Below, piece by piece: positions 1 through 64,000 of a stretch of 64,000 nucleotides of DNA. Source of the stretch: an uncultured Acidobacteriaceae bacterium (lineage in GTDB: Bacteria > Acidobacteriota > Terriglobia > Terriglobales > Acidobacteriaceae); NCBI GenBank assembly GCA_963716385.1, contig OY970305.1, forward strand, positions 2,187,614 through 2,251,613, in the 5' to 3' direction. The position numbers were made by a program, and so were the translations under genes. How positions within the stretch are numbered: position 1 is the stretch's first letter; the number at the start of each line of letters is the position of its first letter. The notes under the pieces were generated by a model. It saw only the letters and a list, made by a program, of their open reading frames with translations. It ran no database searches and was not told the DNA's origin.

Positions 1-2
1 TG

Positions 3-1499
3 GAAGTTGCGGCGTTGGTGGTGCTGGTGGTGGACCTGGGCTTTCTGCGCAAGGCTGCGCTGAATACGCGGAGGGCGGCGGCAGTATTGTTCGGGGTGCT
101 TGGCTGTCTGGCGTCGTTGGCCGGGCTCTTCTATCAGGGCATCCAAGGGACGGGCTACGGCAATGGCCCCGAAGAGCTGCTCAAAGCGATGGATGGCTCA
201 TCTGGCGTGGCGCAGATTGGCATTCTTGCGCTCACGGTGTTGACGCTGCTGCTGCTGGTTGAATTGGATTTCACGTGGCATGTGGGCGAGTTTGTGGCCG
301 TGGTTCTGATGGCGGCCACGGGCGGATTGCTGATTGCGGCGGCCCAGGATTTGCTGGTGATCTTCATTGGGCTGGAGCTGCTGAGCCTGGGGCTTTACAT
401 TCTGACGGCTTTTGCAAAGAGGTCGGGCAAGAGCGCCGAGGCGGCGATCAAGTATTACCTGTTTGGCGGCATGTCGGCGGCGTTTTTGCTGTTCGGGTTC
501 AGCTACCTGTATGGGATTGCGGGATCGACGAATCTGCACGCAATCATGCTGGCGATGTACGGGGCCAGCGGTTTGAGGGCAGCGCCTCTGATGTATGTGG
601 CGCTGGTGACGATTGCGGCCGGGCTGGGCTTCAAGGTTGCGGCGGCGCCGTTCCACTTGTGGGCGCCGGACACATATGAGGGCGCGCCCGCTCCGGCGGC
701 GGCGTTTATTGCGTCGGTGTCGAAGGTGGCGAGCTTTGCGCTGCTGATTTCGATTGGCACGGCGGCCCTGCACGTATTTGGCAGCGCGGAGGCGTTGCGA
801 TTTGTCACGGCGACGCTTCGAGCCTCGCACAGGCAGGCGGGCTTTGGGATTCCGTGGTCGGTGATTCTCGCGCTGCTGGCCGTGGCGTCGATGGTGCTGG
901 GGAACCTGGCGGCACTGGCGCAGTCGAGCGTGCGACGGTTGCTGGCGTATTCGGCGATTGCGCACGCGGGCTACATTCTGCTGGGGCTGGCGTATTTTTC
1001 GTATTCGCCGCGGAGTGCGCAGGCAATCCTTTACTACGTGCTGACGTATGGGCTGACGACGATTGGGGCCTTTGGCGTGGTGGGCGTGGTGGAGCAGGCG
1101 ATGGGGAGCGACCGGATGGATTCGTTCCTGGGGCTGCATAAGCGCAGTCCGCTGCTGGCGGCGGTGCTGCTGGTGCTGTTTCTTTCACTGGCGGGGATTC
1201 CACCGCTGGTGGGCTTCTGGGCCAAGTTCAATCTCTTCGCCGCGGTTCTGAGCGTTGGCGCCGGAGCGGTGCCGTTTGCGCTGGTGGCGCTGGCGGTGGC
1301 GATGAGCGCGGTGTCCCTTTACTACTATTTACAGGTGCTCAAGCGAGCCTACGTGATGCAGACGGTGGTCGAGACGCCGATTGCGGTGCACCCGGTGACG
1401 CTGGCTGTGTTGCTGCTGATTGCAGTCGGCGTGGTTGCGCTGGGCTGCTTCCCGGCATTGCTGCAGGGCTGGATCGCGGGATTCTATCCGGCAATGTAA
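3..1499 (+). CDS. nuoN: NADH-quinone oxidoreductase subunit N (5' end outside the window)
   Basis: Very hydrophobic multi-TM protein with NuoN motifs (GLELLSLGLYIL, EAAIKYYLFG, GFKVAAAPFHLWAPDTYEGAP, RRLLAYSAIAHAGY, LSLAGIPPLVGFWAKF). The frame is open from the window edge. Confidence 0.9.
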   Translation, partial: EVAALVVLVVDLGFLRKAALNTRRAAAVLFGVLGCLASLAGLFYQGIQGTGYGNGPEELLKAMDGSSGVAQIGILALTVLTLLLLVELDFTWHVGEFVAVVLMAATGGLLIAAAQDLLVIFIGLELLSLGLYILTAFAKRSGKSAEAAIKYYLFGGMSAAFLLFGFSYLYGIAGSTNLHAIMLAMYGASGLRAAPLMYVALVTIAAGLGFKVAAAPFHLWAPDTYEGAPAPAAAFIASVSKVASFALLISIGTAALHVFGSAEALRFVTATLRASHRQAGFGIPWSVILALLAVASMVLGNLAALAQSSVRRLLAYSAIAHAGYILLGLAYFSYSPRSAQAILYYVLTYGLTTIGAFGVVGVVEQAMGSDRMDSFLGLHKRSPLLAAVLLVLFLSLAGIPPLVGFWAKFNLFAAVLSVGAGAVPFALVALAVAMSAVSLYYYLQVLKRAYVMQTVVETPIAVHPVTLAVLLLIAVGVVALGCFPALLQGWIAGFYPAM

Positions 1500-1590
1500 G
1501 CCGGTTCGAATTGGCATTCCGAAATGCAGGTCCTTCAACTCGCTGCGCTTCCCTGAGGATGCCCACTTTCACTGGAGATCAGAAACGAAA

Positions 1591-1624
1591 CCCAGGTCTC
1601 ATAAGCGAGACCTGGGCGCGCACC
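1591..1624. repeat. REP-like palindrome, family A (CCCAGGTCTC-ATAAGC-GAGACCTGGG..GCACC)
   Basis: Perfect 10-bp inverted repeat with 6-nt loop between convergent nuoN and sdhB. A near-identical copy is at 23065. Confidence 0.8.
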
Positions 1625-1643
1625 TTGACATGAATGATGTGTG

Positions 1644-2393
1644 CTAGCTGCGGAGAAAATCCTTGGCTTTCTGGATGAGGACGTCGCGGCCTACGTCGGA
1701 GATGGCGTTGGTGAGCGGAATCTGCTTGGGGCAGACTTCGACGCAGTTCTGCGCGAAGCCGCACTCCTGAATGCCGCCGTCGCCGGCCAGGGCGCGCAGG
1801 CGCTCCTCTTTGAGGACCTTGCCGGTGGGGTGGTTGTTGAAGAGCTTGACCTGGGCGATGGTGGCCGCGCCGACAAAATCGGTGTCCTCATTGAACTGCG
1901 GGCAGACCTCCATGCAGCAGCAGCAGGAGATGCAGTTCGACAGAGGGTAGTTGGCTTCCTGCTCCTGCGGGAAGACGCGCGGGCCCGAACCCAAATCATA
2001 GGTGCCATCGATGGGAACCCAGGCCTTGACGGCCTTGAGGTTCTCAAAGAGAACGGAGCGGTCGACCTGGAGGTCGCGCACCAGCGGGAACTTGGAGAGC
2101 GGCTCAACGCGGATGGGCTGTTCCAGATTCTCCACCAGGGAGGAGCAGGCCATGCGGGCTTTGCCGTTGATGCGCATGGCGCAGGAGCCGCAAATCTCTT
2201 CCAGGCAATTGGAGTCGTAGGTGATGGGGGTGGTGGCGCGGCCGTCGGCGGTGACGGGGCTGGCGGCGATTTCCATCATGGCGGAAATAACGTTCATGCC
2301 GGGACGCCACTCGATTTCGAACTTCTCCCAGACGGCGGGCGCCTCGGGGCTGGCCTGGCGCTTGATTTCGAATTGTACAGTCTTGGTTGCCAT
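1644..2393 (-). CDS. sdhB: Succinate dehydrogenase/fumarate reductase iron-sulfur subunit
   Basis: 2Fe-2S motif (CLEEICGSCAM...AC) and two further Cys clusters (CISCCCCMEVCP, CGFAQNCVEVCP). Downstream of sdhA. Confidence 0.95.
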   Translation of the reverse strand: MATKTVQFEIKRQASPEAPAVWEKFEIEWRPGMNVISAMMEIAASPVTADGRATTPITYDSNCLEEICGSCAMRINGKARMACSSLVENLEQPIRVEPLSKFPLVRDLQVDRSVLFENLKAVKAWVPIDGTYDLGSGPRVFPQEQEANYPLSNCISCCCCMEVCPQFNEDTDFVGAATIAQVKLFNNHPTGKVLKEERLRALAGDGGIQECGFAQNCVEVCPKQIPLTNAISDVGRDVLIQKAKDFLRS

Positions 2394-2429
2394 GATCCCT
2401 TTCGTGGGAAACCTCAGTTTGTTTCCCTC

Positions 2430-2485
2430 AGGGGCTAGAGCCCCTCTTCAATCTGGTCGGACTCCGTACGGGCTCAAGCCCGTAC
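2430..2485. repeat. Paired hairpins (AGGGGCT-AG-AGCCCCT and GTACGGGCT-CA-AGCCCGTAC), REP/BIME-like, family B
   Basis: Two perfect inverted repeats 20 nt apart in the sdhA-sdhB spacer, both with a GGGCT..AGCCC core. Confidence 0.65.
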
Positions 2486-2492
2486 CCTCCAA

Positions 2493-4271
2493 TTATTTGG
2501 CCACGTCGTAGCGGCGTGGGCGCGGCTTGATCCATTTCGTATCGACTTCTTCGTACTCAAAACGGGGGCCGGCGGCTTCGCCGGTGAAAGCGGCCTTGGT
2601 GGTCTTGAGAAACGTTTCGTCGATGCGCTCCGGGAAGTCTGGCTTGAAGTGCGCGCCGCGCGACTCATCGCGGAGGATCGCGCCTTGCACGATCACGCGC
2701 GAGAGCTCCATCATGTTTTTCAACTGGCGGGCGAAGGCGAAGCTGGTGTTGGCCCACTGGCTGCGATCGCTGAGATTGACCTTCTTGTAGCGGTCGAGCA
2801 ACTCGACGATCTTTTCGTCGGCCTTTGCGAGGCCCTTGTTGTAACGGATGACGGTGGCGTGCTCGGTCATGGTCTGGCCCAGTTCGCGCCACAGCTTGAA
2901 GGGGTTTTCCGTGCCCTCGTTCCTGAGCAGCTTGCCGTTGAGTTCGGCCTGGCGAGCCAACTCAGCAGCGTGTCCGCCGTCGCCTTCGGCTGCAGGCAGG
3001 CTTTTGGCATATTCGAGCGCGTTGGGCCCGGCGTGGAAACCGCCGAAGATGCAACTGAGCAGCGAATTCGCGCCGAGGCGATTGGCGCCGTGGTACTGGT
3101 ACTCGCACTCGCCGGCAGCGAAGATGCCGGGGATGTTGGTCATCTGGTCGTTGTCGACCCAGAGGCCGCCCATGGTGTAGTGCATGCCGGGGAAGATTTT
3201 CATGGGCACGTCGCGCGGATCGTCGCCGACAAACTTCTGGTAGATGTCGAGAATGCCTTCGAGCTTGCGATTGAGGGTTTCGCGGTCGATGTGGGTGAGG
3301 TCGAGGTAGACCATGGGCTGGCCGTCGATGCCCAGGCCCTCCTCGTAGACCACCTTGTGAATGGCGCGGGTGGCCACGTCGCGGGGGACGAGGTTGCCGT
3401 ATTTCGGATACCACTCCTCGAGGAAGTAGAAGCGCTCGGAGGCGGGAATCTGCTTGATGGGGCGCTTGTCTCCGGGGGTGCGTGGGACCCACACGCGGCC
3501 GCCTTCGCCGCGGGCTGACTCCGACATGAGGCGCAGCTTGTCTTCGCCGGGGACGGTGGTGGGATGGACCTGGATGAACTCGCCGTTGGCATAGTAGACG
3601 CCCTGCTGAAAGACGGCCGAATGCGCCGAGCCGGTGCAGACCACGGAGTTCGTGCTCTTGCCGAAGATAGCCCCGATGCCGCCGGTGGCCAGGATGATGG
3701 CGTCGGCGGGGAAGGAGCGCAGCTCCATGGTGCGCAGGTTGAGGGCGGTGATGCCGCGGGCCTGGCCCTTGGAGTCGAGCACGGCGGAGAGGAACTCCCA
3801 GCCCTCGAATTTGCGGACGTTGCCGTCGGACTCGTGGCGGCGGACCTGCTCGTCGAGGGCGTAGAGCAGTTGTTGCCCGGTGGTGGCTCCGGCAAAGGCG
3901 GTGCGGTTGTAGAGCGTGCCGCCGAAGCGCCGGAAGTCGAGCAGCCCCTCGGGAGTGCGGTTGAATGTGACCCCCATGCGGTCGAGCAAATCGATGATGG
4001 CGGGCGCGGCCTCGCACATGGCCTTGACGATGGTCTGGTTGGCGAGGAAGTCGCCGCCGTAGATGGTGTCGTCGAAGTGCTTGTCGGTGGTGTCGCCCTC
4101 GCCCTTCAGGTTTTTGGCGGCGTTGATGCCGCCTTGGGCGCAGACCGAGTGAGAACGCTTGACGGGGACGATGGAGAAGAGGTCAACGCTGCCGCCGGCC
4201 TCGGCGATCTTGATGACCGCCGCGAGTCCGGCGAGTCCTCCGCCAACCACGATGATTCTGGGTGATGCCAT
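2493..4271 (-). CDS. sdhA: Succinate dehydrogenase flavoprotein subunit
   Basis: GGGLAGL Rossmann motif, RSHSVCAQGGINAA (FAD-binding His), QVHPT, HYTMGGL, HGANRLGANSL. Confidence 0.96.
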   Translation of the reverse strand: MASPRIIVVGGGLAGLAAVIKIAEAGGSVDLFSIVPVKRSHSVCAQGGINAAKNLKGEGDTTDKHFDDTIYGGDFLANQTIVKAMCEAAPAIIDLLDRMGVTFNRTPEGLLDFRRFGGTLYNRTAFAGATTGQQLLYALDEQVRRHESDGNVRKFEGWEFLSAVLDSKGQARGITALNLRTMELRSFPADAIILATGGIGAIFGKSTNSVVCTGSAHSAVFQQGVYYANGEFIQVHPTTVPGEDKLRLMSESARGEGGRVWVPRTPGDKRPIKQIPASERFYFLEEWYPKYGNLVPRDVATRAIHKVVYEEGLGIDGQPMVYLDLTHIDRETLNRKLEGILDIYQKFVGDDPRDVPMKIFPGMHYTMGGLWVDNDQMTNIPGIFAAGECEYQYHGANRLGANSLLSCIFGGFHAGPNALEYAKSLPAAEGDGGHAAELARQAELNGKLLRNEGTENPFKLWRELGQTMTEHATVIRYNKGLAKADEKIVELLDRYKKVNLSDRSQWANTSFAFARQLKNMMELSRVIVQGAILRDESRGAHFKPDFPERIDETFLKTTKAAFTGEAAGPRFEYEEVDTKWIKPRPRRYDVAK

Positions 4272-4293
4272 GGAGTCTTCCTTCTTCGGAGAT

Positions 4294-4321
4294 CAGGGGT
4301 CAGAGATCAGAGATCAGAGAC
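4294..4321. repeat. Tandem heptamer x4 (CAGGGGT CAGAGAT CAGAGAT CAGAGAC)
   Basis: Read directly in the sdhC-sdhA spacer. Confidence 0.7.
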
Positions 4322-4363
4322 CGGCTTCGGGCTCCCGGCCTGGGGCCGGCGGCCGGGAACGAT

Positions 4364-5128
4364 TCAGACCGGGACGCTGCCGGAGTGAGCTGGCGCGATG
4401 GACTGCGAAATAGCGGCCAGTGGATTGTCCGAGGCGTTGGGATACTTGCCGCCGACAAAGGCCCAGATGCTCACCAGGCCCATGACCGCGAGCGCGATGC
4501 CGAGTGCTGCGCAGACGTAGCCGAAGCGCTTGCGGGAGTTGACGCCGGGAGTGATGCCCCACTTGGCCGCGAACAGCCAGACGCCGTAGGCGAAGTGCCA
4601 GCAGATGGCGATCATGGCGATGACGTAGACGGCCAGCATCCAGGGATTGGCGAGCTCGTGCTGCACCTTGGCGAAGGCGGCGTAGGGATGCTCGGGCAGG
4701 CTGATGCCCATGAAGCGCTGGCGGATGACGTGCTGCAGGATGTAGGCGAAGGCGATAAGGCCGGTGTAGCGCTGGGCGGTGTACATCCAGTTGCCGGCCC
4801 AGGGGTAGTAGACGATGTTGGATTTGCCGCGCAGCCAGATCCAGACCCCGTAGCAGCCGTGATAGAGGATGGGCAGGAAGATGAAGGTCCACTCCAGCAC
4901 GCGCACAATGGGCAGGCTGTTGAGAAACCGGACCTGCGCTCCGTAGGCGGCAGGGCCCTTGAGCGCTTCGTAGTTGGAGAGCAGGTGCTCGAGCAGGAAG
5001 GCGCCGAGGGGGATGATGCCGAGCAGCGAATGCAGCTTGTGCCAGAGGAAGGAAGATCCCTGGCCAGCGCGCAGTGGCTGGACGCCCGGACGCAATGTGG
5101 GCGCGGAAGGATTTTGAGCAGTTGCCAT
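4364..5128 (-). CDS. sdhC: Succinate dehydrogenase cytochrome b558 subunit (single, Bacillus-type)
   Basis: KLHSLLGIIPLGAFLLEHL, with four candidate heme His (KLHS, LYHG, LQHV, CWHF). First gene of sdhCAB. Confidence 0.9.
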   Translation of the reverse strand: MATAQNPSAPTLRPGVQPLRAGQGSSFLWHKLHSLLGIIPLGAFLLEHLLSNYEALKGPAAYGAQVRFLNSLPIVRVLEWTFIFLPILYHGCYGVWIWLRGKSNIVYYPWAGNWMYTAQRYTGLIAFAYILQHVIRQRFMGISLPEHPYAAFAKVQHELANPWMLAVYVIAMIAICWHFAYGVWLFAAKWGITPGVNSRKRFGYVCAALGIALAVMGLVSIWAFVGGKYPNASDNPLAAISQSIAPAHSGSVPV

Positions 5129-5284
5129 GCGAGTCGCGGCTCCTAGAGGCTGTGGATCGAAGCTCTTTCGCGTTGAGCGAAGAAGAATTTCAGAATTGTG
5201 CTTTCTGCATTATTGGATTGCGCCATTGAGACCGTCAAGGCGGCGGGGGGTAAATTTGCGACGCGGTCAATATCCGTTGAACCG

Positions 5285-5908
5285 TCAGAGGTTTAAGAGG
5301 GGCAAAAGGGCGGCAAACGCGCGCCCGCGATGGCTGAGGGTGTGCTTGGTGGCGAGGTCGAGTTCGGCCATGGTGCGGTCGAGCTCAGGCAGGTAAAAGA
5401 GCGGATCGTAGCCAAAGCCTCCAGTGCCGCGGGGGGCTTCCAGGATAAGGCCCTCGACCGTGCCCTCGGCGGTGTGGAGGGCTACGCCGTCGCGGGCGGC
5501 GACCAGGACGCAGCGATAACGGGCGGTTCGGCGGGGCGCGGGAATGCCGGCCAGCCGCTGGAGAAGCACCATATTATTCCAGACGTCGGTGTTGTCGTTG
5601 GCGTCGGGCGAGTCGCGCAGGCCGGAGTCGGCGGCAAAGCGGGCAGAGCGCACGCCGGGCTCGCCGCCGAGAGCATCCACTTCGAGTCCCGAGTCGTCGG
5701 CCAGAACCAGTTCGCCGGGGGCGAAGCGGGAGTAGTAGACGGCCTTGAGCGTGGCGTTGTCGGCGAAGGTTGAGCCGTTTTCTTCAGGGGCGGCGATTTC
5801 GGCAAGGCCGGGCAGGGGATCGATGGTCAGCGAGTGGGTTTCAGCGGCGGTGCGGAAGTCGCGCAGCTTGCCCTGGCTGGTGGTGGCGGCGAAAAGGCGG
5901 AGGGCCAT
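5285..5908 (-). CDS. rdgB: Non-canonical purine NTP pyrophosphatase (RdgB/HAM1)
   Basis: ATTSQGK, EENGSTFADNATLKA, ADDSGLEVDALGGEPGVRSARF, GFGYDPLF, SHRGRA. Only the last 207 aa of the 784-aa track ORF are real. Confidence 0.93.
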   Translation of the reverse strand: MALRLFAATTSQGKLRDFRTAAETHSLTIDPLPGLAEIAAPEENGSTFADNATLKAVYYSRFAPGELVLADDSGLEVDALGGEPGVRSARFAADSGLRDSPDANDNTDVWNNMVLLQRLAGIPAPRRTARYRCVLVAARDGVALHTAEGTVEGLILEAPRGTGGFGYDPLFYLPELDRTMAELDLATKHTLSHRGRAFAALLPLLNL

Positions 5909-5983
5909 GGAGAGAGTGTAACGGCTGAATGAGCGGCGGAATTGTGCGCGTCGGATGGGGCCGCGGCTCAGGGCGTGGAATTG

Positions 5984-6016
5984 GCTTTGACAAAGCAGTG
6001 GCGGCTTGCTTAAGGT
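5984..6016 (+). promoter_or_regulatory. Sigma70-like promoter (TTGACA-18-TAAGGT) overlapped by palindrome GCTTTG-A-CAAAGC
   Basis: TTGACA at 5987-5992 and TAAGGT at 6011-6016, upstream of the GH78-rhaT unit. Confidence 0.5.
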
Positions 6017-6208
6017 TCTATGCGGAAACTTTTTCATTTGGGAAAAGCGGGTAGAGAGACAGCCCAGCGCGGTACGTCGCTGTTTCTGCGGGCAGCGCGG
6101 CAGGAGATGGCTCTCAGTTTTGGCGAGCATGGCCAGGGAGAGATTCCGTACGGCAGAATAGAGCGGCAGAATCGACAGGTTCGATAGGCGAGACAGCAGG
6201 AGGCGGCA

Positions 6209-9200
6209 ATGAAGCGGAGTGGGCGAAAAGTTGCGTGGGGGTTGGTGTTGGCGGCGGCGCTCCCGCTGGTCGTGGTGCAGGCCCGGGCAGCGGATGGGCC
6301 GGTGGAATTGCGCGTGGACAATCTGAAGACGCCGCTGGGGATTGACGATGCGGCGCCGCGTTTCTCGTGGCAGTTGCAGGATGGGGCGCGAGGAGCGAGG
6401 CAGACGGCGTATGAGGTGATGGTAGCCTCGCGGGCGGAGTTGCTGCGTGAAGGCAAGGCGGATGTGTGGGACAGCGGACGGGTCGCTTCGGCGCAATCGC
6501 TGAACGTGCGCTACGCCGGGCCGGCGCTTGCGCCGAGCACTCGCTACTTCTGGCGGGCGAAGGTGTGGGGCGCGGCGGGCAAGCTGTATCCGGCGAGCGA
6601 GGACGGGTGGTGGGAGACGGGCCTGCTGAGGCAGGATGCGTGGCGGGCGGGTTGGATCGGCTACGAGACGGCGGAAGAGGCTGCGGTGCGGCACGCGCCG
6701 GCCGAGTGGATTGCAAGCCCGGATGCGAAGGCGCTGGCCGCGGAGAAGGGCGAGCAGCAGCGGTTTGCCTATCGCGCGACGGTGACGCTGGAGAAAGCGG
6801 TGAAGCGGGCTGCGCTCTACGCCACAGGGCAGGACACGGTTGCGGCGTGGGTGAACGGCGGCGAGGTGATGAAGGAAGATCCGCTTCCGCCGTATAAGCA
6901 GATGCCGTGGAAGAAGTTTGTGCGCGCGGATGTGACGGGCGCGATGAAGGAAGGCGCGAACACGGTGGCCGTGGAGGCGCTGCATTACGTGGTGAATCCC
7001 AACGGCATGGCGACGGAGGACGCGCCGCCGATGATGGCCACGCTGGTGGTGGAATACGCCAACGGAACGACGGAAGCCTTTGCGAGCGACACAACGTGGA
7101 AGGTGGCGGTGCATGCGCCGGAGGGTTGGCAGAAGGCGGGCTTTGACGACGCCGCTTGGAAGCAGGCCGAGGTGTGGAGGAAGTACGGAAGCCGGGACGC
7201 GACCAAGCAGGATATGGCGCAGTTGGGGAATCCGTGGCTGCCGGACAGCGTGAAGGCGCTGCGGGACACATTTGAGGTGAGCGCACCGGTGAAGTCGGCG
7301 CGGCTCTACGCCACGGCGCTGGGCGCGTACGAGATGTTTTTGAACGGCAAGCGGGTGGGCGACGATGTTCTTGCTCCGGGATGGACCGATTATCGCGAGC
7401 GGCTGATGTATCAGACGTATGACGTGACCGCGCTGTTGGCGAGCGGCAAGAATGCGCTGGGGGCCGTGCTGGCTCCGGGGTGGTATGAAACGCCGCTGGA
7501 ATGGTTTCAGCAGCCGAACAACTACGGCGACACTCCGCCGGCGCTGCGCGCGCAGTTGCGCATTGAGCACACGGACGGAAGCGTGGAGTGGGTGACGACC
7601 AACGCAAGTTGGCAGGCGAGCACTTCGAACATTTTGCACTCCGAGATTTATGACGGCGAGAGCCAGGACGCGCGGCTTGCGCAGCCGGGATGGGATACGG
7701 CGGTGTTTTCAGCGCGAGGATGGAAGAGCGCGCTGGCGATTGATCCCAAGCCGACGACGATTGAGGCGGAGAATTATTCGCCGATTCGCGTGGAGCGGAC
7801 GGTGGCGGCAGTATCGCTGACGGAACCAAAGCCGGGTGTCTATGTGTACGACTTTGGGCAGAATCTGGCGGGCGTGGAGCGGGTGCGCGTGGCGGGGCCG
7901 GCGGGCACCGATGTGCGGCTTCGATTTGCGGAGATTGTGAACGCGGACGGAACGCTCTACACCGACAATCTACGCACGGCCAAGGCGACGGACCACTTTA
8001 TTCTCGATGGCAAGGGCACGGAAGAGTTCACGCCGCAATTTACGTATCATGGCTTCCGTTACGCGGAGGTGACGGGGCTGCCGACGGCGCCGGGCAAGGA
8101 CGCGGTGACGGCTCTGGTGTTTCACACCGACGCGCCGTTTGCCGCGCAGCTGAAGACCGGCAACGAAATGATCGACAAGCTGTGGAGCAACATTCTCTGG
8201 GGCCAGCGCTCCAACTTCATGAGCGTGCCCACGGATTGCCCGCAGCGCGACGAGCGGCTGGGCTGGATGGCGGACGCGCAGGTTTTCTGGCGCACGGCCA
8301 GCTACAACATGAATCTGGCGGCGTTCTCGCGCAAATTTGCCGGCGACATGCGCGGCACGCAGGCAGGGACGCCGTTTTATGGGATCTATGCGCCGGGAAC
8401 GGCACAGGAAAACTCGGGCGCGGGCGCGGGGTGGAGCGACGCGGGCGTGATTATTCCATGGACTTCGTGGCTGCAGACCGGCGACACGAGCGTGATTGAG
8501 CAGAACTGGGCGGCGATGGAGAAGTATCTCGACGCCATCCAGGCGGCCAATCCGGAGGGGCTGTGGAAGACCGGCTCGGGGATTCCGTTTGGAGACTGGC
8601 TTTCGCCCGAGGGCCGCACGGACCAGGTGCTGGTGGCGACCGCTTATTGGGCCTATGACGTGACGCTGATGCGCGAGATGGCGCATGCGCTGGGCCGCAC
8701 GGCGGACGAAGAGAAATACGCGCAACGGTTCGAGAAGATTCGCGGCGCGTTCGAGAAGCAGTTCGTGCACGAGGACGGGTTTGTGGCCGGCGCGGACAAC
8801 AGCCCCTCGCCGTTTGGAGACATCAACAACCCCAATGCCAAGAGCAAGGGCGGCGACACGCAGACTGGTTACGTGCTGGCGCTGCACATGAATCTGGTGC
8901 CGGAAAATCTGCGCGCGGCCGCGGCGCAGAAGCTGGCGGACAAGATCGAAGCCAACCACGGACTGCTGGCGACGGGCTTCCTGGGCACGCCGTATCTGCT
9001 GGAGGAGTTGACCAAGACGGGCCATGCGAGCCTTGCCTACCACCTGCTGATGAACACTGCGTATCCCTCGTGGGGATACCTGGTGGAGCACGGGGCGACC
9101 ACGACGTGGGAGCGGTGGAACGGCGACCAGATGAAGGACGACCCGAGCATGAACTCCTATAACCACTATGCGTATGGCGCGGTCGGGGACTGGATATATC

Positions 9201-9535
9201 GTTATGCCGCGGGCGTGGATACGACGCCGCTGGACGCGGGCTTTCACACCGTGGTGCTGCACCCGGTGTTTGATGCGCGGCTGGGCAGCGTGGAGTTCAA
9301 CTATCCCTCGGCGTACGGCGTGATTCGGTCGGACTGGACGGTGAAGGGAACAGCGGCCGCGTGGAGCGTGACGATTCCTGCGAATGCGACGGGGTGGCTC
9401 GCGGTGGATGAGGCGGCGGCGGCGAAGTACACGCTGGAGGGTGTGCCGCTGGCGCAGAGCAAGCTGGCCAAGTCGGCGCACGGTGGGTTTGAGTTGCCGG
9501 CCGGGAGCTACGCGCTCTCAGTCGATCTGAGGTAG
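6209..9535 (+). CDS. Secreted alpha-L-rhamnosidase (GH78), 1108 aa
   Basis: Signal peptide; LRVDNLKTPLGIDDAAPRFSW; PTDCPQRDERLGWMADAQ; GATTTWERWNG; SMNSYNHYAYGAVGDW. Confidence 0.92.
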   Translation: MKRSGRKVAWGLVLAAALPLVVVQARAADGPVELRVDNLKTPLGIDDAAPRFSWQLQDGARGARQTAYEVMVASRAELLREGKADVWDSGRVASAQSLNVRYAGPALAPSTRYFWRAKVWGAAGKLYPASEDGWWETGLLRQDAWRAGWIGYETAEEAAVRHAPAEWIASPDAKALAAEKGEQQRFAYRATVTLEKAVKRAALYATGQDTVAAWVNGGEVMKEDPLPPYKQMPWKKFVRADVTGAMKEGANTVAVEALHYVVNPNGMATEDAPPMMATLVVEYANGTTEAFASDTTWKVAVHAPEGWQKAGFDDAAWKQAEVWRKYGSRDATKQDMAQLGNPWLPDSVKALRDTFEVSAPVKSARLYATALGAYEMFLNGKRVGDDVLAPGWTDYRERLMYQTYDVTALLASGKNALGAVLAPGWYETPLEWFQQPNNYGDTPPALRAQLRIEHTDGSVEWVTTNASWQASTSNILHSEIYDGESQDARLAQPGWDTAVFSARGWKSALAIDPKPTTIEAENYSPIRVERTVAAVSLTEPKPGVYVYDFGQNLAGVERVRVAGPAGTDVRLRFAEIVNADGTLYTDNLRTAKATDHFILDGKGTEEFTPQFTYHGFRYAEVTGLPTAPGKDAVTALVFHTDAPFAAQLKTGNEMIDKLWSNILWGQRSNFMSVPTDCPQRDERLGWMADAQVFWRTASYNMNLAAFSRKFAGDMRGTQAGTPFYGIYAPGTAQENSGAGAGWSDAGVIIPWTSWLQTGDTSVIEQNWAAMEKYLDAIQAANPEGLWKTGSGIPFGDWLSPEGRTDQVLVATAYWAYDVTLMREMAHALGRTADEEKYAQRFEKIRGAFEKQFVHEDGFVAGADNSPSPFGDINNPNAKSKGGDTQTGYVLALHMNLVPENLRAAAAQKLADKIEANHGLLATGFLGTPYLLEELTKTGHASLAYHLLMNTAYPSWGYLVEHGATTTWERWNGDQMKDDPSMNSYNHYAYGAVGDWIYRYAAGVDTTPLDAGFHTVVLHPVFDARLGSVEFNYPSAYGVIRSDWTVKGTAAAWSVTIPANATGWLAVDEAAAAKYTLEGVPLAQSKLAKSAHGGFELPAGSYALSVDLR

Positions 9536-9637
9536 CTGGACGATATCGGGAATTAGAGAAAGTACATCGGGACGGCCGGATTTCGCAAGGCCTGCGCGGA
9601 GTGTGTGCGCGGGATCGGGAGACGAGGAGAAGGAACC

Positions 9638-10666
9638 ATGTCAATCATCGCAGGGATCGGATGGCACGTGATTGGGGCGGGAATGGCGGCGTCATTTTAT
9701 GCGCCCATTGAGAAGGTGAAGAAGTGGTCGTGGGAGACGACGTGGGCCGTGGCCGGCGTCTTCTCGTGGATTCTGCTTCCGATCTGCGTGAGCCTCGTCC
9801 TGCTTCCTGATTTTCGCGGCTTCTATGCATCGATGGGCCCGCACCTGCTGTTGAAAGTGGCCTTGTTTGGGGCCATGTGGGGCGTGGGCAACGTGAGTTA
9901 CGGCCTGACGATGCGCCATCTTGGCATGTCGCTGGGCATCGGTGTGGCCATCGGCGTGACGCTGATCGTGGGCACGCTGGTGCCGCCGCTGATGCACGGG
10001 CAGGGAGCGATGCTGTTCACCACCAGGGGCGGCCTGCTGACGCTGGCGGGCGTGCTGGTGGCGCTGGTGGGCGTGGCGGTGGTGAGCTGGGCTGGACATC
10101 GGAAGGAAGTGCAGCTGAAAGGGCATCTGGAAGAGTTCAACGTGGGGCTGGGGCTGCTGCTGGCGGTGCTGTGCGGGATTTTTTCGTCGGGGATGTCGTT
10201 CGCGATTGATGCGGCGAAGCCGATGCAGGATGCGGCGCTGCATCTGGGTGTGAATCCGCTGTATGCGGCGCTGCCGAGCTACGTGATCATCATGGGCGGC
10301 GGGGCGGTGGTGAACCTGGCGTATTGCTTTATCCGGCTGGGAACGCTGGAGCGGCTGAGCCTGAGAGCCGATCTGGCGCAGGAGGGCGCGACGCTCAGGA
10401 AGAATGCGCTGCTGGCGTCGACGGGCGGGATCATGTGGTACCTGCAGTTCTTCTTCTACGCGTGGGGCGCGGCGAACATTCCGCAGAACATGTCGTATGT
10501 GAACTGGATGCTGCACATGAGCATCTATGTGCTGTGCGGCGGACTGGTGGGGCTGGCGCTGGGCGAGTGGAAGGGCGTGCGGGGGCGAACGCTGCAACTG
10601 CTTTGGGCAGGGATCGTGATCATTATTGTGGCGGCCAACCTGGTGGGGCTGGGGATGGCGTCATAG
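9638..10666 (+). CDS. rhaT: L-rhamnose/proton symporter
   Basis: [51 protein letters not shown]; about 10 TM. SD AGGAGAAGGA before the ATG. Confidence 0.88.
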
Positions 10667-10687
10667 CGATCTTCGGAGGGTCGTGAA

Positions 10688-10723
10688 ACAGCAATGCCGG
10701 AGCTTTCGCTCCGGCATTGTTGT
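10688..10723. terminator. Bidirectional intrinsic terminator between rhaT and GH3
   Basis: ACAGCAATGCCGGAGC-TTTC-GCTCCGGCATTGTTGT, 16-bp stem with one G.U pair. Confidence 0.75.
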
Positions 10724-10738
10724 CTTGGTGCAGGTATT

Positions 10739-13447
10739 TCAGTTGATTGTCTGGTTGAGGCGAAGGTCGCGGGAGGATGCGCCTACGCTGAGGGTGCGTT
10801 TGCCGGTGGCAGTCACCCATTTGGTTTCCGCCGTGGACCAATACTGCAGCTGGCGCAGCGGAACGTGCATGGTGATCGTTTTGGTCTGGCCCGGATCAAG
10901 ATGGATGCGGTCGAAGGCGACCAGGGCACGCACAGGGAACTGCACTCCGGCGGGAATCTCACCGGGTGCGCCGAGGTAGACCTGTGGAACTTCGTCGCCC
11001 GCAACGCTGCCGGCGTTCTTGATGCTGACCTGCGCGTAGAGGCCGCCGTCAGGGGCTCTTTCGATGATGAGGTTGGAGTAATCGAAGGTGGTGTAGCTGA
11101 GGCCGTGGCCGAACGGGAAAAGCGGTGCAATATTTTCCTTGTCGAACCAGCGGTAGCCCACGTTGACGCCTTCGCTGTAGGTGGTCTTGCCGTCGACGCC
11201 CTTGAAGGAACGCTCGGGGTGTTTGGGATCGGTGGCGGGATAGTCGGCGAGGCTCTTGCCCCAGGTGACGGGCAGGCGGCCGGCGGGGCTGGACTTGCCC
11301 AGCAGCAGGTTGGCCGTGGACCAGCCGCCCTCGTCGCCCGGCCACCACATTTCAAGAACCGCCTTCACTTTGTTGACCCATGGCAGAGCCACGGGCTGGC
11401 TGGTGTTGAGCACCACGATGGTGTTGGGGTTGACGGCGGCGATTTCGTCGACGAGTTGGTTCTGGTCGCCGGGTAGGCCGAAGACCGGCTCGAGGCGCGT
11501 CCAGAGAAAGACGACCGCGACCTTGGCGCTTTTGGCGGCGGCGATGGCGGCTTCGTGGTCGGCCGTGCGCTGCTCGGGCGTGTACCAGTTGAGGCGCACC
11601 TGGACGGGCGCGTTGGAGGTGTCGGGGCTGGTCTTGATTTCGATTTCGTGCGCACCGGCGGTCAACTCAACTGCGCGGCGCACGTTGTCGAGTCCATCAG
11701 GGGTGGGGACGACGTTGTCCTGGTTGGCCTGGAGGATGTCGCCATGGACGCCGCCCTGAAAGGCTCCGGTGCGAGCCAGGGGTTTGCCGTCGATGGCGAT
11801 GTTGGCGTTGGTGCCGAGAGCCTGGAGATAGATCCAATATTCGCCGGCGTGGGGCACGGTGAGCGAGCCCTTCCAGGTGATGACGGAGTTGGGCGCGAGG
11901 GCATGGTCGCCGGTGAAGTTGAGTTCGGCGTCGGTTTGCGGCGCGCCCGAGCCGGTGCGTTCAAGACCAGGCTTGCCATCATGGCTCAGCGCCCCGGCGG
12001 GCACAGTGGTGCCGGTCATGTCGTCGTTGACGGCGAACTGGATGTTCGCGTTGCCGGAGATCTGCTTCATGGCGGCCAGTGGGCCGACTTCGCGCCACGG
12101 CAACCCAACAGAACGCTCGCCGTTGATGCCGATCGAATCCACCTGGCCGGCGGTGGGGCCGATGAGAACGACAGAATCTAGATCGGCTGCCTTGAGGGGC
12201 AGGGCGCTGTCCTCGTTCTTCAGGAGCACGGCGGCATCTTCGCCGGTCTTCTCAATGATCTTTGCGTTGGCGTCGATGTCCTGCGCGGTGACTTCGTGCT
12301 TCTGCTCGCCGTCCATGTAGCCGAAGTGGACGATCTCATAAAGCACGCGGCCTGCGGCGCGGGTGACGGCGGCCTCGTTCACCGCGCCGTTCTTGAGGGC
12401 TTCAGGCATTTTTTCAGGATGGAGCTTGACGCCGAAGTCGCCCATGCCGCCGCGCTCCGGGGCCGGCTCTTCGGGGATGTGGCCGCCAAACATGGCCATC
12501 ATGTCGGCCATGGCCGCGGCAGGACGGGCCGGCGGCGGGGGAGGTACGGGCAATGAATCAAAAAAGGAAGGAATGGAGAAGGCTGCGCCGGCCTTGGGTT
12601 CGCCCGGCATCTCCATGTCCAGGCCGGCATTGAGGAAGTTGACGGCGTGGACAGCGCCCCAGTCGGAGGTGACGAAGCCCTTGAAGCCGATCTCATCGCG
12701 CAGGATTTTAGTGAGCGTGGATTCGTTGCCGCAGGCAAACGTGCCGTTGACGCGGTTGTAGGAGCACATGATGGAGGAGACGCCGGCCTTGACCGCGGCA
12801 TCGAACGGGGCCACGTAGACCTCGTGGAGGGTCTGGTCGTCCACGAAGATGTTGCCGCTGTTGGAGTCGTAGGCCACGTAATGCTTGACCTGGGCCATCA
12901 CGTGCTGCGACTGGATGCCCTTGATCTCGGCCGCGCCGATCTGGCTGGTGAGGAAGGGATCTTCGCCGAAGGTGTTGTAGCCGCGGCCGAACTCGAGGTC
13001 GCGATCGATGTTGACGAAGGGCTGCAGGGAAACGTCGATGCCGAGGGCGCGATCTTCGCGTCCGATCACCACGCCGTTCCACTCGGCGTCTTTCAGGCTG
13101 AAGGTGGCGGCGACGCCCATGGTGGCGGTTTCACCTGGCGAGGGATGGCGCGTGAGCACGCCCGGCGGCCCATCGGCAAAGCGCAGCCCCGGAATGCCGA
13201 GGCGCGGGACTCCGGCGAGATAGCCGGCCTGGCCCTGGTAGACCGTCGGGCCTTCCTGAGTGCCATGGATCAGCGTGAGCTTTTCCTGAAGCGTCATCTG
13301 GCTGAGAAGTTTGTCGACGCGGGCGTCGCCTGTGACGACCGGCACGGTCTGTGCCAGCGCCAAGGTTGCGCCCAGCAGCAGAGCCGCCGCCACGAACACG
13401 GGCCGATAGGCCGCGCGCAGTTTTTTTGAGTTTTGCATGGATTTCAC
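10739..13447 (-). CDS. Secreted GH3 beta-glucosidase with PA14-like insert and FnIII domain
   Basis: GRGYNTFGEDP, VKHYV, IMCSYN, GFVTSDWGA (catalytic Asp), GYRWFD, PLFPFGHGLSYTTF. Confidence 0.9.
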   Translation of the reverse strand: MKSMQNSKKLRAAYRPVFVAAALLLGATLALAQTVPVVTGDARVDKLLSQMTLQEKLTLIHGTQEGPTVYQGQAGYLAGVPRLGIPGLRFADGPPGVLTRHPSPGETATMGVAATFSLKDAEWNGVVIGREDRALGIDVSLQPFVNIDRDLEFGRGYNTFGEDPFLTSQIGAAEIKGIQSQHVMAQVKHYVAYDSNSGNIFVDDQTLHEVYVAPFDAAVKAGVSSIMCSYNRVNGTFACGNESTLTKILRDEIGFKGFVTSDWGAVHAVNFLNAGLDMEMPGEPKAGAAFSIPSFFDSLPVPPPPPARPAAAMADMMAMFGGHIPEEPAPERGGMGDFGVKLHPEKMPEALKNGAVNEAAVTRAAGRVLYEIVHFGYMDGEQKHEVTAQDIDANAKIIEKTGEDAAVLLKNEDSALPLKAADLDSVVLIGPTAGQVDSIGINGERSVGLPWREVGPLAAMKQISGNANIQFAVNDDMTGTTVPAGALSHDGKPGLERTGSGAPQTDAELNFTGDHALAPNSVITWKGSLTVPHAGEYWIYLQALGTNANIAIDGKPLARTGAFQGGVHGDILQANQDNVVPTPDGLDNVRRAVELTAGAHEIEIKTSPDTSNAPVQVRLNWYTPEQRTADHEAAIAAAKSAKVAVVFLWTRLEPVFGLPGDQNQLVDEIAAVNPNTIVVLNTSQPVALPWVNKVKAVLEMWWPGDEGGWSTANLLLGKSSPAGRLPVTWGKSLADYPATDPKHPERSFKGVDGKTTYSEGVNVGYRWFDKENIAPLFPFGHGLSYTTFDYSNLIIERAPDGGLYAQVSIKNAGSVAGDEVPQVYLGAPGEIPAGVQFPVRALVAFDRIHLDPGQTKTITMHVPLRQLQYWSTAETKWVTATGKRTLSVGASSRDLRLNQTIN

Positions 13448-13647
13448 TGGTGCCCCCTACTGCTGTTCTGGACGGGTCAGCCTCACGGCGGGACGCAGCC
13501 ATCCCGCTGAATTTTTCAGGTTGCGGCAGCCAGATAAACGTTTGAGCTGGCCCGCAGATGCCGCCGGCAAACAAGTGTACTGCATGCGGCGATGGTTCGG
13601 CTGCCGGGCGCGCGGGGAGGGGGATGGTCAGAGACGGGAAGCCGCCT

Positions 13648-14280
13648 TCAGGCGGGCAGCGGGAGTGCCTTGTCGAGCCCTGCCGCGACAAGGTCGGCGC
13701 GCAACTGCTCGACGGTCGAGAACAGAAGCGCCGGCATGCCCAGGTCGCGCGCGGCCTCGACGTTGATCTGTTTGTCGTCGATGAAGAGGGCCTCATCGGG
13801 GCGCGTGCCGAGGCGCTGAAGGGTGTAGTGATAGATGGCGGGGTCGGGCTTGGCCATGTGGAGCTGGTAGCTCCATACCAGCACGTCAAAGCGGCCGAGC
13901 CAGTCGAACTCGCGCTGGATGCTTTCGAGCACGGAGTCGCCCATGTTGGACAGGATTGCGGTGAGCAGGCCGTGCTGCTTGAGTTGCATCTGCCAGGCGA
14001 GCATGGCGGTATTCTGCGTGGTCCACATGCGCGCGTCCCAGCGGTTCAGCTCTTCGACGGCAGACGGGCCGAGATGGAGACCGGCGTCAGAGAGAAACTT
14101 CTCCCAGAAGGTGATGCCGGTGAGCTTGCCTTCGTCGTAGGCATGGCGGTCGGCCCAGTAGAGCGGCTCGAAACGGTCCCGCGGCAGCCCGGTGATGCGC
14201 AGCAGGGCGGCGTGCGCCGGGGGGTCGGGGGAGCCGGTCAGCACCATTCCGTAGTCGAAGATCACCGCGCGCAGAGCCAA
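13648..14280 (-). CDS. HAD family phosphatase
   Basis: AVIFDYGMVL, ILSN, KPDPAIY, LFIDDKQINV. TTG start after GGAGG. Confidence 0.85.
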   Translation of the reverse strand: MALRAVIFDYGMVLTGSPDPPAHAALLRITGLPRDRFEPLYWADRHAYDEGKLTGITFWEKFLSDAGLHLGPSAVEELNRWDARMWTTQNTAMLAWQMQLKQHGLLTAILSNMGDSVLESIQREFDWLGRFDVLVWSYQLHMAKPDPAIYHYTLQRLGTRPDEALFIDDKQINVEAARDLGMPALLFSTVEQLRADLVAAGLDKALPLPA

Positions 14281-14425
14281 TGTGCCTCCCAGGGAACGCC
14301 CGTGTATGGTGGAAAGGACGCCAGCTCTTATTGTGCACGATGGTTGTGGATGGGCACCTTGTGGTCGGGTAGCTTGAGCGGCGGTGAATGTGCGAAGGGA
14401 TTCAGGTTCGAGGCAGGCAGGCGTA

Positions 14426-15607
14426 ATGCGCTTTTCGCGGAGAACGGATTGGAACACGGAGGAGAGCGAGCTGGCGCGGGCCTATCGGCGGCGTGTGCAG
14501 GCGGGCCTCGCGGTTGCCGACCTGACCGCCTCGAATCCGACGCGCTGCGGATTTGTGTATGAAGAGGGGCTGCTGGCGGCGCTGGCCGATGAGCGGGCGC
14601 TCGATTACGATCCGCAGCCGCGGGGATTGCTGTGCGCGCGCGAGGCGGTGTGTGCGTACTATGCCGGGCACGGGGTGACGGTTGCGCCCGAACAGATTGT
14701 GCTGACGACCAGCACCAGCGAGGCCTACAGCTTCCTGTTCCGGCTGCTGTGCGACACGGGCAGCGAGATTCTGGTTCCGCAGCCGGGCTATCCGCTGTTT
14801 GATTTCCTGGCGGGACTGGATGACGTGGTGCTTAAGCCCGCGCCGCTGATCTATGACTATGGATGGCAGATCGATCCGGAAGGGGTTCGCAGGGCCATCA
14901 CCCCTGAGTCGCGAGCCATTGTGCTGGTTCACCCCAACAATCCGACAGGGCACTTCACCAAACCGTGGGAGGCGGAGGAGCTGGGGCGGCTTTGCCGCCA
15001 GCACGGGCTCTCGCTCATCGTGGATGAGGTGTTTCTGGACTACGGGTTTGGCGACGGAGGGCGGAGTTTTGCGGCGGGGCTGGAGGGTGTGCCGGTCTTC
15101 GTAGTGAGCGGGCTGAGCAAGATCGCCGGGCTGCCGCAGATGAAGGTGGCGTGGGTTGTGGCGACCGGGCCAGCGCGAAGCGAGGCGCTGGATCGGCTGG
15201 AGGTGATTGCCGATACCTTCCTCTCCATGAACGCGCCGGTGCAGGGTGCGCTGCCCAGGTGGCTGGAGGGGCGGGAAGCGATCCAGCGGCAGATCCGGGA
15301 GCGGGTGGCAGCCAACCTGGCCGAGTTGGACCGCCAGCTTGGCGGGCAGGAGGCGATTCGGCGGCTCGAGGTGGAAGGCGGCTGGTACGCGGTGCTGCGG
15401 ATTCCAGCCCTGCAGCCGGACGAGCAGACGGTGCTCGACTTGCTAGAGCGCGGGGTCTGGGTGCATCCGGGCTACTTCTTCGGGATGGAGGCGTCGGGGT
15501 GGCTGGTGGTCAGCCTGCTGGGTTCGGCGCGCGACTTCAGCACCGGAGTAGCCACTCTTGTTACGTTTCTGGGAACGCATCAAGGTGGTAACAGGGGCAG
15601 GTTTTAG
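14426..15607 (+). CDS. PLP-dependent aminotransferase class I/II
   Basis: TSTSEAY, PGYPLF, HPNNPTG, IVDEVF, SGLSKIAGLPQMKVAW. Confidence 0.88.
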   Translation: MRFSRRTDWNTEESELARAYRRRVQAGLAVADLTASNPTRCGFVYEEGLLAALADERALDYDPQPRGLLCAREAVCAYYAGHGVTVAPEQIVLTTSTSEAYSFLFRLLCDTGSEILVPQPGYPLFDFLAGLDDVVLKPAPLIYDYGWQIDPEGVRRAITPESRAIVLVHPNNPTGHFTKPWEAEELGRLCRQHGLSLIVDEVFLDYGFGDGGRSFAAGLEGVPVFVVSGLSKIAGLPQMKVAWVVATGPARSEALDRLEVIADTFLSMNAPVQGALPRWLEGREAIQRQIRERVAANLAELDRQLGGQEAIRRLEVEGGWYAVLRIPALQPDEQTVLDLLERGVWVHPGYFFGMEASGWLVVSLLGSARDFSTGVATLVTFLGTHQGGNRGRF

Positions 15608-15617
15608 CATGATGTGT

Positions 15618-15633
15618 AACTTTATATAAAGTT
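15618..15633. other. Perfect 16-bp AT-rich palindrome AACTTTATATAAAGTT
   Basis: Read directly in the spacer between two convergent genes. Function unknown. Confidence 0.6.
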
Positions 15634-15680
15634 CGCAACGTGCTCATCATACAGTAGATATATGCCGCGCTCTCCATTCC

Positions 15681-16313
15681 TTACTGCGGGCGCAGAAAGG
15701 GGTTCAGACGGCGCTCTTTGCCGATGGTGGTGGCGGGGCCGTGGCCGGAAATGACCTTTGTCTCATCGGGCAGGGGCAGCAGGCGGGATTCAATCGAATC
15801 GATGATCTGGCTGAAGTTGCCGCCGGGCAGATCGGTGCGGCCGATGCTGCCGGCAAAGAGCGTGTCGCCGGCGATGACCATCTTGAGCGGGGCAAAATGA
15901 AGGCTGACCGAACCCTGGGTGTGGCCGGGGGTGTAGAGGACCTGGGCGGGGTAGTTGGGGAGGCCGACGCGCTGACCTTCGACGAGGTTCTCGTCGGGCG
16001 GGGCGGTCTCAGGGGGTTCGATGCCGAGCCATGCGGCCTGCGCCGCCATCATTTTGAGCAAGGGCAGGTCGTTTTCGTTGAGCAGGATGGGGGCGCCGGT
16101 GAAGCGCTTCAGGCGGAGAGCGCCGCCGACGTGGTCGATGTGGGCGTGGGTGACGAGGATCTGTTTGAGCTTGAGGCCGAGCTCGGCGAGACGGCGATGG
16201 ATGCGGCCGACCTCGTCGCCGGGATCGATGACGATCGCTTCGCCGGTCGTCTCGTCGCCAAGGATGGTGCAGTTGCATTGCAGCGGGCCTACGGGAAAGG
16301 TCTCAAGGATCAT
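15681..16313 (-). CDS. MBL-fold metallo-hydrolase (glyoxalase II-like)
   Basis: THAHIDHVGG, TPGHTQGS, GDTLF, GHG. Confidence 0.9.
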   Translation of the reverse strand: MILETFPVGPLQCNCTILGDETTGEAIVIDPGDEVGRIHRRLAELGLKLKQILVTHAHIDHVGGALRLKRFTGAPILLNENDLPLLKMMAAQAAWLGIEPPETAPPDENLVEGQRVGLPNYPAQVLYTPGHTQGSVSLHFAPLKMVIAGDTLFAGSIGRTDLPGGNFSQIIDSIESRLLPLPDETKVISGHGPATTIGKERRLNPFLRPQ

Positions 16314-16371
16314 GGGTCTATTTTAGAGCGAGGTTTAGAGCGGGCGAACTGGGCATCAGCGCTGGAATGAG

Positions 16372-16400
16372 AAAAGGCAGACCGCGCAGGGCCTGCCTTT
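16372..16400 (-). terminator. Intrinsic terminator after secG
   Basis: On the minus strand AAAGGCAGGCC-CTGCGC-GGTCTGCCTTTT. Confidence 0.65.
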
Positions 16401-16448
16401 CCTTGGTATGGATATGCACTTCACGCAGCCTGAATGGCCCGGCGCGGG

Positions 16449-16754
16449 CTATTTGCCGGACTTTGCCGGGGCCGAGATGGGCGCTGTGTTGTCCAGCACG
16501 GAGCTGCCGTGGACGGAGCGCTCGTAGAGGATGGTGAGCGTGAGCGAGGTGCACATGAAGAGGATCGCCGACCAGGTGGTGAGCCGGGTGAGCACGTTGG
16601 CCGCCGCGCGGGGGCCGAAGGCGGTCTGCGAGCCCTGGCCGCCGAAAGCGCCTGCCAGATCCGCCGAGCGGCCCTGCTGCAGCAGGACGACACCGATGAG
16701 GAACAGGCTGACGATGACGTGCACGACGATGACGACGTAGAAGAAAATCTGCAT
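16449..16754 (-). CDS. secG: Preprotein translocase subunit SecG
   Basis: VLLQQGRSADLAGAFGGQGSQTAFG...LTRLT; two TM helices. Confidence 0.93.
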   Translation of the reverse strand: MQIFFYVVIVVHVIVSLFLIGVVLLQQGRSADLAGAFGGQGSQTAFGPRAAANVLTRLTTWSAILFMCTSLTLTILYERSVHGSSVLDNTAPISAPAKSGK

Positions 16755-16807
16755 TGCGTAATCTGCTTTCCGGGCCATGTCCAGGTTGGCCCGGACAGGA
16801 AGATCTT

Positions 16808-16892
16808 TGGTGCGGAGGAGGGGACTTGAACCCCTATGCCTTGCGGCGCTAGCACCTCAAGCTAGTGCGTCTGCCAATTTCGCCACCTCCGC
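16808..16892 (-). tRNA. tRNA-Leu (GAG)
   Basis: GCGGAGG/CCTCCGC acceptor stem plus encoded CCA; anticodon arm CTAGC-TTGAGGT-GCTAG; long variable arm; GTTCAAG T-loop; 85 nt. Confidence 0.96.
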
Positions 16893-16909
16893 ACGGGGTG
16901 AACCTTTTG

Positions 16910-16918
16910 AGTATATCA
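16910..16918 (-). promoter_or_regulatory. Extended -10 promoter (TGaTATACT) of tRNA-Leu/secG
   Basis: Reverse complement of AGTATATCA, 17 nt from the tRNA 5' end. Confidence 0.6.
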
Positions 16919-17001
16919 AAGGTTGAGCGGGCAGGTATCGCGGGAAGGGAGCGCGTCGGGCTTCGCGTGGCGGCGCGCGCAGAACCTTGTCTGCCGCTGT
17001 T

Positions 17002-17637
17002 TCAGGGGGTCTGCCCAATGCCGAGCCGCGACATCCAGGCGGCCAGTGCTTGCTGGTCGGGGGTTCCGGCGGCGTGGGCGGCGTGGACGTTGCCGCGTTC
17101 CTGCGGCGCGCGGTTCTGGCTGATTTTGAACTTGCCTTCAATCCGCGCGATGGGGATGCGGAAGCCGACGATGCCGGCCAGCATGGTGCGGCGGAAGCCC
17201 TCGGGCAGCCCGCGCCAGTGCTCGGCATAGGCCGGTTCATGCTGCGCAATCAGCCTACTCAGCAGCGCGTCCTTGCCGGGTTCGTCTTCGACCAGTTGCA
17301 CTGTGCCGTAGGCGTGGATGGCGATGTAGTTCCAGGTGGGAACGGAGAGGGGGTCGGTGTAGAGGGCGGGCGAGACATAGCTGTGCGGGCCGGGGAAGAC
17401 GATCAGTGTTTCCCGGCCGGCGAGCGATTGCCAGTGGCGATTGGCGCGGGCGAAGTGGCCTTCGAGCGTGCCGTGCTCGCCCTCGTCCTGGACGACCAGC
17501 GGGAGATGCGTGGCCACGGGAGACGACGCGGGCTCGGGGCCTGATTGCGCGCTGAACAGGATAGCGAAGGAGTAGGCGCGCATGGCTTCGATGAGAATGC
17601 TGCGATCGGTGACCTGATTGAAATTGGGCGTGTACAT
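17002..17637 (-). CDS. FMN-binding negative transcriptional regulator (PaiB family)
   Basis: MYTP..F, ATHLP, GHFARAN, GPHSYVSP, VPTWNYIAIH, GKFKISQNR. Confidence 0.88.
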   Translation of the reverse strand: MYTPNFNQVTDRSILIEAMRAYSFAILFSAQSGPEPASSPVATHLPLVVQDEGEHGTLEGHFARANRHWQSLAGRETLIVFPGPHSYVSPALYTDPLSVPTWNYIAIHAYGTVQLVEDEPGKDALLSRLIAQHEPAYAEHWRGLPEGFRRTMLAGIVGFRIPIARIEGKFKISQNRAPQERGNVHAAHAAGTPDQQALAAWMSRLGIGQTP

Positions 17638-17710
17638 GGGGCTCCCGCGAAGGAAAGTGGATGGTCATCACACTGACAGTTGACATGCCGATGCTAGAAT
17701 TCCGGCCATC

Positions 17711-18607
17711 ATGAAGAATGGAATCCTGGCTCTCGTCCGCATGGCGGCGGAGCGGCTGCTTGCCTTGCTTGCATTGGCGGGGCTGTTTGCCGCCATCTAC
17801 TTTCTCGGCGTTCGTCCCCAGCAACTGCGCTGGGGTGCGACGGCGGCGGAAGTAGCTCGTGCCATGCCCGGAGACGGCCTGGTGCGCCACCCGACATTCT
17901 ACGCGACGCGGGCCATCACGATTACTGGTAGGCCGGACGATATCTGGCCCTGGCTGGCACAGATGGGGTATGACCGGGCCGGCTTCTACGGCTACGACCT
18001 GATCGAGAATCTCGGCAGCACAACGGGACTTCGCAGCGCCGCATCGATTCTCCCCCGGTTGCAGCATCCGCAGACCGGCGAGACGCTTCCCATCAGCTCG
18101 GTTGCCCATATGGTCTTTGGAGAAATCCAACCAGGCAGCTACCTCATCTGGAGGGCGGAAGGGAACCCGCCGGATGGAGTGTTCACCTGGGCGCTCTATC
18201 CGCTGGATGCGCGCCATACGCGCCTGGTCAGCCGCATTCGTTTGCACTACCACTGGACGAACCAGCAACAGCTGGCGCTGTACCTGTTTACCGAGTTCGC
18301 CGATCATGTGGCCGTGCCCAAGATTCTGCAAGGGATAAAGGACCGTGTGGAAGGCCGCCCCGCTGAGTCGCTCGCTGCGCAGGCGGTGGAGATTGCGGCC
18401 TGGCTCCTGGCCATGGCAGAGTGCGCGGCTGCATTCTGGTTCGTGCTCCGCTGGCGTCGCTGGGGGCGGGCCTGGCTGCTGGCGCTAGGATCGGGTCCGG
18501 TGCTGCTGTTTGCCCTGTATGCCCATGCGCCAGTCTGGTGGAGCGCCGCGCTTGTCTTGTTGTGGGGAGCCGCACTGGCTTTCGCCCGCAAGGCTCAATC
18601 ACAGTGA
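17711..18607 (+). CDS. Membrane-anchored SRPBCC-like protein
   Basis: WGAT.AEV.RAMPGD, TRAITI, IWPWLAQMGYDRAGFYGYDLIENL; N- and C-terminal TM segments. Confidence 0.65.
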   Translation: MKNGILALVRMAAERLLALLALAGLFAAIYFLGVRPQQLRWGATAAEVARAMPGDGLVRHPTFYATRAITITGRPDDIWPWLAQMGYDRAGFYGYDLIENLGSTTGLRSAASILPRLQHPQTGETLPISSVAHMVFGEIQPGSYLIWRAEGNPPDGVFTWALYPLDARHTRLVSRIRLHYHWTNQQQLALYLFTEFADHVAVPKILQGIKDRVEGRPAESLAAQAVEIAAWLLAMAECAAAFWFVLRWRRWGRAWLLALGSGPVLLFALYAHAPVWWSAALVLLWGAALAFARKAQSQ

Positions 18608-18631
18608 TTCTTGGTTTTCAACCTGCCGTTC

Positions 18632-19846
18632 CTACTGGATGCGCTCGAAGCGAAAGCCGGCTTCGCGCAGGGCGTGGCTGATGGCGGTGATGTGGGTGGC
18701 GCCGCGGGTTTCGAGCGTGACATCGATCACGGTTTCTCCCAGGCTGACGCCGTAGTAGGCGCGATTGTGGACGGTTTCAGTGATGTTGGCGCGCTCACGG
18801 GCCAGAATCTGGGTGAGGGCCAGCAGTGCGCCGGGGCGGTCCTGGAGGTAGACGCGGACGCGCAGCAGGCGGCCGTCCTTGACCAGGCCGCGCTCGATGA
18901 TTTTGGCCAGCAGCGTGACGTCGATGTTGCCGCCGCAGACCAGCACCACGGTGCGGCGATGGCGCAGGTTGGTCCTGGACTGGACAACAGCGGCAAGTGC
19001 GGCGGCGCCGGCGCCCTCGGCCAGGGTCTTTTCCTGCTCCAGCAGCATGAGGATGGCGCTGGCGATCTCTTCGTCGTCGACGGTGACGATTTCGTCTACG
19101 TAGCGGAGTACTAATGGCAGGGTGAGGTCGCCGGCGCGGCGCACGGCGATGCCATCGGCTATGGTGGCCTCGGCGGCGATGGTGACCGGATGGCCGGCCT
19201 CGCGGGCGCGCAGCATCGAGGGCAGCTTCTCCGGCTCGACGCCGATAACGCGAATCTTCGGATTGGTTTCCTTGAGGGCGCAGGCGACGCCGCCGATGAG
19301 CCCGCCGCCGCCGATGGGGACGACGACGGCTTCGATGTCGGGCACCTGGTCGAGCAGTTCGAGGCCGATGGTGCCCTGGCCGGCGATGACCTCGGGGTCG
19401 TCGAAGGGATGGATGAAGGTTCGGCCCTCCTCGACGCGGCGGCGCAGGGCTTCGTCACAGGCCTCGTCGTAGCTGGCGCCGTGGAGGATGACTTCAGCCC
19501 CGTAGCCGCGCGTGGCCGCCACCTTGACCAGTGGGGTGGCCAGGGGCATGACGATCTGAGCGCGGATGCCGCGGGCGGCGGCGTGGAAGGCGACCCCCTG
19601 GGCGTGGTTGCCGGCGCTGGCCGCGATGACTCCGCGCTTGCGCTCGGTTTCGCTGAGGGTGAGCAGCTTGTTGAGCGCGCCGCGCTCTTTGAAGGAGCCG
19701 GTGCGCTGCAGGTTTTCGAGCTTCAGATGCAGGGGCAGGCCGGTCAGTTCGGAGAGATGGTGCGAGAGATGGCAGGGCGACATGTGGATGGCCTCGCCGA
19801 TGCGCGCGCGCGCCGTCTGGATGCTGGTGAGGGTGACGGATTCCAA
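18632..19846 (-). CDS. ilvA: Threonine ammonia-lyase with C-terminal ACT domain
   Basis: KLENLQRTGSFKERGA, ASAGNHAQG, VPIGGGGLIGG, EGAGAA, CGGNID. TTG start after GAGGAG. Confidence 0.9.
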   Translation of the reverse strand: MESVTLTSIQTARARIGEAIHMSPCHLSHHLSELTGLPLHLKLENLQRTGSFKERGALNKLLTLSETERKRGVIAASAGNHAQGVAFHAAARGIRAQIVMPLATPLVKVAATRGYGAEVILHGASYDEACDEALRRRVEEGRTFIHPFDDPEVIAGQGTIGLELLDQVPDIEAVVVPIGGGGLIGGVACALKETNPKIRVIGVEPEKLPSMLRAREAGHPVTIAAEATIADGIAVRRAGDLTLPLVLRYVDEIVTVDDEEIASAILMLLEQEKTLAEGAGAAALAAVVQSRTNLRHRRTVVLVCGGNIDVTLLAKIIERGLVKDGRLLRVRVYLQDRPGALLALTQILARERANITETVHNRAYYGVSLGETVIDVTLETRGATHITAISHALREAGFRFERIQ

Positions 19847-20191
19847 GAGATTCTCCTCGACTAGAAAAATGGCTGACAATGCAAAAGCCACCAGCCGCGC
19901 TTGCGGGTGATGGCCTGGGTGTTGCTCAACTACTCAATCCGGTTCGTCAGGCTCTGGTTCCCGCGCGCGTGTTGTGGCGGCAAATTCGCATGGAGGGAAT
20001 AAACGGACAGCCGCGCATCGCTGGAAGGGGGATCGCGTTGGCCCTGGTGGTGTGCATGACGTTGAATGCAGTAGAGCAGAGGCTTGGGGGGCGCGTCAAG
20101 AAGGCCGCAGCGGCGAGGCTGCCGCGCGGGGCTCTGAAGCAAATACGCGGCGAGGGCGGGCTCCCGGTGCATGTGGGGCCGGTTTGTGCTT

Positions 20192-20239
20192 CCCCACTTC
20201 TCAAGATTGAGAAGTGGGGGGTCGGGATGTGGGGGCACC
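20192..20239. repeat. REP-like palindrome CCCCACTTCTCA-AGAT-TGAGAAGTGGGG with GCACC tail
   Basis: Perfect 12-bp stem at 20192-20219 and GCACC at 20235-20239. Same architecture as family A. Confidence 0.65.
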
Positions 20240-20259
20240 TGGCGCGGAGCGGTGGAGGC

Positions 20260-21936
20260 TCAGAGCTTTGCGATGACCTGATCGAGGATCATGCTGAGGG
20301 CCCTGTCGGCGACGGGGTCGGCAAGGATCGCCCAGTTGCCGATCAGCTCCTTCAACATCTGGTTGACGCGATTCTTGGTTCCTTCCTTGAACTGATTGAG
20401 GTCTGCGACGGGGGCATGGCTCAGCTTGAGGCCGTCCAGACGATGGTCGATGGGACGGATGGCGCTCAGGTTCGGGTCGTAATGAAGGGGACCGAGCGCT
20501 CCCTGGGCATTGACGACAGGATTGGTGAGGAAGTCGCGGGCATGCGAGCGGCCCACGTCGTAGTCGTGATCGCGAAAGGACTGGTCGAAGAAACCCAGAA
20601 AGGCGCTGAGTCCGGCTCCGGCCAGTTCGGTGTCCTTGGCCGTAACGCCGTAGATCTCCATGTGATCGCGCGCTCCCAGACCGGCGGCGGCCTCAAAGGC
20701 GAGCACCGCATCGCGGAAAGCTTCAGACTGACCGGGCGCGGCGCGAAGAGCGGCCATTTCCGCGCTGTACTGCCTGGCGATGCGCCCCTGGGCGGCGGCG
20801 AGCGTTTCGGGGGCGACTGCTCCCGGCGGGGTGTGCACGCCCTGGGGGAAGAACAGCGCCAGCAGGGAGTCAGCGGTTTTGGCCAACGAGGGAACGTCGA
20901 TCTCTCCGGCCAGGGTTGCCTTTTTCAGGCCGTCGGCTCTCTCATCGAGGAGCTGAATCTTTTGGTTGACACCCTCGGCCGTGATCCAATCCTGGAACTC
21001 CGATTGGCCGATCACGACGCCGACCAGCCGCTGAACGAGGTGCAGATAGTCGGCATTGCGCTCGTGGAAGTTGTCGTTGGCCTCGGCGTCCTTGGCGTTG
21101 GGAGAAACGAAGAGATAGAAGCGGGTCTCCTGGTTATCGTGGCCGTCGATCTCATCCACCATATTCTTGGCGATGCCCAGGGGCTGGTTCTGCAGAATGC
21201 CTCCGTCGGAGTAGGTGAAGGTCTGGGGATCGCTGGTCCACGGCTCAAGATTCTCGGGCGGGTAGTCCTGCGGCTCCAGGCGGGCAGAGCGCTCCAGGTC
21301 CTGGCTGCGGAAGGCGATGGGAAAGGCTCCGCAGGCCACGGCGGCCTGGCGCAACGGCTCCCAGAAATCCGCGTTGTCGCAGGCGGCGCCAGCGGCAATG
21401 CGAGTCAACTGGTCGCCGTAGCGGATGTAGATGAACTTGCCGTCCGGCTTGACCGGATAGCCGTAGTCGACGCCGTTGAGATTGGTGAGCGCCACGCCCA
21501 GGCGGATGGTTTGCGCCGCGGCGACGTGGGGGAGTGCGGGCGGCGGACTGGGCACCTGATAACGCGCCTTGATCAGTTCGTAGGAGATCTGCTGGATGAG
21601 ATCGGAGGAGAACAGGGAGTGCAGCGCGGGCTCGTCGGGCTGGGTGTTTTGCAGGCCCTGAAGACCGATTCTTTGGACCCAGGCGTAATAGAGAGGATTG
21701 TCATAGGGTCCGGCAAATGCATCGGCGCTGAACAGCAGCTTCTGCCCCAGAATGATGGCTGTCATGCCTCCGGCGGAAGCGCCGGTGAGAACGTCGATCT
21801 CGATCTTGTCGTCCTCGGCGGTGGCGGGGTTGGTGTTGTGCTGATGAAGCGCGTCGAGAACTTCGTAGAGAACGCCCGCTTCATAACTGCCGAGGGAGAC
21901 GGCCCCGGCGACGGTGATTGCCAATCTCTTCTTCAT
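20260..21936 (-). CDS. Patatin-like phospholipase family protein
   Basis: AGAVSLGSYEAG (Gly-rich loop), GASAG (catalytic Ser), CGAFP, SDGGILQNQP (catalytic Asp). Confidence 0.85.
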   Translation of the reverse strand: MKKRLAITVAGAVSLGSYEAGVLYEVLDALHQHNTNPATAEDDKIEIDVLTGASAGGMTAIILGQKLLFSADAFAGPYDNPLYYAWVQRIGLQGLQNTQPDEPALHSLFSSDLIQQISYELIKARYQVPSPPPALPHVAAAQTIRLGVALTNLNGVDYGYPVKPDGKFIYIRYGDQLTRIAAGAACDNADFWEPLRQAAVACGAFPIAFRSQDLERSARLEPQDYPPENLEPWTSDPQTFTYSDGGILQNQPLGIAKNMVDEIDGHDNQETRFYLFVSPNAKDAEANDNFHERNADYLHLVQRLVGVVIGQSEFQDWITAEGVNQKIQLLDERADGLKKATLAGEIDVPSLAKTADSLLALFFPQGVHTPPGAVAPETLAAAQGRIARQYSAEMAALRAAPGQSEAFRDAVLAFEAAAGLGARDHMEIYGVTAKDTELAGAGLSAFLGFFDQSFRDHDYDVGRSHARDFLTNPVVNAQGALGPLHYDPNLSAIRPIDHRLDGLKLSHAPVADLNQFKEGTKNRVNQMLKELIGNWAILADPVADRALSMILDQVIAKL

Positions 21937-22301
21937 GTCTTCGGTCAACCTCTTTTCGAGCGAGTTATCGAATTCAACTTGCGGTTCGTCCGGTCTGAGG
22001 GGAATTGGGACGCGGCCCCGGCTGCCGAAGCCGAGTCGGCTCTGCGATGCGCGCGCCCAGTTCCAGAGCTGTCCAATCTGGTGCGGTCCAATCGTTTCAA
22101 CTGGAAAGGCGGCGGACGCGTTGACATGGGGCTACGACAATTGGAGAGCGGGCAGACCGGGGAACGATCCCACGCCTTGAGTGGAACCCATGATGCACGG
22201 GATCGAAGCCATAGTCAAGATGGAAGCTGGCATGGACCGCAGGTTTCATGAAGATGAAACGCGGGCTTGATCGAAGGCGCAGTACGCAGTCCGGGCAGAC
22301 C

Positions 22302-23006
22302 TTAAAAGATGGTGGAAAGCATGGCGAAGGAATCGAGTTCGAGCAAGTGCTGGCCCGCTGGGGCGGGGTCGATTTCGGCGTGTTCCAGCACCCAGGTGTC
22401 TTTGTGGATGAGGAAGACAGCGTGCAGGCCGGCGGCGAGGGCAGGGTTGATGTCGCTTTTGGGGCTGTTGCCGATCATCCAACTGGTGTGGGGCGCGAGC
22501 TCATGGCGGGCGATGACCGCGCGATACGTGGCGGGGTCTTTTTCGGCGACGATTTCGACGGCGTTGAAGTGCGAAGCGAGGCCGGAGCGGCCCAGCTTGT
22601 CCGCCTGTTCTGCATGGTCGCCCTTGGTCATGAGGATGAGACGGTGGCGCAGCGCCAGCTCGGCAAGAGTATCGGCCACGCCGTGAAGCAACTCGATCTC
22701 CTGCTCGGCGATGGAGCGGGCGAAGCCCAGGATGCGCTGGGCCTTTTCTTCAGTGACCGGCGCGGGGCTGAGCCGCGCAAAGCAGGTGACCAGCGAGCGG
22801 GTAAAGCTGGTGAGGCCGTAGCCGTGGGCGAGGATGGTTTCGCGTTCCACGGCGTTGAGGGCCTGGCGCACTTCGGCGGCGGTGTACTGGTGGTGGTTCA
22901 GGTAACTGATGAAGCCGGCGATGGCGCGTTCGAAGTAGACGTTGTTTTCCCACAGCGTATCGTCGGCGTCGATAAGCAGGGTCTGGCTGGGAGGGAACCG
23001 AGGCAT
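22302..23006 (-). CDS. HAD family hydrolase
   Basis: LLIDADDTLWENN, MTKGD, EK, MIGNSPKSDINP. Confidence 0.87.
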   Translation of the reverse strand: MPRFPPSQTLLIDADDTLWENNVYFERAIAGFISYLNHHQYTAAEVRQALNAVERETILAHGYGLTSFTRSLVTCFARLSPAPVTEEKAQRILGFARSIAEQEIELLHGVADTLAELALRHRLILMTKGDHAEQADKLGRSGLASHFNAVEIVAEKDPATYRAVIARHELAPHTSWMIGNSPKSDINPALAAGLHAVFLIHKDTWVLEHAEIDPAPAGQHLLELDSFAMLSTIF

Positions 23007-23064
23007 GGATCTATGGTAGCGAACCGCAGCGCTTGTTTGAAGCGGCGAGCACAAACTGGAGGTT

Positions 23065-23095
23065 CCCAGGCCTCGAAAGCGAGACCTGGGACACC
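23065..23095. repeat. REP-like palindrome, family A (CCCAGGCCTC-GAAAGC-GAGACCTGGG-ACACC)
   Basis: Near-identical to the copy at 1591; intergenic, downstream of the aminopeptidase. Confidence 0.8.
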
Positions 23096-23127
23096 TGGGA
23101 ATTGCGGGTGCGTTGAGGACGCAGGAG

Positions 23128-25752
23128 CTAGAGTTTGGGCTGGGCCGCGAGCCAGGTCTTGAACTGGGGCTCCTGCAGAGTGCGCAGTTCGATGCAGCCG
23201 TCAATGCGCTCGACGGCGTGCTTGAGCGCAGTGTCAGAGGCGGGAACTTTGTGCGCGGCAAAGAAAGCCGTCACGCTGTCGCGGTCCGCCTCGGAGCAGA
23301 AGCTGCCGGTAGAACCCACCAGCACGGCGCCCATCTCGGTGGTCAACTGGGTCTGCACTTTGTCCCAGTGGGACTGGATGTACTGCCAGGCCAGATCGCG
23401 TGATTCGGGAATCTGCAGAGCGATGGCGAACTGGATGGCGGCGTCCTGGTTGCGGACTTTGCCGGAGGCGGCAAAATCCAGGGAGCGCTCAACGAGCGCG
23501 GGGTTTTCAAACTGGGCCAGCAGGCGTAGGGCGCCGATCTGGAACTCCGGATTGGTGGAGGTTTCGTATACCTTCTGCAACTTGTCGAAGAGAGCGGCAT
23601 CGCCGTTGCGGGCGGCGATGGCCAGGGCGGTCTGGCCCAGCGTGGGATCCACGGAGGCAGGGTCGGACAGGTATTTTTCGGCGATCTCGTGCGCCTGTGC
23701 CAGGACCGCGGGATCTTTGCCGTAGTAACCGAGGACGCCGAAGAGCTGGGCGCGCAATTCGCTGGTGTCGGGCGTATCGCTATCACTGGGCGGTCCGAGT
23801 TTGGCGTACTCCGGGGCAAAAGTGGCGCGAATCCAGCTGGCAAGTTCGGCCTTCTCTTCCGGAGTTGCAGCGACGCGGCTGTAAATGGCGTCGACGCCGC
23901 CGAGGGCGCTCGACAGAACCTGGGCGTTGGGATCGGCCCTGACAGCCTGCGTGAGGTTGAGAAAGTCGCCGACACTGGCCTTGCCGGCACGCAGCTGAGC
24001 CCACTCGTCGCCGATGAAGCTGATGCGCTCTGTGGGGGTGAGGCCGGTTTCGACATGCGCCACCAGGTCCGCATAAACACTGGGCGGATAGGCGCTGCGG
24101 TAGTAGCCCTTGCCGCCGGCGTTGGCGAACAAGAGGCTGCTCGCGGGCGCCTTGAGCGCGGTGGTGGAGGGCGTGAGAAGCTCACAATCCTCGGCCTCAT
24201 TGGTCTTGAAGCAAACAGGAAGCGTCCACTTCTGCGCGGGATTGGGCTGGATGCTGGGGCTCAGAAAAAAACGCCTCTGCTCGACAGCAACCTTGCCGTC
24301 CGCGGGCTCGCCAAAGGTGAGCAGCGGCACGCCGGGCTGGGCCACAAGCGAGTCCATGATCTTATCCACCGGCTTGTGGCTGGTGGCGGTCTGCGCGTTC
24401 CAGAAATCTTCCGCAGTTGCGTTCGAGTAGAGGTGGGCCGAGAGATAGTTGTGCACGCCCTTGCGGAAGGTTTCGGGGCCGAGGTAATTCTCGACCGTGA
24501 GCAAGACGTCGCTGGCCTTGCCGTAGGCGATGCCGTCGAACATCTGGTTGATTTCAGCGGGCGTGTCGGCCCTGGCGCGGATGGCGCGGGTGGTGGGTTG
24601 GGCGTCGAGGTTGAGCGTGCCGTCCAAGCCGTTGGCCACGTCCTGGTCGATGTTCCACTCAGGATGCATGGCGGCTACGGGCTTGTTTTCCATCCAGGTG
24701 GCGAAGCCTTCGTTGAGCCAGATGTTATCCCACCACTGCATGGTGACCAAGTCGCCGAACCACTGGTGGGCCATCTCGTGCGCGATCACAAGGGCCACGT
24801 TCTTTTTGGCGCCGACGGATGCGGTTTTGGGATCGATGAGCAGGTCGGTTTCGCGGTAGGTGATGGCGCCGAAGTTCTCCATGGCGCCGGCCTCGAAGTC
24901 GGGCAACGCGATGAGGTCGAGCTTTTTGAGCGGGTAGGGAATGCCGAAGTAGTTGTCGTAATAGTGGAGCACGTACTTGGCGACGTCGAGCCCGTAGGGC
25001 GTGAGCGCGACCTTATCCGGCGTGGCGCAGACGCGAATGGCAACGCCGTCTGATTCGCCGGCCGTGCACTGGAAGTCGCCGACCAGGAAGGCGACCAGGT
25101 AGGTGGACATTTTGGGCGTGGTGAGGAACTTGAGGGTGTGCTTGCCGGCGCCGGGCCCGGGCGTGTCGTTGACGATCGGCCCGTTGGAGATGCCGGTGTC
25201 GCCGGTGTCAACGACAATCGTGATGGAATAAGTCGCCTTGAAGGCCGGCTCGTCGAAGCTGGGGAAGGCGCGGCGCGCATCGGTGGGCTCGAATTGCGTG
25301 ACGGCGTAGTTGCGGTGGTCGCCTTTGGAGAGATAGAAGCCGCGCAATTCGTTGTTGAGGATGCCGGTGTAGTGGATGTCGAGGGTGGCCTTGCCCGCGG
25401 GAAGCTTGTCCGGGAAGGTGAAAGTGGCCTGCTGCTTTTGCGCGTCCAGCGTGACGGCGGCCGTCTGCTGTTTGCCGCCCGCGGTCACGGTGACGGACTG
25501 GAATTCAATCTCGGCGGCATTGAGCGTGATTGCGCTCACCGGCTCTTTGACGGTCACGTCGATGGATTCAACGCCGGTGAAAGTCGCGGCCTTGAGGTCG
25601 GGCGTGAGAGTGAGCGTGTAGTGGTCGGGAAGGACCGTCGTGGGCAGCCGCTGAGCCTGCGCTGTGCGCGAGGGGATGAAAGTGAGGCAGGCAAGTACGG
25701 CAGCAGCGGCAAAGGCCGTGCGCATCGAGAGAAGGGAACAGCGAATTTTCAT
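23128..25752 (-). CDS. Secreted M1 family aminopeptidase (PepN/ERAP1-like)
   Basis: Signal peptide, TQFEPTDARRAFP, GAMEN, HEMAHQWFGDLVTMQWWDNIWLNEGFA (HEXXH-X18-E). Confidence 0.93.
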   Translation of the reverse strand: MKIRCSLLSMRTAFAAAAVLACLTFIPSRTAQAQRLPTTVLPDHYTLTLTPDLKAATFTGVESIDVTVKEPVSAITLNAAEIEFQSVTVTAGGKQQTAAVTLDAQKQQATFTFPDKLPAGKATLDIHYTGILNNELRGFYLSKGDHRNYAVTQFEPTDARRAFPSFDEPAFKATYSITIVVDTGDTGISNGPIVNDTPGPGAGKHTLKFLTTPKMSTYLVAFLVGDFQCTAGESDGVAIRVCATPDKVALTPYGLDVAKYVLHYYDNYFGIPYPLKKLDLIALPDFEAGAMENFGAITYRETDLLIDPKTASVGAKKNVALVIAHEMAHQWFGDLVTMQWWDNIWLNEGFATWMENKPVAAMHPEWNIDQDVANGLDGTLNLDAQPTTRAIRARADTPAEINQMFDGIAYGKASDVLLTVENYLGPETFRKGVHNYLSAHLYSNATAEDFWNAQTATSHKPVDKIMDSLVAQPGVPLLTFGEPADGKVAVEQRRFFLSPSIQPNPAQKWTLPVCFKTNEAEDCELLTPSTTALKAPASSLLFANAGGKGYYRSAYPPSVYADLVAHVETGLTPTERISFIGDEWAQLRAGKASVGDFLNLTQAVRADPNAQVLSSALGGVDAIYSRVAATPEEKAELASWIRATFAPEYAKLGPPSDSDTPDTSELRAQLFGVLGYYGKDPAVLAQAHEIAEKYLSDPASVDPTLGQTALAIAARNGDAALFDKLQKVYETSTNPEFQIGALRLLAQFENPALVERSLDFAASGKVRNQDAAIQFAIALQIPESRDLAWQYIQSHWDKVQTQLTTEMGAVLVGSTGSFCSEADRDSVTAFFAAHKVPASDTALKHAVERIDGCIELRTLQEPQFKTWLAAQPKL

Positions 25753-25775
25753 GCAATCCTCGCGGGGTTGAACCA

Positions 25776-26279
25776 TCATTGCGCCGGATTCTTCTTCGGC
25801 AGCAGGGAGTCGAGCAGCAGCAGGCATGCGCCGATGACGATGGAACTGTCGGCGATGTTGAAGTCGGGAAAATGGTAGCTGAAGATGTGGACCTCGATGA
25901 AATCGACGACCGAGCCGTAGACGATGCGGTCGTGGACGTTGCCCAGCGCGCCGGCAAAGACGAGCGCCAGGGCAACCGTGGTGAGGCTGAAGCGGCTGCC
26001 CAGGCGCACCATCGCGATCAGGACCACCAGCGCGGCCAGAAACGAGAAGCCGATGAGGCTCCAGCGGACGACGCCGGGCGAGGCCGAGTCGGCAAACAGC
26101 GAAAAGGCCGCGCCCTCGTTGGTCCAGTGGCTGATGCGGAGGACGTGGGGGATCACGGGGATGGCGCCGCCGATGGGGATATGGAGCGCGACCCAGGTTT
26201 TGGTGAGGCGGTCAATGAAGATGATGAGCGCCGAGATAGCGAGGAGCCAGGGCAGGCGGCGTGGGGGCGTGAAGCTCAC
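25776..26279 (-). CDS. lspA: Lipoprotein signal peptidase II
   Basis: DRLTK, NEGAAFSL, GALGNVHDR, VVDFI, FNIADSSI. Overlaps the ileS stop. Confidence 0.95.
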   Translation of the reverse strand: MSFTPPRRLPWLLAISALIIFIDRLTKTWVALHIPIGGAIPVIPHVLRISHWTNEGAAFSLFADSASPGVVRWSLIGFSFLAALVVLIAMVRLGSRFSLTTVALALVFAGALGNVHDRIVYGSVVDFIEVHIFSYHFPDFNIADSSIVIGACLLLLDSLLPKKNPAQ

Positions 26280-29263
26280 TGGGCGGCCCCGCTGGATTCG
26301 GAGTGCGTGGGTTGCGGCGGGGCGATGCCCATTTCAGTCAACGCGCTTTGGCAGCGGGTGCAGACGTTCTGCCAGATGCCGTAGTCGGCGACTTCAGGCA
26401 TGAAGTTCCAGCAGCGGGCGCACTTAGTGCCGCTGGCGGAGACTGCACGGATTTCAACGTGCCCACCCAGCGAAGGAAGTATTACTTCCGATTCGGATGT
26501 CTGAAGAGTGGAGCTTTTGATTTCGTACTCTTCAACTCGCACCGCCGAAACATTGAGGATTTCCTTCAGGCCCGACGAGTGGCGTTGGAGGAGCGACAAT
26601 GCTTCTCCCGACGCCTCGATTAACACGTTGGCTTCTAGGCCCTTGCCGATGCGCTTAGCCTGGCGTTCTTGTTCCAGCACGCGTAGCGCTGCATCTCGGA
26701 TCTCGAACAGCTTTTTCCACTCGTCGACCAGCTCCGCTGCATCGCTGGAGAACACTTCTTCTGGCCTGGGGAACTGCGCGAGATGCACGCTCACTGCGCG
26801 GCCTTCGACGTTGGGCAAATACTCCCAGACCTCGTCGGCGGTGAAGCTGAGGATGGGCGCGACCAGGCGGACCAGCGTCTCGGTGATCTGCCACAGCACG
26901 GTCTGCGCGGAGCGGCGCGCCTGGCTGGTGGGCGCGAAGGTGTACATGCGGTCTTTGAGCGCGTCGAGGTAGAACGAGCTGAGGTCGACGATCGCAAACT
27001 CGTTGATGGCCTGATAGACGCGATGGAACTCGAAGGCCGCGTACCATGCGAGGATTTTTTCGGTCAGGTCGCGGGTGCGGGCCAGCATGTAGCGGTCCAG
27101 CGGCAGCAGTTCAGCCTCGGGGACGCGATCGCGGACGGGGTCGAAACCATTGAGGTTGCCGAGCAGAAAGCGGAAGGTGTTGCGCACTTTGCGATAGAGG
27201 TCGGCGCAGCGCTGCATCAGGTTTTCGCTGGCCGCCATGTCCTCGCGGAAGTCGACCGAGGCGACCCACAGGCGGACAATCTCGCCGCCCATGCGGTTGG
27301 CGATGTCGACCGGGTCCACGCCGTTGCCCAGCGACTTGGACATGGCGCGGCCCTGCTCGTCGAGGGTCCATCCGGCGGTGGCCACGTGGGAGTAGGGCGC
27401 GCCGCCGCGCAGGGCCACCGAGGTGAGCAGAGAGGAGTGGAACCAGCCGCGATGCTGGTCGCCGCCCTCGAGATACAGGACCGGAGGTGTTTTCTCCTTT
27501 TGGAAGGAGGCGTATGCGGATTTCAGATCGGGGTCGGCCTCACAGACGGCGAACCAACTGGTGCCGGAGTCGAACCAGACATCGAGAATGTCGGTCTCCT
27601 TGCGGAACTTCGTGCCGCCGCAGTGGGCGCAGGCAGCGCGAGTGGGCAGCAGCGCTTCAATCGCGGTGGTGTGCCAGGATTCCACGCCTTCGCGCTCGAA
27701 CAGGTCCACGATCGTGCGATTCAGCGCGGCGTCGAGGATCGGCCGCTGGCAGCCCTCGCACAGAAAGACGGCGATGGGCACGCCCCAGATGCGCTGGCGG
27801 CTGATGCACCAGTCGGGGCGGGTGGCGATCATGTTGGTGATGCGCTCCTTGCCCCAGGCCGGGTCCCAGACAACCTTGTCGATCTCTTCAATGGCGAGTT
27901 GGCGGTAGGTGGTCTCGGAACCATCGGCGCGCTTCACCGGGGTTTCAAGTCCGATGAACCACTGCTCGGTGGCGCGGAAGATGACGGGATGATGGCAGCG
28001 CCAGCAGTGCGGATACGAATGTTCGAGGGGGGCTCCGGCCAAAAGGGCGCCGGATTCTTCCAGCATGGCGACGATGATGGGGTTGGCGGCCCAGACCTTG
28101 AGGCCCTCGAAGGCGGGCGGTGCGGCGAAGGGCCAGGCTTCGGGGTCCACATGGAGGCGGCCGGCCGAGTCCACGCGGCAGGTCTGGTCCAGGCCGTAGC
28201 GCACGCCGGTGTAGAAGTCGTCGGCGCCGTGCGAGGGCGCGGTGTGGACCGCGCCGGTGCCCTGGTCGGCGGTGACATAGTTGGCCAGCACGCCGAGGAT
28301 GCTGCGCTCGAGGAAGGGGTGCTTGAAGGTGGCGCGATCCAGCCTGGCGCCTTTGAGGCGGACCAGTTCCGTGGTTGTTTCCAGCTTGCAGGCAGCGGCG
28401 ACCTGGGCGGCCAACTCGGCGGCGACGATGTAGACGGGGCCGGACTGGCCCGGCGAATCGCCCGGCGCGGCAATTGCCACGTAGTCAAAGTCGGGGTGGA
28501 AGGCGACGGCCATGGACGCGGGCAGGGTCCAGGGGGTGGTGGTCCAGATGATGGTGTAGACGTCGCGGCCGGCAAGGGCGGGGTCCAGCGCCGCGGCGTC
28601 CGAGGTGAGCCGATAGCGCACATAGACCGACGGGCTGGTGTGCATCTCGTACTCGACCTCGGCCTCGGCCAGCGCGGTGCGGTCGTGGATACACCAGTAA
28701 ACCGGCTTGAGGCCGCGGTAGACGAAGCCCTTCTCAAGGAAGCCGTAGAAAGCTTCCAGGGTGCGGGCCTCGTAGTCGCGGGCCATGGTCATGTAGGGCT
28801 TGTCCCAGCGGCCGAAGCAGCCAATGCGCTCAAACTGCGAGGTTTGCAGGTCAACGTACTTCTGCGCGTAGGCGCGGCAGGCTTCCAGCACGGCGGGGAC
28901 CGGCATCTCCAGCTTTTTGTGGCCCAGGTGCTCGTCCACCTTGATCTCGATGGGCAGGCCGTGGCAGTCGTAGCCGGGGATGTAAGGAGAGTCAAAGCCG
29001 GCCATGGTTTTCGACTTGACGACGAAGTCCTTGAGGCCTTTGTTGAGCGCGTGGCCCAGGTGGATGGGGCCGTTGGCGTAGGGCGGGCCGTCATGGAGGA
29101 TGTAGGCGGGACGGCCTGCCCCGGCCTTGCGCAGTTCCTCATAAAGCCGGAGCGAGGCCCACCGAGCCAGCCGAAGCGGTTCATTTTGTGGCAGATTGGC
29201 CTTCATGGGGAAGGCCGTCTGAGGCAAGGTCAGGGTCGCCTTCAACTCCGGCGCTGGAGACAT
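26276..29263 (-). CDS. ileS: Isoleucine--tRNA ligase
   Basis: LHDGPPYANGPIHLGH, DWCISRQRIWG, AMSKSLGN, C-terminal CARCW..CTRC zinc finger. SD AAGGGAG before ATG 29263; an alternative start is at 29296. Confidence 0.97.
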   Translation of the reverse strand: MSPAPELKATLTLPQTAFPMKANLPQNEPLRLARWASLRLYEELRKAGAGRPAYILHDGPPYANGPIHLGHALNKGLKDFVVKSKTMAGFDSPYIPGYDCHGLPIEIKVDEHLGHKKLEMPVPAVLEACRAYAQKYVDLQTSQFERIGCFGRWDKPYMTMARDYEARTLEAFYGFLEKGFVYRGLKPVYWCIHDRTALAEAEVEYEMHTSPSVYVRYRLTSDAAALDPALAGRDVYTIIWTTTPWTLPASMAVAFHPDFDYVAIAAPGDSPGQSGPVYIVAAELAAQVAAACKLETTTELVRLKGARLDRATFKHPFLERSILGVLANYVTADQGTGAVHTAPSHGADDFYTGVRYGLDQTCRVDSAGRLHVDPEAWPFAAPPAFEGLKVWAANPIIVAMLEESGALLAGAPLEHSYPHCWRCHHPVIFRATEQWFIGLETPVKRADGSETTYRQLAIEEIDKVVWDPAWGKERITNMIATRPDWCISRQRIWGVPIAVFLCEGCQRPILDAALNRTIVDLFEREGVESWHTTAIEALLPTRAACAHCGGTKFRKETDILDVWFDSGTSWFAVCEADPDLKSAYASFQKEKTPPVLYLEGGDQHRGWFHSSLLTSVALRGGAPYSHVATAGWTLDEQGRAMSKSLGNGVDPVDIANRMGGEIVRLWVASVDFREDMAASENLMQRCADLYRKVRNTFRFLLGNLNGFDPVRDRVPEAELLPLDRYMLARTRDLTEKILAWYAAFEFHRVYQAINEFAIVDLSSFYLDALKDRMYTFAPTSQARRSAQTVLWQITETLVRLVAPILSFTADEVWEYLPNVEGRAVSVHLAQFPRPEEVFSSDAAELVDEWKKLFEIRDAALRVLEQERQAKRIGKGLEANVLIEASGEALSLLQRHSSGLKEILNVSAVRVEEYEIKSSTLQTSESEVILPSLGGHVEIRAVSASGTKCARCWNFMPEVADYGIWQNVCTRCQSALTEMGIAPPQPTHSESSGAAQ

Positions 29264-29534
29264 CGTGACTCCCTTGTCTAGTGCGAAATTATTCATTTGC
29301 TAGTGTAAATGTTGGAGGGAGATTTTTCCGGTAACAAGTGCGGGAGCGGGTCGTCTATTGTTTATGGGAATCTCCTTCTCTCAAGAATATGAGATTCTGG
29401 GGAAGACGGAGTCGAAGCCCGGGTCTGGCGGATTGGAGACAAGGGTGGGCACTGTCGAGCATAATGGAGTGATGGGCCTGGATGCGGAAGTGCACCCCTC
29501 GGGGCAAGCGCAGCCAAAAGGGCCGGCAGCGAAT

Positions 29535-30550
29535 ATGGCAAACGATCTACTCATCCAGCCGGAATCGGAGACTGAAGCGGCCCTGGCCTTGCCGGCCGGG
29601 CACGAACTCGACGCCTTTTTGGGCCGGGCGTTTGAGGAAAAGTCTCTTTGGACCAGCCTCTACGAGAGCGTTCGCGACTTTTTCTTCCCCCCCATCTGCC
29701 TCCGCTGGAGCTGACTTCGGAGCCGATTCCGGTGCCCGACCGGATGGCGGTGAAGCCCAACCCATGGGCCATCGGAATTTCCACCGCGGTCAACGTGTCG
29801 ATTCTGCTGGTGGCGTTGTTTTTCCTCGGCAAAAAAATCATGGACACGGTCAAGCCGACGTTGACGGCGACCAACATCGATGTGGGCGACTTCGAGCTGA
29901 AAGCGCCCAAGGCGGGCGTTGCCGCAGGCGGGGGCGGCGGGGGCGGTTCGCACGACATCGTCGATCCCATCAAGGGCAGGCTGCCGCCGCGCATGAAGGA
30001 TCCGATTACGCCTCCCATGGTGCCGGTGCTGGATAATCCCAAGCTGGCGGTGCCCGCGGCGATCAACGTACAGCAGAACATCCAGTTGCCTGACAACCCG
30101 GCGCTGCCCAACATCGGCGTGACCAAATCGCCCAATGTTGCGCTGGCTTCCAACGGCCAGGGCTCAAACGCCGGCATGGGGACGGGCGCTTACGGCGGCA
30201 TCGGTTCAGGGACCGGCAACGGCTATGGGCCGGGACGCGGGGGAAATACCGGCGGCGGACTGTATCAGGTGGGCGGCGGCATTTCCGCGCCGGTGCCGAT
30301 CTTCCAGCCGGAGGCGGAGTTCTCTGACGAGGCGCGCCGGGCGAAATACCAGGGCGTTTGCCTGATCTCGCTGATCGTCGACGCGCAGGGCAATCCGCAG
30401 AATCCGCGCGTGATTCGCGCGCTGGGCATGGGTCTGGACGAGAAGGCCCTGGAAGCGGTGCGCAAGTACAAGTTCAAGCCGGCCATGAAGGATGGCAGAT
30501 CGCCGGTGCCGGTGATGATTACCATCGAGGTCAACTTCCGGCTTTATTAG
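29535..30550 (+). CDS. tonB: Energy transducer TonB, interrupted by an apparent frameshift at the C7 tract 29687-29693
   Basis: Frame 1 gives MANDLL..FEEKSLWTSLYESVRDFFFPP; another frame continues HLPPLELTSEPIPVPDRMAVKPNP, a TM helix and the TonB C-domain (PEAEFSDEARRAKYQG..KFKPAMKDG). Intact from internal ATG 29744. Confidence 0.8.
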
Positions 30551-30559
30551 GGCTTGCCG

Positions 30560-30595
30560 CAGTCAGGGCATCAGTCAGGACAACAGTCTGGACAA
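30560..30595. repeat. Tandem 12-mer x3 (CAGTCAGGGCAT CAGTCAGGACAA CAGTCTGGACAA)
   Basis: Read directly between the tonB stop and a GC-rich terminator-like hairpin at about 30597-30628. Confidence 0.65.
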
Positions 30596-30725
30596 CAGGG
30601 GCGGGGCGCGCGGGCGCCTCGCCCTTTCTGTGTGCGCACGAAGACGGAATCAATCGATTTAGCTCGGGGCCATTTACGGCTTGGCTGTGATACTCTGCGC
30701 TGTTCTTCAATCGGGAGGGATGGCG

Positions 30726-32933
30726 ATGCGGCTACGGTTTGGAGCATGGGTGGCGGGGCTGGCGGGACTGGTGCTGGCGGTGGGATTGGCGCGGGTCGCC
30801 GCGGCGCAGGCGGATTATCCGTTTCGCGATACCAGCCTGAGCGACGACCAGCGGATTGCGGACCTGCTGGGGCGGCTGACGATTGCAGAGAAGATCGATC
30901 TGATGTCGGACCACCCGAAGATTCCGCGGCTGGGAATTGTCTTCTCCGGCCAGGTGGAGGGGCTGCACGGGTTGGCGCTGGGCGGGCCGGCGGGCTGGGG
31001 CGGCCGGGGCAGGCAGCCACTGCCGACGACCACGTTTCCGCAGGAAAAGGGGCTGGGCGCGACCTGGGACCCGGAGTTGCTGAAGAAGATTGCGTCGCTG
31101 GAGGGCTACGAGGCGCGCTACGACTATCAGAACCCGATCTTCGACCGGGGCGGGGTGGTGGTGCGCGCGCCGAATGACGACCTGAGCCGCGACCCGCGCT
31201 GGGGCCGGACGGAAGAGTCCTATGGCGAGGACCCGTACCTCGTGGGCACCATGACCGTGGCATTTGTGCAGGGTTTGCAGGGGCCGGACGCGAAGCATTG
31301 GCAGGCGGCGTCGCTGATGAAGCATTTCCTGGCCAACGAGAACGAAGACGGCCGCACCCACACGTCGTCGGACTTTGATGAGCGACAGTTTCGGGAGTAC
31401 TACTCGGTGCCTTTCCGCATGGGCTTTGAGCAGGGCGGCTCGCGGGCGGTGATGGCCGCTTATAACTCCTGGAATGGCATTCCGATGCTGATCCATCCTG
31501 TGCTGAAAGACGTGATGATCAAGGAATGGGGCAACGACGGGTTGATCTGCTCGGACGGCGGCGCACTGGGGCTGCTGATTACCTCGCACAAGAGTTTTCC
31601 CGACAAAGAACAGGGCGCGGCGGCGGCGGTGAAGGCGGGCGTCAACAACTTTCTCGACACCTATAAGGACGATCTGTCCAAGGCGCTCAAGGACGGCCTG
31701 CTGACCGAGGCGGATATGGACGCCTCGCTGAAGAACGAGCTGCGGGTTTTTCTGCGGCTGAGCGAGTTTGACCCGCCGGGAGTGGACCCCTACGCGCAGA
31801 TTGGCCGGGAGAGCGGCGGCGTGCTTCCGCCGTGGGAGCGTGATTCGAGCAGGGAACTGGCGCGGCTGGCGACGGACGAGTCGATTGTGCTGCTGAAGAA
31901 CGACGGCGGCGCGCTGCCCCTGGACCGAACGAAGCTGAAGTCGATTGCGGTGATCGGGCCGTGGATCGGACAGGTGCTGCTGGACTGGTACAGCGGCACG
32001 CCGCCGTATGCGGTCAGCATCCTGGATGGAATTCGCGAAGCGGCGGGAAAGGACGTGACGGTGCTGTTCGCCGATGGCTCGGACCCGGCCGAGGCTGCGG
32101 CGCTGGCGCGCAAGGCCGATGTGGCGATCGTGGTGGTGGGCAATCACCCGGAGTGCAACGCGGGCTGGGATGAGTGCCCCACGCCCTCCAACGGCAAAGA
32201 GGATGTGGACCGCAAGACGATCGTGCTGGAGCAGGAGTCGCTGGTGAAGCAGGTCTTTGCGGCCAATCCCAGAACGATTGAGGTGCTGCGGTCAAGCTTT
32301 CCGTATGCGATTGTGTGGAGCGAACAAAACCTGCCGGCCATCGTACACATGGTGCACAACAGCCAGGAGGAGGGCCACGGGCTGGCCGACGTGCTGTTTG
32401 GAGGTTACTCGCCGGCCGGCCGGCTGACCCAGACCTGGCCCACGGGCGACGCGCAGTTGCCGCCCATTCTGGACTACAACCTGCTGGACGGGCACACGTA
32501 CCTGTACAGCAAGGACAAGCCGCTGTATGCCTTCGGCTACGGGCTCAGTTACACGAGCTTTGCCTATGAGGACCTGAGCCTGAGCGCGCCGAAGATGGAT
32601 GCGGACGGCAGTGTCGAGGCGACGGTGAAGGTGAAGAACACGGGCACGCGGGCCAGCGACGAGGTGGTGCAAATGTACGTGCAACATCTGGGTTCGGCGG
32701 TGGAGCGGCCGCGGATGGAACTGAAGGGATTCAAGCGGGTGAGGATCGAGGCAGGGGCGGAGCTGGACGTGACGCTGAAGTTGAAGGCGCGCGATCTTGC
32801 GTATTGGGATACGCCCAGTCACACCTGGCGCGTGGAGAAGGAGCAGGTGCGTGTGCTGGCTGGTGGATCGAGCGACAACTTACCCGTCCACGCCGTAGTG
32901 GAGGTCACGGAGAGCAAAGAATTCAAGCCGTAG
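30726..32933 (+). CDS. Secreted GH3 beta-glucosidase/beta-xylosidase
   Basis: RDPRWGRTEESYGEDP, MKHF, VMAAYN, ICSDGG, PLYAFGYGLSYTSF, DEVVQMY. Confidence 0.92.
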   Translation: MRLRFGAWVAGLAGLVLAVGLARVAAAQADYPFRDTSLSDDQRIADLLGRLTIAEKIDLMSDHPKIPRLGIVFSGQVEGLHGLALGGPAGWGGRGRQPLPTTTFPQEKGLGATWDPELLKKIASLEGYEARYDYQNPIFDRGGVVVRAPNDDLSRDPRWGRTEESYGEDPYLVGTMTVAFVQGLQGPDAKHWQAASLMKHFLANENEDGRTHTSSDFDERQFREYYSVPFRMGFEQGGSRAVMAAYNSWNGIPMLIHPVLKDVMIKEWGNDGLICSDGGALGLLITSHKSFPDKEQGAAAAVKAGVNNFLDTYKDDLSKALKDGLLTEADMDASLKNELRVFLRLSEFDPPGVDPYAQIGRESGGVLPPWERDSSRELARLATDESIVLLKNDGGALPLDRTKLKSIAVIGPWIGQVLLDWYSGTPPYAVSILDGIREAAGKDVTVLFADGSDPAEAAALARKADVAIVVVGNHPECNAGWDECPTPSNGKEDVDRKTIVLEQESLVKQVFAANPRTIEVLRSSFPYAIVWSEQNLPAIVHMVHNSQEEGHGLADVLFGGYSPAGRLTQTWPTGDAQLPPILDYNLLDGHTYLYSKDKPLYAFGYGLSYTSFAYEDLSLSAPKMDADGSVEATVKVKNTGTRASDEVVQMYVQHLGSAVERPRMELKGFKRVRIEAGAELDVTLKLKARDLAYWDTPSHTWRVEKEQVRVLAGGSSDNLPVHAVVEVTESKEFKP

Positions 32934-33019
32934 GGGGGAGGCGCTACAGCTTTCTCTTTTGGCAGCGGTCTTTGCCGCTGCTGGAAGAGGGCCCGTTGCA
33001 ACGCAGAGAAGAGAAGCAA

Positions 33020-33096
33020 TGGTGCGCCCGGAGAGATTCGAACTCCCGACCTACTGATTCGTAGTCAGTCGCTCTATCCAGCTGAGCTACGGGCGC
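33020..33096 (-). tRNA. tRNA-Arg (ACG)
   Basis: GCGCCCG/CGGGCGC acceptor stem plus CCA; anticodon arm ACTGA-CTACGAA-TCAGT; GTTCGAAT T-loop; 77 nt. Confidence 0.97.
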
Positions 33097-33124
33097 ACGC
33101 ACGGTTCCACGCGGAACCAAAGAC

Positions 33125-33153
33125 AGATTAACAGGGATTCTGTGGAGGCGCAA
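33125..33153 (-). promoter_or_regulatory. Sigma70-like promoter of tRNA-Arg (TTGCGC-17-TAATCT)
   Basis: Read on the minus strand with 17-nt spacing. Confidence 0.55.
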
Positions 33154-33156
33154 TCT

Positions 33157-33426
33157 TCAGGGCAAGGCAGCGGGCGTCGGCTCCGGGGCGGGTTGCGGGG
33201 GGATCAGCGACAGCTCCTCGTCAATCTCAAGGCCGGCCTGGTGCACCAGCTTGGCCACGGCGGCGGCGTTGAGCCGGGTGGCGTCGTACTCCACGCGCAG
33301 GGTGCGGGCGGCGCGGTCAAAGCTGAGTTGGCGGATACCGTAGACCTCGCGAATGCTGGCCAGCGCAAAGGTCATCGCATCGGAGGGGGTTCCGGCGTAG
33401 CGAAAAAGAATGTCCACCGTGGTCAT
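33157..33426 (-). CDS. Small hypothetical protein, HMA/ferredoxin-like fold without CxxC
   Basis: MTTVDILFRY..YGIRQLSFD...LRVEYDATRL; typical codon usage and a -10 box 6 nt upstream. Confidence 0.6.
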   Translation of the reverse strand: MTTVDILFRYAGTPSDAMTFALASIREVYGIRQLSFDRAARTLRVEYDATRLNAAAVAKLVHQAGLEIDEELSLIPPQPAPEPTPAALP

Positions 33427-33452
33427 AGAAGAATGATAGCAAGCACCGCGGC

Positions 33453-33944
33453 CTAGAGGCCGTTCAGATACTGGCGAATTTCGGGGTCGGACCAGTCCTG
33501 CGCGCCGATGAATTTGCGGCGGATGATGCCTTTGCGGTCGATGACGTAGGTCTCGGGCCACATGTCGGTATGGAAGAGGTTGGCCGCGGACTGGCTGGGG
33601 TCGCGGACCGTGATCAGGTTCACATGGCGGCTGCGAATGAAGCTCGAATAGGCATCGGGGTCTTCGTCGATGCTGACGGCGAGAATGACCAGATTCGGGT
33701 CTTCGCGGTGGAGCTGGAGCAGCGAGGGCAACTCCTCGACGCACGGCGCGCACCAGGTGGCCCAGAAATTGAGCAGCACTACGCGGCCGCGGTAGTTGGC
33801 CAGGTGAATTGAAGAAGTTCCGTCGGAGACGGTAAAGTCGGGCGCCCGCTTGCCAATCTGAGCGGGATGCGCGCCGCGGTTGCATCCAGGAAGCAGGGCC
33901 AGCGGCAGAAGCAGAAACAGTGTGATGAACCGAAGAAACCGCAC
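33453..33944 (-). CDS. TlpA/ResA-like thiol-disulfide reductase lipoprotein
   Basis: Lipobox LPGC, APDFTV, LNFWATWCAPC, PETYVIDRKG. Confidence 0.9.
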   Translation of the reverse strand: MRFLRFITLFLLLPLALLPGCNRGAHPAQIGKRAPDFTVSDGTSSIHLANYRGRVVLLNFWATWCAPCVEELPSLLQLHREDPNLVILAVSIDEDPDAYSSFIRSRHVNLITVRDPSQSAANLFHTDMWPETYVIDRKGIIRRKFIGAQDWSDPEIRQYLNGL

Positions 33945-33964
33945 ATACTTATAATACGGAGCGA

Positions 33965-35176
33965 ATGGTACTTGGCGAAAGGGCAGTGATGGGGACAGAA
34001 AAGCCGGAGCCGGGCAAAGCGGCAGGCGCGAAGGCCTGGAAGCCCGTGCTGGGACTTGCCGGCGAGCCGGGCGAAACGCCGGCCGTGCACGCGGGGATTG
34101 TCTCTCGGACGGTGTTTGACCAGCCGGAGCCGGAGGAGTTGCTGGAATTGACGGTGATTGTTCCGGCGCGCGACGAGGAGGAAAGCTTGGGGGCTTGCCT
34201 GGAGTCGCTGGTAGCGCAATCGGACGAGGTCTTCAAGCTCGGGCGGGATTGGGAACTGATCGTGGTGGACGACCACTCAAGCGATCGAACCACGGAGACT
34301 GCGCGCGGCTTTGCCGGGGTTACGCTGATCGAGGCCGGCACGCTGGAGCCGGGCTGGACGGGGAAGACGAATGCCATCTGGACGGCGGCGCGAAAGGCGC
34401 GCGGGCGGTGGCTGTTGTTCACCGACGCGGACACGGTGCACGAGCCGGGCAATCTGCACCGGGCGATGCACGAGGCCATGCGGCACCAGGTGGGCATGCT
34501 GAGCTACTCCCCGCGGCAGATTGTGAACGGGCTGTGGCAGCGGGCTCTGATGCCGCTGGTATTTTGCGAGCTGGCGCTGGCCTATCCGCCGGTCAAGGTC
34601 TCGGACCCCAACGAGCGGATTGCGGCGGCCAACGGCCAGTTTTTGCTGGTGGAGCGGGAGGCCTATCGGCGCCTGGGCGGTCACGCATCCGTGGCGGACA
34701 AAGTGCTGGAGGACGTCGAACTGGCCTTCATCGCCAAGCGGCGCAAGGTGGGCCTGCGCTTTCGCTACGCGGACGATGCGATTTCCACGCGGATGTACCG
34801 GACGACGGCTGCCATGATCGAGGGCTGGACGAAGAATCTGGCGCTGCTCTTCGGCAATGCGCTGGCGACGGCGCTGTGGCGGGCGCTGGACATTGCCCTG
34901 CTGGTGGGGTTGCCGTGGCTGGCGATCAAGCTTTGGAACGCGCGCTTTGCGGTGCATTCGCTGGAGTGGCTGGCCGCCGGATGGGTGCTGTTGCTGTTGT
35001 GGGTGCGCAATCTCTTCCGCTTCTACGGGCGGGTGGCCAAGTCCAACTTTCCCTTTGTGGACTGCGCCTTGTCGCCGCTGGGCTTGCCGCTGTTTGTCTG
35101 GCTTCTGTATCGAAGCTGGTTTCAGCACAGGATTCTGAAGCGCGTAAGCTGGAAGGGCAGGACCTACGCGGAGTAG
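33965..35176 (+). CDS. Glycosyltransferase family 2 with C-terminal TM helices (HpnB/CrtQ-like)
   Basis: VIVPARDEE, VDDHSSDRT, GWTGK, FTDAD, ANGQF, LEDVELA, WTKN. Confidence 0.85.
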   Translation: MVLGERAVMGTEKPEPGKAAGAKAWKPVLGLAGEPGETPAVHAGIVSRTVFDQPEPEELLELTVIVPARDEEESLGACLESLVAQSDEVFKLGRDWELIVVDDHSSDRTTETARGFAGVTLIEAGTLEPGWTGKTNAIWTAARKARGRWLLFTDADTVHEPGNLHRAMHEAMRHQVGMLSYSPRQIVNGLWQRALMPLVFCELALAYPPVKVSDPNERIAAANGQFLLVEREAYRRLGGHASVADKVLEDVELAFIAKRRKVGLRFRYADDAISTRMYRTTAAMIEGWTKNLALLFGNALATALWRALDIALLVGLPWLAIKLWNARFAVHSLEWLAAGWVLLLLWVRNLFRFYGRVAKSNFPFVDCALSPLGLPLFVWLLYRSWFQHRILKRVSWKGRTYAE

Positions 35177-35289
35177 GCGCATTCGATGAGGCGGTCATGC
35201 CGGCGGCTCGATTTTGACAGGACGCAATTGTGGTGAACAAGATGAAGCTATGCGGGCACTTGGAGCATCTTTTTGTTTGAGGCAATAGA

Positions 35290-35709
35290 ATGATTCATCT
35301 CACGCGGCGGGCTACGTTTTCCGCATCGCACTACTACTGGAACGACGGCTGGGCGGCGGAGAAGAACGAGCAGGTCTTTGGGCGCTGTGCGAATCGTAAC
35401 GGACACGGGCACAATTACACCCTGGAGGTGACCGTGGCCGGCGAGCCCGACCCGGTGACGGGATTTGTGGTCGATCTGAAATGGCTGAAGGACGTGATGG
35501 AGCGGGAGGTGCTGGCAGCCTATGACCATCGCCACCTGAACCTGGAGGTTGCCGAGTTCGCCACGGCCATCCCGACCACGGAAAACATCGCCATTGCGGC
35601 GTGGAAACGGCTGGAACCTACGATTGCGGCGGCAGGCGGAGCGAGGCTGAGCCGGGTGCGGGTCTACGAGACGCCGGAGATCTTTGCCGAGTACCGGGGA
35701 GAGGCATGA
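35290..35709 (+). CDS. 6-pyruvoyl-tetrahydropterin synthase/QueD family, copy 1
   Basis: FSASH, CANRNGHGHNY, GFVVDL, DHRHLN, PTTENIA, ETP. Confidence 0.88.
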   Translation: MIHLTRRATFSASHYYWNDGWAAEKNEQVFGRCANRNGHGHNYTLEVTVAGEPDPVTGFVVDLKWLKDVMEREVLAAYDHRHLNLEVAEFATAIPTTENIAIAAWKRLEPTIAAAGGARLSRVRVYETPEIFAEYRGEA

Positions 35710-36113
35710 AGGCGTATTTTGGGCGCAGGTATATGCTCAGCGCGAGCCACCGCCTGCACGCGGACGCGCTGTCGGCGGAGGAGAACCGGGCCGTGTATGG
35801 CAAGTGCAACAATCCCCACGGCCACGGGCACAACTACGTGGTGGAGGTGTTGGCCGGCGGGCCGGTGGACGCAGAGACAGGCATGGTGGTGAACATGGCG
35901 GCGCTGGATGAAGCGGTGCAAACAAGAGTCGCGGATCGCTTTGACCATGCCAACTTCAATCTGGATTCTCTGTTTGTGAATCGCGTGCCGACGACGGAGA
36001 ATCTGTGTAGAGCAGTGTTTGAATTGTTGCAGGACGCTTTGCCCGCAGGTCAGCTGGAGTCGGTGCGGGTGGAAGAGACCGAGAATAACTTCTTTGAGTA
36101 TTGCGGCGAATGA
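35706..36113 (+). CDS. 6-pyruvoyl-tetrahydropterin synthase/QueD family, copy 2
   Basis: SASHRLH, CNNPHGHGHNY, GMVVN, DHANFN, PTTENL, ETENN. ATGA overlap with copy 1. Confidence 0.88.
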   Translation: MKAYFGRRYMLSASHRLHADALSAEENRAVYGKCNNPHGHGHNYVVEVLAGGPVDAETGMVVNMAALDEAVQTRVADRFDHANFNLDSLFVNRVPTTENLCRAVFELLQDALPAGQLESVRVEETENNFFEYCGE

Positions 36114-36149
36114 GATGAGTAAAACACCCCTGATCCCCAGGGTGGGAGG

Positions 36150-36791
36150 ATGAGCAGAATGGCGCAGCCGATGGCAGTGAGCAAGTCCGTTCGCCGGTCG
36201 ACAGGCGTGGACGAGGGTCTGAGCGAGTTCACCACGCAGGAGATGTACCGCGAGATTCTAAGCCGCCTGGGCGAGGACCCTGCGCGCGACGGCCTGCTGG
36301 CGACTCCGGGCCGTATCGAGAAGTCGATCGCCTTCCTCACCAAGGGTTACGAAGAGGACCCCACCCAAATTCTGCGCGGGGCGCTGTTTGACGTGGACTA
36401 CGACGAGATGGTGATTGTGAAGGACATCGAGATGTTCTCGCTGTGCGAGCATCACATGCTGCCCTTCTTTGGCAAGGTCCACGTGGCCTACATTCCCAAG
36501 GGCAAGGTGATTGGGTTGAGCAAGATTCCGCGCCTGGTGGAGGTGTTTGCGCGGCGGCTGCAGGTGCAGGAGCGGCTCACGCGGCAGATCGCCGATGCCA
36601 TCCAGCACGCCATTGAGCCGCAGGGCGTGGGCGTGGTGATTGAGGCCCGCCACCTGTGCATGATGATGCGCGGCATCGAGAAGCAGCACTCCTCCACCGT
36701 GACCTCGGCCATGGTGGGCTGCTTCCGCCAGAAGGAAACGCGCTCGGAGTTCCTCACGCTGGTGCGCCAGCCGGCTTGCGGCGGACTGTGA
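36150..36791 (+). CDS. folE: GTP cyclohydrolase I
   Basis: [37 protein letters not shown]. Confidence 0.95.
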
Positions 36792-36821
36792 TCGCAGGCC
36801 CCGGTCGTCTAGAGTAGTTAG

Positions 36822-37700
36822 GTGAATGGACTTCTGGTCATCGACAAGCCGGGCGGCCTGACCAGCCATGACGTAGTGAACCGGCTGCGCAGGATCACAG
36901 GCGAGCGCTCCATTGGACATCTGGGCACGCTGGACCCCATGGCGACTGGGGTTCTGCCGCTGCTGATGGGCAAGTTCACGCGCCTGGCGCAGTATTTTTC
37001 TTCGGCGGAAAAGAGCTACACGGGAACCATCCGCTTTGGTTTCGCGACCAACACCTATGACGCCGAGGGCGAGCCGACCGGGCCGCCTTCGACGCCGGAA
37101 CTGACGCTCGACCAGGTGCGCGCGGCGGCGAGGCGCTTCCACGGCGAGATGGAGCAGATGCCCCCTCCTTTTTCCGCAAAAAAGATAGCCGGAACCCCGG
37201 CCTACAAGCTGGCCCGCGCCGGAAAGCCGGTGGAGCTGAAGCGGGCGAAGATCCGCATTTTCTCTTTTGAGATTATGGGGCTGAATGGCGCTGAAGCCAG
37301 CTTCACGATGAGTGTCAGCGCCGGAGGATACGTGCGCACGGTGGCCCACGAACTGGGACAGGACCTGGTCTGCGGCGCGCACCTGAGCAGTTTGCGGCGC
37401 ACGCAGGCAGGGGTCTTCGCGCTGGCCGAGGCGCACGCGCTGGAGGAACTGGAGCCGCTGACAGGAAACGTGGAGGCGCTGGAGGCGATGTGCGTGCATC
37501 CGCGCAGCCTGTTGCCGGAGATGCCCGCGGTGACTGGCGATGCGATGGCGCTGGGGCGGCTGCGGAATGGCGCGCAGGCCAATCTGCCGGAGTTCTCGCA
37601 GGCGGCGCTGGTGAAGGTCTTTGCCGGGCAGCGAGAACTTGTGGGGATTGCGAAGCGGGTGGCGGGAACGCTGTTTCAGCCGGTGGTGGTCCTGGGATGA
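36822..37700 (+). CDS. truB: tRNA pseudouridine(55) synthase
   Basis: DKPGGLTSHDVV, GHLGTLDPMATGVL, QMPPPFSAKK, SAGGYVR. Confidence 0.95.
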   Translation: MNGLLVIDKPGGLTSHDVVNRLRRITGERSIGHLGTLDPMATGVLPLLMGKFTRLAQYFSSAEKSYTGTIRFGFATNTYDAEGEPTGPPSTPELTLDQVRAAARRFHGEMEQMPPPFSAKKIAGTPAYKLARAGKPVELKRAKIRIFSFEIMGLNGAEASFTMSVSAGGYVRTVAHELGQDLVCGAHLSSLRRTQAGVFALAEAHALEELEPLTGNVEALEAMCVHPRSLLPEMPAVTGDAMALGRLRNGAQANLPEFSQAALVKVFAGQRELVGIAKRVAGTLFQPVVVLG

Positions 37701-37784
37701 AGCCGGAGCGCGCAGGGCAGGGGGGGTCGCTGCTGCGATGTTTCGGGCTTCGGCTATTTCCGATATTTCATGGCGCCGCGCGAT

Positions 37785-38660
37785 TCAAACGCTCCCTGCG
37801 TACCCCATGCCCGCCAGGAGGCCGCGCATGAAGGCAAAGCTTTTCGTGACGCCGGGCATCGGATCGTCTGCCTGAATCTCATACTCGAGATCGACAAACC
37901 CTTTGTACCTGGCCGCGAGAAGAGCTTCAAAGATTGCGCGCACAGGCATCTTGCCGTCACCTACGGCCACCTGGCTCTCCTTGTCATGGAAGTCAGTCAG
38001 GTCCTTCATGTGGACGTTGAACAGGCGCGGCCCTGCGTCGTGAATCGCCTGCACCACGCCGGTTCCCGCGCGCGCCGTGTGCCCGACATCGATGCAGTAG
38101 CCCATGCGCGGGTCCATGTACCTGACCGCCTTCAACACATCCAGCGGGGAGGGCCACACCTTGTCTTCCGGTCCGTGGTTGTGAATGGCAATCCGAATGT
38201 CGTACTCCTTCACGAACCTTTCAAGGCGGGGAAGAGTTTCGGGCGCTGGATCGCCCGCGACGATGACGGGAATGCCGGCCCGCTTGCAATACTCGAACTT
38301 GCCGCGAATGTCCGCATCGTTGTCCTCTCGAAAATAAATGGCTCCGGCTGCGTGAAGCTTGATGCCGGCCGCGGCATAATCCGTCAGCGCCCCGGCCTCC
38401 TCCCGCGGGTCCATGGGGAGATGATCCTTGATATCCTTCACATTCAAGTCAGTCACATCGAGTTGTTTCATGAAGTGAATCAGCTGGGCACGGCTGAAGT
38501 TACGAAACGTATAACTGGCCAGTCCCAAATGCACCGGGGACGGCTTTCCGTCTGCCGGAGATGCCTGAGCGAATGTAGGAAGCGCGCTCGAAGCAGCGGA
38601 TGCGGCCGCAAGCAGCGTGCCGCACCGAACAAAGTTGCGCCGTGAAAGAGTTTGTTTCAT
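37785..38660 (-). CDS. Tat-signal sugar phosphate isomerase/epimerase (xylose isomerase-like TIM barrel)
   Basis: SRRNFV twin-Arg; IAIHNHG, DVGH, VHMKD, LEYE metal-site residues. Confidence 0.8.
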   Translation of the reverse strand: MKQTLSRRNFVRCGTLLAAASAASSALPTFAQASPADGKPSPVHLGLASYTFRNFSRAQLIHFMKQLDVTDLNVKDIKDHLPMDPREEAGALTDYAAAGIKLHAAGAIYFREDNDADIRGKFEYCKRAGIPVIVAGDPAPETLPRLERFVKEYDIRIAIHNHGPEDKVWPSPLDVLKAVRYMDPRMGYCIDVGHTARAGTGVVQAIHDAGPRLFNVHMKDLTDFHDKESQVAVGDGKMPVRAIFEALLAARYKGFVDLEYEIQADDPMPGVTKSFAFMRGLLAGMGYAGSV

Positions 38661-38747
38661 AAGTCGGAGGCTCCTCGCGTGCTCCAGATAAGAGTTATCC
38701 ATGCATAACATCATTTGACCGGCTGCCGCGGATGAGTTTGCTGACTC

Positions 38748-40067
38748 TTATAGCTTCGGAGCCCAGCCCGGCTCGTAGGCGCGCCCCCGCAGCTTCATCG
38801 CCGCGGGATCGTTCTTCACCTTGCCGGTTGCGGAGTCGAGTTCGAGCGTCCGGTTGACTTCCCAAGCGACGTTGGATAGTTGCAGCATGGTGACGGCGAC
38901 ATTGCCGATGGAAACCGGCGCATTGAGCCTTTCTCCTTTGCGAATTCCGGCGATGAAGTTGGCAAAGTGCGCGTCCGTCATGGAGTCGCGGCCGGTGAGA
39001 TCGGAAGACGAGGTTTCAGTGCCTGTCTTGAACTCGCTCGCCTTGTTTCCTTGCAGATCGTAGATCTCATAACCGTCGCGATCGACGAGTACGGTGCCGG
39101 TGGTTCCCATGATGGTTGATCCGCGGTCACGGCCGTAAAACTTCATTCCCTGGCAGCATTTGCCCTCCCACGAAATCATCTTGTCGTCGTAGTTGAAGCT
39201 GGTCACAAGGTTGTCATAAAACTGCCAGTCGTCCTTGAACTGGTATCTTCCTCCCGAGGACGCAATGCTGTTTGGAAAGTCGACGCCGAGCGCCCAGCGG
39301 CAGACATCCACCTCGTGCGTGCCGTTGTTCAGAGTCTCGCCGGTGCCCCATATCTTGAACCAGTGCCAGTTATACGGTTGCACATTATCTTTGTAAGGCG
39401 TGCGCGGCGCCGGTCCCTGCCACAGATCCCAGTCGAGCTGCGGCGGCACGGGCGCTTCCTTGCCGATGCCGATCGATTTTCTTGTGTTGCTGTACCAGGC
39501 TTTGGCGTAGTAGGCGCGGCCGATCAGGCCATTGTGAATTCTGTCGACGATCTCAATGGTGTGCGGCGACGACCGCTGCTGCGTGCCCATCTGCACCAGC
39601 TTGCCGTACTTCTTTTGGGCTTGCACGAGCAGCGCTCCCTCGGCGGGATTGTGGCTGCATGGCTTTTCCACGTAGACGTGCTTGCCCGCCTGCAGAGCGA
39701 GGATGGCCATGGGCGCGTGCCAGTGATCGGGAGTGGCGATGGTGACGGCATCCACGTCCTTGTCGTGAAGAATCTGCCGGAAGTCCCGCGCGGCGGCGGG
39801 AGCATCATCCAATTCTCGGCGCACATCCTCCGCGAACGTTTTCAGAGTGTTGCTGTCTACATCGCACACGTGCGTGATCCTGGCGCTTTCCCGGTTGGCC
39901 TTGAGCGCGGAAAGGTGGGCATAGGCTCGCGAATGAAGGCCAATGACGGCAAAGTTGAGCCGGTCATTGGAGCCGAGAATCTGCGCATAACTCTTCGCGC
40001 TCGATCCAATGGCCAGGCCTGCCGCGCTCACCGCGAAGGTGTCAAGGAATTCACGTCGAGTCACCAT
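38748..40067 (-). CDS. Tat-signal Gfo/Idh/MocA oxidoreductase
   Basis: TRREFL twin-Arg; ATPDHWH, KHVYVEKP, QMGTQQRS, DWDLWQGPAP. Confidence 0.9.
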   Translation of the reverse strand: MVTRREFLDTFAVSAAGLAIGSSAKSYAQILGSNDRLNFAVIGLHSRAYAHLSALKANRESARITHVCDVDSNTLKTFAEDVRRELDDAPAAARDFRQILHDKDVDAVTIATPDHWHAPMAILALQAGKHVYVEKPCSHNPAEGALLVQAQKKYGKLVQMGTQQRSSPHTIEIVDRIHNGLIGRAYYAKAWYSNTRKSIGIGKEAPVPPQLDWDLWQGPAPRTPYKDNVQPYNWHWFKIWGTGETLNNGTHEVDVCRWALGVDFPNSIASSGGRYQFKDDWQFYDNLVTSFNYDDKMISWEGKCCQGMKFYGRDRGSTIMGTTGTVLVDRDGYEIYDLQGNKASEFKTGTETSSSDLTGRDSMTDAHFANFIAGIRKGERLNAPVSIGNVAVTMLQLSNVAWEVNRTLELDSATGKVKNDPAAMKLRGRAYEPGWAPKL

Positions 40068-40232
40068 GTTTTGCCTCCTCCATTGATCTGCGCGGTTCGC
40101 CGTGGATGGGTCTGAAACGGTCCAGCGGTCTTGTGCGCCATCAAATGTCTGCTGCCTGTTTCTTATTTCACAGCTATCTTATGCCCGCACAGCGAATGCG
40201 CGGCAGTGGCTTCAGGCTGAAATGCGCTTTGC

Positions 40233-40261
40233 TTGACGCGCGACGCCGCCCGGGTTAGGGT
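40233..40261 (+). promoter_or_regulatory. Sigma70-like promoter TTGACG-17-TAGGGT
   Basis: TTGACG at 40233-40238 and TAGGGT at 40256-40261, immediately upstream of the small ORF unit. Confidence 0.6.
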
Positions 40262-40294
40262 ATCGGTACACGGGAAAGGAGGTTGATCCAGCGA

Positions 40295-40345
40295 ATGCAG
40301 ATTGAATGTTGCAGTTGTTTCTTACGTGAGGTGACTGAGGCCTGA
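40295..40345 (+). CDS. Putative 16-aa small protein MQIECCSCFLREVTEA
   Basis: Preceded by GAAAGGAGGTTGATCCAGC (40274-40292) and bounded by a promoter and a terminator. Too short for the ORF track. Confidence 0.55.
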   Translation: MQIECCSCFLREVTEA

Positions 40346-40449
40346 GGCCCTTGCGCCCCAGCCCCAGATAAGTCCCGGCGGAAGTTCGCCGCCCACGGCT
40401 CTGGCACTCGCGGAAGCGCGAAGGCCCCAGTCCAATCCCAACAGATCAC

Positions 40450-40491
40450 CGACAACGGCCTGGGAACTGATCCCCAGGCCGTTGTCGTTTT
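40450..40491 (+). terminator. Strong intrinsic terminator
   Basis: CGACAACGGCCTGGG-AACTGATC-CCCAGGCCGTTGTCG, 15-bp perfect stem followed by TTTT. Confidence 0.85.
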
Positions 40492-40552
40492 GTGGGCCAG
40501 GGTGTGAGGGAAGGCTCAAGCCGGCAGGCCTGCTGCGTTAAACTGACAGCAA

Positions 40553-41062
40553 ATGCGTGTGTTTGGCATCGATTGCGGGACAGAGACCACCGGCTACGGC
40601 GTTGTGGAGAGCTGCGACGCCGGCCGGCAGCCGCGGCTGGTCTGCAAGGCGCTGGGGGCCATCCGACTGGCGAAGACGAAGCCGTTGCCCGAGCGGCTAG
40701 CGCAGGTTTTTCGTGAGCTTTCGGCCGAGTTGGAGCGCTGGCAGCCCGAGGTGGTGGCGGTCGAGGGGGTCTTCTACTCAGTGAATGCCAAGTCGGCGTT
40801 GAAACTCGGACAGGTGCGGGGCGTGGCGCTGCTGGCGGCGGCCATGCAAGGGCTTCCCGTGGCCGAGTATGCGCCGCTCAAGATCAAGTCGAGCGTAGTG
40901 GGCTATGGGCTGGCGAAGAAGGAGCAGGTGCAGTTCATGGTGGCGCGCTTGCTGGATCTGGCAGAGTTGCCAGAGCCGCCCGACGCCGCCGACGCTCTGG
41001 CCATCGCCATCTGCCACATTCATACCGCCCAGACGCTGCTGCAGCAGGGGATTGGACAATGA
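40553..41062 (+). CDS. ruvC: Crossover junction endodeoxyribonuclease RuvC
   Basis: FGIDCG..TGYGVV, VAVEGVF, LKLGQVRG, EYAP..IK, DAADALAIAICH. Confidence 0.93.
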   Translation: MRVFGIDCGTETTGYGVVESCDAGRQPRLVCKALGAIRLAKTKPLPERLAQVFRELSAELERWQPEVVAVEGVFYSVNAKSALKLGQVRGVALLAAAMQGLPVAEYAPLKIKSSVVGYGLAKKEQVQFMVARLLDLAELPEPPDAADALAIAICHIHTAQTLLQQGIGQ

Positions 41063-41712
41063 GGGCGCTACTGTTGGCGCTGGTTGCGGCCGTACCGGCT
41101 CTGCTCGCGCATGGGGAACCCGGCGCGGTGGTCCGAGTTGATTTTTCGAATCCTGGGCTGACCCCGTCGAATTGGATGCTGGTGATCTACCCGGACGGCA
41201 GCGGGCACTTTCATGCCGATCGCGGCGATGCACCGGCGCAGCCGCTGCAGGCGATGGAACCGGTCACCGTGGACCGCGATGTGCAGCTGAGTGAACTCTT
41301 TGCGGAGCGCGTCTTCGAGACCGTTCATCGCAACCGGCTCATGAATGTGGGATGCGAAAGCCACATGAAGGTGGCCTTCCAGGGATGGAAGAGGATCACC
41401 TATCGTGGGCCCGACGGCGAAGGGAGCTGCCGGTTCAATTACTCCAGCGACAAGCAGATTCAGGCTCTGGGAGACTCTCTGGTCGCTGTGGCCGCGACCA
41501 TCATTGAGGGCGCGCGCCTGGAGATGCTGCTGCTGCACGATCCCCTCGGGCTTGACAGCGAGATGGAGTACGTCATGGAGGGCGCTGCGGATGGTCGATT
41601 GCGGCAGATTTGCGCTATCCGAGGGGTTCTACAACGATTGGCGGATGACCCTGGAGTGATGGAGCGGGTGAGGAAGCGGGCCCGGATTCTTTTGGCGCGG
41701 CCAGAGAAATAA
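41059..41712 (+). CDS. Hypothetical exported protein
   Basis: Signal-peptide-like N-terminus, ATGA overlap with ruvC, typical codon usage. Confidence 0.65.
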   Translation: MRALLLALVAAVPALLAHGEPGAVVRVDFSNPGLTPSNWMLVIYPDGSGHFHADRGDAPAQPLQAMEPVTVDRDVQLSELFAERVFETVHRNRLMNVGCESHMKVAFQGWKRITYRGPDGEGSCRFNYSSDKQIQALGDSLVAVAATIIEGARLEMLLLHDPLGLDSEMEYVMEGAADGRLRQICAIRGVLQRLADDPGVMERVRKRARILLARPEK

Positions 41713-41830
41713 AGGCTGCCCAGAAGGCGTTTTACCGCGACTTTCAGGGCAGCGAGGGTGTCCAATGAGTGTTGGTCTCCACTGGGCGCGGAGTATGAAC
41801 GGGGAGATGCGGAAAGAGATTGGGGGCGCC

Positions 41831-43516
41831 ATGAAAAGCTTGCGGAAGGTTTGGTTTCGATCAGGAATCAGCGCATGGGGGCTGGCGCTGTTGGCGGCGG
41901 GAGCCGTGGCGCTGGGACCTTGCCTGGTGGCCCAGGACGGCGGGCCGGCCGCACGTGCGGTGCGGCTGAGCAGCGTGGATGGGCAGGTGCAACTCTCGCA
42001 GGGCAATACGGTGCTTGCCGCGCAGGCTCTGGCCAATACGCCGCTCTTTGGAGGGACCCGCATTGCGACCGCCGACGACGGCCGGGCCGAGATCCAGTTT
42101 GAAGACGGCAGCGTGGCGCGCATTTCGCCCAACAGCTCTCTCACGCTCAGCGTGCTGCGGCAACAGGGAGATGGGACCGACACAGAGATGGTGATGGATA
42201 GCGGCCTGGGCTACTTTGAGCTCCAGGGCGAAACGCCATCAGACCACATCCAGGTCCGGTTCGGCGACAGCGTGGTCACGGCCAGCGGCTTTACGGTCCT
42301 GCGCATCAACCTTGACAACCCTCCAGGAGAACTTGCCGTGTTTTCTGGCAACGCTCACCTTGAGGGTGGCAACATGCAGCCGCTTGACCTGCACGGCGGC
42401 GAAAGCGCGAGAGTGAGCGGCGCCAACGGCGGCGAATTCGTTGTGGCTGAGGCGATTGAGCCGAACTCCTGGGATGCGTGGAACGCGGATCGCGACCAGG
42501 CGCTGACGGCTCAGGAAGCGGATCGCACCGCGGCGACGGCAAGCGCTCCGAACAGCAACAATCCTGCCTGGAGCGACTTGGACGGCAATGGTAACTGGTA
42601 CAACGTGCCGGGACAGGGCTATGTCTGGTCCCCTTATGAGGCTGGAGGCGCAGGCTGGGATCCCTATGGCTGCGGAAGCTGGGTCTGGACGCCGCGCTTT
42701 GGGTATGTCTGGGTATCGTGCTATTCATGGGGTTTCATGCCCTACCAGATGGGCATGTGGAGTTACTACGACGGCTTTGGTTGGGGATGGGCGCCAGGCC
42801 TGGGCCAGCCCTGGTGGGGCGGCGGAGGCTGGGCCTACAACATCGGCAGGACTCCGTTCCAATATCAGCCTCCGCACCGGCCGCGGGGAGGGCCGGTAAA
42901 GCCTGGAGGCGGAAGGCCGACTTTCGCAGGGGGCGGCCATCAGCCGTATCCGGTGGTGACCGTCAATCGCCTGCGTGACAGAGTTTCGGGAGGACCGGTG
43001 CGCCCCAGGAATGCGCCGCTGGTGGTTTCCGGCAACCCGGTGCAGCCGCTCAGGCCTGTTGCGCCACGGCAGCGGTATGAAGGTGGGTCGTCAGGGGGCG
43101 TGAACCGGCCGCAGCCTGCTGCGCCGGGGGGCGGGGGCCGGTACGTCTATACCCCCCGCCAGGACACAGGGGGCGGAGCCCGTCCAGGCGAAGGGGTTGC
43201 ACCCAGGCCCTCCGGGGGCCCTGCGCGTCCAGCCGCGCCGCCGGAAAACTATAGCCCTCGTCCAGCTGCGCCTTCGGGCGGATACGCTCCTCGTCCTTCC
43301 GCGCCGTCTGGCGGATACAGCCCTCGCCCGTCCGCGCCAAGCCACGCGCCTTCTGGTGGCGGAGCGCCGGCCAGTCATCCCTCCGGCGGTGGTGGCGGCT
43401 CGCACCCGAGCGGTGGCGGTGGTGGTTCGCACCCGAGCGGCGGTGGCGGCGGGGGTGGCGGGTCTCACCCGAGCGGCGGCGGTGGCTCACACCCCAGCAG
43501 TGGGCCGCACCGCTAG
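41831..43516 (+). CDS. FecR-domain/DUF6600-like exported protein with Pro/Gly/Ser/His-rich tail
   Basis: RAVRLSSVDGQV, GRAEIQFEDGSVAR, Trp/Gly-rich GSWVWTPRFGYVWVS..WGFMPY..G.W segment, low-complexity C-terminus. Confidence 0.75.
   Translation: MKSLRKVWFRSGISAWGLALLAAGAVALGPCLVAQDGGPAARAVRLSSVDGQVQLSQGNTVLAAQALANTPLFGGTRIATADDGRAEIQFEDGSVARISPNSSLTLSVLRQQGDGTDTEMVMDSGLGYFELQGETPSDHIQVRFGDSVVTASGFTVLRINLDNPPGELAVFSGNAHLEGGNMQPLDLHGGESARVSGANGGEFVVAEAIEPNSWDAWNADRDQALTAQEADRTAATASAPNSNNPAWSDLDGNGNWYNVPGQGYVWSPYEAGGAGWDPYGCGSWVWTPRFGYVWVSCYSWGFMPYQMGMWSYYDGFGWGWAPGLGQPWWGGGGWAYNIGRTPFQYQPPHRPRGGPVKPGGGRPTFAGGGHQPYPVVTVNRLRDRVSGGPVRPRNAPLVVSGNPVQPLRPVAPRQRYEGGSSGGVNRPQPAAPGGGGRYVYTPRQDTGGGARPGEGVAPRPSGGPARPAAPPENYSPRPAAPSGGYAPRPSAPSGGYSPRPSAPSHAPSGGGAPASHPSGGGGGSHPSGGGGGSHPSGGGGGGGGSHPSGGGGSHPSSGPHR
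43233..43513 (+). repeat. Coding tandem repeats (Y[AS]PRP[AS]AP x3; SHPSGGGG x5)
   Basis: Read from the translation of the 41831-43516 CDS. Confidence 0.75.
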
Positions 43517-43518
43517 AA

Positions 43519-44355
43519 TCACGAGTTCGTGACTTTGGAGGCTGCTTCGCCTGGCGGAGCAGCCTCTTCTGTTTTCAGGCTGCGCCAGAGAGCGGCGAGC
43601 GATTCGAGAGCCAGGGTTTCGGCGCGCGCCAGGGGTTCGACGCCCGCACTGGAGAGCCCCGCGGCGACGGCTGATGAAGTAAACCCAGCGGCACGAAGGT
43701 TGTTGGCCAGCGTCTTCCGCTTTTGCGCGAAGGCCTGGCGCACAAAGCGGAGGAAGCTGGTCTCATCGATCTGAAGCTCGGCAATGCGCGGCGCAAACCG
43801 CCAGCGGAGGACGGTCGAGTGAACGTCAGGCGGCGGAGAAAAAGCGCCGGGCGGCAGAGTGAACAGCCTCTCCACCGGCCCGTAGAGCTGAGCCGTGACA
43901 GACAGCAGGCCGTAGTCGCGGCAGCCCGGCGTGGCGGCGACGCGGTCGGCCACTTCCCGCTGCATCATCAGTACAGCGCGGTCCAGCGCGGCGTGGCTGG
44001 CGGCCAGCTTGAGCAGAATCGGCGAGGTGATGTAGTAGGGCAGATTGCCCACCACCAGCAACCGCTCGCCGGCATCGCCTGAGGCGCCGGCAAAGTCGAA
44101 GGCCAGCACGTCCTGGCCGATCACCGTCACGCGTTCCGGCGGCAACTCCGCGCGCAGCCGGGCGGCCAGATCGGGGTCCAGCTCAATGGCCAGCACATGG
44201 CTGGCCTGGATAGCCAGGGAGTGGGTAATGGTGCCCTTGCCGGGGCCGATCTCGACCACCGTGCGGCCAGTGCAGTCCCCCAGCGCCGCCACGATCCGCT
44301 GGATGGCCTGCGCGTCGTGGAGGAAATGCTGGCCGAGTTTGGGTTTGGCGGGCAT
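43519..44355 (-). CDS. rsmA: 16S rRNA adenine dimethyltransferase
   Basis: KLGQHFL, VEIGPGKG, IELD, GNLPYYITSPIL, QREVADR, AFAQKRKTL. Confidence 0.95.
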   Translation of the reverse strand: MPAKPKLGQHFLHDAQAIQRIVAALGDCTGRTVVEIGPGKGTITHSLAIQASHVLAIELDPDLAARLRAELPPERVTVIGQDVLAFDFAGASGDAGERLLVVGNLPYYITSPILLKLAASHAALDRAVLMMQREVADRVAATPGCRDYGLLSVTAQLYGPVERLFTLPPGAFSPPPDVHSTVLRWRFAPRIAELQIDETSFLRFVRQAFAQKRKTLANNLRAAGFTSSAVAAGLSSAGVEPLARAETLALESLAALWRSLKTEEAAPPGEAASKVTNS

Positions 44356-44437
44356 GGGCTTCCTAGATGGTAGACGAACGCCGACGGGGGAAGCCGCGCC
44401 TGTGCGCTTCTCGCGCGGGTGCAGGGGATTAGCCTTA

Positions 44438-45856
44438 TCAGCTGCGGTGACTTTCTTCCACGGGAATGGAGGCCCCATAGCGCCGGCGCACAAACCACAG
44501 CACCGGCAGGCCGAGCAGGATGAGGGCGGTGCCGATCAGCGAGCCCTCCAGGTTGCCAGCGTAGCTGTAGACCAGCACGGCAGCGGCGCAGATGACGAAG
44601 AGGGCGGGCAGCAGCGGGTAGCCCCACACGCGGTAGGGACGGGCAAGGTCGGGGCGCTTGCGGCGATAGACGAAGACCGTGGTGGCGGTGAGCATGTAGA
44701 AGAGCCATTCGGCAAAGACGGCCAGCTCAAAGTGCTGCTGAAATTGGCTCAGAAAAAGCAGCAGGACGGTGGAGAGCAGCCCCTGCACCACCAGCGAAGT
44801 CGAGGGCGACTGAAAGCGCGGGTGGATGTGGGCAAACTGGCGGAAGAAGAGCCGGTCGCGCGCGGCGGCAAAGGGAATGCGCGCGCCGGACATCACGGTT
44901 CCATTGAGCGTAACGAAGATGCTGAGGGCCATGGCGGCGGCCACAAAGCCCGCGCCGCCGGAGCCGGCGACCACGGAAAGCGCGGCCACAGCAGGGCGCT
45001 CGCTGGCGGCAATCTGCGCGGCGGGCAGGATGTATTGGATGGCGGCGTTGGTGGCCATGAAGAGCGCGCCGACGATAAACAGGCCGCCGATCAGGGCGAC
45101 GGGCAGGCTGCGTTCGGGGTGGCGCACCTCGCCGGCCACCATGGTCAGGTCGTTCCAGCCGTCGTAGGCCCACAGGGTGGCGATGAGCGCCAGCATGAAG
45201 CCGCCAAAGCCGCCCGTGGCGTGGGGCAGCGAGGTGGCGAAGTTGACCCACGTGCCGGAGGCGGAGGCGAAACAAAGGCCTACAACAATCAGGATGAGAA
45301 CGCCTTTGAGAATGGTGAAGACAAGCTGAAATTCGCCCGCTTTTTTAATGCCCAGATAATTCAGCCCGGTCATGAACCACGTGACGGCGATGGCGAACAG
45401 CTGCGACCACAGCAGAGGCAGCGGGCCGCCGATTCCAGGCACTTGCGCGGTCAGAAAGTGAAACGCGGGGAAGAACTCCAGCGTGCGGGCCAGGCCGATG
45501 GTCACGGCGGCGATGGAGGCCGGCTTGGCTACCGCAAACCAGGTCCACATGTAGAGGAAGGCGGGGGTGTCGCCGTAGGCGCCGCGCAGGTAGACGTACT
45601 CGCCGCCGGCGTAGGGCAGCATGGAGCCCAGTTCGGCATAGGTCATGGCGCCGAACAGCGAGAGCAGTCCGCCGATGATCCAGGCCAGATAGACCAGCGC
45701 GGAGGAGCCGGTGTCCCGCATCATCTCGCTGGGCACAAGGAAGATGCCGCTGCCGATGATGGTGCCGACAACGATGGCCGTGGCCTGGCTGACGCCGAGG
45801 ACGCGGGGCAGGTCAGCGGGGACTTGATGAACTGGCGCGGAGGGGGGCTGGCTCAT
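44438..45856 (-). CDS. APC family amino acid permease
   Basis: GTIIGSGIF, YAELG..P.AGGEYVY, WAYDGWND, LARPYRVWGYP. Confidence 0.9.
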   Translation of the reverse strand: MSQPPSAPVHQVPADLPRVLGVSQATAIVVGTIIGSGIFLVPSEMMRDTGSSALVYLAWIIGGLLSLFGAMTYAELGSMLPYAGGEYVYLRGAYGDTPAFLYMWTWFAVAKPASIAAVTIGLARTLEFFPAFHFLTAQVPGIGGPLPLLWSQLFAIAVTWFMTGLNYLGIKKAGEFQLVFTILKGVLILIVVGLCFASASGTWVNFATSLPHATGGFGGFMLALIATLWAYDGWNDLTMVAGEVRHPERSLPVALIGGLFIVGALFMATNAAIQYILPAAQIAASERPAVAALSVVAGSGGAGFVAAAMALSIFVTLNGTVMSGARIPFAAARDRLFFRQFAHIHPRFQSPSTSLVVQGLLSTVLLLFLSQFQQHFELAVFAEWLFYMLTATTVFVYRRKRPDLARPYRVWGYPLLPALFVICAAAVLVYSYAGNLEGSLIGTALILLGLPVLWFVRRRYGASIPVEESHRS

Positions 45857-45961
45857 GCGGTGATGTGAGGGTAGCACGCCAACTGTGGTGGGGCCGGCGG
45901 CCGCCTGCGGTGAGGGCACCGCCGATGCATGCCCCACGGACGATTATGCCAAGCTGGAGCT

Positions 45962-46300
45962 TTACTTTGCGGCCTGCTTCTGAAAGGTGTCTTCGGCCAC
46001 CTGGGCAGCGCCGAGGAGGCTGGCGCCATTCGAACTCGAGATGGCCTCAAGAAGCATGCCGTGGGCGACGCAGGCGATGAAATCGCGGATGTTGCCAGCG
46101 CCGGACAGCGGAGGCATAGCCGCGCGATAGGCGTCGTTGGCGGCGCGATTGGCGGCGAGTGTGCTCATTCCGCTCGCCAGGGCCGCGCTGCGAGCACGCA
46201 CCCCGGCCGCATAACAGCGGGCCACGGCGGCGTTTTCGGAGAAGGGGTTGGAGGCGCTCCCCGAGGTTGAGGTGGTGGTCGATTCTGTGACGATGTTCAT
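45962..46300 (-). CDS. Hypothetical protein (112 aa, Ala-rich)
   Basis: Clean ORF with SD-like GAGGG upstream; no recognised domain. Confidence 0.5.
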   Translation of the reverse strand: MNIVTESTTTSTSGSASNPFSENAAVARCYAAGVRARSAALASGMSTLAANRAANDAYRAAMPPLSGAGNIRDFIACVAHGMLLEAISSSNGASLLGAAQVAEDTFQKQAAK

Positions 46301-46677
46301 GCTGGTTTTTCCCTCGGTGGCCGGGTTGCGGCCACTCTGTTCCTATTGTGCGGGGAACGAGCATAATCTTCTGCAAACCACCTGCGGTGGGGCCACCTTC
46401 AACCCGCGGCGGGGCCGATTGCCTTCGGCTGCCTGCGCCCGGGGTGGTCCGGCTGCGGGAGCCTCCGGCGTCTGCGCGAGGGAGTGATGGAGATCACTGG
46501 CTCGGATGCCGCGGAGGGCTAACATTTCAACCCTGCAGGCGGTCCCGGGCTGGATTCCAGGGGATAGTCCGCGCGATCCGGGCCTTCTGTCCGGGTGGAC
46601 GATGGCTGGGGCGTCAGGCCGAATTTCCCTCATCTGCTCCCGAGTCGTTTGCACTGACCGTCGAGGAGCGGTAGCTT

Positions 46678-47100
46678 ATGAACGCTGTATGTTCAAAATG
46701 CGGAACCGAGCTCACATCATCCTGGAGCTTCTGTCCCCATTGCGGGGCTGCGCGCGCGCACGAAGCGCAGAAAGCGGCAACGCCTCCGCCGCACGAAAAG
46801 GCGCCGGCTCCGGGCGCATACGGCGGGCTGTTGTACGGGGTGATCGTCGCGCCGATGCTGATTATCGTAGGGACATTGTTTTGTTTAACCGGGCTGGGGC
46901 TGTTGATCGGGATTCCCATCATTCTGGCGGGAGTCCTCGCGCCTCTGCTGGGGCCGCTGATCGGGATGGGTGAGCACAAGCGTAAATGCCCCGCGTGCGG
47001 AACCCGGCTGATTGGTATCGTCGATGCGCGCGTTCATCAATGCCCGGCATGCAACCGGAGGCTGGTGGTGCAGGGTCGGAAGCTGGTGGAGGCGGAGTAA
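46678..47100 (+). CDS. Double zinc-ribbon membrane protein
   Basis: CSKC..CPHC at the N-terminus, two TM helices, CPAC..CPAC at the C-terminus; SD GAGGAG. Confidence 0.7.
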   Translation: MNAVCSKCGTELTSSWSFCPHCGAARAHEAQKAATPPPHEKAPAPGAYGGLLYGVIVAPMLIIVGTLFCLTGLGLLIGIPIILAGVLAPLLGPLIGMGEHKRKCPACGTRLIGIVDARVHQCPACNRRLVVQGRKLVEAE

Positions 47101-47142
47101 GAATCGCCGGCCGGCGCGCCTTGCCTTTCTCGCCGAGCCCGG

Positions 47143-49077
47143 TCAGCTTGCCGTCTGGGCCTCATGAAAGTGCCTCCAGATCACTTCGGCGGTCTTTCTG
47201 GGGACGACCGCGGCAAGGGATTCGGCGGTGGCCTGCCGCACGTCGCGTAGGCTGCCGAAGTGGGTGAGCAGGCGCTGGCGGGTTTGCGGGCCGACGCCGG
47301 GGATGGTTAATAGCTCTGAATCGCGGTCGCGCATGGCGCGTCGCTGGCGGTGATAGCCGACGGCGAAGCGGTGGCTCTCGTCGCGGATGAGCTGGACGAG
47401 ATGCAGCACCGGCGAGCGGCGGTCGAGGACCACGGGCTCCTGCTCGTTGCCGTAGAGGTAGATGACCTCCTCTTTCTTGGCGATGGAGGCCAGCGGCGGC
47501 TGGGCGAGGCCGGATGAGGTGAAATCGAGAGACTCCAGAGCTTCGGCGGCGGCGTGCAGCTGTCCCAGTCCGCCGTCGATGAGGATCAGCGAGGGCAGAG
47601 GCTGGGCTTTGTTTTTGTCGTCCTTTTCTTCGAGAAGCCGGCGGTAGCGGCGGCGTACGACCTCGCGCATGGAGGCGAAGTCGTCCACGCCGAGGACGGT
47701 CATCACCTTGAATTTGCGATAGGCGGCCTTGTTCATCTTGCCGTCTTCCCAGACGACCAGCGAGGCCACGGTCTCCGCGCCCTGAATGTGCGAGATGTCG
47801 AAGCACTCGATGCGGCGGGGCAGCTCGGGCAGCATCAGGGCGTCGGCCAGGGCCTCCTGAATGGCTTTGCGCGAGGGCTCCAGGACGCGGAAGCGCTGGG
47901 TGTAGGACTGGCGGGCGTTTTGCGCGGCGAGATCGACGAGCGAGCGCTTTTCGCCGCGCTGGGGAACTGCGATTTCGATGCGGTGGCCGGCGCGCTCGGT
48001 GAGCAGGGCGGCCAGGGTTTCGCGGTCGTCGAAGCCTGTGGGGACGAGGACGGAGCGCGGGACGTAATGCCGGCCGATGTAGAGCTGCTTGAGCAGGGCG
48101 GAAAAGACCTGGCCGGCGTGAAAGGCTGCTGAGGGCTCCTCAGGCTTCGTGGTCTCCAAGGTCTCAGAATTGAGGCCTGCGGCACCTGACGCCTCAGCGG
48201 TTTCGAGCGGATGGGGCAGTTCATCCCAGAAGAACTCACGGCGGTCGACGATCTTTCCGGCGCGGACGTGAAAGAGGTTGACGGCCAGTTTGCCGGCCTC
48301 GAAGTGGTAGCCGAAGACGTCGGCGTCGTCGTTCTGCTCGGCGGTGGCGGCGCGCTGTTTTTCCTGGAGCTGGTGGACGGTGGAGATCTGGTCGCGCAGG
48401 CGGGCGGCGGCTTCGAACAGCTCGGCTTCGGCGGCGGACTTCATGCGCGCCGTGAGGGTGCGTTCGAGCTCGGCGTGGCGTCCTTCCAGCAGCAGCCGCG
48501 CGTCGCGGACGGCGCTCGCGTAAATCTCCGGCGTGGTGAGGCCTTCGACGCAGGGGCCGAGGCAGCGGTGAATGTAGTACTGCAGGCAGGCGCGGGGATG
48601 ATAGCGGGAGAGATCGACCTTGCAGCTGGGAATGAGAAAGCTGCGATGGATGAGCTCGACCACACGCCAGGCGAGGCTGCCGGGAAAGTAGGGGCCGAAG
48701 TAGGCCGCGCCATCCTTGAGCAGGCGGCGGGTGACGAAGACCTTGGGAAAGCGGTCGCCCAGCGTGAGCTTCACATAGGGGTAGCTCTTGTCGTCCTTGA
48801 GCAGGATGTTGAAGCGCGGCTTGCGCTCCTTGATGAGGTTGGTTTCCAGGGCCAGCGCCTCGGACTCGTTGGCCACCAGGATGTAGTCCAGATCGACGGC
48901 CTCGCGCATCAGCGAGCCGGTCTTGGCATCGGCCTGGGCCGCCTCAAGCAGGTAGGAGCGGACCCGCGCGCGGAGGTTGTTGGCCTTGCCGACGTAGATG
49001 ACCTGGCCCTCAGCGTTCTTGTAGAGGTACACGCCGGGCTCGGTAGGCAGATTACGGATTTTTTCGTACAGGTCCAT
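47143..49077 (-). CDS. uvrC: Excinuclease ABC subunit C
   Basis: PGVYLYK..IYVGKA (GIY-YIG), PRFNILLKDDKSYPY, RIECFDISH, DGGLGQL, IRDESHRFA, IPGVG (HhH). Confidence 0.96.
   Translation of the reverse strand: MDLYEKIRNLPTEPGVYLYKNAEGQVIYVGKANNLRARVRSYLLEAAQADAKTGSLMREAVDLDYILVANESEALALETNLIKERKPRFNILLKDDKSYPYVKLTLGDRFPKVFVTRRLLKDGAAYFGPYFPGSLAWRVVELIHRSFLIPSCKVDLSRYHPRACLQYYIHRCLGPCVEGLTTPEIYASAVRDARLLLEGRHAELERTLTARMKSAAEAELFEAAARLRDQISTVHQLQEKQRAATAEQNDDADVFGYHFEAGKLAVNLFHVRAGKIVDRREFFWDELPHPLETAEASGAAGLNSETLETTKPEEPSAAFHAGQVFSALLKQLYIGRHYVPRSVLVPTGFDDRETLAALLTERAGHRIEIAVPQRGEKRSLVDLAAQNARQSYTQRFRVLEPSRKAIQEALADALMLPELPRRIECFDISHIQGAETVASLVVWEDGKMNKAAYRKFKVMTVLGVDDFASMREVVRRRYRRLLEEKDDKNKAQPLPSLILIDGGLGQLHAAAEALESLDFTSSGLAQPPLASIAKKEEVIYLYGNEQEPVVLDRRSPVLHLVQLIRDESHRFAVGYHRQRRAMRDRDSELLTIPGVGPQTRQRLLTHFGSLRDVRQATAESLAAVVPRKTAEVIWRHFHEAQTAS
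48156..48186. repeat. Degenerate family-A REP copy inside the uvrC coding sequence
   Basis: CCAAGGTCTCAGAATTGAGGCCTGCGGCACC aligns without gaps to the 31-nt copy at 23065; encodes GAAGLNSETL. Confidence 0.65.
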
Positions 49078-49344
49078 GGTTCGGGTCCGGACCGCCGGCG
49101 CCAGCATCTAGGATAGCGGCTTAGCGGCGCGGAGCAGGGAATCCTTACCTTGCCAGGTAAAAAGTACACGGTCCAGCCCTCCGCACGCTTTTCATGATTT
49201 CGACGTAACCTGCTGATTTGTCAAGAGCTTGCCAGATTGGCCCTGTTTGGTCCTGCGAATGCATTAACACTAGCGACAACAAAGGGATCGCGGTGCATTC
49301 AAGCCCTTGAGGCGAGTGCGGCGAAAGAAAAAGGGGAAGAGACG

Positions 49345-50070
49345 ATGAATCGAATTGCGATGTGGGTTGTAGCTGCTTTGGCGTTGACAGGCGTGACAGG
49401 ATGCGCAACCAAGAACTGGGTGCACACCCAGACGGCTCCACTGGTGGAGCACACTGGTCAACTTGAGGACAAGACGGTGGCCAACGGGCGCGCGATCCAC
49501 GATGTGGACGACCGGGCGCAGGCGGGCATCAAGCAGGCGCAGGGCGCGGCCGACAGCGCCACCCAGAACGCTCAGAATGCCGACAAGGCGGCTGGCGACG
49601 CGGACGTCGCGGCCACCGACGCCGTGCATCGCGCCAACTCGCTGGACAGCGTGGTGAAGGGCCTGGACAACTACAAACCCATGGCCAATGTTACGGTGAC
49701 CTTTGGCTTTGACAAGGCTGTGCTGACCAAGGATGACAAGGCTCAGCTGGACAGCTTTGCGGCGCAGCTCGGCACGGCGAAGAGCTACATTCTTGAAGTG
49801 ACGGGCGGAACCGACTCGACCGGGCCGGCGCAGTACAACTACGACCTGAGCCAGCGCCGCGCCGACGCGGTGGTGCAGTATCTGGCGTCAAAGTACGGGA
49901 TTGCCGCGCACCGCTTTTATCTGATCGGCATCGGCGAAGACAAGGAAGTGGCGCCGAACACGACCGCCGAAGGCCGCAAGAAGAACCGGCGCGTGGAGGT
50001 GCAGTTGCTGACCAACATGAGCGGCGGCGAGCAGACGACTGGAGCGCAGGGAACCGGGACCGGCAGATAA
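49345..50070 (+). CDS. OmpA family lipoprotein
   Basis: Lipobox VTGC, VTFGFDKA, GGTDSTG..YNYDLSQRRADAV, KNRRVEV. Confidence 0.88.
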   Translation: MNRIAMWVVAALALTGVTGCATKNWVHTQTAPLVEHTGQLEDKTVANGRAIHDVDDRAQAGIKQAQGAADSATQNAQNADKAAGDADVAATDAVHRANSLDSVVKGLDNYKPMANVTVTFGFDKAVLTKDDKAQLDSFAAQLGTAKSYILEVTGGTDSTGPAQYNYDLSQRRADAVVQYLASKYGIAAHRFYLIGIGEDKEVAPNTTAEGRKKNRRVEVQLLTNMSGGEQTTGAQGTGTGR

Positions 50071-50132
50071 GCGAATCCGGTGCACGTCGCGGCTGTCCAC
50101 GCGGGCCGCGCGAAAATAGCAGGAGCGAAAAC

Positions 50133-50168
50133 ATCAGGCCATCCGGGCGAGAACCCGGATGGCCTGAT
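50133..50168. terminator. Bidirectional terminator between ompA and pyrE
   Basis: ATCAGGCCATCCGGG-CGAGAA-CCCGGATGGCCTGAT, 15-bp perfect stem. Confidence 0.75.
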
Positions 50169-50202
50169 TGCGTGCTGCGGAGAATCGGCCGCTCGCGGAG
50201 GA

Positions 50203-50832
50203 TCAGGACTTTGCTTGTTCAAGCTGCCTGAGGTGCTCGACGCGGACTTCTGTGGCCGAGAACAGGCGCAGGAAGGGCGCGCCGGCTGCGGCGGCCTCGA
50301 CGGCGGGGCCGCCGTGGGCCTCTTCGCGCTCCACGATGCAGACGACGGCGGCGACGGTCATTCCCGCCTCGCGCGCCGCCTCAATGGCGTGGATGGTGGA
50401 GGCTCCGGTGGTGCAGACGTCGTCCACAATCACCACGCGCGCGCCCTCGCGGCAAAAGCCTTCAATGCGGCGGCCGGTGCCGTGGGCTTTTTCGGTCTTG
50501 CGGACCAGGAAGCCGTGCAGGAGCGGCGGGTTGGGCCGGGACTGCGCGGGACCGGACTGCGCGCGCCAGGCGCTGGCCGTGGCCACGTTGGAGACGATGG
50601 GGTCTGCGCCCAGGGTCAGCCCGCCGACCGCATCGGCGTCGATGGCATTTTCATTGAGAAGGTCGAGAATGGCTTCGCCGGTGAGGCGGCCGCCCTCGGC
50701 GTGCAGCGTGGTGGTGCGGCAGTCGATGTAGTAGTCGCTGGTGGCGCCGGAAGAGAGCTTGAACTGGCCAAGGCGGAAACTCAAGCGGGCAAGCAGGGCG
50801 AGAAGTTGCTGGGCGTGGGTCGGGGTGGTCAT
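50203..50832 (-). CDS. pyrE: Orotate phosphoribosyltransferase
   Basis: FKLSSG..SDYYIDCR, GGLTLGADP, VRK..KAHG, VIVDDVCTTGAS. Confidence 0.93.
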   Translation of the reverse strand: MTTPTHAQQLLALLARLSFRLGQFKLSSGATSDYYIDCRTTTLHAEGGRLTGEAILDLLNENAIDADAVGGLTLGADPIVSNVATASAWRAQSGPAQSRPNPPLLHGFLVRKTEKAHGTGRRIEGFCREGARVVIVDDVCTTGASTIHAIEAAREAGMTVAAVVCIVEREEAHGGPAVEAAAAGAPFLRLFSATEVRVEHLRQLEQAKS

Positions 50833-50898
50833 CGGAATTGATTGTAAAGGGAGGAGGCGCCAGGGATCTCAGGACACGCCCAGCCTGTGCCTGGGCAA

Positions 50899-51956
50899 TC
50901 ACATCTTGTCGAGGTGGCGAAAGCCGCTGGTGCCGAGAAACATGAAGGAGAACAGCAGGAAGTTGTACGAGGCGTGGACCAGCACGCTGGCGGCCAGGGA
51001 GCGGGTGCTGAGCCGGGCCCAGCAGAGGACAACGCTGACGCACATCAGGAGCACGAAAGGGCCCAGCGCGTAGCCCGTCTGATCGGCGTGCATCAGGGCG
51101 AACAGGAAACTGGTGAGGATGGCGGCGATGATCATGGCGGGCATGGACCATTGCGGATGGCTATTCTCGTCGAGCGGAGGGGGCGGCGCGTCGGTGGCCT
51201 TTTCGGCCGTCCAGTCAAACGCCGTGCACAGGGCCGGCAGCAGGAAACCGCGAAAGGCGAGCTCCTCAAAGAACGGGGCCAGGGTGACGCCGAAGACGAA
51301 CAGCATCCACGCCGCGCCGGGCAGGCGAAAGATGCGGTCGATGGGCGCGTCGGACGGCCCAGGCATCACCATGCCGTTGAACATGGCGAGCGCGAAGCAG
51401 ATCATGGCCGCGCCAATGAGCCGCCCACGCAGGCCCAGAGCCGTGGCCCCGCGCCAGTGCAGGCCGGCCAGCAGTCCCTTGTGCCAGAGCAGCGGAAAGA
51501 TGAGAAGGCAGCCGCCAAAAGTAAGCAGGTAAAAGGCGCCCTCGCTTCCCAGTGTGTAATGGATCTCCGTCGCGGCCTGGGCGAGGTTCGTGACGCCGAA
51601 GAGATGGAAATGAAAAGCCAGCCGGGCGACGAGACTGGCGCCAAAGAGGCCGCAGAGGGCGATCAGGATGAGGATGCCGACATGGCCGAGGTTGGGGATG
51701 CGCTCCTCGCGGGGAGCCTCGAGCCTGATGAACTGCCGGAAAAGCTGCGGAGGTTCTCCCGGCGGCACGCCGCACGGGTCTGCGCCCAGGGGGGCCTGGG
51801 GGTCCGGCTGAAGGGAGTCCGGCTGAGGCTCGCAGGATTCGGTCATCCACTGCTTCGGCGGGAACGGGTCGCGCGCAGGACTTTCCTCCTGGGGCGCGGG
51901 GTTCTCCAGCTCAAAAGGAGATGGCTCCGGCAGGCCTGGTTCGTTGTTCATGTCGT

Positions 51957-51960
<4 letters not shown>
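50899..51960 (-). CDS. CPBP family intramembrane glutamic endopeptidase
   Basis: [23 protein letters not shown]; about 8 TM. Confidence 0.87.
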
Positions 51961-54980
<3,020 letters not shown>

Positions 54981-55208
54981 AGGTGAGGCAATGGGAGAGC
55001 GGTGAGCGGGCCCAAATTGGCAATCGGCGATGACCGAATTGAAACACTCCTGAGGGTATTCTATTGGTCAACAGAAAAGGGGGTCAATGGAGTCCGTTTT
55101 TCTGCGACAATCGCAGCAAGAAATGCCTGCCTGTAGCGGGGAATGCCCCGGCAGGTGGGGAGGCTGCTGGGTGCTGCGGACTTTGGAAATCTGACTGAGG
55201 CGGGTTTG

Positions 55209-55376
55209 ATGACGGATTTGTTGAATTTGACGATGTTGATTTGCGCGTCGGTTGGGTCGATGGCATTTGGGGTACTGGCGGGATATGGAATCCTGCGCTC
55301 GGGCTTCGCGCTGCTGCGCCCGCAAAGGCGTGCGATGGCTGTGAAGGCTCGGCCGGAGACGGCGAGCGTTCTTTAG
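55209..55376 (+). CDS. Small single-TM hypothetical protein (55 aa)
   Basis: MTDLLNLTMLICASVGSMAFGVLAGYGILR..; SD GAGG upstream. Confidence 0.55.
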   Translation: MTDLLNLTMLICASVGSMAFGVLAGYGILRSGFALLRPQRRAMAVKARPETASVL

Positions 55377-55840
55377 AGTCCGGGCAGGGATCACGCGGCC
55401 TGACCTCCGGTGCGCGGGTGTGCCCCGGCCGTATGGGGGCAGGTGCTTCTTAACCGCATTCCTGTATTGATCCGCGGCCCCATAACCCCGGTTCTCCTTC
55501 GCCATCCACGCAATTTCAACCAGGGAATAGCTTTGCGGCATTTTCTCCTCTCAGAGGCCATGCGATAAGTTGTGCTGTCAGGGACTTGCATTTGGACCGA
55601 TGCGCGCGTGAAGTTTCGCCGGCGGAAGTTGTTTTCCATGCGTATACCCTATTAGTAACCCGTACCTTGGTCACCAACTACGAACGCTGTTACCCAAAAA
55701 GGTCATTGCAAATCGCTCATTTTATGCTCTAATATCACGACTGCGGTTTCCCCGCCGTGTCTGGTTTTGCGCCCATTCGTGTTCTTTTAGTTGGGGTTAG
55801 GCGCCTGGGTGTCGCTGGTCTTTGTGCATGGAGGAAAGAG

Positions 55841-56404
55841 ATGAGAATTCCAAGCGGCGGGCGCGCGCCGGCATCAACGGACGGGGTCGCAGGCCGTCAC
55901 GGTCTAGCGCCATCGGGAACGACTGGCGAAAACCGTTCCCTGGCTGCCCGGATTCGGGCGTTCTTCGGCTCCGGCAGCGAAGGCGGAGCACTGGTTGAAT
56001 TGGCGGTGACGCTGCCCCTGTTCATGATTATCATGACGGGCATCTTTTCGTTCTCCATCGCCTATTACCAGAAGTTATTGCTGGCTGAGGCGGTCGCCAA
56101 CGGCGGACGTACTCTCGCAGTAGCGAGAGGGTGGCCTGATCCCTGCGCGTCGGCGACGACGGCGATCTATGGGGCAGCGCCGACCCTCAATCCGGCAAAC
56201 ATGACGCTCACTTTCACGCTGAACTCGGTCTCGCAGGGCGCCGGCGTGACGACGTGCCCCGGTGCGAACAACGGCCCGAATGCGAATATGGTCGAGTATC
56301 AACCCGCCCAGATCACCGCAACTTACAAGTGCAATCTCTCGGTCTACGGAATGAAGTTTGCGAACTGCAGTCTTGGGACGACGATCACGGAGGTTATCCA
56401 ATGA
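55841..56404 (+). CDS. TadE/TadG-family Flp pilus pseudopilin
   Basis: Prepilin-like site EG|GALVELA (Glu at +5) followed by a TM helix; SD GGAGG. Confidence 0.82.
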   Translation: MRIPSGGRAPASTDGVAGRHGLAPSGTTGENRSLAARIRAFFGSGSEGGALVELAVTLPLFMIIMTGIFSFSIAYYQKLLLAEAVANGGRTLAVARGWPDPCASATTAIYGAAPTLNPANMTLTFTLNSVSQGAGVTTCPGANNGPNANMVEYQPAQITATYKCNLSVYGMKFANCSLGTTITEVIQ

Positions 56405-57921
56405 AGAAGAGCAGAAGGTCATTTCTACTGCGCGTGTTCAAGGAGCAGAGCGGCCAGTTGCTCCCTTTGTTCGCAATTATGACCGTCGTGTTTTTTGGAC
56501 TCGCGGGCATTACGATGGATCTCGGCAAAGCCTACGTTTGCTACCGCGAACTCCAGTCTTCAACCGATGCTGCCGCGTTGGCGGGTGCGCAGGCCTTGTC
56601 CGCAGCCAATGCCACAAAAACCACTGTCTCGACCGCTGTGACGAACTTCAGTTCGGTTTCCCCCGGTGTCAACGTCAATGCGAATCTTCCCAGTACAACA
56701 ATCACTACGACCTTCAAGTGTCTGACGAGCCTGGCAAACGCGGGCATTTTGTGCGCCTCCTCGAATACCGGCTTTAACGCCATTCAGGTGACTCAGACAG
56801 CCAGCGTCCCGACGCTCTTTATCCGCGTCCTTGGCGCCATTGGCATCAATTCAGCCAAGTTCATCAATCTATCCTCCACTGCCACCGCGGCCATGCGGGG
56901 ATCGGGCGCGCAATACAACGTAGCCATTGTCACCGACACAACCGCGTCGATGAATAATCAGGACAATGACGCCAACTGCGGTAGCACGAGGATTGCCTGT
57001 GCGCTGCAGGGTATCCAGACGCTGCTGCAAGGTCTTACGCCATGCGCGGGGATTAACACGACAACCTGCGTGCCGTTCGACCAGGTGAGTATCTTCACGT
57101 TTCCGAACATCCAGGCGAACACGGCAAAGTACGACACCACCTGCAGCACCACGAGTCCTACAAATCTGCCGTACTCGACGCCTGTGCCAGGGGCGACGTG
57201 GGTAGACACCAATTTTTCAGGGACTGCCCCGACCTACCAGATCACGAGTTACCTGAGCAACTACAACTCAAACAACCTGCCGGGCGGTGCATTCAATACG
57301 TCATCTCCCATCGTGATTGCGGCCGGGGCCGGGCAAACTTCGGGCGGAAAGGGCGGCAGTTCATGCCCAGGGTTGGCAGCCCCGGGTGGCGAAGGAACAT
57401 TCTATGCGGGCGCAATCTATGCCGCGATCTCGTCGCTGGTGGACGCCCAGATCAATAATCCCGGCTCCGAGAATGCGCTGATCATTCTCAGTGACGGCGA
57501 CGCGAATGCCACCAACACTACCTCACACGGCGTAGTCACAAAAGGGATTTCAGCATCGAACGGGCTCACGTTGACGTCGACCGGCGTGTATCCATCCTTG
57601 AAAGATCAATGCCAGCAGGCGATCACCGCGGCCAATACTGCAAAGCAGATACCGAACACTACGGTTTTCACCATCGCCTATGGCGCCTCCAACTCGACGT
57701 CGGGTTCCTGCTCCACCGATTCCCCGTCCATCTCAGCATGCTCGGCTCTGCAGCAGATGGCCACCAGCTCGGCGACCTTCTACTCCGACGCGACGGCGGC
57801 CCAGAACAAGGGCCAATGCGTGTCCTCAGTGAACAGCAACTTCAACTCCCTGACGGCGATCTTCCAGAACGTTGCGGGGCAGTTGCAGAATGCGCGTCTG
57901 ATTCCCAACGGCACTCAATAG
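56401..57921 (+). CDS. TadG-like Flp pilus protein with vWA domain
   Basis: SG|QLLPLF prepilin-like site, DLGKAY..ELQSSTDAAALAGA, MIDAS-like DTTAS, IILSDGDAN. ATGA overlap with the preceding gene. Confidence 0.82.
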   Translation: MKKSRRSFLLRVFKEQSGQLLPLFAIMTVVFFGLAGITMDLGKAYVCYRELQSSTDAAALAGAQALSAANATKTTVSTAVTNFSSVSPGVNVNANLPSTTITTTFKCLTSLANAGILCASSNTGFNAIQVTQTASVPTLFIRVLGAIGINSAKFINLSSTATAAMRGSGAQYNVAIVTDTTASMNNQDNDANCGSTRIACALQGIQTLLQGLTPCAGINTTTCVPFDQVSIFTFPNIQANTAKYDTTCSTTSPTNLPYSTPVPGATWVDTNFSGTAPTYQITSYLSNYNSNNLPGGAFNTSSPIVIAAGAGQTSGGKGGSSCPGLAAPGGEGTFYAGAIYAAISSLVDAQINNPGSENALIILSDGDANATNTTSHGVVTKGISASNGLTLTSTGVYPSLKDQCQQAITAANTAKQIPNTTVFTIAYGASNSTSGSCSTDSPSISACSALQQMATSSATFYSDATAAQNKGQCVSSVNSNFNSLTAIFQNVAGQLQNARLIPNGTQ

Positions 57922-58065
57922 ACTCCGGATGGGGGCCGGAGGGAGAATGAGATCTCCTCCCCTCGGGGCGGGGGTTCATTGCGCCGCGTGCGGAATCACT
58001 GGGCCGGGGCCGCAAAGGCCGGCTGGGTCTCCGCTCCTCATTTCCCTTTTTCCTCGAACAAATAG

Positions 58066-58836
58066 TTATTGGTTTGGCGGGTTGACGCGATCCTGCATCT
58101 GCCGCTGCCGTTGCTGCATCTCCTCCATGATCTGCTGCGGCGTGCGCACCTGTGCGCCCGGGCCAAAGGCCGGGGGAGCGGGCGGGGCGACCGGCTGCGG
58201 CTGCGGCTGCTCGTCTGCGTCGCTGTCGCCGGAATCGTCGTCGCCAGTGACCTGGGCGGCGGCGGGTTCGGACGCGTTGCCGGTGCGGCGTGCACTGAGC
58301 ACAATCTGGCGCGGCGCGCCCTGGCCCTGGTCGCCGATCATGAGTACGTTATAGCCGGACCCGTGCAGGAGCTGGGAGAGCACGTCGTGGGCCTCGCCGG
58401 GGCCATAGGCGCCAAAGACACGTTCGTCCGGTCCCATTCCCTCCACCTTTGTTCCGGTGGCCGCCGCCACGTCGTTCAGAATCTGCTGCAGGCTGGAGTT
58501 TGCGGCTTCGATGCGCAATCCGTGGCTGTCCCAGGTGACGGTGGCCGGCGCGGGGCGGTCGTTGATGGGCCAATTGGGCTTTGCCGGCGCGGGCGGAGAG
58601 ACGGAAGCCGGAGAAGCCTGGACCGGCGAGGCGGACGGACGAGCCGCGGCGGCGGAACGAGCGTGGTGATGAGCCGTCCTGTGGGCTGCAGTGGCCGCCG
58701 GAGGACCGGCGGGCGATTGCGCGGCAAGCAGGCTTGCCCCAAAAACACCGGCAGCCAGGAGCGTCTTCAGATTCGGCGCACACTTGCGCGGAAGTCTCCG
58801 CAGGAACACCGGGCGATACGGGATGGCTGTGCGCAT
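58066..58836 (-). CDS. Exported protein with a secretin N-domain-like region and Pro/Gln-rich ends
   Basis: LRIEAANSSLQQILNDVAAATG...GAYGPG..DVLSQLLHGSGYN resembles secretin N0/STN repeats (inference). Confidence 0.6.
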   Translation of the reverse strand: MRTAIPYRPVFLRRLPRKCAPNLKTLLAAGVFGASLLAAQSPAGPPAATAAHRTAHHHARSAAAARPSASPVQASPASVSPPAPAKPNWPINDRPAPATVTWDSHGLRIEAANSSLQQILNDVAAATGTKVEGMGPDERVFGAYGPGEAHDVLSQLLHGSGYNVLMIGDQGQGAPRQIVLSARRTGNASEPAAAQVTGDDDSGDSDADEQPQPQPVAPPAPPAFGPGAQVRTPQQIMEEMQQRQRQMQDRVNPPNQ

Positions 58837-58963
58837 GGGAATCGGCTCCGCTGGGCCGATGGGAACCCCGTGGCGGCGGTTGATTGCCGCTCCACTGTAC
58901 TAGACTAACAGTGGCCCGCGGACGCTCACAAAGGCTTTCGGGGCAGAGAGGAAATCGCTGGAA

Positions 58964-59953
58964 ATGCGCCTCCGCTGGATGGGTTGGATCGGGGCTTTGC
59001 TGCTGGCTGTGCCGGTGGCCGGCCGGGCCGCGAGCTGCACGACGCAGGCTGAACTTTCGCCGCAGGATCGCAGCGCGCTGGCGGCCGCGGGCGAGCGGCT
59101 TTCCCTGGCCATTCTGCAAAAGGACTACGGCACGCTTCAGGCTCAGCTTTTTCCCGGAGTGGCCGAGGATTGGAGCGGAATTCGCGGGGCCGTGGAGCAG
59201 GGAGCGCCGCTGGTGAAGGGCGGCCAGGCCCAGATTCAGAATGTGTATCTGCTGGATGCATCGGCGGCGACCGCGCCGGCCGACACCCAGTTCTTCTGCT
59301 CCAATGCGAGCGGTTCGCTGACCGTGACGATCACGATGCGCGCGCTGCCGCCGGGGCGCTACGCGGTGGTGCTGGGGGACGCCATGGGCGCGCCTCTGGG
59401 CGGGCAGCTGGGGCTGATTCTGGTTTGGGATCCAACCGGGCCCGGTCCGGGATGGAAGCTCGGCGGGCTTTCCGTGCGGCAGGGAATCGTCGACGGGCAT
59501 GACGGTGTTTGGTATTGGACGCGCGCCCGCGCACTGGCCGCGAACGGCTCGCCATGGAGCGCGTGGTACAGCTATGAACTGGCGCGCTACCTGCTGTTGC
59601 CGGTGGACTTCATCTCTTCTCCGAATCTGGACAAGCTCGTCCAGGAGCAGGCGCAGATCAAAGGCTCGCCCATGGGCGCATTCCCCTATTCGGTTGTGAA
59701 CGGCGAGCGCACGTGGAAGATCGACTCCATCCGGGTGGACATGTCGCTGCGCGAGGCGGATCTGGCGGTGACCTACCAATCGATCGGCATCACCGATCCG
59801 GCAGCCGCGCGCACCGAGGCTGTGGCCGTGCTGAGCGCGCTGCTCAAAGCGCATCCCGCGCTCAGAGAGAACTTTCACGGACTGTGGGCAATTGCCGCGA
59901 GCGATGGCAAGGTCACGCCGGTCATCGAGTTGCCGATGGCGCAGATTCCGTAA
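58964..59953 (+). CDS. Hypothetical exported protein (329 aa)
   Basis: Signal peptide, typical codon usage, no recognised family. Confidence 0.7.
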   Translation: MRLRWMGWIGALLLAVPVAGRAASCTTQAELSPQDRSALAAAGERLSLAILQKDYGTLQAQLFPGVAEDWSGIRGAVEQGAPLVKGGQAQIQNVYLLDASAATAPADTQFFCSNASGSLTVTITMRALPPGRYAVVLGDAMGAPLGGQLGLILVWDPTGPGPGWKLGGLSVRQGIVDGHDGVWYWTRARALAANGSPWSAWYSYELARYLLLPVDFISSPNLDKLVQEQAQIKGSPMGAFPYSVVNGERTWKIDSIRVDMSLREADLAVTYQSIGITDPAAARTEAVAVLSALLKAHPALRENFHGLWAIAASDGKVTPVIELPMAQIP

Positions 59954-59957
59954 GAGA

Positions 59958-59978
59958 CAGGGACCAGGGAACAGCAGA
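59958..59978. repeat. Tandem heptamer x3 (CAGGGAC CAGGGAA CAGCAGA)
   Basis: Starts 4 nt after a stop codon; similar to the heptamer array at 4294. Confidence 0.45.
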
Positions 59979-60034
59979 CTGGCGAGCCGTTGCATGGTTC
60001 GGAGTTGATCGAGCCAACAGGGAGGAAGAACACT

Positions 60035-61084
60035 TTGGCAGACCTTATCGATTTGCGTTCGGACACTGTGACCCGCCCCACGCCGGAGATGCGCGTGGCC
60101 ATGGCGGCGGCGGAGGTAGGCGACGATGTGTACGGCGAAGACCCCACGGTGAACCTGCTGGAGAAGCGCGCGGCGGAGGCATTTGGCCGCGAGGCCGCCC
60201 TGTTTGTGCCGACGGGCACCATGGGTAACCAGATCGCGATTCGCCTGCACACCCAGCCGGGCCAGGAGGTGATCGCCGAATCGCGGGCGCACATTCTGGA
60301 CTGGGAAATGGCGACGATGGCGGTGTTTTCCGGCTGCCTGGTGCGGGCGGTCGCGGCGGAGCGGGGCATCCTGACGTGGAAGCACATTGAGCCGGCGATT
60401 TTTGGGCGGGGGTCGTTTCGCGCGGCTACCGGATTGATCGAGATTGAAAATACGGCCAATCTCGCCGGCGGTTGCGTGACGCCGTTCGCGGTGATGGAAG
60501 AGATCTGGAGCGGGGCAAAGGAGCGCAAGCTGCCCGTGCATCTGGATGGGGCGCGCATCTTCAACGCCGCCACCGCGCTGGGCGCCGACGTGAAGACGCT
60601 GACGCGAGGATTCGACACGGTGATGTTCTGCCTGTCGAAGGGGCTGTGCGCGCCGGTGGGGTCGATGCTGGTGGGATCGTCGGAGCTGATGGAGCAGGCG
60701 CGCATTTACAGGAAGGCTCTGGGCGGCGGCATGCGGCAGGCTGGCGTGCTGGCGGCGGCAGGACTGGTGGCGCTGGAACAGATGCCCGCCCGGCTGCATG
60801 AAGACCACGCCAATGCGCGGCTCCTTGCCGAGGCGCTGGCAAACATTCAAGGCGTGGCGATCGAGCCCGATGCGGTGGAAACCAATATCGTGATCTTCCG
60901 GCTGACGGGCGGGCTGACGGCGGCCGAGGTGGTGGCGCGACTCAAGAGGCGCGGCATTCTGGCCAGCGCGGTGGGTCCGGACGCGATTCGGCTGGTCACG
61001 CATCATGATGTGGACCGCGCCGCGTGCGTGGCGGCGGCCGAGGCGCTGACCGAAGAGATTGAAGCGATGACCCCGGCCAGATGA
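60035..61084 (+). CDS. ltaE: Low-specificity L-threonine aldolase
   Basis: [61 protein letters not shown]. Confidence 0.93.
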
Positions 61085-61111
61085 GCGGTGCGCCCGGCGA
61101 ACCGCAGATTC

Positions 61112-61155
61112 AATTCCCTCAGCTCTCGCAGTGCAGAGCTGAGGGAATTTCTTTT
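61112..61155. terminator. Terminator between ltaE and mrp
   Basis: AATTCCCTCAGCTCT-CGCAGTGC-AGAGCTGAGGGAATT, 15-bp stem followed by TCTTTT. Confidence 0.8.
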
Positions 61156-61168
61156 TGGACAGGAGTGC

Positions 61169-61999
61169 TTAGCTGATTTCGATCACATCCGAAGCAGCTG
61201 CCGCCGTGGCTTCGGCGCGCTCCATCAGCTTTTGCGCCGCGGCGTAGAACTCCGCCGCCTGGGGGCTCTTGGGGCCGGCCAGCGCCACGGGAAGGCCGCG
61301 GTCGCCGCCTTCGCGGATGGCAGGCACCAGCTCGATCGAGCCCAGGAAGGGAATGTTGAACTGCGCCGCGGTGCGTTCCGCGCCACCCCTGGAGAAGATG
61401 TCGATCTGCTCGTGGCAGTGGGGGCAGGTGAAGTAGCTCATGTTTTCGACGATGCCCAGCACCTCGACATTGACCTGGGCAAACATCTCCAGAGCCTTGC
61501 GCGCGTCCTGCAGGCTCACGTCGCTGGGCGTGGAGACCACGACAGCGCCGGTGAGCGGTACGGTTTGTACCAGCGAGATGACCACGTCGCCGGTGCCCGG
61601 CGGCAGATCGACGATCAGGTAGTCCAGCTCGCCCCAGTCCACTTGCTGAAGGAACTGGCGAATGATCTGGTGCAGCATCGGTCCGCGCATCACCATGGGC
61701 TTGTCGCCGGGCGAGATGTAGCCGATGGAGATCGTTTTGATGCCGTGCGTGTCGTTGGGCAGGATCTGGTTGTCGGGCCCGATGCGCGGCTGCTGGGTGG
61801 AGCCCATCATCATGGGCACGTTGGGGCCATAGATGTCGGCGTCGATGAGGCCCACGCGCTGGCCGAGCCGCGAGAGCGCAACGGCTAGGTTGACGGCCAC
61901 GGTGGTTTTGCCCACCCCGCCCTTGCCGGAGCCGATTGCAACGATCTTAGACACGCCCGGCAAAGCTACGGGCGAAGGCATGGCAGCTGAATGAGCCAT
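61169..61999 (-). CDS. mrp: Mrp/NBP35 (ApbC) Fe-S cluster carrier ATPase
   Basis: GSGKGGVGKTT, DADIYGP, MRGPM, DLPPGTGD, ENMSYFTCPHC. Confidence 0.93.
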   Translation of the reverse strand: MAHSAAMPSPVALPGVSKIVAIGSGKGGVGKTTVAVNLAVALSRLGQRVGLIDADIYGPNVPMMMGSTQQPRIGPDNQILPNDTHGIKTISIGYISPGDKPMVMRGPMLHQIIRQFLQQVDWGELDYLIVDLPPGTGDVVISLVQTVPLTGAVVVSTPSDVSLQDARKALEMFAQVNVEVLGIVENMSYFTCPHCHEQIDIFSRGGAERTAAQFNIPFLGSIELVPAIREGGDRGLPVALAGPKSPQAAEFYAAAQKLMERAEATAAAASDVIEIS

Positions 62000-62052
62000 A
62001 GTTTCCGATTACTCCTTTTGAAATCCTGTGCTTCGAAACTCTGTGTTGCGGC

Positions 62053-62598
62053 CTACGCGTTTGAGGGCGGGGCGCTGTCAGTTCCGGTGTGCTGCCGGCG
62101 TTCCTGTTTGCGTCGTGCCGACTCGGCCTCGCGATGCTCGCGGCGGCGCAGCGCATCCGCATAGCGGCGCATCTCGTTAGGCGTCTCCGGCAGCAACTGG
62201 GGAATCTTCCGTGGGTGCCCCTGCGCGTCAATGGCGACAAAGACAAGGTAGGCGCTGGCCACGTGGAGCAGCACGCCCGTCTGCGGATGTTCCACCCACA
62301 CCTTCACGCCCACCTCCAGCGAACTGCTGAAGGCGCGATTGACGCTGGACTTGAGAATGAGCAGATCGCCCACATGAACCGGCTGAATGAAGTCGATGTG
62401 GTCCATGGCCGCGGTGACGACGTGGCTGCGGGTATGGCGGTAAGCCGCCATGGCGCCGGTGAGATCGATAAAGTGCATCAGGCGGCCGCCGAGCATATTG
62501 CCCAGCGTGTTGGCGTCATTGGGCAGGATGATCTCGGTCATCTCCGACTGCGTGCTGGCTACGGTGCGCAGAATCGGGTCGGTTTCAGAGGAACTCAT
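62053..62598 (-). CDS. Acyl-CoA thioesterase (hotdog fold)
   Basis: ILPNDAN.LGNMLGG.LM..ID, VTAAMD.IDF..PV.VGD. Confidence 0.88.
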   Translation of the reverse strand: MSSSETDPILRTVASTQSEMTEIILPNDANTLGNMLGGRLMHFIDLTGAMAAYRHTRSHVVTAAMDHIDFIQPVHVGDLLILKSSVNRAFSSSLEVGVKVWVEHPQTGVLLHVASAYLVFVAIDAQGHPRKIPQLLPETPNEMRRYADALRRREHREAESARRKQERRQHTGTDSAPPSNA

Positions 62599-62761
62599 TC
62601 GAGGCTTGCTCCATTCATTCGCGCGCTCTCGCGCTTCACCGTTGGCCCGCTACAATAAAGCTGGAGGCTGCCGGATCTCGCGGGCCACACTGTTCCAGTT
62701 TCGGCAATCTCCGCCGATTACGCAAATTTCTTCAGGGCGCAGCCCAGCCAGGACGAACCCG

Positions 62762-63073
62762 ATGGACAAGATCGCAGGACTGAGAGAGATTCTGGCGCTG
62801 GATGCGAAGAACAGCTTTGCGCGCTACGGCATTGCCATGGAACTGGCCGGCCGCGGCGATACGGACGAGGCGCTGAAGGAGTTCGAGACGCTGCTGGGGA
62901 ACGATCCCGACTACACGGCCGCCTATTTTATGGCGGCGCAAACGCTGGCCAATGCGGGCCGCACGGCGAACGCGGTAGAGCGGCTGAAGGCCGGCATTGC
63001 GTGCGCCGCCCGCACCGGCAACCGTCATGCCCTCAGCGAGATGCAGGCCATGCTCGACGAACTGGACCGCTAA
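62762..63073 (+). CDS. Small TPR-repeat protein
   Basis: FARYGIAME, DPDYTAAYF.AAQ helical repeats. Confidence 0.8.
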   Translation: MDKIAGLREILALDAKNSFARYGIAMELAGRGDTDEALKEFETLLGNDPDYTAAYFMAAQTLANAGRTANAVERLKAGIACAARTGNRHALSEMQAMLDELDR

Positions 63074-63175
63074 GGGCTCGGGACCACTTCGGCGCGCCCG
63101 CTCTGCAGGTGTTTGTCCGGCTTCGGGCGTGAAGTTTTGCGCCGATTTCATTCAACCCGCGTCTATACTATTGAT

Positions 63176-64000
63176 ATGCCAAAATATTCCATCGTTGTTC
63201 CTTTTCATAATGAAGAGGAGAACGTGACCGTATTGTACGCGCGCCTGAAGCACGTGATGGAGCAGGTGGGCGACAGTTTTGAGCTGGTGCTGGTGGACGA
63301 CGGCTCCAATGACCGCACCTACAAGCTGCTGGAAGAGATTGCCGCGGTAGACAGCCGCGTGCTGGTGGTCAAGCTGCGCCGCAACTTCGGGCAGACCTCG
63401 GCCCTGGCGGCCGGCTTCGACCATGCCTCGGGCGAGTTCATCTTTGCCATGGACGGCGACCTGCAGCACGACCCCAACGAGATTCCCAGCTTCATCGAGA
63501 AGCTCGAAGAGGGCTACGACGTGGTGTCGGGTTGGCGCAAGGAGCGCATCGACAACTTCATCATGCGGCGCATTCCCTCGCGCTGCGCCAACTGGCTGAT
63601 GGCCAAGCTGTCGGGCGTGGACATTCACGACTTCGGCACGACCTTCAAGGCGTATCGGCGCGAAGTGATCACCAACATCCCGCTCTACGGCGAGATGCAC
63701 CGCTTCATCCCCGCGCTGGCCAGCTGGTATGGCGCGTCGATCTGCGAAATTCCCATCAAGAACGTGCACCGCGAGCGGGGGAAGAGCCACTACGGCATCG
63801 GGCGCACCTTCCGCGTTTTCTTCGACCTGCTCACGATTCGCTTCCTGCTCAAGTACATGAGCCGCCCGCTGCACTTCTTCGGTAGCTTTGGCGCGCTGGG
63901 CATTCTGGCGGGCAGCTTGCTGTCGGCCGCGCTGCTGGGGTTGAAGATTCTGAACCCGCATCAGAACGTGATGGATCAGCATGGACCGATGTTCGTGATT
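63176..64000 (+). CDS. Glycosyltransferase family 2 (ArnC/dolichol-phosphate mannose synthase-like), runs off the window
   Basis: SIVVPFHNEEENV, VDDGSND, RNFGQTSALAAG, MDGDLQHDP, HDFGTTFKAYR, EMHRFIPAL. Confidence 0.9.
   Translation, partial: MPKYSIVVPFHNEEENVTVLYARLKHVMEQVGDSFELVLVDDGSNDRTYKLLEEIAAVDSRVLVVKLRRNFGQTSALAAGFDHASGEFIFAMDGDLQHDPNEIPSFIEKLEEGYDVVSGWRKERIDNFIMRRIPSRCANWLMAKLSGVDIHDFGTTFKAYRREVITNIPLYGEMHRFIPALASWYGASICEIPIKNVHRERGKSHYGIGRTFRVFFDLLTIRFLLKYMSRPLHFFGSFGALGILAGSLLSAALLGLKILNPHQNVMDQHGPMFVI

Follow-up and report, generated by a model that had tools for sequence, protein, structure and literature searches.

Positions 40233-40491 of the window (the whole 64,000-nt stretch of DNA that was analysed, from an uncultured Acidobacteriaceae bacterium) hold what is, on its sequence, a stand-alone gene for a predicted RNA of ~224 nt that combines an anti-16S front end with a tiny open reading frame (sORF). 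The promoter, the anti-16S site, the 16-codon ORF and the terminator on which an earlier, sequence-only reading had based its proposal were all confirmed by direct reading of the DNA, and the features of the locus are as follows:

40233..40261, plus strand: sigma-70-type promoter, with a -35 box TTGACG (40233-38), a 17-nt spacer and a -10 box TAGGGT (40256-61)
40268, plus strand: putative transcription start, the A of ACACGGG, placed here by the onset of conservation at exactly this base and by a fitting -10 spacing
40269..40272, plus strand: 5' strand of helix P0, CACG, RNA nt 2-5, with partner CGUG at 40325-28
40273..40292, plus strand: extended anti-16S site, consisting of GGAAAGGAGG (40273-82), unpaired U40283 and UGAUCCAGC (40284-92)
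40295..40345, plus strand: sORF of 16 codons plus stop, encoding the peptide MQIECCSCFLREVTEA
40325..40342, plus strand: central strand CGUG-A-GGU-GACUGAGGCC, comprising the P0 3' strand (40325-28), a Shine-Dalgarno-like GAGGUGA (40328-34) and the P1 5' strand (40333-42)
40343..40361, plus strand: P2 region, a stop-codon hairpin that is weak here, with UGA as the stop
40364..40404, plus strand: P3, a stem of variable length with an outer CCAG/CUGG and the tip GGCG-GAAGUU-CGCC
40408..40421, plus strand: P4, the hairpin UCGCG-GAAG-CGCGA, conserved within the genus
40423..40432, plus strand: P1 3' strand, GGCCCCAGUC, which pairs with 40333-42 and closes a four-way junction
40433..40450, plus strand: conserved linker CAAUCCCAACAG plus AUCACC, nearly invariant across the family
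40450..40491, plus strand: intrinsic terminator, with a stem (40450-40487) of 15 bp (11 G-C) and an 8-nt loop, followed by UUUU

Transcription would begin at 40268, from which the sequence is ACACGGGAAAGGAGGUUGAUCCAGC; as DNA, positions 40275-40292 read AAAGGAGGT-T-GATCCAGC, and the sORF is composed of ATG (40295-40297), 15 further codons (QIECCSCFLREVTEA) and the stop TGA (40343-40345). A consensus promoter scan of the locus did not call the promoter at 40233-40261, because TAGGGT matches TATAAT at only 3/6 positions. TTGAC is unchanged and TAnnnT retained in each of the 20 genus copies, the spacing between these two elements is constant among relatives of the locus, and the distance from the end of the -10 box to the first conserved base is 6 nt in 77 of the 83 copies matched by a regular expression. 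At the other end of the gene, the terminator stem covaries freely between relatives. The sequence-only reading had looked to relatives for a conserved, extended Shine-Dalgarno (SD) sequence and a covarying terminator, and both were found there. The ruvC gene starts 61 nt 3' of the terminator on the same strand, and both it and the upstream GFO/IDH/MocA oxidoreductase gene were confirmed by Pfam.

When positions 40200-40552 were used as a BLAST query, 40267-40490 proved to be conserved at 70-88% identity in 22 of 24 genus genomes, the conservation spanning the stretch from the putative transcription start to the terminator, and 0 of 16 sister-family genomes were found to carry the element. Pattern searches collected 152 distinct copies, nearly all from Acidobacteriaceae, and, of the sampled genomes of the same family, between about one quarter and one third proved to carry the full element. 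Outside the family, a strict pattern matched none of 367 genomes representing 97 further families of the phylum, and the plasmid collection that was searched gave no match. In a scan of one genome per species, the carriers were Terracidiphilus, Granulicella, Terriglobus, Occallatibacter savannae, an Acidobacterium sp., Ca. Angelobacter and many Acidobacteriaceae MAGs. Cultured strains with the element in their assemblies include Occallatibacter savannae AB23 and Terriglobus sp. ADX1. Matches in MAGs labelled as Ktedonobacteraceae, Verrucomicrobiia and Eremiobacteraceae were not counted as spread to other phyla; these are probably mis-binned acidobacterial contigs, as their flanking proteins are 55-78% identical to those of this genome. 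A further match in Myxococcota was dismissed as a chance match.

The single 16S gene of this genome ends ...CGGCTGGATCACCTCCTTT/CT (in RNA form ...CGGCUGGAUCACCUCCUUU/CU), and the anti-16S site pairs with this tail over 10 nt (GGAAAGGAGG, the first pair being G-U) and 9 nt (UGAUCCAGC) around one unpaired U. G40273-G40282 complements 16S CCUCCUUUCU and U40284-C40292 complements 16S GCUGGAUCA, with U40283 left out. The complementarity that the sequence-only reading had derived from the usual bacterial 16S 3' end therefore holds for the host's own 16S. Both strands of the 4.18-Mb genome were scanned with the two half-sites, allowing a gap of 0-2 nt: the 18/18 matches were this locus and the antisense of the rRNA gene itself, no site reached 16/18 or 17/18, and 15 sites reached 15/18. 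Since the complete site is unique beside the rRNA antisense and the next best sites reach 15/18, the match to the 16S tail is not due to chance.

The same site is retained with little change across the family. Within the 26-nt leader of the 152 copies, only the extra, unpaired base varies (U in 59, A in 56, G in 19 and C in 2), whilst 15 further copies also carry a replacement of the U whose partner would be A1534. The complement stops at GAUCCA in some lineages, and the constant features of the candidate docking site are ten pairs with the very end of the 16S, an interruption opposite A1534 and a further six to nine pairs. The patterns that collected the 152 copies demanded the extra base; a metagenome scan for an uninterrupted complement recovered a close relative without it (L193/L215), with the peptide MSSDSHSSSHSEVLEA. 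Among the ~30 family genomes with an assembled 16S tail, the tail is invariant. The distance from GATCC to ATG is 5 nt in 124 of the 152 copies, and at the locus itself the complement ends 2 nt before the AUG at 40295. Structure prediction shows the docking site to be partly self-paired, its mean probability of being unpaired standing at ~0.4, and pairing of CCAGC needs the base of 16S helix 45 to be opened. Self-sequestration of the SD by the downstream AUCACC was considered and rejected, the two decisive positions being poorly conserved. The conservation of the leader indicates that the anti-16S site is under strong selection.

The reading frame that follows is likewise conserved in relatives, which the sequence-only reading had named as support. 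The distance from the AUG to the invariant GUGAGGUG takes seven values, from 25 to 43 nt, and equals 1 mod 3 in 151 of the 152 copies. Between the AUG and GUGAGGUG, stops occur in 0/152 copies in frame, compared with 131/152 and 138/152 in the other two frames. The sORF has a length of 14-20 codons in all copies except one, which is cut to 12 by a premature stop. Within the 16-codon class (78 copies), codon 4 is GAT in 52, GAC in 16 and GAA in 8, a third-base drift that keeps Asp or Glu, and the Ser6 codon alternates between TCG and TCC. This pattern of conservation indicates that the sORF is read, that is, translated. The consensus peptide, of 14-20 residues, is M-[KQS]-x-(S)-D-[CSG]-x-S-[CS]-...-[RSC]-E-V-[TA]-E-A.

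Towards the end of the sORF, the constraint takes another form. Codons 11-15 (CGU GAG GUG ACU GAG) show zero synonymous change, and GTGAGGTG of the central strand is invariant in 93/93 aligned copies. Changes in the codons of the peptide tail accompany changes in distant non-coding partners, which points to the C-terminal REVTEA codons being fixed by RNA pairing (P0, P1 and P2), an RNA-level rather than a peptide-level constraint. The CCxC metal/redox micro-protein that the sequence-only reading had suggested is not supported, as CCxC is present in only 3/152 copies and the C-terminal codons covary with non-coding partners.

Three helices link this central strand to the remainder of the RNA. 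P0, a 4-bp helix (CACG:CGUG), joins the 5' end of the RNA to the ORF and closes a loop of ~52 nt. Its pair between nt 5 and the first base of codon 11 is mostly G-C in the 152 copies, with U-A in 15 and A-U in 2, the exceptions being L132, a clear mismatch, and L057, a divergent copy that is ambiguous; in alignment A1 the counts are GC 86, UA 6 and other 1. A change of this pair turns Arg11 into Ser or Cys, and the covariation of P0 amounts to this one pair, with roughly three independent events. In P1, GACUGAGGCC pairs with GGCCUUAGUC ~80 nt downstream. Here a compensatory change of A-U to G-C occurs alongside a Thr-to-Ala codon change (28 copies), a Glu-to-Gly change is matched on the 3' strand, and the closing C-G changes to U-A. 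P2 takes the form UAGRGC-loop-GCYCUA in relatives, where the stop codon covaries with its partner (UAG/CUA with UAA/UUA), the pair counts being GC 70 and AU 8 for 116-132 and GC 52 and AU 22 for 117-131. P3 varies in length and sequence with its pairing kept, as judged from per-sequence minimum-free-energy folds of 93 representatives, and in most of these folds P1 encloses P2, the variable P3 and the hairpin P4 in a four-way junction. Two of the small hairpins described in the sequence-only reading thus belong to this architecture, GGCG-GAAGTT-CGCC as the tip of P3 and TCGCG-GAAG-CGCGA as P4, whereas GGCC-TGA-GGCC over the stop codon is not conserved and competes with P1, which is supported by covariation.

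The statistical support for the fold was obtained for the named P0, P1 and P2 pairs on the 93-sequence alignment, with the partners slid by 1-3 columns and 500 shuffles as controls. For these pairs taken together, 90.4% of cells are paired, compared with 24-44% after sliding; 54 cells are changed on both sides, compared with 18.8 in the shuffles; and the covariation score is 0.140, compared with 0.099 in the shuffles, a value reached by 0/500 of them. RNAalifold, run on the 93-sequence MAFFT alignment, did not recover the junction, because the variable stems are misaligned, and the evidence for the junction is therefore drawn from the per-sequence folds and from anchor-based counts instead of the RNAalifold consensus. 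Two rival pairings were also noted. P1b joins the P2 loop to the bases immediately preceding the P1 3' strand (on average -12.2 kcal/mol for cognate and -8.5 kcal/mol for non-cognate pairs), and in P5, GGUGACUG pairs with CAG-N-UCACC before the terminator (94.2% of cells pair, with little covariation). With P1b and P5 in competition with P2 and P1, the fold is provisional.

Small RNAs able to pair with virtually the entire anti-Shine-Dalgarno tail occur in Alphaproteobacteria (rre/CC2171), in Actinobacteria (Ms_IGR-5), in Acidobacteriaceae and in several metagenomic families. The sequence-only reading had put the locus forward as an undescribed element, a description that does not stand, as the design is published for Alphaproteobacteria (rreB/rreR, PMC5711450; CC2171) and the order of motifs matches that of Ms_IGR-5. 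One of these RNAs, rreB, is 165 nt long and carries a perfect 17-nt complement to the 16S tail that extends into the GUG start of a 14-aa sORF (Hahn et al. 2017, RNA Biol 14:1353, PMC5711450). It co-sediments with the 30S subunit, is weakly translated due to the extension and is stabilised when its start codon is removed or replaced; its overexpression causes no growth phenotype and its function is unknown (PMC5711450). By the published BLAST search, rre analogues occur in Alphaproteobacteria only (PMC5711450).

In common with rreB of Bradyrhizobiaceae and rreR of Rhodobacterales, the locus has its own promoter and terminator and would yield a stand-alone transcript (160-225 nt across these RNAs, predicted here for the locus) in which a complement of at least 16-17 nt to the 16S tail lies near the 5' end, ahead of an sORF (14-25 codons, conserved within its clade), a structured 3' part and the terminator. 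The consensus of Rfam CC2171 (RF01867) starts with cAAcaAucGAAAGGAGGUGAUCCAGUG and is therefore of the same type. However, the rre complement is uninterrupted and runs into the GUG start, whereas that of the locus comprises 10 + 9 nt split by one base (in 152/152 copies, the base being required by the collecting pattern), with the AUG 2 nt past the complement. There is also no sequence similarity between rre and the locus in the peptide or the 3' domain. The RF01867 covariance model (threshold 75 bits), searched against the whole genome, gave no match on the locus, the best scores being <=16.7 bits, one of them at the antisense of the 16S 3' end. Experiments exist for the rre RNAs alone within this group, and they showed 30S binding, weak translation and decay that depends on the start codon.

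The resemblance to Ms_IGR-5, a discrete transcription unit in Streptomyces (PMC8780764, PMC8079986), is one of order and motif. The Ms_IGR-5 (RF02471) consensus reads ACACAaGGAAGGAgGugGuCc ... AuGUGAGGUGgCugC ... AAUuCCccGcAGuCACC plus terminator, where the locus has ACACGGGAAAGGAGGuUGAUCC ... CGUGAGGUGACUG ... CAAUCCCAACAGAUCACC plus terminator. By eye, six modules follow the Ms_IGR-5 order at the locus: a 5' ACAC, the extended SD, the sORF, NGUGAGGUG, an AAUYCC..CAG.UCACC linker and the terminator. The NGUGAGGUG motif is also present in Ms_IGR-5 and in other metagenomic families, and the linker CAAUCCCAACAG of the locus resembles the AAUuCCccGcAGuCACC of the Ms_IGR-5 consensus. The positive control was a metagenomic sequence, L214, which at 55.9 bits counts as a genuine Ms_IGR-5 and combines the leader ACACAAGAAAAGGAGGUGAUCCAGC with an AUG-initiated sORF ending ...CEV... 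and with CACA:UGUG at the position of P0, although the Rfam model of Ms_IGR-5 annotates neither the sORF nor P0. Nevertheless, the hosts differ (actinobacterial for Ms_IGR-5, Acidobacteriota for the locus), and the locus has an extra base that splits the complement and, where Ms_IGR-5 forms a single long hairpin, a four-way junction. The RF02471 covariance model (gathering threshold 45 bits), run at E<=10, gave no match in the 621-nt region, the 89-nt sub-window or the whole genome. On this comparison, the acidobacterial RNA is probably a distant homologue of Ms_IGR-5.

Leader-peptide attenuators (trpL) and dual-function sRNAs (SgrS/SgrT, SR1/SR1P, RNAIII/hld) also carry a tiny ORF in a structured small RNA whose translation competes with folding; the locus differs from these in that it controls no conserved downstream gene and that no trans target was found. 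To our knowledge, none of the trpL-type, SgrS, SR1 and RNAIII RNAs pairs with the whole 16S tail. The sequence-only reading had also raised the prospect of a hit to an already described Rfam motif, and no model reaches threshold on the locus: at the gathering threshold and at E<=10, Rfam searches of the whole window and of the 621-nt and 89-nt regions returned only noise (scr5239 at 15 bits and IRES_Bip). The acidobacterial family is absent from Rfam and from genome annotation, and a literature search for the acidobacterial RNA found no mention of it. As neither RF02471 nor RF01867 scores on the locus, it is best classified, from its sequence, as a divergent variant, so far unannotated, within a small-RNA class (Ms_IGR-5, rre/CC2171) that is known but unexplained.

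To this class the acidobacterial branch adds depth and several clues, namely 152 copies, a conserved split docking site, an sORF that appears to be read, peptide residues that double as RNA partners and an ORF whose end lies within the core helices. Combined, these clues lead to a testable model of docking, throttled initiation and translation-coupled unfolding, to which we assign a probability of roughly 0.6: the RNA would be both a folded molecule and a tiny message, on which the 30S subunit docks, initiation is throttled and translation unzips the RNA core. Should RNAs of this kind turn out to modulate or protect free 30S subunits, slow-growing soil bacteria would possess a layer of ribosome biology that is widespread and has been overlooked. 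The autonomy of the gene, its complementarity to the 16S, the conservation of its frame and the covariation of its helices are established by the sequence comparisons above and form the foundation of this model.

In the proposed fold, the central strand, formed by the last six codons of the sORF (18 nt), would pair with the RNA's own 5' end (P0), with the P1 3' strand and possibly with the ACC before the terminator, so that a loop of ~52 nt would display the docking site, the initiation codon and the sORF's first ten codons. By analogy with rreB, free 30S subunits could dock on this loop via their anti-Shine-Dalgarno tail. The 5' half of the docking site would then tether the subunit, whilst the 3' half would have to melt before the AUG could reach the P site; initiation would be throttled because this part of the duplex, which stops 2 nt short of the AUG, must open first. 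Once under way, a translating ribosome would unzip P0, P1 and the stop-codon hairpin P2, leaving the RNA opened and exposed to decay, and such translation-coupled unfolding would account for the start-codon-dependent decay of rreB. What this model says about where transcription starts, how 30S binds, how initiation is throttled and how translation unfolds the RNA is inferred from the rreB experiments of Hahn et al.

A second reading, which we consider unlikely, holds that the RNA is not mainly a message but a 30S 'cap' shared across phyla, whose loop captures the free 16S tail, and that Ms_IGR-5, the acidobacterial RNA and several metagenomic families make up one ancient family with that role. 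The central strand would in this case splint the 5' end, the 3' end and the junction, and P0 would abut the mature 16S 3' terminus, end-on to the duplex. The captured subunits might be idle or immature, and their 16S 3' end could be protected or checked, or the subunits kept from initiation, with translation of the sORF acting as a built-in release and self-destruction step.

Similarly doubtful is the proposal that the locus encodes chiefly an ordinary small mRNA whose effector is the peptide of 14-20 aa (M-K-x-S-D-x-x-S-C...), with a long SD that only sets the level of expression and a 3' structure that stabilises the transcript. The conserved frame and the synonymous drift at Asp4 and Ser6 agree with a functional peptide, as do the retention of at least one Cys in 135 of the 152 peptides, with an S/C pair at positions 7-8, and the conservation of the RreB and RreR peptides inside their respective clades (PMC5711450). 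However, alterations of the REVTEA residues go hand in hand with alterations of the paired bases: R/S/C tracks nt 5, and T/A and E/G track the P1 3' strand. The absence of synonymous change in codons 11-15 is a further argument against this proposal. Furthermore, the invariance of the 26-nt leader far exceeds the needs of an SD, a duplex of 18 bp would be expected to hinder rather than help translation, and no conserved neighbouring gene hints at a partner or a processing enzyme.

A trans-acting, base-pairing sRNA with the single-stranded linker CAAUCCCAACAG as its seed, for which the sORF and SD would be secondary, is less probable again. The linker is nearly invariant, C/A-rich, predicted to be unpaired and located directly 5' of the terminator, and similar linkers occur in Ms_IGR-5, features that would suit a seed. 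Its sole long complement in the genome (15 nt, G000 194101), however, lies inside a minus-strand ORF, where the mRNA is of the same sense, and this proposal leaves the anti-16S site and the conservation of the frame unexplained. Nor does the linker behave as a second rRNA contact, a candidate role that was rejected: against the rRNA operon it pairs no better than its shuffled versions, the linker-rRNA duplex standing at -20.4 and the shuffled mean at -21.0.

That ruvC lies on the same strand, 61 nt downstream of a unit with an sORF, alternative pairings and a terminator, would also be compatible with a leader-peptide attenuator of that gene, yet this is very improbable. Of the 20 genus loci, only a few have ruvC downstream, and the others have nrdR or an unrelated gene there, sometimes in convergent orientation; as the flanking genes differ between genomes, the element is not a ruvC leader, and the view of the sequence-only reading that it is an independent gene rather than an attenuator is upheld. 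In addition, no antiterminator competing with the terminator stem was found at the locus. Mere coincidence, or a relic of a degraded rRNA gene, which the identity of the site with the reverse complement of a 16S end might suggest, is refuted by the 152 distinct copies with an invariant site, promoter, ORF and terminator and by the lack of any site scoring 16-17/18 elsewhere in the genome.

The sequence-only reading had set the extended anti-16S site against neighbouring genes, many of which appeared to lack an SD. By a crude test on a noisy set of ORFs, SD-like 4-mers precede 19% of the first starts of long ORFs, compared with 9% in the control window.

Metagenome contigs were searched with a pattern consisting of an uninterrupted anti-16S site followed by AUG, 20-50 nt and GTGAGGTG. 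This search returned 31 matches (L188-L218), approximately 26 of which look like genuine elements. At least five families can be distinguished among the metagenomic elements; their small open reading frames (sORFs) have 14-18 codons and encode peptides ending in x-E-V-x-x-x, for example MSSGSSSMQTAREVADG, MVESTMVTCEVVGP and MSDCGESRSGEVVDS, and each possesses a terminator-like 3' end of its own. In several of them the GGUG is paired with a CACC located farther downstream. Rfam recognises only one, L214, which it assigns to the actinobacterial sRNA Ms_IGR-5.

Two of these matches, L193 and L215, represent a close relative of the acidobacterial RNA. They share with it the ACACU...AGUGAGGUG variant of P0, the helix formed by the RNA 5' end and sORF codons, and carry a CUUGAGGCU/GCCUCAGGCC P1, the helix that closes the four-way junction, and a CAAUUUCCACAAGCUACC linker. 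Their docking site lacks the extra base, and the distance from GAUCC to the AUG is 8 nt.

The acidobacterial element was also found on three contigs (L071, L125 and L135) from metagenome-assembled genomes (MAGs) labelled Ktedonobacteraceae, Verrucomicrobiia and Eremiobacteraceae. As the proteins flanking the element on these contigs share 55-78% identity with those of the acidobacterial genome studied here, the comparison suggests that these public MAGs contain binning errors.

The features that accompany the RNA in the window are as follows.

16811-16892, minus strand: tRNA gene (Rfam, gathering score)
33023-33096, minus strand: tRNA gene (Rfam, gathering score)
37785-40067, minus strand: pair of genes located upstream of the RNA and transcribed divergently from it; both products, a xylose-isomerase-like TIM-barrel protein and a GFO/IDH/MocA oxidoreductase, carry Tat-type signal peptides
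41765-43516, plus strand: 583-aa ORF; its C-terminal third forms a low-complexity tail extremely rich in Gly, Pro and Ser

In several other members of the genus, the RNA is likewise preceded by genes for similar Tat-signal proteins, which are ~310-330 aa long. The tail of the 583-aa ORF contains the repeated units GGGGSHPSGGGG and PRPSAPSGGY.

Apart from the two tRNA genes, nothing in the 64-kb window matches Rfam at gathering score. The model for CC2171, the family of rre small mRNAs, gives a weak 14.5-bit match at L185 1501-1668, which is the reverse complement of the organism's own 16S 3' end; antisense rRNA ends may therefore account for CC2171 matches that fall below threshold when genomes are annotated. 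Outside the window, a perfect 15-nt complement to the conserved linker (GATCTGTTGGGATTG) occurs at G000:C1:194101-194116 of the same genome, against a chance expectation of about 0.05. This site sits within a minus-strand ORF, so that the mRNA there has the same sense as the linker and is not complementary to it, and the match is probably a coincidence.

Follow-up and report, generated by a model that had tools for sequence, protein, structure and literature searches.

Within the uvrC gene of this 4.18-Mb Terracidiphilus genome lies a short stretch that resembles a palindrome found elsewhere between genes, which raises the question of whether a mobile repeat has become part of a core repair enzyme and, if so, whether the peptide that it encodes has been put to use there. 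A sequence-only reading of the window (the whole stretch of 64,000 nucleotides that was analysed) had claimed both, describing a decayed copy of the intergenic palindrome that was domesticated in frame inside UvrC. We confirm the copy and its frame. The account that we favour, and that very probably holds as a whole, is that of an old copy of a mobile repeat, in frame in a loop of UvrC, inherited, and carried as a tolerated passenger.

A hairpin repeat family and its copy in uvrC

Genome copies of the repeat were scored with a 40-nt weight matrix trained on 49 of them, the uvrC site being excluded, and ten triplet-shuffled whole genomes served as the null. At a score of at least 15 bits, we found 87 copies in the genome, dispersed and mainly intergenic; only six of them had coding signal on both flanks, and about three more lay near C-termini. 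The oriented consensus, ..gtttCCCAGGTCTC-araakc-GAGACCTGGG-GCACCC, comprises a 10-bp stem and a 6-nt loop within a whole element of about 45 nt. The family is real and includes compensatory stem variants; as RNA, its intergenic copies fold at -20 to -24 kcal/mol (z about -5). Its members in the window that matter here are the following.

1591..1616, + strand: intergenic repeat copy with a perfect 10-bp stem, a divergent tail and flanks without coding signal; RNA fold -20.4 kcal/mol, z = -4.7
23065..23090, + strand: intergenic repeat copy with a C variant in the 5' arm; matrix score 44.7 bits; RNA fold -24 kcal/mol, z = -5.1
48143..48189, + strand: decayed REP-like hairpin copy, antisense to uvrC, identified by the weight matrix, the relative L111 and stem pairing
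48143-48155, + strand: 5' extension of the uvrC copy
48156-48165, + strand: 5' arm of the uvrC copy, CCAAGGTCTC
48166-48171, + strand: loop of the uvrC copy, AGAATT
48172-48181, + strand: 3' arm of the uvrC copy, GAGGCCTGCG
48182-48187, + strand: tail of the uvrC copy, GCACCT

The segment 48143-48189 is a real but decayed copy of the hairpin repeat. Its + strand reads CCAAGGTCTC AGAATT GAGGCCTGCG GCACC from 48156 to 48186, the interval in which a decayed copy of the palindrome of 1591 and 23065 had been proposed, and the match is better than stated there: it continues over five of six loop positions, five of six positions of the GCACCC tail and a 5' extension, ttcgtggt. Matches with at most three mismatches are expected 0.02 times per window. 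Scored with the matrix from which it had been left out, the uvrC site reached 32.6 bits, far over the maximum of 14.6 bits in the ten shuffled genomes, and ranked 59th among about 100 sites of at least 15 bits, both strands counted. Seven of the ten Watson-Crick pairs of the stem are left, and the mRNA fold (z = -1.2) is no better than that of shuffles. The two intergenic copies, whose 10-bp stems are perfect or near-perfect, have z values of -4.7 and -5.1.

The copy is in frame, its predicted translation being the peptide GAAGLNSETLETT in a UvrC loop. The coding-strand reading given earlier, GGT GCC GCA GGC CTC AAT TCT GAG ACC TTG = GAAGLNSETL, proved correct and corresponds to residues 308-317; the change of the repeat's TGG codon to TTG (Trp to Leu) is likewise real and is also present in the closest relative, L111. 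The uvrC of L111, 95% identical in DNA, carries this copy too, TTGG and GGCCTC changes included, and is also alike in the downstream AGACCACGAAGCC; it has an additional 24-nt nested insert. From these common changes, the copy is inherited from before the split with L111.

Other identities of the hairpin were considered. An intrinsic terminator was rejected, a T-run being absent after the hairpin in both orientations. At gathering thresholds, Rfam matched only two tRNAs in the whole window, so that the hairpin corresponds to no curated RNA family. Taken alone, the 9-mer GGGGCACCC is not enriched: it occurs 99 times, whereas 9-mers of the same composition have a median of 153 occurrences; its only notable feature is that 63 of the 99 occurrences adjoin a hairpin.

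Insertion-prone loops in UvrC and other proteins

The features of UvrC that bear on the insertion are listed below.

47143..49107, - strand: uvrC coding sequence, an intact ORF of 654 aa, supported by Pfam domains and by orthologues 80-96% identical
48103..48225, - strand: hypervariable loop 1, residues 295-335, DELPHPLETAEASGAAGLNSETLETTKPEEPSAAFHAGQVF, defined by loop lengths and AF2
47593..47637, - strand: second insertion-prone linker, residues ~491-505, LEEKDDKNKAQPLPS, defined by orthologue comparison

The ORF carries the Pfam domains GIY-YIG, UVR, UvrC_RNaseH (261-404), UvrC_RNaseH_dom and HhH. The assembly has frameshift errors elsewhere (valS); uvrC itself is intact. Loop 1 lies within the N-terminal RNase H-like domain, between a strand ending in REFFW and the helix FSALLKQLY. 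It measures 41 residues here and 26-126 across Terracidiphilus, against a median of 12 in 134 diverse UvrC representatives aligned with MAFFT in fast mode; across bacteria outside the lineage, it is short and unconserved. With these lengths and with clear insertion boundaries among close relatives, the loop is a lineage-specific expansion, which favours the earlier reading. On a predicted structure, residues 297-327 form a coil between a beta-strand and a helix with pLDDT below 50, in a low-confidence AF2 model (36-sequence genus-level alignment, mean pLDDT 58, pTM 0.35) that we used for secondary structure only. Because this model is poor, it is chiefly the variability of the sequence that supports calling loop 1 a disordered surface loop. 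Solved structures in the PDB matched UvrC residues 13-109 and 413-649 only, none of them covering loop 1.

In about a quarter of some 100 UvrC orthologues from Terracidiphilus, the repeat is present in loop 1, which received 21 of the 27 hits of at least 30 bits in the 479 kb of genus loci scanned. All 27 scored loop-1 copies have one orientation and one frame (GAPGLxSETWE), and 17 of the 26 whose position was measured lie 23 or 26 nt before a conserved Phe codon. Perfect 10-bp stems occur in 12 of the 27, among them copies of 56-63 bits in L014, L049, L059, L072 and L105. At the loop codon, Ser is enriched over Phe relative to the genome copies, and "S-E" predominates. Loop 1 holds two tandem copies in L027, and tandem or nested copies were also recovered in L093, L029 and L111. 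In the genus, loop 1 also contains copies of at least three further families of palindromic repeats. Matches of 2.7-2.8 kb in L039, L047 and L088 were discarded, as they correspond to a small downstream HhH gene and involve no insertion in uvrC.

The second linker of UvrC is short and repeat-free here, and reaches 28-97 aa in orthologues with other repeat families; in L026 and L095, it contains the uvrC-type hairpin repeat itself.

The repeat thus occurs both between genes and within ORFs without breaking the frame. A genome-wide scan recovered the same peptide frame in a ValRS-like class I aaRS, oligopeptidase B, an FAD/Fe-S oxidase and RsmI, and in-frame copies are also present in an AMP-binding enzyme and a TPR/FG-GAP protein. 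Several of the inserts are spanned by Pfam domains (class I aaRS, Peptidase_S9_N and AMP-binding), and most genus orthologues of oligopeptidase B have a loop with the repeat or related families. One further candidate lies in the window.

52052..52084, + strand: probable half-copy in the C-terminal tail of UvrA (51957-54980, - strand), translated ..NVLDSETLD..

This sequence, CCAAGGTCTCAGAATCGAGA, agrees with the 5' arm, the loop and the first part of the 3' arm in 19 of 20 positions; its score with the full 40-nt matrix is only -0.9 bits because the rest is eroded. From this partial match, the UvrA tail probably holds a half-copy of the uvrC-type repeat.

Origin and persistence of the uvrC copy

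In the scenario that we favour, the ancestral UvrC loop would have had about 12 residues and would have become, in the genus, a landing site in which the repeat and at least three other palindromic families insert, duplicate, nest, replace each other and erode. The survivors would be only those events that kept the frame and introduced no stop codon. The copy described here has since lost its hairpin stability and, in this scenario, encodes a passenger peptide that is tolerated because it lies within a disordered linker. We infer that this copy is neutral; the choice between one ancestral insertion with turnover and repeated site-specific insertion is likewise a matter of inference.

The spread of the repeat was most likely driven by a Y1 transposase (IS200-like, RAYT/TIRYT-type), which would recognise the hairpin and the GGG|GCACCC tail on single-stranded DNA. 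A non-exhaustive search by regular expression and Pfam revealed a Y1_Tnp ORF (IS200-like) at genome positions 4163495-4164046 (E = 2e-9), between inverted ..CAAGGATGGGGCACCC hairpins that belong to a sister family. The latter has only the tail GGG|GCACCC in common with the uvrC repeat, which does not itself flank Y1_Tnp. The motif GGGGWSAS, described by Di Nocera et al. for acidobacterial TIRs, has no exact fit to GGGGCACC.

Resident copies in protein loops may also serve as landing pads. The Y1 transposase or recombination would recognise the shared GGGTGCCCC head and tail, with families replacing, duplicating and nesting at a fixed codon phase. We consider this possible, if rather doubtful. 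If it were true, one loop of such essential enzymes as UvrC, oligopeptidase B and ValRS would form a self-renewing hypervariable peptide cassette across the genus, and selection would possibly keep strong hairpins inside the mRNA.

The fixed position and frame, the predominance of "S-E" in the uvrC copies and the copy common to this genome and L111 would also agree with a single insertion in the ancestor of the genus, followed only by vertical decay or loss. This history is nevertheless unlikely: the perfect copies of 56-63 bits occur where UvrC is only about 80% identical, and neutral decay should have eroded them, as happened to the copy in this genome. The 24 occurrences require at least 19 state changes on a tree in which many forks are weakly supported, and the tandem or nested copies also speak against it. 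So does L049, whose loop 1 shows a net gain of 42 nt that is missing from the sisters L070 and L076 and from the outgroup L033. Direct duplication is not obvious at the junctions of this L049 insertion; the L014 insert is bracketed by GGGTGCCCCA/GGGTGCCCTA, but the bracket comes from an adjacent repeat, of which it is the head.

Homologous recombination that exchanged uvrC alleles among strains of Terracidiphilus could have spread presence and absence in the place of transposition, an explanation with which the scattered presence on the tree is consistent. The unit inserted in L049 also includes a downstream stretch (..ESRPPEQ) like the uvrC-specific context of other species; part of this stretch, however, is aaaccacgaatc, the extension of the element itself, found at intergenic copies too. 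We regard recombination as an improbable source of the pattern.

The earlier claim of domestication was not supported. According to this explanation, the GAPGLxSETWE peptide, or an RNA or DNA hairpin in uvrC, would be kept by selection, possibly as an interaction motif or a regulatory structure, or for translational pausing or mRNA stability. Selection acting on the peptide or the RNA could indeed account for the uniform frame and fixed position, in contradiction to a passenger status, and orientation is equally constant in the 27 loop copies. The 12 copies with perfect stems include paired variants (TCCC/GGGA, CCCCGG/CCGGGG), Ser is enriched at the loop codon, and Di Nocera et al. offered the speculation that repair genes do not acquire insertions fortuitously (PMC3733652). 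Against this, the stem variants occur among intergenic copies too, so that those of uvrC need not be compensatory in place. Of the genus orthologues sampled, about three quarters lack the repeat, which is decayed here and in several others; unrelated repeat families fill the same UvrC loop, and the same peptide is present in unrelated enzymes. We thus consider selective retention very unlikely: variable presence among orthologues, a decayed hairpin and a disordered loop suggest a tolerated passenger and not an acquired function.

Finally, the possibility that a low-complexity acidic loop merely resembles the palindrome by chance, which the three stem mismatches and the weak fold might have suggested, is practically nil, being refuted by the shuffle scores, the continuation of the match into the loop, tail and 5' extension, the shared derived copy in L111, and the orthologues whose copies are perfect and agree with it in position and frame.

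Significance and comparison with known systems

Palindromic repeats that lie in frame are commonly mentioned as a curiosity of Rickettsia and tied to relaxed selection in an intracellular parasite. Here the same process is at work in free-living Acidobacteria of peat and soil and affects core enzymes, namely UvrC, ValRS, oligopeptidase B and probably UvrA. More than 200 orthologue sequences of UvrC and oligopeptidase B, in which one loop was struck repeatedly in a single frame, provide a natural series for the birth of peptide segments from selfish DNA and their rate of decay, and for whether strong hairpins in coding mRNA are tolerated or used. The series also bears on the suspicion of Di Nocera et al. 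that repair genes are preferred targets. On a practical level, the inserts inflate loop lengths, a possible source of error when sequences of this clade are annotated, aligned or used for structure prediction.

In-frame repeats in uvrABC are already described by Di Nocera et al. 2013, and the present family adds to them. That study (BMC Genomics 14:522, PMC3733652) reported intragenic REPs in uvrA/B/C, uvrD, polA and recBCD from several species, with some cases in which different genomes have them at the same site, and defined an Acidobacteria-specific group of Y1 transposases. The elements have in common that they are short stem-loops, for the most part intergenic, of which a minority lie entirely within ORFs and are translated. 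Terracidiphilus and this repeat family are not described there. The GTAG and CGTC tags of the REP superfamilies are both absent from our consensus, tttCCCAGGTCTC..GAGACCTGGGGCACCC, in which a conserved GCACCC tail is present instead, and in our case at least four families fill the same two UvrC loops throughout the genus, in a single frame.

As in REPIN-RAYT systems (Bertels & Rainey; RAREFAN, bioRxiv 10.1101/2022.05.22.493013), a single-copy Y1 gene flanked by hairpins coexists with tens of copies of the repeat. Here, by contrast, the candidate transposase is flanked by a sister family and almost all copies are singlets; inverted doublets were not found in the genome, where the closest pairs of repeats are at least 168 nt apart.

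The RPEs of Rickettsia (Ogata et al. 2000, Science 290:347; Ogata et al. 2002), as they are cited in PMC10969869, are likewise palindromic, lie in frame in many unrelated housekeeping proteins as well as between genes, and add a peptide at sites thought to be compatible with the fold. They measure about 100-150 bp, encode 35-50 aa and belong to an obligate intracellular host, whereas the element described here has about 45 nt, encodes about 13-15 aa and resides in free-living peat and soil bacteria. The proposed parallel with RPEs holds for the process by which repeats create peptides, with a shorter element at work in Terracidiphilus.

The uvrC repeat and its family

The sequence-only reading placed a palindrome-like stretch in frame inside uvrC, and both the position and the peptide GAAGLNSETL were confirmed by the sequence read and by the Pfam assignment to UvrC. 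At window 48156-48186, the plus strand reads CCAAGGTCTC-AGAATT-GAGGCCTGCG-GCACC and the coding strand GGT GCC GCA GGC CTC AAT TCT GAG ACC TTG (G308-AAGLNSET-L317). The ORF is intact and its loop sequence was corroborated by an independent contig (L111, the uvrC locus of a relative).

The uvrC ORF and the two intergenic palindromes of the same family, both cited by the sequence-only reading and found there
47143-49107, minus strand: uvrC ORF, 654 aa, with Pfam GIY-YIG, UVR, UvrC_RNaseH (residues 261-404), UvrC_RNaseH_dom and HhH
1591-1616: intergenic palindrome
23065-23090: intergenic palindrome

The oriented consensus of the repeat in this genome (4.18 Mb, single contig, 62.5% G+C) is ..(t)tcgtggttt CCCAGGTCTC araakc GAGACCTGGG GCACCCgg. 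The stems are exact in 20 copies and have at most three mismatches in about 60, with paired stem variants within the family (TCCC/GGGA, TCTG/CAGA, CATG/CATG, CCGG/CCGG). A 40-nt weight matrix, trained on 49 copies with the uvrC site excluded, recovered 87 distinct genome copies at ≥15 bits; the maximum in ten whole-genome shuffles (triplets shuffled within 3-kb blocks, 84 Mb of sequence) was 14.6 bits. The uvrC site scored 32.6 bits, about 18 bits over any shuffled site, and resembles the family in stems and loop, GCACCC tail and 5' extension. It is a true member of the hairpin repeat family, and the kinship that the sequence-only reading proposed to check by a genome-wide profile is borne out.

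The hairpin matched no Rfam family, and it is not a classical terminator because a T-run is absent 3' of it in both orientations. At window 20193-20218, a hairpin similar in shape but with another stem sequence (CCCACTTCTC aatctt GAGAAGTGGG, four mismatches to the consensus) may be a member of another subfamily.

The uvrC copy is decayed: 7 of 10 stem positions remain Watson-Crick pairs and the predicted fold of the mRNA segment is no more stable than those of shuffled sequences (z = -1.2), compared with z = -4.7 and -5.1 for intergenic copies. The nearest database relative is L111, a locus on a JGI metagenome contig of 580 kb, whose UvrC (protein P0001) shows 96% protein and 95% DNA identity. 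L111 shares the element, including its derived bases (GGCCTC for GGTCTC, TTGG for TGGG) and the downstream AGACCACGAAGCCTGAGGAGCCC, so the copy is older than the split of the two lineages. Nested in the first arm of the L111 copy, behind CCCAG, is a further 24-nt insert, AGCCTGCCCTGAGCTTGCCGAAGG (EPALSLPK), from another small repeat family that is also nested in L026 and L029. About 0.7 kb downstream of uvrC, L111 (4220-4411), L039, L047 and L088 have a small gene for a 63-aa HhH-domain product similar to the C-terminus of UvrC; this gene is missing at that place in this genome.

The variable loop of UvrC

We compared 110 UvrC loci and 120 further proteins, mostly from metagenome bins. Across the genus (Terracidiphilus), the loop that separates DRREFFW from FSALLKQLY varies in length between 26 and 126 residues. 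The sequence-only reading had looked to orthologues for a lineage-specific insertion, and the loop expansion is indeed lineage-specific, since in 134 diverse UvrC cluster representatives (37-69% identity) the loop has a median of 12 residues (5-95% range 10-15) and none of them carries a GAPGL..ETW-like peptide. The repeat was present at ≥20 bits in 24 of 98 full-length genus orthologues. All 27 scored loop copies were antisense to uvrC, in codon phase 0, and encoded GAPG(L/P)xS(E/G)TWE; perfect 10-bp stems were kept in 12, whose mRNA hairpins fold at -19 to -21.6 kcal/mol. Independently of upstream loop length, the distance from the copy to the conserved FHAG Phe codon downstream was 23 or 26 nt in 17 of 26 position-measured copies. 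When 479 kb of genus loci were scanned, 21 of 27 matches at ≥30 bits fell in the loop of about 150 nt, and there were none in 39 kb of sequence from the order's other families.

These copies fit positional homology, with position, orientation and frame all fixed and an excess of the Ser (TCT) variant in UvrC (16 of 18 distinct peptide contexts vs the corresponding base in 17 of 49 genome copies). The same pattern is, however, expected from turnover seeded by a resident copy. On a maximum-likelihood UvrC tree of moderate resolution, built without the loop, no fewer than 19 state changes are required to explain the 24 occurrences, an upper-leaning estimate because many forks are weakly supported. 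A clean gain was seen in L049 (59-bit copy, net +42 nt): the copy is missing from L070 and L076, its two near-identical sisters, and from L033, the next outgroup. Tandem (L027, L093) and nested copies (L006, L026, L029, L111) show continuing activity at the loop site. The other major loop family (L052, L084) starts with the same GGGTGCCCCA head, which would permit family-for-family replacement without phase change. Our reading is that an early insertion would have been followed by repeat-on-repeat turnover, plus some de novo gains.

At least three other repeat-derived peptide families are translated in the same loop of Terracidiphilus proteins (L013, L022, L026, L028, L031, L052, L084 and others; proteins P0005-P0120), where the simple motif GSGIRDQG also recurs.

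Other peptide families in the UvrC loop
ALCQGTTxVVPQ..GALAPEG, LKGHDFSRA..ALAPEG and KGTGFSPY..GALAPEG, which we read as one family in different frames
GAPSFPxxxAERVGDH, sharing the GGGTGCCCCA head
VILSxxS..VEGSAVA and CHPER..VEGPA

Between RRYRRL and LPSLILIDGG, a second UvrC linker (residues ~491-505, window 47593-47637) is 15 aa long in this genome and reaches 28-97 aa in orthologues (L011, L026, L028, L056, L071, L082, L093, L095), where its occupants are the LKGHDFSRA..ALAPEG family and, for L026 and L095, the GAPGLDSET form of the uvrC repeat.

No solved structure covered the loop region. Mapping on a predicted structure, also proposed by the sequence-only reading, placed residues 297-327 in low-confidence coil between a strand (285-294) and a helix (331-343), in a weak AF2 model (mean pLDDT 58). 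We found no support for the term "domesticated" applied to the palindrome: its variable presence among orthologues, the decayed hairpin here, the unrelated repeats in the loop and the short, unconserved loop elsewhere suggest that it is tolerated as a passenger in a flexible linker.

Copies in other proteins

Intragenic copies were sought by scoring codon usage on either side of each copy. Six of the 87, flanked by strong coding signal, lay inside ORFs and three or four more near C-termini. The hosts were confirmed by Pfam, apart from one recognised by eye, and in three of them a domain spans the insert. Five of the six consensus reading frames are open, the GAPGLxxETWE frame being the commonest in use.

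Host proteins of internal copies
ValRS-like class I aaRS: tRNA-synt_1 spans the insert, peptide LGAPGLDSETWESN
Oligopeptidase B (G000:C1:3254643-3257024, whole-genome contig): Peptidase_S9_N spans the insert, peptide PGAPGLDFETWETS, 64.8 bits, beta-propeller loop
AMP-binding enzyme: AMP-binding spans the insert, PRSQNRDLGHP (another frame)
FAD-oxidase/Fe-S protein: insert after the Fe-S domains, peptide MGAPGLASETWETS
RsmI: insert after the TP_methylase domain, peptide AGAPGPDAGTRESI
Large TPR/FG-GAP-like protein: sixth internal copy, host recognised by eye

Nearly all of about 106 genus orthologues of oligopeptidase B (proteins P0121-P0240) carry the uvrC repeat or the GAPSxxxxxRVGDH family in the same loop, only a few having an "empty" loop of 13 residues; the in-frame insertion process is thus both genome-wide and genus-wide. 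The valS gene (G000:C1:911300-914310) has a perfect in-frame copy (LGAPGLDSETWESN) inside the catalytic domain and is split over at least three reading frames in the assembly, which, in an essential gene, suggests residual indel errors. The tail of UvrA (window 52052-52084; uvrA on the minus strand, 51957-54980) holds CCAAGGTCTCAGAATCGAGA, which agrees with the repeat at 19 of 20 positions over the 5' arm, the loop and the first part of the 3' arm. It encodes ..NVLDSETLD.. in the C-terminal extension past YTGQFL, and its reading frame is the one used in UvrC. The full matrix score is -0.9 bits because the rest of the element is eroded; the stretch is probably another in-frame remnant, and an older one.

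A candidate mobiliser and known systems

A non-exhaustive search (regex and Pfam) recovered one Y1 (IS200-like) transposase ORF (G000:C1:4163495-4164046, PF01797, E = 2e-9) with inverted hairpins on both sides ending ..CAAGGATGGG/GCACCC, also written ..CAAGGATGGGGCACCC. These hairpins form a sister family having the GGG/GCACCC tail in common with the uvrC repeat. Genome-wide, a hairpin adjoins 63 of 99 GGGGCACCC sites, and the two main GGGGCACCC-bearing families are the uvrC repeat (..GAGACCTGGG/GCACCC) and that beside the transposase. The transposase probably drives the spread of the repeat and, judging from E. coli RAYT, would target hairpins in single-stranded form that bear a conserved tag. 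The layout is REPtron/TIRtron-like, and an Acidobacteria-specific group of such transposases has been defined (Di Nocera et al., 2013; PMC3733652).

In-frame palindromic repeats, the precedent cited by the sequence-only reading, are indeed established as the Rickettsia RPEs (Ogata et al., 2000, as reviewed in PMC10969869). REPs wholly inside ORFs occur in several phyla, many of them in uvrA/B/C, uvrD, polA and recBCD and sometimes at the same site (Di Nocera et al., 2013; PMC3733652). The uvrC repeat belongs to this kind of in-frame repeats in repair genes, although the family here is without a GTAG or CGTC tag and the host clade is different; it adds an unusually dense comparative record of one loop reused.
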